NCBI GenBank assembly: GCA_964016885.1
Contig: OZ024755.1
Coordinates: 7,998,001 to 8,062,000 of the forward strand
DNA: 64,000 bases
Reading direction: 5' to 3'
Origin: Eledone cirrhosa
Lineage: Eukaryota
The first letter of the stretch is position 1; each line of letters opens with the position of its first letter. Shown here one piece after another: positions 1 to 64,000 of the stretch. The translations under genes were made by a program, and so were the position numbers. The notes under the pieces were generated by a model, which was given only the letters and a program-made list of their open reading frames with translations, ran no database searches and had not been told where the DNA came from.

Positions 1-1092
1 TATGTATGTGTGTATATATGTGTATATATATCTGTATATATGTATGTATATATGTGTATATATATCTGTATGTATGTGTGTATAAATGTGTATATATATA
101 TGTATGTATGTATGTATGTGTGTATCTTAATATTCCATTTCTCTCTAGTAGTGAGATGTCTGTACGCCAGATAGAGAAATACTTTCATTAACAAGTCTTC
201 TCTCAAGTGATTTACAATAATCAGTTAACATGACGGTTTTTTGTTGAGATTGCTCACACAGGAGACATTTAATTATTACCCACTAGAGCCGGAGGTTATT
301 ATTCAAAAAATATTATTATCTCAACAACAGTTGTTAATTGCTTTATATTGCTGTTAGTTTTACAATTTCTACTTGATATGTTGTCGCCTGTTGCTATTGC
401 ATCTCATAAGATTGGAAAGGTCTTCCATCGGTTTCGACGTTCAGTCTTCCAAATTTTTTTTCAATTTACAAAACAGCCAGCTCGTGAAATTAATGATATA
501 AATGACAGAGTTTTCCAAAGAGACGTGTAACCTTTCTCAATTTTTCTCTCACACACTGTCACACTTTCTTCGTGTTCAGACCTGAACAGTGATGACCTCC
601 ACCAAATTTAAATACCCACGTCGGTTCCCCTATGATTATATCAGAAGTTAGGAGTCCATGATTGGATATAAAAAGCTAAGCAGCCTTCGTTGTTGTTGAT
701 TTTTGGAGGGGCTGTTTGTTTGTTTGTTTATGTTCTCTATATGAGTCGTTAATTCGAAGGTGGGTAAGATATAAAATAAGAGAAGCTGTCGATGGATGGA
801 ATTTCATCGCACCTTAAAAACACATTTATCTGCTCTTATGTGTAAAGCATTAAATATTTAGTTTAGATTATTTTATTCATTTATTGATCTGAAGTCTTAT
901 TTTGTTGGTATCCACCATCTTGAGAAATGCATCTCCATATGTAGAATATTTTACCGTATGATCTGCAGACGCTATAAAAGTTTACTCCTACTGCTACTAT
1001 AATTGGTCCCCTACCACCACCACCAACAGCAACAGCAACAACAACAACAACAACAACAACACCACCAACAACAACAACAACAACACCAACAC

Positions 1093-1124
<32 letters not shown>

Positions 1125-1571
1125 CAAATCTTTAACGTAAAACTCATATTGCGAAAAATATTTTGTTAATGTATGATGATAGAACTGCTGCACGTCTGTA
1201 GAAAATATATCAATGGGTGGCTCATCGTACACTAATTCCAGATATTAGAGGAAAATCAGATTGGAAATACCCATCAGACGAAATCAATATCTTCAAATGT
1301 TAAATGAGCCTTGAAAATACACAGAAACATAAATTTATTTCTCCGTAAAAACATTAAATGGTTATGATACTATAAACGATGCCAATGCAACTGACATCGA
1401 ATTAACGATGGGATTTGTTTAAATAGAATCGTATTTAAAAAATAAATATAATAAAAGCCAAGCCCAACCTTCGCTGGCATGTCATGTCTGAACTATTAAA
1501 TTTAACCATTCTTCTGTTAAATTGACCAAAACAAATGGATGTAATAAAATCAAAATCAATGTTAATATACG

Positions 1572-1735
1572 GAGACGTAGCCATGCGGTTAAGAAGTGCA
1601 CTTTGTAACCATGTGTTTGCCAGTTCCATCCCAATGCGGGGTACCAGAGGCACTTTGCCTTCTACTATTGCCTCCGATTGGCCAATATCTTATGAGTAGA
1701 ATTGGGTTGATGAAAACTGGACAAACGCTCGTCAT
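1572..1735 (+). mobile_element. Third SINE family ending in (TA)n (copies 26560-26725 and 51055-51200, both minus)
   Basis: tRNA-like head, cttctactat..cctc.g, tgagt.gaatt.ggt.gatg.aaactg and a microsatellite tail. Confidence 0.6.
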
Positions 1736-2804
1736 ATATATATATATATAAATATAAGCTCATCACATATATATATAGATATATATGTGTGTGTGTGGGG
1801 GGGGGGGCTTTGTTTCCTGGCATGAACTGGTACGCGGAGCCTTGTCCATTTATATCAAGAACCGGTAAATTATCTTCCGATAAATACAGATAAAATAATT
1901 ACCAAACTGAAATAAGTAGTAGAGTTAATTTAATGGACTAAAACCATTGTAGATGCCCTGCCTTCTTCCTTCCCTTACTGACGCAACTAGTACTGTGGTG
2001 TAGTCCTATACAAGCAATATCATTGTTGAACAAGAGATAAGCTGATTCTGCTCTTGACGACAAGTGAAATTTATGATGGTAGTTCAATTCTAGCTTGAAG
2101 ATTTTTCAACTTTTATTTAAAACTTTTTATATCAACCCTACTATAACAAGCTTTCGTTCTATGAACTAAACCACTTATTTTAAATGGTTCCTATTGAAAT
2201 TAATTCCAACATAATTTTATATATAAGAACCAAATTTTAATTTACAATCTTAGTAATGAAATAATTACTAATTTTAGTAAATCCCCACAAAATTTCAACT
2301 ACTTGAAATAGAGTGTATTTTATTATAAATACGGTCACGAAAAGGTTAATAATTTAATTTTGTTTTCACGTTTATATCAGAATTTGTGTCTAATGGCGTT
2401 GTCGAGTGTCAATATTCAACAAAACAGTCTCTGGTTCTCTGGATTTTAAAGGAGAAAGAAATGGATAGAGAGAGAGGAAGGGATATGAGGTAGGGAGACA
2501 GGGAGGGGGAAGAAGTAGAGAAAAGGATCAGAAAAGAGAGGGAGGTGGAGAAAGAGAAAGAGGTAGAGAGGGAGGAATAGAGGGTGTTATAGTTAAAAGA
2601 TAACTGGATGCATCTAACTGGATGCATCGTTTTCTAGTTTGATGTTTTTATTTTCGACTACAAAAACATGAAATACAAATTTTACTTGGTCAAGATTAGA
2701 GTTTAGAGGGCAGAAACTGGAATGAATAGCACAAATGTTCTACCCGATACCTTAATGACTAGGGAACAAACTATCATAGTAATGGAATGAACCTCCGTCG
2801 TTTA

Positions 2805-3358
2805 CACTAAAATCTAAATGACCAGGTAAATCACACACTAAAGTGTAAATAACCAGATAGACCACATACTGAACTGTAAATAACCAGGTAGACCACACAC
2901 TGAACTACAAATGACGAGGTATATTGCACATTAATATGTAAATGACCAAATAGACTACACACTGAACTGTAAATGTCCAGGTAGACCACATACTGAACTG
3001 TAAATAACCAGGTAGACCACACACTAAAGTGTAAATCACTAGGTAGACCAGACACTGAACTGTAAATAACCAGGTATACCAGACAGTAAAGTGTAAATCA
3101 CTAGGTAGACCACACACTGAACTGTAAATAACCAGCTAGACCACACACTAATGCGTAAATCACCAAGTAGACCACACACTGAACTGTAAATAACCTGGTA
3201 GACCACATACTAAAATGTACAGGTAGACCACACTCTAAAGTGTAGATCATCATATAAACCAGACACTGAAATGTAAATAACCATATAAAGCACAAACTAA
3301 ACAGTAAATGACCAGGTAGACCACACCCTAAAATATGCAGGTAAACTACACTCTAAAG
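2805..3358. repeat. Minisatellite, 31-bp unit (about 17 copies) with alternating variants
   Basis: Unit gtaaataaccaggtagaccacacact(gaact|aaagt); e.g. units start at 2845 and 2876. Confidence 0.9.
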
Positions 3359-3917
3359 GGGCACCAGATTTTGTCAGACGCTGTAACAATGCTACCAATC
3401 CCCACCTTTCTGTTCACTATCATAATGACAATTATTATTATATCTAAACAGTTGTTGGTCTCCTCATGCCATAACGCCATAACATAAAACCTGTTTCCCG
3501 TTTCCAAAATATATTGTCACAGATCTTAAAAATAAATTATCACCAGCTGCAGGAATGTAATTACAGAAGAACTACCTCTGGGTATAATTATTACAGCAGT
3601 TAACAAGTTGGCATATCAACTAATTCCACTTGGTTGCTTATTAATAGACAGGAATGACAATCGATAGAGCGAAACACTTCTCAATTTATTACATCTAAAT
3701 ATCACCTCTTTATAGTTGCTGACAGCAGAAATAATCCGAGTAACAGATAGAGAAATTCAGTTAACAAACAAACATAAACTTAAGCAAAAATGGCGAAGGA
3801 GGTGTTCGACTGTGAATTGCGGAAAGATATTTCAACGTACTTAATTTATTACAAATTATCTTCTTTCTTTCATTTTTTTTCTTTCACTTATATCTTACTC
3901 TATTTCGTTCTTCTACG

Positions 3918-4162
3918 TCATCATCACCACCACCACCACCACCACCACCACTACCACCATTATCATCATCATCATCATCATCGTCGTCGTCGTCGTATTC
4001 GTCGTCATCGTCGTTATCATCACACCATCATCGTTATTATCACCACTGTCGCCATCATCATCGTCGTTATCATCACCGCCATCATCATCATCGTCACCAT
4101 CTTGTTCGTCATCGTCATCATCATCATCATCATCATTGTCGTCGTCGTCGTCGTCGTCATCA

Positions 4163-4218
<56 letters not shown>

Positions 4219-4225
4219 ACCACCT
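3918..4225. repeat. Compound trinucleotide array (CAC/CAT/CGT/CGC)
   Basis: Direct reading; source of the poly-H/V/A/D ORFs. Confidence 0.95.
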
Positions 4226-5625
4226 TCTACACATTGACGGTGTTGCCGTTGCCGCAATCATGATTATTCATATATTTTCGTTCTTTTTGTTATAAAATAT
4301 GACTGCTACTCTAGATTCTAGAATAAAACCTGCGGAGATAATGGCTTATAACTTAGGCACAAGCCACTTTAACAATTTTGCCAATCCAACACTTGGTACT
4401 GGTAGATTCTCCGTCGGTTTCGACGATGAACATACGGTTGTTCAATCAACTTAATGTCCGGTTCGCTGAATTATAGCATTTCCCTTTCCTTCTGACGAAC
4501 CCATACAAGAAACGAATATATTTTAAGAACTCATAAAGATAACTTAGGAGAAAGGTCAACTTTGTCTTTCATGCTTCGAGTTCAATAAATAAATATTAGT
4601 CCAGAATGATTGATTCATGGGATTGCTAGAGCATCAGATGAGTAGTTTGGCAGCATTCGTTCCAACTCTTTGAACCTTTAGTTCAAATCCCATTGAGGTC
4701 AGCTTTCGTTTTCATCCATTCGGGGCTGGAATACCAGATAACGTACCAGTCTAGGGTGGGGTTGATTGGTGAAATTGGTAGAGCGTCACTCTAGAAGCTG
4801 TATGGCATGTGTTCCTCTTGTTTGCGTTGTGAGCTCAAATCAAGTAGTCTTACTTGATTGGTAGACTTATTCCGACGATCAGTTTAACCCTAGCACATGA
4901 GCCTTGATTGTCTTTAGCCGAATCCACTCTGTTGCAATTATTCAGGCTCGGTTGACCGATTGACTGAATGCTCACCGTCGATTCTGACGGAAGATCAATC
5001 ATCATCTTCGTTTACCTTCTCTCCATAACCATATCTAATCGTTTGTATTTGTTTCCATCAATATTTGTTTTTATTATCAGCCAGAAGAGGCAAAAATCAC
5101 GACTATGTTCCATTCCTGATTCAATTTTGACACAGACATTAAATCAACGAAGTAATAGGTTTAGTCAGATTCTTGCACCGAAACACTGATTCTAGTCTAA
5201 ATTCTCGTCATTGATTAAGTGAACTGAGATTTTTTCTAGACAAGTGTTGTTTCCGAAACACAATTTACTAAATATGGATGTATTATATTAATGTCAGGAT
5301 TGTGTTATTTATCGGATATTGACAATAGTCTGGCATTAATCCAGGATTTAATAATACCAACCACTTTGGATATTTCTAAGGAAGCTTGGAAACTATTTGT
5401 TTCCTAATAAACTTAGAACTGAAGTTGAGGTGGCAGAGACGTTAGAGCGTCGGACAATGTGTCTTGCGGTGATTGTTTCGGCTCTTTGTGTTATGAGGTC
5501 AAATCTTGCCGAGGTTAACTTTGCAATTCATCCTTTCAATGGAGATAAAATGAATTACTAGTCCAAAGCATTGGGTTGCCAGAATTTTAATCTTTGTGTT
5601 CTGAGTTCAAACCCTGCCACGGCCT

Positions 5626-5739
5626 ACAAGTAAACAACATAGAAGGATAAAAGCAAACCGAAGATAGGAAAATAAACCATGTTGCTTGTTTATTTTCCTA
5701 TCTTCGGCTTGCTTTTATCCTTTTATGTTGTTTACTTGT
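5626..5739. repeat. Hairpin with 52-bp arms and 10-nt loop
   Basis: 5626-5677 is the reverse complement of 5688-5739 with two non-Watson-Crick positions. Confidence 0.9.
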
Positions 5740-5763
5740 CCCCCTCGCCTTACGCGAATTCTG

Positions 5764-5865
5764 GTCCCAATAACTTTTTTTAGTTATTGCTCGCACCAAC
5801 CTGAGGTATCTGATTTCTAATGCGATGAAATACCAATGATGGTTGGAAAATCACTGACGAAGGAC
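5764..5865 (+). ncRNA. Structured RNA motif copy 1, permuted/pseudoknotted hammerhead-like
   Basis: Pairings GTCC/GGAC, CAATAACT/AGTTATTG, TCGCA/TGCGA, CCAACC/GGTTGG, GGTAT/ATACC, TGATTT/AAATCA; core elements CTGACGA 5854-5860, GAAA 5827-5830, ATC triplet 5808-5810. Homologous to 32511-32611. Confidence 0.55.
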
Positions 5866-5920
5866 TATTTGTATCATATGTAACCCATGTGCAAACCACG
5901 CAGTATTCTTCTTTCTTCTC

Positions 5921-6011
<91 letters not shown>

Positions 6012-6258
6012 GTATAAGTATATAACGATTAATTTAGAAAGAGAAAGACAAATAGGAAAGAATTAAAAAATATATGCGTTTACGGGAATAAGATTTTATG
6101 TTAACCAACAATATATATATATATACATACATACAAGCATACGTATATGTGTGTGTGTGTATATATACATATATATATGTATATATATACATATACGTAT
6201 GTATATATCTATGATACATATATATATAATATACTATAATATATATATAATATACTAT

Positions 6259-6293
<35 letters not shown>

Positions 6294-6679
6294 TTAACAG
6301 AAAATGTTTGAGGGAAAGAGTTAGAAATAGATTATTCACCTATTCTATTAAAGCACCATCAAATTATGCATTAATATAATCTTTTTTTGCCGAAGGTGTA
6401 ATCTTTCCCCAGCAGCCACCATTTTAAGTTGTGTGTTTGTGAGTTCCAACTACATGAAAACCTAACGAACCATCAGAAAACCAGTGAGCCGGCCTAACAT
6501 TTTAGATTAGCCTCCGGGCAACGTAGTGACTTATCAAAGAAATATTATGAACAGAAAAAAGGGAACTGGAATTGGTATTAGCAAAAATGGTAGCGTGCCA
6601 GAATTTACTCACAACTCTTTGCGTTCTGAGTTCGAATTTCATCAAGATCGTGTTAGTAACTCATTCTTAGTGGATTAAT

Positions 6680-7005
6680 AATTCTTTCTACTTTTGGCAC
6701 AAGTCCATTAATTTGAAGGAAAAATGTGAAAGTCGATTAAATAGACCCTATTGCTTTACTGGTACTTTATTTTGTCGACCCCGTAATAATGGTTTCTTAT
6801 ATAGGCACAATTCCAGCAATTTTGGGGAAGGGAAAGTCGATTAAATCGACCCCAGTGCGTAACTGGCACTTTATTTTATCGACCCTGTAAGGATGCAAGG
6901 CAAAGTTAACCTCAGCGGGATTTGAACTCAGATCATAAAGGGTCATAACTATATGCCGCAAAGCATGTGGTCCGAGGTTCTAACGAAACTCCCAAACCAC
7001 CGTCC
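6680..7005 (-). mobile_element. SINEs of the same family (other copies about 4680, 5430-5570, 25000-25170, 31800-32050, 41170-41420, 43430-43612, 53173-53287, 56520-56730, 61840-61990)
   Basis: Same core sequence as 30515-31510, in either orientation. Confidence 0.75.
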
Positions 7006-7339
7006 TTTTAGTGGGTTAGTAATAGTAAATAACAATGGCTCTTATTCGCAATCGAGTATGACTTGGTAGTCTCTACTGTGCTTCCACTAAACGTTTCATG
7101 TGCTTATGGAGTTTTGAGCAGACACAGAGACCATCTTAATATTTCCTCGCTTGATTCATCAGAATATCATATACAACATATACAAGCTTATACAACATGT
7201 TTAATTATAATAAACATATACAAGTCTTGCTGTGGGTATTTTACGAGTATCAGCTGAAACGTTCATAGGATGACTGTGAAGGAGTGATGCTAGAGCTGTG
7301 AAATCTCACATGCATTAATTTCAACTATTCTTATTAATA

Positions 7340-7622
7340 ACTGCATTGTTTCTTTCCAAGAACTATGTTGAAAAAATAAACCTCATTTGTTCATGAAATC
7401 AAAGTCATCCCCAACGTCATAGGAGCACTTGGTACTATCTCGAAAAGTTTCCAAGGCTGGCTAAAGACCTTTAGCCCAGGCACCTTTTTTTGGAAACAGC
7501 AAGGACCCTCAGATACGTACTGAATATCTGAGGCTGCGGGTAGCAGCTTGAGGTTCATTTGGGTACATTTTCCGGTTAAATAACATCAGTGAGATACCAA
7601 ATTCATAATAATAACAATAATA
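7340..7622 (+). mobile_element. 3' remnant of an RLE-type (R4-like) non-LTR retrotransposon
   Basis: VIPNVIGALGTISK...ETARTLRYVL* followed by an (AAT)n-like tail. Confidence 0.55.
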
Positions 7623-8347
7623 TATGTGCGGGCTGTGATATTTTTATGGAGAGAGAGAGAGAGATAAATGGATGCTAATAAAATTAATGAGGTAAAAACG
7701 ATGTAAGAACTCATGTGTACCTACGCATTGAAATATTGTCACAGAGACAGAAAAATGTTTGAAGAGGACATTTTTAATAAATATTCTACGCGAAAAGGAT
7801 ATTTACAAATATTTATGAAATTACGGAATAAATGAAAATATAAATATAATTTAAAAAATATATATAATCAAAAGGAAAAGAAAAAATATAGAGATGAAAA
7901 AGAAATTTAAAAGATTTATTTTGTTACAGGAAAAATAAATAAAGTTTTTGAAATTGTGTAATTGCATGATTCATTGAGTTATAGTGGCAGAAAAGAGAAA
8001 ATATGAAAACATCTGAAGAATTAAAATGGCTGCTTTAGAAAAGAGATGAGAGACTGGGAGGAAAAATATTAGTTATCTCTTGCGATAAAAGATTGAAATT
8101 TAAAGGGAGGTAATAGAACGAATGAACTCGCATGAATATTGAATTTAGGAAACATGCTAGGAATCAAAATACTTCGGTTATTATATCATGGAGAATCAAA
8201 ATTCTACTACTCCGTCATGGAGAAAATCTGAAGATATATGGGATTCATAGAAAGACAGTTTCGTATGAATGGCTTCATTGCGCTACATAGGAGAAACAAT
8301 GTTTTCTTTTCTATTTATGTGTATTTGTGTCTATGTGTGTGTGTGTG

Positions 8348-8445
<98 letters not shown>

Positions 8446-8834
8446 GGGAGGTGTGTGTGCGTGTGTGTGTATGTGTGTGTATATATACATATATATGTAT
8501 ATATGCCTGTATGAAAATATGTCCATTGATATATACTATATTTGTTTGTTTACATAATTTATGCATGAATACGCGTGAATCTACCCCCCCCCCCATATAT
8601 ATATATATATATACATACATACACATGTGTGTGTGTATAAGTGTATATACATATATACACACAACATCTATGCATATTCATTATGTTCACAATACATACG
8701 AATTTAAACTAAATATATTAATATATACATATACAGTATATATATATATATATATATATATAAACGCACACACCTCAATATAATGTGCACACCCACACAT
8801 ACACACACATGTGTATATATCCACACCATAGTTT

Positions 8835-9725
8835 TCTCTCGGAACAACCATTCCCTTATCTCGGAACAATCATACTCTTAACTCGAAACAACTCTTCCTT
8901 TAACTCTGAACAGTTATAAGCTTAACTCGGAACAACCATTCACTTAACTCGGAACAGTCATAAACTTAACTCTGAAAACCATTCTTTTAACTCTGAACAG
9001 TTATAAGCTTAACTCGGAACAACCATTCACTTAACTCGGAACAGTCATAAACTTAACTCTGAAAACCATTCTTTTAACTCTGAACAGTTATAAGCTTAAC
9101 TCGGAACAACCATTCACTTAACTCGGAACAGTCATAAACTTAACTCTGAACAACCATTCTTTTAACTCTGAACAGTTATAAGCTTAACTCGGAACAACCA
9201 TTCACTTAACTCGGAACAGTCATAAACTTAACTCTGAACAACCATTCTTTTAACTCTGAACAGTCATAAGCTTAACTCGGAACAACCATTCACTTAACTC
9301 GGAACAGTCATAAACTTAACTCTGAACAACCATTCTTTTAACTCTGAACAGTCATAAGCTTAACTCGGAACAACCATTCACTTAACTCGGAACAGTCATA
9401 AACTTAACTCTGAACAACCATTCTTTTAACTCTGAACAGTCATAAGCTTAACTCGGAACAACCATTCACTTAACTCGGAACAGTCATAAACTTAACTCTG
9501 AACAACCATTCTTTTAACTCGGAACAGTCATACTCTTAACTCGGAACAACCATTCACTTAACTCGGAACAGTCATAAACTTAACTCTGAACAACCATTCT
9601 TTTAACTCGGAACAGTCATACTCTTAACTCGGGACAACAATTCACTTAACTCGGAACAGTCATACTCTTAACTCGGAACAAAAATTCACTTAACTCGGAA
9701 CAGCCATAAACTTAACTCGGAACCA
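8835..9725. repeat. Minisatellite, 22-bp monomer (about 40 copies) with 87/88-bp higher-order tetramer
   Basis: cttaactcggaacaaccattca / cttaactcggaacagtcataaa / cttaactctgaacaaccattct / tttaactctgaacagtcataag; tetramer starts at 8921, 9008, 9095, 9183, 9271, 9359, 9447. Confidence 0.95.
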
Positions 9726-9816
9726 CTATTCGCAGAAGCCCTTTTTGTATTTCTATCATTGAGCTTGTGCTGTATATTAGTCATTTCTCTTCATTCTCAT
9801 CTTTCTTTGCCTTTCG

Positions 9817-10030
9817 CTGTTGTTGTTGTTGTTGTTGCTGCTGCTGTTCTTGTTACTGTTGTTGTTCTTGTTACTGCTGTTGTTCTTGTTGTTGCTACTG
9901 TTGCTACTGTTACTGATGTTAGGGCAGTTACTATTATATTTGCTGTTGTTGTGGTTGTTGTCCTTGCTGTTGCTGCTGTTGAGGTTGCTGTTGGCTGTAG
10001 TTATTTTTGTTGTTGTTGTTGCTGTTGTCG
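9817..10030. repeat. (GTT/GCT)n degenerate trinucleotide array
   Basis: Direct reading. Confidence 0.9.
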
Positions 10031-10032
10031 TT

Positions 10033-10640
10033 GTGTATGTATGTGTATGCGTGTGTATGGTTGTGTGGCTATATGTGTAGCTATGGTTATGTATGTGTAT
10101 GTTTGTGGGTGTGTATATATGTGTATGCGTGTGTATGGTTGTGTGGCTACATATGTAGCTATGGTTATGTATGTGTATGTTTGTGGGTGTGTATGTATGT
10201 GTATGGGTGAGTATGTATGTGTATGCGTGTGTATGGTTGTGTGGCTATATGTGTATTTTTTTTTGAGATTGTGGTTGTGTATGTGTATGCGTGTGTATGG
10301 TAGTGTGGCTATATATGTAGCTATTGTTATGTATGTGTATGTTTGTGGGTGGGTATGTATGTGTATGGGTGTGTATGTATGTGTATGCGTATGTATGGCT
10401 GTGTGGCTATATATGTATCTATGGTTATGTATGTGTATGTTTGTGGGTGGGTATGTATGTGTATGGGTGTGTATGTATGTGTGTGCGTATGTATGGTTGT
10501 GTGGCTATATATGTATCTATGGTTATGTATGTGTATGTTTTATGGGTGGGTATGTATGTGTATGGGTGTGTATGTATGTGTATGCGTGTGTATGGTTGTG
10601 TGGCTATATATGTAGCTATGGTTATGTATGTGTATGTACG
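10033..10640. repeat. Compound (GT/AT)-microsatellite-derived minisatellite, about 80-100-bp unit
   Basis: Recurrent gtgtatggttgtgtggctatat..gtagctatggttatgtatgtgtatgtttgtggg block. Confidence 0.8.
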
Positions 10641-10849
10641 TACTTTTTTGTTTCTTTTAAGGAGAAGCATGTAGGGTAAAGCAGGGGCAACGAGCCATAT
10701 GAGCCACACGTTGGAGAGTATGCATCACGTGGTACTTGTACGCCGAGAAATTATTCCTCTAATTCATCTTTTTGCGACGAAAATTTAATTAGTTCTTCCG
10801 CTTTCGCAATAAAACTAACAGGGAAAAAGGGATATGGAGGGGACAAGAC

Positions 10850-11700
10850 GTGGTGGTGGTGGTGGGAGTATAGGGGTGTTGGTGGTGGTGATGATGGTGG
10901 TGGTGGTGGTGGTGATGGTGGTGGTGATGGTGGTGGTGATGGTGGCGGTTTTGATGGTGGTGGTGGTGGTGGGAGTATAGGGGTGTTGGTGGTGGTGATG
11001 ATGGTGGTGGTGGTGGAGTGTTGGTGGTGGTGGTGTTGGTGGTGGTGGTGGTGGTGGTGGTGGTGGTGGTGGTGGTGGTGGTGGTATTGGGGTGTTGGTG
11101 GTGGTGGTGTTGGTGGTGGTGGTGGTGGTGGTTGTTGTGGTGGTGGTGGTGGTATTGGGGTGTTGGTGATGGTGGTGGTGGTGGTGGTGATACTGGTGGT
11201 GATGGTGGCGGTGGTGGTGGTAATGGTGGGAGTATTGGGGGTTGGTGGTGGTGGTGCTGCTGCTGCTGGTGGGAGTATGGGGGGGAGTATAGAGGGGTTG
11301 GTGATGGCGGCGGTGGTGGTGGTGGGTATTGGGTGGGCTGAAGCGGTAAGGTGGATGTGGGGGGCGGGGTTTAATGGGCGGGCTGGTGGTGGTGAGGTAT
11401 GGGGGGGGTATTTGGAGCATGATGGTGGGGGCTGGGATGTGTTGGGTAAGTGTGGCAGTGGTGGGAGTTAAGATGAATGTGGTGGTGGTAGTGGTAATGG
11501 TGATGATGGTTGTGGTGATGGTGGTGGTATGTTGGTAGTGGTGGTGGCGGCAGTGGTGATGGTGGTGGGAATAGTGGTGGCTGTATGATGGTGGTATTGT
11601 GGTGGTGGTGGTGATGGGGATGGAATGGTGAAGATGGTGGTGGTATGATGATAGTGGTATATTACTGTAGGTAGTAGTGTTGGTGGTACTGGTGGTGATG

Positions 11701-11742
<42 letters not shown>

Positions 11743-11792
11743 ATAGTAGTAGTAGCAGCAGCAGCAGTAGCAGTAGCAGTAGTAGTAGTAAC

Positions 11793-11851
<59 letters not shown>

Positions 11852-11903
11852 CAACAGTAGCAGCAGTAGTAGTAGTAACAGCAGCAGCAGCAGTAGTAGC
11901 AGT

Positions 11904-11955
<52 letters not shown>
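10850..11955. repeat. (GGT)n degenerate array grading into (GTA/GCA)n
   Basis: Direct reading; about 850 bp GGT-rich, then about 250 bp GTA/GCA. Confidence 0.95.
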
Positions 11956-12649
11956 TATGAGGGTGAGGTTTGGTTTACTAGATATTCGGCTTAGCCACAC
12001 AACACTGATAAGATTAGTCGCGTGGTTTGTTTCGAAAAGCAATCAAAAGAAGCGAGGCAACAGAGGGTATCGTAAGAAGTGTCTGTATACCAAAGTAAGA
12101 GTCGATAGTTCTGTGTTCACAGTTGTGCAAAATGTTATTAACTGCTTGAAAAATTTGATCTTGTTTAGACATATTGTTTTCTATATGAAAAACAATTAAG
12201 AAGGAAAAAGTACAACAAACTTGTAAACGCTTCTACCTAAAAGCTGGATTGAGAGCTGACCAAAAGACGACCAACTTCTAAACGAATCTCAACCAATCTT
12301 ATTTTGAAGTTTTCGGGGGTATTTTTGTTTGGTTTTGTGGGGTTTTAGTTATTTATTTTTTATTTTGGGGGGGGAGAGGGAGGGGGTCCATTCATTCTTT
12401 TTATCTTTCTTTTCTTTCCTCCTTGGTTGCTTCCTAGCTTTCTTTTCGTTTTTTTTTTATCCTCCATTTTGTTTCACGCTTACTATCTTTCTTTCGTTCT
12501 TTTTTCTTTCTTTCTTTCTAGCTTTCTTTCTTTCTTTCTATTTATCCTTCATTTCATTGCACGCTCTCTCCCCCTCTTCTGTCTTCCTCTCTTTCTGTCT
12601 CTGTTTTTTTTCTTTTACCATTTCTCCCTTTATATACACATATATATAT

Positions 12650-12707
<58 letters not shown>

Positions 12708-12834
12708 CTTCGACTTCAACTATGTTTTTCTTTGTGTTTTGTTCTTTTCTTTTTCTTTTTTACTTTTTCCTCCTTTTTCGGTCTGTCGGTATTGTTGTAT
12801 GTACGTATGTATATATACGTGTGTGTGCGTCTGA

Positions 12835-12867
<33 letters not shown>

Positions 12868-12912
12868 CACATGCGTGTGTGTGCATAAACATGTGTATGT
12901 ATGTATTTATAC

Positions 12913-12944
<32 letters not shown>

Positions 12945-12980
12945 GCGTGTGTGTGCATAAACATGTGTATGTATGTATTT

Positions 12981-13024
<44 letters not shown>

Positions 13025-13121
13025 ATGTGTATATATATGTGTGTATGTATATATATATATATACATATATGTGTATATATATAGACATAGAAACACACAT
13101 TTCACTATCTCTTTCTATCCA

Positions 13122-13166
<45 letters not shown>

Positions 13167-13668
13167 CTCTCTCTCACTCACACTCTCTCTCTCCTATCTA
13201 TCCATTGCTATTTTCTCAGTGATGTAATTTTAGCAAGCATTCTTCCGTGTCATTTAATGAATTCTTCCACCATTTCACCATTTTCTGCTCCTTTATTATC
13301 TCCCTTTCCTTCTGCTCTCCAATGCTCTACCACCTATCCTACAATTTCATTTATTCTAATTCCTTGTTAACTTCTTTGCAACATTAGCAAAGAATCATGT
13401 TGTCCTAATACGATTTCCTTCCGCCAAAATTGTTCCACCTTCAAAATTTCTTTTTTTTCTTAACATCTTCTATATTCATTCTTTCACACTTTCTATCATT
13501 CTTTATTTTCTTTTATTCGTCCTTTAGCTCCACCCCTCCCCCACACCACCCACACCACCCTCCTCCCCAACCCCTCTCTCTCTCTCTTTCACAAGCAAAA
13601 TGTTTGTTTGTTGAGAAGTTAAAGCTGAGGAACTACACAAAACACAGACACACAGACACACACACACT

Positions 13669-44140: not shown

Positions 44141-44354
44141 TTAAACCTTTAGCATTTACATTACTCTATATTTACTATTATAATTTCATGGTAAAGGCTT
44201 TATCTCTCATTATATTGAATCTATGAGATTTTGATATTATTTATTTTGAGACCAAGACCTTAACATCACTATGAGGCCAATTATGGCCAATTTGAACAGA
44301 AAGATGTGGGATAATTCTGGCCGGATACAACTGGTTTAAATGCTAAAGGGTTAA
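44141..44354. mobile_element. piggyBac-type MITE; copies 59660-59875 (inverted, in NDUFA3 intron 2) and partial 45827-45955
   Basis: TTAA flanks and (C)CCTTTAGCATTTA...TAAATGCTAAAGGG termini; shared internal sequence. Confidence 0.85.
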
Positions 44355-46491
44355 ACTGCTAATATCTGTCCCTTAGTAAAAAAAAAAAAAAAGCTCCTTC
44401 ATAGTTTCCATTTTTAAAAAATTTTTTTTTTTTCATCTTAAACTTAAATTTTTTTTTTTTTTTTTTCAAAACAAAATACCAGGTGAAAAAAAAAATTTTT
44501 TTTAAATATATTGCCATGCTATTTGTCATGACAATAAAGGATATTTTGCTTAGTATCTTTAAAACCATCTTGATTTTTTGATTTTATCATTTTTGAAATG
44601 ACCAATATAAATTTAATATGATGATTGTCAACAACTGGTTACCTAATTTATACATACATATATATATATATATATATTGGATGAATGCTTGACAATCAAG
44701 CTTAGGCCATTTCGATGGCAAGAATCTGCTTTCAAGACAGTTTAAGCTTGACTGTGAAGCTTATCCAACTATAACTTTACACTTTACTTTCTTTAAGTAA
44801 GGAGTACTAAATTGTATAATGGTCTTACTAGTCTTAACTAGTAACATGTCATCTAAATATATATATATAATTTCTGATTGTTATTGTTTTGCTTCAATGC
44901 TGTTTATATTTGTACAAATTTGATATTAACTTCAGACTTCAATAATAATAAAATCATTAATACTGTTGTGTTACTGAAGACAAAGTCTTTGGTTATGCTC
45001 ATGCCATATTTTCAACAATAACATTTGGTTATTCCTTTCTTACATTTTAACTAGTTAGGTTTTGTTGCTGATGACTTGGATAAGGAAGATGTTATTAAAG
45101 GTTGGTTCAGTTCTGTCTGCTTCATGTGCTGACTGATATGACTAATCCGTCCACAGTCGCTGCAGAAAAATGCCTGGATTGTCACAGGAGAGGCAGACTC
45201 CCAGGGTCTCCAAGAGAAATTTTCGATATCGATAAGTCGTTGTTTGTTTATTGGCCAAATATTGATAACCAGGGACGCCAAGAGAAATTTTGCAAGGCTG
45301 TACATGACCTATCTAGGGCCTGAAGCTGGCAAAGATTTTTCTTAAAATGGATGTTGAATGGTTGCTGTGGAGTCTTCTTAGCTCTCGGGTGCCGGATGAA
45401 AGTACTGGCTGGACCCCTCTCTCATAGGCCCTGCAGACTACTCAACCTTGGTTGATAACTGCCTAGGAGGACACTGAAGTAAATTCAATGACCTGAGGAC
45501 CTTGCTGTCGCTGTCCCAGCTTGCCGAGCTATGACAGACAAAACGCAGGTATAAAGGCTGGAGCCAGTTCTGTACACACAGCACAGGCATGAAGGTCATG
45601 CCAAATGTTTCTTGTCTTCTACATAGTTAGGTAATTTAGTGTTAAAAAAAATGGACTTTATTTTTCTCTTTTCTCAAAGATATCATAAATGAGATGTCAA
45701 CCATCTCAACTAATTTCATTAATACATCAGCACTAATAGAATTATTCTCAAGATAATTTAGTTTTATATCACTGAAGTATATTTTCATTAATATTTACAA
45801 CTTACCTTTCTTTCAGATTGTTATAATTAACCCTTTACATTCTATATTTACTATTGTATTTTCACATATCAAATCTACAAGATTTTGATATTTATTTTGA
45901 GAACAATACCTGAACATCAGATGGTTCTGGTCAGATATGGCCGGTTTAAACACTTAAGCTCTAATTAAGAAACCATTATCTAAATTGAGGTACTTCACTC
46001 TAAATTTCTTATATTAATACCACATTGATAGTCATAAAGATAAGCATATATTAAATAATTTCGTTGTTAATGAACAAATGTAGGTTGTAAAAGAAGGATA
46101 ATTTATCTGTTGACAGATCTACCAGTATTTGGTTGAAGATTATTGGAACAAGTTAGAAAAATACATGGCATTTGTCATCTAAAACATTTTCTATTTTTAT
46201 TACCCTCAACGCCTAATGGCTGTATTAATCAGCTGGTTTTGATCTTTCAGAGAAATTTATTTGAATGTAAATATACCTGAAACTGATACAATCAATCAGA
46301 AATTAACTGCTCTGCTCAATTAGGCTTTTTTTGTAATTTAATAAACTTTTAATTTAGACTTTGATTAAAATTCTTGTGCATTTTTTCAAGGGTTACATTC
46401 TTGCTTTATAAGTCAAGATTTGAATTTTGCTGCCACACGTCTCATTTAAACAATAGTCAAGCTTGCACTGATGACATCTATCATAACTCAC

Positions 46492-46672
46492 CTTTATCTG
46501 TAATTTCACCAAATACAGCAGCTTCTGTTGTAGAGGGTGAATCTTGTCATTAGTTGGGCTCTTCACTTATCCATGACCAACACATTGATTTGAAACAATC
46601 CCTTTCTCACCCTGCTGTTTCCACCGAATCTAGGGAAACTAACCCATATAACCCTAATTACTTCCAGCTTCA
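46492..46672 (-). other. Candidate downstream alternative/3'UTR exon of PDSS1
   Basis: Strong acceptor (poly-T ccag) and donor (aag/gtgagt) on the minus strand bound 181 nt, 240 nt past the PDSS1 stop. Confidence 0.45.
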
Positions 46673-46911
46673 CTGGAAAAAAAAAAAAATCTGTAGTCTT
46701 ATTCTAAACACCAAAAATTCAGTTCTGACGCAATGGTATTAATGAAAGAATAATTTTACAAATACGCAAAATGAGAATTGTCTGAAAATATCTGTTTTAA
46801 TAAGATGATCGATGGAATAAATAAATAAATAGAAATGCGTTGAATCTTTAAAAAAAAATAATAAAAAAATTTTAATTTGGAATATTTTAATATATTTGAA
46901 AAAAAATTCCA

Positions 46912-49900
46912 TTACTTTTTTCTATGTAGGACAAAATCTACTAAATGAATCAATGCCTGCTGTGATGCACTATGTTTTAATTTCTTTGCCATGGAAATTG
47001 CTTCCTTGGCATGCTGCTCTGCAAGTATCCTTGTGTGTGACACACCATCACTCTGAAACATGAAGAAAGAAATAGGTTTAGGAATATTTGAATAAAAAAA
47101 TGTATTTATTATTGGTACAAAAAGTATATCATGCAATCTGTTAAATTACTTCAACACTAGTTTAATATCAACAGCCTGTAATGATTTAGCAGAAAATATC
47201 TAAACATTGAGCTTATTAGTTAAAATGTTTATAGTAGCTTTAATACTAGATAGATCTTTCTGAAAATATTCAATATTAGAGTAATGCATGCTGTTTTATA
47301 CTTTTCAAGAGGTACAGGACATTGTCTTAGAATATATGGTAATGGCCAGAAAAGGTATTTTCTTTTTTTTAATCAAAAGAATTGAAGGAAACTTACCTTT
47401 GCAACTAAATTCCATGCTTTTTCCACATCACCTTCATGTTTGAATCTTCGCATGATCAATGGATTCAATTCAGGGTACTGGATATAGACAAAATAACTCA
47501 GCATATAAAACATGTTAATTCAAATACAAAACTCAATGTACTTAATGTCAAAGTAAACCATCAGTAATAAAGTTAAAAATTATATGGGGCATGCCAGTTA
47601 AGGCCTACAAGACCCTGGCCATTACAGGTGTGAGATGGAAGGAGGAATGGACCTGACCTCTATTGATTTTGAAGATGAGGTATTTCCCATATATATTAAC
47701 CATACATTTAGTCATGCTAAGAATATCTTGAGCTGTGATCATATATATAGCTAGGTGTGGTACATGCATCATCATCATCGTTTAACATCTATCTTCCACA
47801 ACTCCACTCAGACTAGCATAGAAAAATGGACATAAAAAGATGGTGATATGCCTTTATTGTGGATCACCCCGTATTAGTGTGATTGCTAATTAAAAGAAAT
47901 GAGTAAACCTACCTGTTGAGTAGCAAATAACACCGGTGCTGTAGCAAGACCAAGCTTTAAATCAGCTGCTGTGGGTTTTCCTATAGACTTATCACAGGCC
48001 ACAAAATCCAGTAAATCGTCGACCAACTGTTGAATAAATTATGAAAATGTGCCAAGTTATTTAATCTTTAGTACGCTAGTAATTTTTATGAGTTGTTTCC
48101 CTTGATACTACATTATCTATTATGGGGAAATTACTCTCATATGGCTCCCTGTGTCACCAACAGTGCATTGAAGATTAACTTAAATAAATTATAAAAATGG
48201 ACCAACAGTTATTTTAATGACGAAAAGAACCTAATCTACCTTGTAAGGTAGTACCGGTGCCACAACAAAAAGCACCCAGTCAAATCTGTAGGGTGGCAGT
48301 GGTGGCACAATGAAAAAAAGCCCTCACTGTATGATTGGCATTAGGAAAGGCATCAAGCTGTTGAAAACCAAACCAAAAAATGAATTGTATGAGCACAACA
48401 TGGCCACCTGACTCCATAACTCATGTATGCATGGAAATAAATGTTGATGGTGAACAGCATTAATACTTGAGAATTGTTTTACACTAAACATTAAAAAAGA
48501 CAAACCTGAAAAGCCAAGCCAATATGTCGACCGTAAAGGTAGGCAGTATTCACAATATCATCGCAACAGTTTCCCAGAATAGCCACCTATGATAAAAACA
48601 AAGTATTACAACTCAGCAGAAACATTTCTCTAATGTAGATTTGATTAGAAGTGTGACTAGAAATAAAGCACAACTTTGTAGGAGTGATATACTTAAATAT
48701 TTCAAGCCCCAATATATTACTGATATCTATTTTATCATGCCCACAATGAATGGGAAAGTCAATCTTAACAGATAAAAATTAAAGGATTAACTAAATATTT
48801 TTAAAGGAACAGGTAAATGTTTGAGCAGGGGGACTTGAAAATTTGAGGCAGTTCAAACTTTTCTCACAGTTCTTAGCTAACTATCTGTTAACCCAGCACC
48901 AGTTATGTGAAAGAAAACCACTCACATCAAAGGGTTCCTATTCAATAAAAGAACCAGACGGTAAATTATCTTAGTAATGAAATAATTAATAATTTTAGTA
49001 AATTCCTTAACTGAAATATGTCAAGAAAAGGGTTTATGTTGAAAAATGAAATGAGTGGAGAAAAACAAGAAAATCAACACTTACTGCTTTACAGCTGTTA
49101 GCAATTAGACTAGCTGTTTTTTTAAAAGATTTTGTTAAATAATGATTAAAACGCTCAGTTTCATCTTCTTTAGAACCCAGCTGCATAAACTCCCCTGTAA
49201 AAATAGGAACCAATTTATACACAAATAAGACAATGTCTATAATATTGCCACCTATGAAATACTTACAGAGTTACTAAATTTCAAACACAATTGATGACAT
49301 GTAAAAACTTACCTTTCACTAAGTCTTCTATAACACATGAAATAACAGATATAACATATTCATTCTTGAGCCTGGCTAAAGCTGAGGATGCACTCCCAAG
49401 TATGAAGTTTCCAGCAAATACTGCCTACCAAAGAAATTAGAGAAAAATGTCTGATATGCTATTATCATCATCATAGATTTTAAGACAGCTTTTCTGTACA
49501 TGCATGGGTATTCTATTGGCATGTGTGTAATAATTGATATACACTCAATCACAAATATATACAAATACTCTTGCTAGCAGGGAAATCGGATGTGATCATT
49601 CATATATATAAATATATTGGAAAATGTGTGAGATCCTTGGTAGAGTTAGGTATATTTGAATAAAAGGAAAAGAATGACTTCACTTGTAGTTCTAAATAAC
49701 TTCATTTAATTTTATAATATTATAAAATTAAATCAAATTATTTAGAACTACAAGTGAAGTCATTCTTTTCCTTTTTCCAAATATATATATATATATACAC
49801 AAAACATCCAGCCCACTCTGTAAATGGTCGTGTAGTTATCATAACAAAAAGCATCCAGCCCACACTGTAAAGTGGTCATGCAAAAGACACGGTAAAAAGC

Positions 49901-52900
49901 ACCCAGCACACACTATAAATGTGGTTGGTGCTAGGATGGGCATCCTGTCGTAGAAAACAGGCCAGAAATTGTCCTGTGAGTGAGACACGGTCATCCGACC
50001 CAACTTGCCTCTAAATAATAGACGTTAAACGATGATAATTATATATATATATAAGTTTTGTTAGGTTATGCAATCCAACTCATTCATCCTGTTATAAAAA
50101 CAAAAAATAAGAAACAATTACCTTCCGTTCTCCCCAAACAGCTTTTACACTTGGCTTTCCTCGTCGTATATTTGATTGATCTATAACATCATCATGCATC
50201 AGACTGGCTATATGAATCATCTCTGAGATCATGGCTATTACATATTGTGAATGAAGGATACTAGAGAATAAAATAGGAGCAAGAACAATGTAAGGAAATA
50301 TATAACTGAAATAATTAGTTAGGAAGGGCATCCAACCAGTATATATACTACTGCCAAAATCTTTGAGCCCTGTCCAACCCTTGCAAGCAGGGAAAGGCGG
50401 ATGTAGAATGATGTATATGATACCTATATTTTATGGTTACATACATGGTATACACATACACACATCTGCACATATATAGACTTGAACATACATACACACC
50501 TACACATTTTCAGACATACACATACAGACACATACAGACATACACAAACACCTACATATATAGGCAGACCTTCCACCCTCTAAAAACCCAAATGGGGAGA
50601 TATGAGGCAAAATGGAAAGATTTTACGTAATGAAAGCTATACCTATTTTCACAAGTGGGGGGGGGGGGGGATCACAACCTGTTTGACAGGTCTGCCTAGA
50701 CATATACAGACACACATACACATACATATATACAGACATACACAAATATACATAAACATGAAAATTGGTTTATTCATAAAAGAAAACCGATTAAGAATAC
50801 ACAGTATCTCTGGTTTGTAAACTACATATGTTAATACATATGTAGTTTCATTCTTTACTGGTTCCACTACAGCCATGCTGAGACACTGCTTATCAACCAC
50901 TGTACTTATTTTTTTCAACTCTGGGATTTACTTTATTGATGTTTACATGTTGAACTGCTAAGTTATCGAACATAAACAAAAAATAAATATAAACACAGAC
51001 ATGACCACACTCATACATACAGACATGACCACACTCATACATACAGACACACACACAGTTTCCATCTACCAAATTCCACTCACAAGGCATAGGTCTAATG
51101 GAAGCTAAAGTAGTAGACACTTGCCCAAAGTACCACATAGTAGGACTGAATCCCAAACCAAGTGATTGCAAAGTGAACTGCTTGACACACAGCCTGGCAT
51201 GCCCCTATACAAAAAAAATATAGAAATATACCTATGGTACAAAAACAAAACAAATATATACATATATATGTACATATATATATATGTGTGTACTCACATG
51301 ATTAGTGGTCTCCTCGGTCTCACCACTACAGACTCTCTCTCTCTCTATATATATATATCACCTTGACCTTGACCAGTCTGTCGGGTGCCAATCGGCGCCG
51401 CTGGTCACAGCACGTCGTGCTGTTTTAGCCATAAGATAACGCCATCCCACTGGCTGGGCGGGCAGGCCGGTACTCATTTCTACAGCTGAGTAAACTGGAG
51501 CAACGTGAAAAAAAGTGTCTTGCTCAAGGAAACAACACATCACCCGGTCCGAGAATTGAACTCACAACCTTTCGATTACAAGCCCAATGCTCTAACCACT
51601 AACCAATGCGCCTTCACACACACAGAGAGAGAGAGAACAGAAACATACACATAAACAGATATGTCTGCAGCCATTCATGAACACATACTGGAGAGAAATG
51701 AAGCAAGCATGATCCGTTGGATGTGTAATGTCAATGTACGTGAACGACCAAGCATGGATGAGTTGAAGGAGAAACTGTATTTAAGAGGGATAAGTTGTAG
51801 TGTGCGGGAGAGGGGAATGCGATGGTATGGACATGTGATACGGATGGATGATGACCGCTGGGTAAAGAAGTGCCAAGAAATGCCAGTAGAAGGAAGATGC
51901 CGTAGAGGAAGACCACGAAAAACATGGGCGGAGGTGGTGAGAGCAGACCTCAGATTGCTGAAGCTCACGGAGGAGATGACGAAGGACCGTGACAAGTGGA
52001 GAGATGCTGTGCTGAATAGGACCAGTCCCACCCTTGCAAGCAGGGAAAAGCGGACATAAAATGATGATGATGATGATATACAGATATGCATACACATGGG
52101 CAATTACATATCAATGTTCACATTCGGTGAAGTAAAAGTCGAGCTAGTGATCTGTGAAGTCAATCAGGTAATATATGATGGTATCATACTCAATAATTGG
52201 CATAGTAGCATGCCCATTAATAGTTACAAAACAAAAGGGTGATGATCTAGAATGGAACAACTACAGCAGAATAAAACTGATGGACTAAGTTATGAAAGTG
52301 ACAGAGTTTTACCATAACTAATTAGAGAAAAGGTCAAACTAGGTGAGATGCAGTTTGGTTTTGTTCCAGGAAGGAACACCATCAATGGTCTATTCTAAGT
52401 GAGAAAGCTACATGAGAAGTTCCTAGCCAAGTGTGTAGGCCACTATATCTAGATTTTGTTGATCTGGGTTGGACAAAGAAGTCAGGACTATACTAGAAGG
52501 TGAGGACCTGAGAGTTGTTCCATTTCTCTGTTTCTTCGGGTTTAGGCTGGAGAAAGGAATTGGAGGCACGCTGGCAGGCAATTCAGGAGTATACTAGTAG
52601 ATGGGATATGAGACCTGAGTGTTGTACCACCTTCCTGCAATATGAAAGTGGATGATGATGATGACCATGATGTAATTTTTGAGATACATATTTTAAAATA
52701 TTTAACTCACGTTGGCTCACCAATATGGTGAAAGTTGCATGATTTTGCCATTAACATGACTGTCATGGGTCGTAAAGACTTGCCCCTGCCATCCAGATGG
52801 TAGTGTGCAATTTCCTGAAGGTCTGGATGGATTGTACAAATTAACTGCAACATAAAAGAAACAGAATAACCAAACTTCAATAAGAACTTCTTCCTTATTA

Positions 52901-55614
52901 GAGGAGGGATCTATACGTCAGACATTGACTTTTAATGTCTTATACTGCATGAAATTATATTCTTGAAAAGTACAAAAAGGTCTCAATTGAATTGAGTTAT
53001 GTAGCTAGATATTTGATGGAAGATTTCAGAAGAAGCCTTTGACAGTAAAAATATGATACTCTGACTGAAAAAGTGCCAAAAGTTGATGGTTAGAGATACC
53101 TGGGGTAAAAGCTGATCGAGGAAGTGTTGGAATATTTAAATCAGGTTTGAAAAGGTCACTCACTGTCAAAATAATCGTTTCTATTTTTGGCACAAAGCCA
53201 GCAATTATCCCAGTGCATTACTGGTACTTTATTTTATCGACCCTGTAAGGGTGAAAGGCAAAGTTAACCTCAGCGGGATTCGAACACAGATCCAATATAC
53301 ACAGAAATGGGATGTAGTGTATGTTAGGCAAAGATGGAAAAAAAGAACACAAAATATTTGAATGATGGTGATATAAAAATATATTTACCTCTTTTATATC
53401 ATTGTTAAGCATTAAAAATTTATCTTCAACTAATTTATACGAATTTTCAAACTGTTTCATATGTATATCCTGATGAGCTGATGTATGCTGCTGGCAGGAA
53501 CACAGCTGTGATGGTGTTTTGGAGATCAGAGATGAAGTAGTAAAAACTGGATGGTTTCCGATTAGAAAAACCTGCAATAAAAGAAATCCAATATAAGAAG
53601 ACCTTGCAAATAATAATAATAATAAAAATATTTTACAAATTAACCATTTTCACACGAACCCACCCAAACTGCTGCTGGGTCTATGGAACAAAACTACCCA
53701 TTTTAAAGGGTTAGGTGGCATTTAAATTAAAAATCTTTCAACATTTTATATAAGAATTTTCTGTTATATTACAAATACTTTCTCATAAAATTATGTTGGA
53801 AGATTTTTTTCATTTAAATGCCCATCCCTTTAAAATGGGTAGTTTTGTTCCATAGGCCCAGAAGCAGTTTGGGGTAGGTTCGTATGAAAGAGGATAAATT
53901 TATTTCACATAAAAATATAGAATCAAAACGAAAGAGAATGTGTAAATCTGTGACACACCACAAGGGGTGCTGGAGCCTTCCTCTAATACTTTTTTGAGAC
54001 AAGCCAAAACACTCGCACTCTTACAGTGGGTAATACCTGGGTAAGGTGAGCCGCCAACAATGTATAGAACTTCATTGTCAGCGGCTCAGCATCCCAACAG
54101 CTTGGAAAAAATTAGTTTGTCGATAATTCCCGGTCTTTTAGAATGTCATTCTGTTCGGCTACGGAAGCGGTGACCTCTCACTTTTATATCAACATTCAGG
54201 ATGTGAGAAGGATCAAAAGAGTCACTGACTGTGCTCTCCCAAATGAGACATCTACGTCTTAACCAGGGACACAGGGTTAAAACTATCTCGTCTCCTCTCA
54301 ACAACGATGTTCCACAGACAGTGAAAGATGGATAGCAGTGCACAGAAAACACTAACTTATTCTTATAAAGCACCCAAGATGCAAAATATTAAAAGCTACC
54401 AACATTTACACTTTTTACGTGGGAAGTTATTGCTATAGATTAGTGTAGGGTTTGACCGACGATAAAAGGAAAGTGAAAATGTAGTCTTTTTGTGCCTAAT
54501 TCAGAATTATTTATGATATATATATATATATTAAAATAACAGATTAAAGTTTAAGCAAAGAATCGCTGCTTTCACTCTTAACAGGATCTTCTGAAACTTT
54601 AATCTGTTATTTTAATAAATATTTGCTCTAGGGTTCTTATATATTTGATATATATTTATCATTATAAAGCCCTCTTTGGATTTTAGTCTTCACATTTATT
54701 ATTATTACTATATATATATATGGGATAACAAGTTATCGTTATAGGTGATCCAATTAGAGGTAGTCCAGTTAGAGTACTCCGTGTTGTGGATGGTTTTAAC
54801 GTACGGCTTGTGGTGCAGCGAGTTCGCCGTAATTTCTATGCAGGTTATACTTGGAGTAATAGTTAAAGGAAGAAGAGTAACATGGTTGGCTGTACAATAA
54901 GGGCTTTACTCAACCATGTTACTCTTCTTTCTTTAACTATATATATATACATATATATATATTGTAAATGTTGCGTTTTTACTCTGCTCGTTGCCAAGTA
55001 TTTTCAATATTCTGTGTGTATATTGGAGGCGATGGGGTCTACGAAATTCTGTTGAACAATCATATTAAGAGGGCATACGCATTATAAAATTTGAGTATGT
55101 TCGCCAACCTTTGCATACGATCTATTTACCCCGCATTCGCCTTCATTTAAATTGTCTGTTTGTTATACAAGTCTAGTTTAAGCCAACGCCTAACAAAAAT
55201 GATGTTCAATACTTCTGAAGGACAAGTTTATTTATATTACTACAAAACAACAGCTCGGTACAACTTAACTAACACTTAAGCTAGATCTGTCCTCTTCAAA
55301 TTAAGATACATGTTAATAATCAAATAAAGACAAAATTTATATTATCCATCAACCCCAAGTACCAATTTAGAAAGTTAAAAACGATAGAACATGTTACCTT
55401 TAGTTTAGATACAAGGTTAAACTTGCCGGAAAATAGCCCCAATTTAAATTAATATACTTACTTTGTTGTGTTTCGAAAGACATGTTGTATAATTATGAAC
55501 CGGGTAATGTTTATGATTAAGTTTAGAATATATCCTTCGTATCATCCAGTTACAAGACAGTCGTGATGCTGAGAAAATGTTTATACTCGAGGAGCAACAC
55601 CTAACAGAAGTCAT
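46912..55614 (-). CDS. PDSS1: Decaprenyl-diphosphate synthase subunit 1 (CoQ side chain), 415 aa; exons 55614-55462, 53571-53389, 52844-52711, 50260-50122, 49424-49313, 49194-49085, 48586-48506, 48026-47913, 47477-47397, 47052-46912
   Basis: Ten GT-AG exons (153,183,134,139,112,110,81,114,81,141 nt = 1248 nt) join in frame. Trans-prenyltransferase motifs: GKSLRP, EMIHIASLMHDDVID..RRG (FARM), GEFMQL, KTASLI, GLAFQLVDDLLDF (SARM), GKPTAADLKLGLATAPVLFA. Ser/Arg-rich acid-free N-terminus resembles a mitochondrial presequence. Exon 1 and the start codon are less certain than the rest. Confidence 0.95.
49651..49785. repeat. Loopless palindrome (about 67-bp arms) in PDSS1 intron 4
   Basis: aaaaggaaaagaatgacttcacttgtagttctaaataa...ttttataat|attataaaa...ttatttagaactacaagtgaagtcattcttttcctttt, centre 49718/49719, TA repeats nearby on both sides. 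Confidence 0.9.
51360..51615 (-). mobile_element. Second tRNA-derived SINE family (copies about 42845-43090, 43680-43950, 59990-60262, 22640-22770)
   Basis: The reverse complement has a tRNA-like head (A/B boxes) followed by gtgttgtttccttgagcaagacactt...ttcacgttgctccagtttactcagctgt. Confidence 0.7.
51680..52077 (+). mobile_element. RTE LINE 3' end, 5'-truncated, with (GAT)n tail, in PDSS1 intron 3
   Basis: Open frame LERNEASMIRWMCNV...MRWYGHVIRM...GRPRKTW followed by a gatgatgat tail; further decayed RT pieces at 52130-52680. Confidence 0.88.
53640..53898. mobile_element. Fold-back MITE with about 115-bp imperfect TIRs (piggyBac-like ends) in PDSS1 intron 1
   Basis: ctatggaacaaaactacccattttaaaggg / ccctttaaaatgggtagttttgttccatag; begins TTAACC. 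Confidence 0.75.
54859..54940. repeat. Hairpin with 30-bp arms ending in (TA)n in PDSS1 intron 1
   Basis: atagttaaaggaagaagagtaacatggttg / caaccatgttactcttctttctttaactat. Confidence 0.85.
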
Positions 55615-58499
55615 TTTTATGTAATCAGTTTCACCGCCCCAATTAAGGACATTGATACAAAGATATAAGTTTTATTTTAGCATTTAGTTTTAATAAAGAA
55701 AAGAAGAAACATTTGCATTTTAATTGCCAATAATATTTGTTCATTAATTGTAGATGATGATCAATGATGATATAATTCGATATTTAATGTGCTACAAGAA
55801 TACGCAACTGTCTATTAGAGTAGTTGTTTAATGAACTTTAATTGACATAAACAGGCTTTTGTACGCCAGAAGTGTTCGTTAATTTTCTAATTTATAACCA
55901 AATTAATTAATATATTGAAGCCTAGATTTTTTTTCGTTTTCTCAGTTTTCCTAATTTTGTATTTGGAGAAATGTAAATAAAAACAAACTAACTAAATCTT
56001 CAATACACTCCCTTTATAAAATAATTGACTTCCGATATTCTGGTAGTTGTTATATTCAATTAAACTTTTAAATATCAACACACTCTTGTTAAAGTATCGT
56101 AATTTAACTGGAATCTCCATTGTTAGTTAAAGTTGTTACTGTATTAAATTAATTATGTCGCTAAACCTCTTTTAATTCTATTCCCAATAATGAGACGCCA
56201 AACTTCGTTTTTGTTGTTTGTTTTATTACAAATACATCTTGGAAAGTATAAATTAAACTGATATTTCTTATCCAAGAATTTTCTTTTTTAATATGCAAAT
56301 TAACGGAATTGGAATTTTCACATTACTCTAAATTTAAATTTAGTAACATGCAATCTCTATTAAGCATAATTCCTGCCCATGTACGTTAAGTTAATTTAGT
56401 TTCGTATTTACAAGTTTCGAAATAGATTTTCTATTTTTGTTGGAAATAATTTTATCAACGTAAATTTACAAAATACATAAAAAAAACAACACATTTTAAT
56501 TTTTACACCATGTTATATGTTAGAGGCGGTATCGGTAGAGTCTGACAACATGCTTTTTGACACAGAGTTGCGCCCCTTTACGTTCTGAGTTCAAATCCCG
56601 CTGAAGTTAGCTTACCTGTCATCCTTAAGGGATTGATAAAATATAGTACCAGTAACGCATTTGGATCTATTTAATCGACTTTCACCTCGCCCCAAAATTG
56701 TTGGCCTCTTGCCTGAATCAGAAACCATTATTTTTATGTTATAGGGTAGAATTTCGGAATAACATTTCACAGTATGTTAATGTAGTTTCATATTCAGATA
56801 TCAATGACAAATTAATATCAGTACTTTAACTTTGGTATTCTAACTTTCTGCCCAACCGATTCTCTAAAATTCTGTTAAAGAAATGAATGCTGAGATTCAC
56901 ACCAAAGAAATAGAGGAGACCTATTCCATTGCCAAATGTTAATATAGAGCGATGTGAGGGACATAATTTGTCAGCTACATATCTGCTGGAGCAGTGCTCG
57001 CCAACCTTTTGGACCTTTCAGACCACTAAATTCACAATTTTAAATTCTGCGGAACACTAATATGAATTTTTTTTTAAAAAGATAAATATATTAAAATTTT
57101 TCTGCAGACCACTGGTTGGAGTATATTTGGTGGCAAATGAACAAGAATCACTTCTTCGATCTCGCTTCCTTTATAATACATTACTATAATGTGTGGAGTT
57201 TCGGAATAAGCACCACAATAGCCATACTGTTTATATTTATTATTTTTAGGGAATAGTGTTTGAAATTCTTCTTGGGAGATTCAGTTTTGCAAAAATTAAA
57301 ATAGAACAAAAATAATTTGTAGAGATTTTTTCACATTTGGTTGCTATCTTTTGTATATGAAGAGGCCATGTACAAGAAATTTCCATACTTCTTTACAGAG
57401 TGGATTGGAGGGTTCTTACCATACTAGCACATTACAGAGTGGACTGGGTGTTATGGTAGCACCAGCACTACTACTTCACAGAATAGACTGGGTGCCTTTT
57501 ATCAATGCACCAGCACTACCACTTTACAGAGTAGACTGTGTTATTCACACTCAGAGCTACTGAAGCATGGAACTACCTGCATCCTTCAAAATTTCCATGC
57601 TTCCCAGAATTCGCAAACACTACACCTGATATCACCCCTCCAAACACATGTATGTATGTGTGTATATCATGACTCATACACTGTTCACTTTCCTGACTTT
57701 TGTGCAGTATTCTATGTACTATACATGCATCATTGATGAGTTGTAGTGCACCTGAGCACTGTACACAAAACTTTTCATTATTATTTATTATTTTTATCAT
57801 AACACCAGCAGGGACATTTTCTCATGTTTTAACGGGCTGTTTAATTACCAATTCATCATTTAACCTGTTTTCTTCTGATAGCAAGGGTCAATTCAGATAC
57901 ATCTAGAAATCAGAGTTATGCTTGATGAAGAGAAACAGATCAATTCGACTTTGGGTTGAGAAGTCTCTTCAGTCATCTCAAGGAAATAACAATCACCCTT
58001 GTTGTGGTGACATAAAATGCACCCAGTACACTCTGTATAGTGACTGGCTTCAGGGATGGTATCCAGCTGTAGAAATCATGCCCAAACTGCAATATATGAG
58101 ATATGACCCCAGGCTCATCTAGGAGGATATTAGCTTTGATCAAGTGCAGACATATTTTCTAACAACCTGTCCAACGTACATTAGCATGGAAAAATGGATG
58201 ATGACTTTGCAATACCCCTTCCTCATACCTGTGCAGTTGTCTTTCTACCTTGAATTATTCAGCTGCACTCATGCAACATTACATATGTAATACACTGTAC
58301 ATTTAATCCCTCTCCAGTTTTCACAGATCTTTTACATTTCGTATTTCTGTTTAATTACTATGCAGAATCCCAATTCTTACTAAAGCTTCATACAGTCTGC
58401 CTCTTGCAGAGAAACATTTTGTGGACAAAGGCAATAACTGTATAATCTTCCTTATTCTAGCTATTACATCCACTAATTAAACAATCTAGGTAATAGAAA

Positions 58500-58910
58500 G
58501 CTATTACCCAGCCAGCATACATAATCATTAATTGTTACAAGGCAAAAGGTGATGTTTTAGAGCAGTGTTCTCAACCTTTCTTTGCCAATGACACACCTTG
58601 GAACACATGAAAAAATAGTGGCACACCTGACTAAATATATATGAAAAATATTTGAATTTTACAAAATAAAATTTCGCAGCACACTGGTTGAGAATCAGCT
58701 TTAGAGGAATTAAACTGATAGTTCAAGTTATGAAGGTGACAGAAAAAGTCTCAGCTCAATTAATTAGAGAAATAATCACCAAATTAGAAGTGACAAATTT
58801 TGGATTTATGCCAAGAAGTAATACAACCAATACCCATTTCTTAGTAAACCAACTACAAGAGATATTCCTAGCTAAGTATGAGCCAATATATCTAGCTTTT
58901 GTTGGCTGAG
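58500..58910 (+). mobile_element. RTE RT fragment interrupted by a hAT-like MITE (58563-58698)
   Basis: NCYKAKGDVLE | RGIKLIVQVMKVTEKV...NFGFMP; the insert has CAGTGTTCTCAACC...GGTTGAGAATCAG ends and a near 8-bp duplication ttttagag/ctttagag. Confidence 0.7.
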
Positions 58911-59323
58911 AGGATTCTTCAATCATTAAAATGAAAAAGCACTATTTTTCCAATAGTGAATTCTTCACTTTGCTGATATCAACTCTGTATATGCCTTGTG
59001 CTACTCAAGTTTTCATAATCATAAGATGAAAGAAACCTCTTCCTGGGCAGTAGAGATTAATTTATAGGCAAACAGACATACATTAACTAGGTTGTAAAAT
59101 CTGAAGCTAGTAGTTAGAAAATTTACTAAAACAATGGACTACTACCTTAAGGACTGGCTTTTATTTAACAAGAAATTAAAGACAGAACAACAAATGAAAA
59201 AACAAACTAAATTTTGTTTATATAAATAGTGAAACTTTATACATGGTTAACACCATATGGCATTTCTACAAACGCCATGTCTATAAACTTATCAGGTGGT
59301 TTAGATGGATAATTTAACAGCTA

Positions 59324-61160
59324 TCAGGAATACATGTCAGAATTAGGATTTTCAACATCCGTGGGACGTTTCACTGAAAAAATAGAAAATATAATTATGA
59401 TAATTGTTATTCATATCAAATACCTTTAAAATTTATTAAATTACAACAAAAATTATAATGAAGTGATAAGTTAGAATAAAATAACTATTTACCAATATAG
59501 CGTGTCTTATACTTGAATTGTGATTCTCCAAGATAATTGGAATATTGTACCAGTCCAGCCCAGCCAATAATACCTGTTGAAGGTAAAAGGTATAATAATG
59601 ACATAGTGTGTATACAATATTATATATATATATATACGTAAAAATGTGCTTCTTTTTGTTTAACCCTTTAGCATTTAAATCGGCCTTATCCGGTTATAAT
59701 TCTCTCACCTCTTTCTGTTCAAATTGGCTGTAATTGGTCGCTCATACTGATGTTAAGGTATTGTTCTCAAAATAAATAATATCAAAATCTCATAGATTCA
59801 ATATTATGTGAGATAAAGCATTTACAGTGAAAATATAATAGTAAATATAGAGTAATGTAAATGTTAAAGGGTTAAAGACATACAAAAAAAAAAAAATGAT
59901 AATTTGGAATAATTAAATAAAGAGCTTGAATCCCATCACAGGAATCCATGAGTCAATGGTCATCCAATAATGTCTAGAAAAAAAAATGTGTACTTCCATC
60001 TACTCTGCTTGTGGAATTAAAGTGCAAGTGGCTGAGCATTCCACAGACACATGTACCATTAATGTAGTTCTCAGAGAGATTCAGTTTGACACATGACATA
60101 GCTCCCCTTCGAATTACAGGTACAACTCATTTTTGCCAGCTGAGTAGACTGGAGCAACATGAAATAAAGTGTCTCGCTCAAGAATACCCCATACCACCGG
60201 GAATCGAACTCACTACTTTATGATCGTGAGTCGAATGCCCTAACCAATAAGCCATGCACCTTCACTTTTACAACTATGAAAACATATCCTATATTACCTA
60301 TTGTTAAATAAACCATAGATCCTACAATCTCTGGGTTTTCATGCCAGCCTTCTTTAAGGATTTGTACAAGACCTAAAAATAAAAGAATACAATATCAATA
60401 CAAAAGAAAATGCGATATTAAAATTTAAAAATTGTATTAATTATATATCATTTAAGATTTTCTACAAGCGATGTAGAAAAAAACTAATTGACATATACAC
60501 AAAACTATTCTCTTCAACCAACAAGTATCCTCTATGGGTTCATTTTCTCTGCTAGAAACAACAGCCAAATTTCTTGTATGTCACACCTTATCGTTTGACC
60601 CTGGTTATACGATACAGAGCTGTTTATTCTAGTGTTCATATTTATTTAAGAAACCTCATATCATAATTTTATGTAAAAACTTTTAATGCTATGCTATAAA
60701 CACCAGATTAATAAAAAGAAAGTTAGTTATATTACAAAATCCCTCAAAATTGTTGATTCGTTTCAAAATTCTTTTCAAAGTCACAGGTAGTGTCTTTTAT
60801 TAGAAACAGTGTAACAAAAATTATTTACACCTTACCAGTATATAGGGATGTTATGTAAGGTTCTTAGAGTTATGCAGATATAATTTAGATATTTATATCT
60901 TTGTTACAAAGTATGTACTATGTAAATGACATCCAAACATTAAATCGAAAAATATTTTTAGAACTTTACAGTGCTCGTACAAGGTTAATTTTCAATTTTA
61001 CAAAAAGGAAATATTTAAAACCACAAGACACCCATCGAAGAATAAAGAACATATATAAATACTTAAAGCCAAGATTTTAAATTTCTCATATATCTAATCA
61101 TTTAAACTTACCTTTGCCCTTGAAAAGGCGGCTCCAACCTCCAATGAGAGGACGAGACAT
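59324..61160 (-). CDS. NDUFA3: NDUFA3-like (B9) mitochondrial complex I accessory subunit, 84 aa; exons 61160-61112, 60372-60298, 59573-59493, 59373-59324
   Basis: Four GT-AG exons (49,75,81,50 nt; all phase 1) give MSRPLIGGWSRLFKGKGLVQILKEGWHENPEIVGSMVYLTIGIIGWAGLVQYSNYLGESQFKYKTRYIVKRPTDVENPNSDMYS*. The L-K-x-x-W-x-x-x-P-x-x-V motif before a single TM helix and YK..Y.V.R..D resemble NDUFA3 and its Drosophila counterpart CG9034 as recalled. Gene structure is solid; the identity is from memory. Confidence 0.8.
59660..59875. mobile_element. piggyBac-type MITE
   Basis: TTAA-CCCTTTAGCATTTA ... TAAATGTTAAAGGG-TTAA. Confidence 0.85.
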
Positions 61161-61181
61161 TTTGATTTTGCGAAAAGTAAA

Positions 61182-61208
61182 CAGGAACCGGAAGTATGAG
61201 TCACGTGA
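61182..61208. promoter_or_regulatory. Proximal promoter motif cluster of the NDUFA3-like gene (ETS/GABP, AP-1, USF/CLEAR-type E-box)
   Basis: ACCGGAAGT 61187-61195, TGAGTCA 61197-61203 and TCACGTGA 61201-61208 lie 27-48 nt upstream of the ATG; an extra CAGGAA is at 61182. Confidence 0.55.
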
Positions 61209-62049
61209 TCAATTATCAAAACACCAACTACTACATTCTGCAGTCCAGTTCCCATCAATTCTCTTAGCGAAATCTTTAACATTTTATTTAATTAATACGA
61301 TTATATAATGAATATAATTTACAAAACAAACATATCAATAGAAATTAATTGGAGGCAAAGAAATGGGAGAAGCCATGCATGCCTAAATGGGAATACTGGT
61401 GTTTGCCTCTACAGTGTTCTAGTTCCTCGATCAAAGGAACAGCCTGCTTGTTAAATTAACGTGTAAATTATATCTGAGTATTCCATAGATAAGTTGTACA
61501 TCGGGCCTGTCGTCTGTATTGAACGACACTACAACTCTACTTTTCAATAGTACTCTCTCAGATTTAGAGTTCTTTCAGTGATATGCTTATTCCGAAAATT
61601 TACCTTAGAATTATTGCAAATTAAAATGTATATTCTGACGTATGAATATTCTGGAGCACCCCACTTTGTACAAAAAAAAAATTAAATAAATAAACCTTTT
61701 AAGGTAAAATCGTATTACACGTCCATTAAAAATAATAGATACGGATGAGTTGTTCCCCCTGTTTTTCCCTGTTGTATTAACACAATTTCTTTTTACTTCT
61801 CGTGCATTCTGCATTTCGCTACATTATTTTAGCCCTTCGTTACATGTACTTTATCTTATAGACTCTTTAAGGATGTAGGGTAAAGCTAACTTCGGCGGAG
61901 ATTTGAACGCTGAAATTAAATTGATGTAACTCTATGCCGTTAAGCATGTTACCCAGTGCTCTACCTACACTGCCAATCCACCTCCCTAATAATTATTTCT
62001 TTATTAACCACAAAGGGCTCACGCGAAGAAAACATTAAGGAAAGAACAG

Positions 62050-62800
62050 GACGATACAGTGTTTTATTTAATTATTTATTTATTTTTATAAAAAATAACA
62101 AAAACAACAACATATGATAAAGAGGCTATTTCTCGGTCACTGACTGTCCTCTCACAAGTGCCGCTTGCTTTCTGCAAGTACTAAATTCTCGCGTAGCTAG
62201 AGTGATGGTTTGCCAGTGGCCTACTTCGTCTAGAGGAGCTCTGTATCTCCACTGCACTCAGTATTGTAGCCTATGGGAGATTTAAATGTTGTGGCAGGTT
62301 CCTTGATTCCACAGATCTTCGTAGGTTGTCTTACCACCTGAATGTAGGTAGCACCGCTTGCCATACCAAGGTGAGCCTGAGTAGCAAGTGGATCCTAACC
62401 AAAGTCAATATCCCCTTAATTCTGGGGTCAGCTGGTTCGTCCAGACAGTCATGAATTTCGGACAAATGAGGCACTGTGCTAATTAAGTTATGAGGCTCCC
62501 TTATTTGGGCCCTGAAGGAGCTAAAAAAAAAATCTTTTGGCAGGAAGTTAGCCTCCACTCCTGGCCAACGGGGCTTTGTGCTTAAGCACACCTAAGCACA
62601 ATAGTAAATCCAGCACTGCGTTCAGGGTTGCCCCTGGGTAAGAAGCAGGTGTCCTGTAAGATGCAGATGTCTCATTTGGGGTGTCCCAATTAGCAACTCT
62701 TTTGCACCTTCCCACACCCTGGATGTTGCGGTGAAGGTGAGGGCCACTACATCCACAGCCGAACGGAATAAAATTCTCAAATTCCAGGAATTATTGGCAA
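62050..62800 (-). mobile_element. Heavily decayed RLE-type (CRE-like) non-LTR remnant
   Basis: GC-richer island; minus strand has REPHNL and a frameshifted RPDG..P..G..L.WD-like segment. Confidence 0.4.
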
Positions 62801-63138
62801 ACTATGGTTTTTAGCCTGCGGCATTCGAGACATTTATATACATACATACATAAAATATAAATTGTTTATGAATAAATAAATATTCTTTCATTAATGTTTA
62901 TTAATAAACGATTATTATGTAATTAGTATTTACTAATCATTTATTCTTTTATTTAATTGACATTTCTTCCGTCAGTTTTATGTTTACATTTGAAAATCGA
63001 AATTCTATACTGTTTATAAATAGTAGTGTGAGTAAGCAAAGGAAAATATAAACAAAACAATGTTAATAATTTTAAACGGAATATTTCTTCAGAATGGATT
63101 GTTTTCCATGATCACCGTTTAAGTAATTTTCCGTACAG

Positions 63139-63230
63139 CTCATTCCCGAAGCAGCTGGCTTGAATAGTATTATGAACGAGTACCTTCAGAAACCGCTTGG
63201 CTTGGATGTATGCCTTTCACGAACAATGAG
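63139..63230 (+). other. Candidate exon of an unidentified gene continuing beyond the window
   Basis: Acceptor ttttccgtacag and donor ag/gtaatg; open frame LIPEAAGLNSIMNEYLQKPLGLDVCLSRTM; more GC-rich than its flanks. No recognisable family. Confidence 0.3.
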
Positions 63231-63236
63231 GTAATG

Positions 63237-63270
<34 letters not shown>

Positions 63271-63910
63271 CTTCTAATTGACTCAATTTTATTGGGATTT
63301 ATTATATACCCTACAAGTAAGCAACTAGATGAAGAAATAATTATAAAAAAATTAAATGTCATATATTTGTTTTTATTTCAGTTTTTATTTTATTCGGCAT
63401 CTATTCTGCTGCAGATCTTTGTGATAAAGATCCATTTATAGATTTTAATCCTAAATAAAATTTATTGTAGTTTTTCTTCGCTATAATAAAGCAATATTAT
63501 CGTCGGCTCTAAGTGTATTTAGCAATAATCTAAGCATGGTCTCTCCATGAGCTAATAAATCGTTAATTAGTCTTTTGGAACAGTTATACAAGACCAGGGA
63601 GATAACCTCTGTTCCACGCATGTTTTTATACCGTATTAGAAAAATATTTTCTCACATGTAGTCTCAATTGATTATTATTCTTTGTTGCGAATTTTCTATC
63701 TGATTGGCTAATTGTTCTTGGAAAAAAAACGCATTAAGTTTTGATTGATGACTATCCATTACTTGTATTACATACATTATATATATATATACATATATCA
63801 CCCCCCCCCCACTCTCAAGCGTGAAACTAATATTAACATTTTGTACTGCCTCTTCGCTTCCTCATTGTTGTTTTTTTTTGTTTTCTGTTTCAACTATAAT
63901 ATATATATAT

Positions 63911-64000
63911 AGGAAAATGTTCAAGACCCCGACGGCAGAGCTCCAGAAATAGCCGTCGAAACGGCTTCAGCTCTGCCGTCGGGGTCTTGAACATTTTCCT
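63911..64000. repeat. Perfect hairpin, 32-bp arms, 26-nt loop (family D)
   Basis: 63911-63942 is the exact reverse complement of 63969-64000; the loop contains a sub-hairpin AGCCGT-cgaa-ACGGCT. Confidence 0.92.

Follow-up and report, generated by a model that had tools for sequence, protein, structure and literature searches.

A permuted hammerhead motif at the 3' ends of non-coding tandem repeats in Eledone cirrhosa and its probable link to Naiad retrotransposons

Introduction

The hammerhead ribozyme was divided by Eckert et al. (2023; PMC10085705) into three blocks, C, G and S, which follow one another in the cyclic order C-G-S in types I, II and III. According to the sections of that paper available to us, the permuted type SGC RNAs (HRIMA-1 and the SGC variants), each transcribed as a single construct, cleave themselves co-transcriptionally at rates of 0.007-0.19 per min, have a short linker (typically 3 nt) between stems I and II, and require a helix between these two stems. 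Stem II, of about 5 bp, lies between blocks C and G, and in the alignment rows examined the strands that complete it and the I-II helix follow CUGAnGA on its 3' side, with no junction. Type CSG, represented by two metagenomic sequences, follows the same cyclic S-G-C-S order opened at another point. In the same sections, no type SGC RNA was assigned to the genome of a known organism, and one GCS candidate was the sole permuted case. Non-circular permutation of an RNA fold was known before from uncultured metatranscriptome and metagenome sequences and from one doubtful bacterial case.

Among animal retroelements, non-LTR retrozymes are non-coding tandem repeats with one hammerhead per unit and are tied to Penelope-like elements (PMC7229834; 10.64898/2026.07.22.740005). 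They were described as non-autonomous Penelope derivatives by Li et al. (2026; 10.64898/2026.07.22.740005), and the passages found of that paper do not describe permuted ribozymes. Retrozymes carry a type I hammerhead in units of 150-450 nt whose circles are highly self-paired, and for joining their monomers RtcB was far more efficient than self-ligation (PMC7229834, in the parts available). Naiads, in turn, are Penelope-like elements that target (TA)n and were reported, unlike other Penelope-like clades, to lack canonical hammerheads, some "core" or "half-core" cases being flagged; the same paper, as far as accessible, called cephalopod Naiads long inactive and described inverted 5' pieces in Penelope-like insertions (Craig et al., 2021; PMC8557442). 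For a Poseidon element, the available text of another study reported internal initiation and showed that insertion in vitro could proceed without cleavage (PMC11167929).

Results and Discussion

Two copies of a hammerhead-like motif in the window

The window, the whole stretch of 64,000 nt of E. cirrhosa DNA analyzed here, contains one copy of each of two repeats, named family A and family B. As judged from sequence comparison, these loci are quite probably the 3' ends of non-coding tandem repeats with a hammerhead core in the order S-G-C, whose RNA would likely self-cleave after C5810 or A32557, and the repeats are likely non-autonomous derivatives of Naiads. The features were located as follows:

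5626..5677, minus strand: inverted 5' piece of the family A element (copy 1)
5675..5927, plus strand: family A repeat copy, non-coding, 5'-truncated, ending in (TA)n, with a 96-99% match to genome copies from 5675 onward
5764..5801, plus strand: upstream strand of the putative copy 1 ribozyme
5764-5767, plus strand: 5' arm GTCC of P0, the closing helix
5768-5789, plus strand: hairpin
5791-5795, plus strand: 5' arm TCGCA of distal stem II
5796-5801, plus strand: arm CCAACC of the stem I-II helix
5805..5816, plus strand: block S, with GGTAT at 5805 (stem III), C17 (C5810) and TGATTT at 5811 (stem I)
3' of C5810, plus strand: cut predicted by analogy
5821..5834, plus strand: block G, with TGCGA at 5821 (distal stem II), U11.1 (T5826), GAAA at 5827 and the stem III arm
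5841..5865, plus strand: segment starting with the stem I-II helix arm GGTTGG at 5841, followed by block C, with AAATCA at 5848 (stem I), CTGACGA at 5854 and A10.1 (A5861), and by the P0 3' arm GGAC (5862 to 5865)
32463..32664, plus strand: family B repeat copy, non-coding, 5'-truncated, with a unit of 621-630 nt, ending in (TA)n
32510..32612, plus strand: putative copy 2 ribozyme, with the layout of copy 1
32511, 32538 and 32543, plus strand: GTCC, TCGCA and CCAACC of the copy 2 upstream strand
32552, 32557 and 32558, plus strand: GGTAT, A17 (A32557) and TGGCCT of copy 2 block S
32568, 32573 and 32574, plus strand: TGCGA, C11.1 (C32573) and GAAA of copy 2 block G
32588, plus strand: arm GGTTGG of the copy 2 stem I-II helix
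32595, 32601 and 32608, plus strand: AGGCCA, CTGATGA and G10.1 (G32608) of copy 2 block C

The unit length of family A, 527 nt, was taken from natural tandem copies. The initial annotation had described this arrangement for both copies, and every segment was found at its place on the plus strand, together with the compensatory changes between the copies (three pairs in stem I and two in the hairpin). Its suggestion that the motif marks the terminus of a mobile element was also borne out, both copies being the ends of repeats in (TA)n tracts.

A 19-mer common to both copies occurred twice in the window against 0.03 expected. A full descriptor, combining the core with stems I and III, distal stem II and the I-II helix, matched the window exactly twice, at copies 1 and 2 on the plus strand, and gave no match in 100 dinucleotide shuffles. 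The minus strand of the window had no match to this descriptor, and no Rfam family, hammerheads included, reached its gathering score in the window. Weak Rfam matches to miRNA families at 5626-5739 were explained by the inverted 5' piece (5626-5677), which forms a long hairpin with the copy 1 element, and a miRNA identity was rejected. Another abundant short repeat, SINE-like by appearance and unrelated to the ribozyme, was observed near both loci (window 5440-5576, 6676-7007 and 31000-31505).

Comparison with the known hammerhead types

The core segments CUGAnGA, GAAA and UH were found adjoining stems I and III in families A to C, and the 10.1-11.1 pair that closes stem II was present in 52 of the 60 aligned copies described below. 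The blocks do not follow the cyclic order of types I, II and III; their order is S-G-C. It had been claimed that this arrangement fits no known hammerhead type; however, it is that of type SGC as defined in the available sections of Eckert et al. (2023). Similarly, the helix CCAACC/GGTTGG, at first taken as a bridge between stems I and III, is best read as the stem I-II helix of these authors.

As in type SGC, the blocks of the window RNA are in S-G-C order, all of the core nucleotides are present, and stems I and II are connected on one side by a short linker, here of 4 nt (TTAA or CTAA), and on the other by a helix. Nevertheless, where the published RNAs have their stem II, between blocks C and G, the window RNA has a single pair, and the strands that complete stem II and the I-II helix come before block S, on its 5' side, instead of 3' of CUGAnGA, stem II entering a four-way junction after that one pair. 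The window RNA would then correspond to the type SGC ring opened elsewhere, its ends meeting in P0, inside stem II. Its predicted structure resembles type SGC in build and departs from the published family in this one feature. The order is not that of type CSG either. The hosts also differ, since the window repeats sit in an animal retroelement with thousands of copies, whereas the published SGC RNAs, in the sections available, had no genome of a known organism.

As regards the initial proposal of a new topology or an obligate dimer, the upstream supply of stem II through a four-way junction does set the window RNA apart from the published SGC RNAs; an obligate dimer is not needed because all of the strands lie within 110 nt. 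The core order had already been published, and the four-way-junction build, the animal host and the Naiad link were not found in the literature searched. In particular, no report of a link between Naiads and permuted hammerheads was retrieved in literature searches that covered few subscription papers.

Fold and covariation

The fold was analyzed in an alignment of 60 distinct copies, comprising all distinct rows, among the loci fetched up to then, that keep the upstream strand; truncated copies were left out. Over 34 named pairs, 93.2% of the cells were paired, compared with 86.3% after shuffling (reached in 0 of 500 shuffles), and pairings slid out of register reached 26-45%. Since the rows are related and fall into about ten subfamilies, these shuffle counts indicate a consistent structure and are not probabilities. 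Changes on both sides were observed in 17 of the 34 pairs: four of six in stem I, five of six in the I-II helix, five of seven in the hairpin and two of four in P0. The fraction of paired cells was 95.8% in stem I and 95.7% in stem III. The I-II helix appeared as CCAACC/GGTTGG, CCAACG/CGTTGG, CTAGCC/GGCTAG, CTGAT/ATCAG and CTCGCT/AGCGAG. P0 appeared as GTCC/GGAC and ATCC/GGAT, with just 78.8% of its cells paired because family B is one base out of register. Within families A to C, no two-sided change was found in stem III or in distal stem II (TCGCA/TGCGA), one arm of the latter having been fixed by the search pattern.

The 10.1-11.1 pair was G-C in 16 rows, A-U in 13, G.U in 12 and U-A in 11. 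It was mismatched in eight rows, six of them with C.A in older subfamilies (C10.1 opposite A11.1 in L174, L178, L179, L088, L170 and L172). T10.1 in sister copies could result from CpG decay of C10.1, and part of the U-A class may therefore not be compensatory. Among the core positions free of the search pattern, U16.1 was kept in 59 of 60 rows, in each case paired with A15.1, and position 17 was other than G in 58.

The covariation supports a model in which stems I and III are formed as in any hammerhead and CCAACC/GGUUGG ties together the far ends of stems I and II. In the same model, stem II would consist of the single pair 10.1-11.1 stacked on TCGCA/UGCGA, the 5' strand of which comes from upstream, as the initial annotation had proposed. 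Covariation likewise supports a four-way junction in stem II, in which the 10.1-11.1 pair would meet P0, the hairpin and TCGCA/UGCGA, no more than two bases being left unpaired. The layout and the co-varying helices together support the earlier description of the motif as a permuted, multiply pseudoknotted hammerhead.

Two details of copy 2 were read differently once its family was considered. The G.U and G.G previously remarked in its stem III are both present, but the G.G results from a private C-to-G change at 32580, which weakens stem III in this copy; 16 of 17 distinct family B rows have GAAATGCC, which gives a stem III of 5 bp including one G.U. The alternative helix TAGCCGTT/AATGGCTA, put forward as a switch, depends on the same private G32580, and the family sequence places a C.C mismatch in the middle of it.

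The pairing was also followed in two older families (16 copies), whose helices have other sequences (CACGAT/ATCGTG, CCAGCA/TGCTGG and CTCTC/GAGAG). Here 86.7% of the cells were paired, compared with 82.0% after shuffling (0 of 500), and the number of two-sided pairs was not above that of the shuffles (138 of 500). The strict descriptor matched 2 of 34 older or looser-family loci, one of them in another register; single old copies are missed because they are too decayed.

Connections of 3 and 6 nt link the two strands of the I-II helix with the far end of stem III, and they are shorter still in the Acropora Naiads described below. By helix geometry, such ties are a tight fit for a monomer. The same geometric puzzle was remarked by Eckert et al. 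in the available sections of their paper (PMC10085705).

Repeat families in the genome

A genome-wide search for further copies in the 3.0-Gb genome showed that copies 1 and 2 belong to two different repeat families, with 1,529 (family A) and 2,458 (family B) first-look candidates. Among the 40 candidates scored per family, the best identities were 98-100%, and the top copies of each family were 98-99% identical to one another. Both families are non-coding tandem repeats with one hammerhead motif per unit. Natural tandem copies gave units of 527-548 nt for family A and a relative, and of 621-630 nt for family B; the units of both have 43-45% G+C and are about two thirds pyrimidine, and 38-48% of their bases are paired in predicted circles. 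Both families have variable 5' ends, and inverted 5' pieces are common. A (TA)n end was found 100-140 nt beyond the predicted cut in 23 of 30 family A and 21 of 30 family B loci, six and seven loci ran on into the next unit, and one and two did neither, several of the family A loci counted belonging to one array. Insertions with such properties have been described for Penelope-like elements (PMC8557442).

The core was also kept above background, as the pattern TGCGA-N-GAAA...CTGANGA had 6,934 matches in the genome and its reversed version 12. A looser pattern with a different stem III gave 325 matches against 43 in the control and exposed older families; several of its loci (L143-L147 and L193-L198) were discarded as chance matches for want of a stem I. 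Families D and E (L132-L160) are older, have the S-G-C order with different helix sequences, and also occur as TA-flanked tandem and inverted insertions. In another older family of the same order (L131, L183, L184, L186 and L187), the junction seems, by eye, to lack the hairpin and to be three-way. A frame of 129 codons of low complexity was noted on the ribozyme strand of a family A unit (L016:1030-1556); it is not kept in family B and is likely incidental. A metagenome scan gave two matches, neither with a downstream core.

The motif in published Naiads

The consensus file of Naiads (54 records) was examined by string searches, and the 3' ends displayed were judged by eye. These searches covered 58 of 62 places with CTGATGA, 23 of 23 with CTGACGA, 25 of 25 with CTGAGGA, 30 of 43 with CTGAAGA and 38 of 81 with CGAAAC, and missed motifs broken across lines. 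The build of the window RNA was recognized at the 3' end of nine of the 54 records, from a ctenophore, cnidarians and two octopuses and including two unassigned records. Named by the following header, these are Bfor, three from Acropora, Obim and Ovul; the others stand in the Clytia part, near part 12 and near part 19, one in each place. In the records near parts 12 and 19, as well as in Acropora on one reading, P0 directly follows CUGAnGA and distal stem II reaches GAAA, which leaves no Watson-Crick pair between blocks C and G.

All eight nematode records, four of them assigned by file order, showed by eye a complete type CSG hammerhead motif at the 3' end, with the order C-S-G, a direct stem II and a I-II helix. 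One record of the arthropod part had the order S-G-C with a different junction. Permuted hammerhead motifs were thus seen by eye in 18 of the 54 records. Such a motif was absent from the places displayed of bivalve, hemichordate and fish records, and hence it may not be universal in Naiads.

By eye, Naiad_Obim and Naiad_Ovul match the window repeats in the layout of their 3' ends and share short linkers with them: the hairpin loop TTATTTTAG, TGA and, in Obim, AATGAT. Naiads and the window repeats also have in common (TA)n targets and tandem and inverted 5'-truncated insertions, features also of Neptune-type elements and so not diagnostic alone. In contrast, Naiads have an EN-RT ORF and the window elements do not, and cephalopod Naiads were called long inactive in the available text of Craig et al. 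(2021), whereas families A and B have top copies that are 98-99% identical. The window motif likely represents the ribozyme supposed to be missing from Naiad retrotransposons.

Decayed Naiads of E. cirrhosa

In this genome, a degenerate DKA pattern had three matches, one of which was a Naiad remnant. For the family of this remnant 51 matches were obtained, the longer of them being 69-79% identical, and at L228 a GIY-YIG domain in N-terminal position was found about 1.6 kb upstream of the reverse transcriptase (E 3.7e-7). No intact Naiad ORF was found among 150 scored of 1,344 candidates, the longest open frame being 298 aa. This absence agrees with the published statement on cephalopods; yet families A and B are young. 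A Naiad ORF (N-terminal GIY-YIG and reverse transcriptase, DKA) was absent from the units and flanks of families A and B, which were never seen attached to one, and elsewhere only decayed copies were met.

Among 20 decayed Naiad loci, found through the reverse transcriptase and not through the core, an S-G-C motif with the core TTGATAA was present downstream of the reverse transcriptase in three, and in decayed form in two more. Natural covariation between C3-G8 and U3-A8 is known (PMC3088659, part of the text), and sister copies found by pattern have CTGATGA. In this motif, part of stem II is contributed by a hairpin located between S and G, and the predicted structure of the motif marks it as a relative of the window RNA and not as a member of the same family. 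The ends with the U3-A8 motif lie at L206 (about 5350-5425), L223 (about 2710), L224 (about 2500-2590), L211 and L210. A search of the genome with the motif of a published octopus Naiad end gave one match, which was false.

On balance, it is somewhat more likely than not that the Naiad clade kept non-circularly permuted hammerheads, SGC with a four-way junction and CSG in nematodes, across ctenophores, cnidarians, nematodes, arthropods and cephalopods, some with the junction directly on the core, and that here the ribozyme outlived its parent in orphan retrozyme-like repeats. This would place a permuted hammerhead in animal genomes, with thousands of copies, a host and a plausible job, and it offers an answer to why Naiads appeared to lack canonical hammerheads: the motifs would have been overlooked by descriptors built on the classical order. 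The completion of stem II by a fourth strand also loosens the block rule of Eckert et al. HRIMA-1, the window RNA and the nematode CSG motifs, as different openings of one ring, form a series for the evolution of permutation.

Life cycle and alternative explanations

Families A and B differ from the described retrozymes in their SGC-order motif and their longer, pyrimidine-rich units of 527-630 nt with 38-48% of the bases paired in predicted circles; neither has a type I hammerhead or a unit of 150-450 nt. Tandem transcripts would be cut once per unit, and the two ends, still held by several helices, would be joined by the ribozyme or a host ligase into a circle of 527 or about 621 nt. A Penelope-type reverse transcriptase would then prime at nicked (TA)n on the TA-rich junction of the unit itself, about 100-120 nt past the cut, and copying would proceed through the ribozyme. 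Internal priming of this kind would account for the constant 3' end, the variable 5' truncation, the inverted 5' pieces and the tandems longer than a unit. In all intact genomic copies the cut site lies within the part that was copied, as expected for a religated circle but also for a slow or idle ribozyme.

The 5' ends of the copies were also considered. Eighty copies either begin within the 4 nt upstream of the predicted cut or have small indels at that point. About 284 others begin 1-8 nt beyond it, most of them at TAAT (as seen among the first 100 of the 364 listed). Of the eighty, 21 are family A 5' ends without C17, compared with three family A copies beginning at a matched TGA situated 9 nt upstream (from 10 of the 13 control loci). 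The difference is suggestive but confounded by a larger hot spot of microhomology between the (TA)n target and the TAAT just downstream of the cut.

The chief rival of a monomeric ribozyme is a strand-swapped dimer, in which blocks S and G of one unit would act with block C and the upstream strand of another. It would relieve the geometric tightness between the I-II helix and stem III. These two helices of one unit would form one rod, with the unit's own core at one end and the top of the partner's core at the other; tandem transcripts would cleave and isolated circles would stay quiet. Stem III is indeed nested with the I-II helix, 3 and 6 nt separating the two, and they appear as one rod in the predicted minimum-energy fold of copy 1. 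In the Acropora Naiads, stem III has 13 bp and the I-II helix about 10 bp, with one linker of 0-1 nt, dimensions that by helix geometry are hard to fit in a monomer. Furthermore, the repeats are tandem, and the minimal hammerheads of other Penelope-like elements were proposed to act as dimers (PMC4209133, in the part available). We nevertheless regard the swapped dimer as unlikely: the published SGC RNAs cleaved as single constructs (PMC10085705, in the sections available), one 110-nt unit has all of the strands, and the outer part of stem III could open as a linker.

It is also rather improbable that the fold was kept as a recognition or priming structure for a Penelope-type protein, with catalysis slow, conditional or lost in the young families. 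The reverse transcription of all intact copies across the cut site would agree with such a role, as would the single pair of stem II, mismatched in 8 of 60 rows, and the Poseidon hammerhead was dispensable in vitro, with no RNA-seq reads ending at its site (PMC11167929, in the text available). However, the catalytic nucleotides are kept in families that share no helix sequence and in Naiads of several phyla, and the U3-A8 swap retains a pair with a known active-site role (PMC3088659, part of the text). A chance resemblance amplified by the repeat can be practically discarded. The core-only descriptor did have 23 matches over 100 dinucleotide shuffles of the window, and copy number is not independent evidence; but the full descriptor had none in such shuffles, two-sided changes distinguish the subfamilies in four helices, and other families and species show the same build again with helix sequences that are unrelated.

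Neptune-type elements

Neptune-type elements, with frames of up to 1,096 aa, are present in the genome. Twenty GIY-YIG loci with long frames were fetched, of 150 scored from 10,597 candidates; their nuclease is C-terminal, and they were assigned here to the Neptune type. As autonomous partners of families A and B they were rejected, since none of the 20 had an S-G-C motif within 1.5 kb past the stop and the nearby copies were separate insertions. Mobilization of both families in trans by Neptune-type elements is a guess. Three Neptune-type loci (L111-L113, at C1:83.81 Mb, C1:145.87 Mb and C5:100.72 Mb of G000) have open frames of 844-1,096 aa, and at L113 a degenerate stretch resembling a type I hammerhead was observed about 1.1 kb after the stop.
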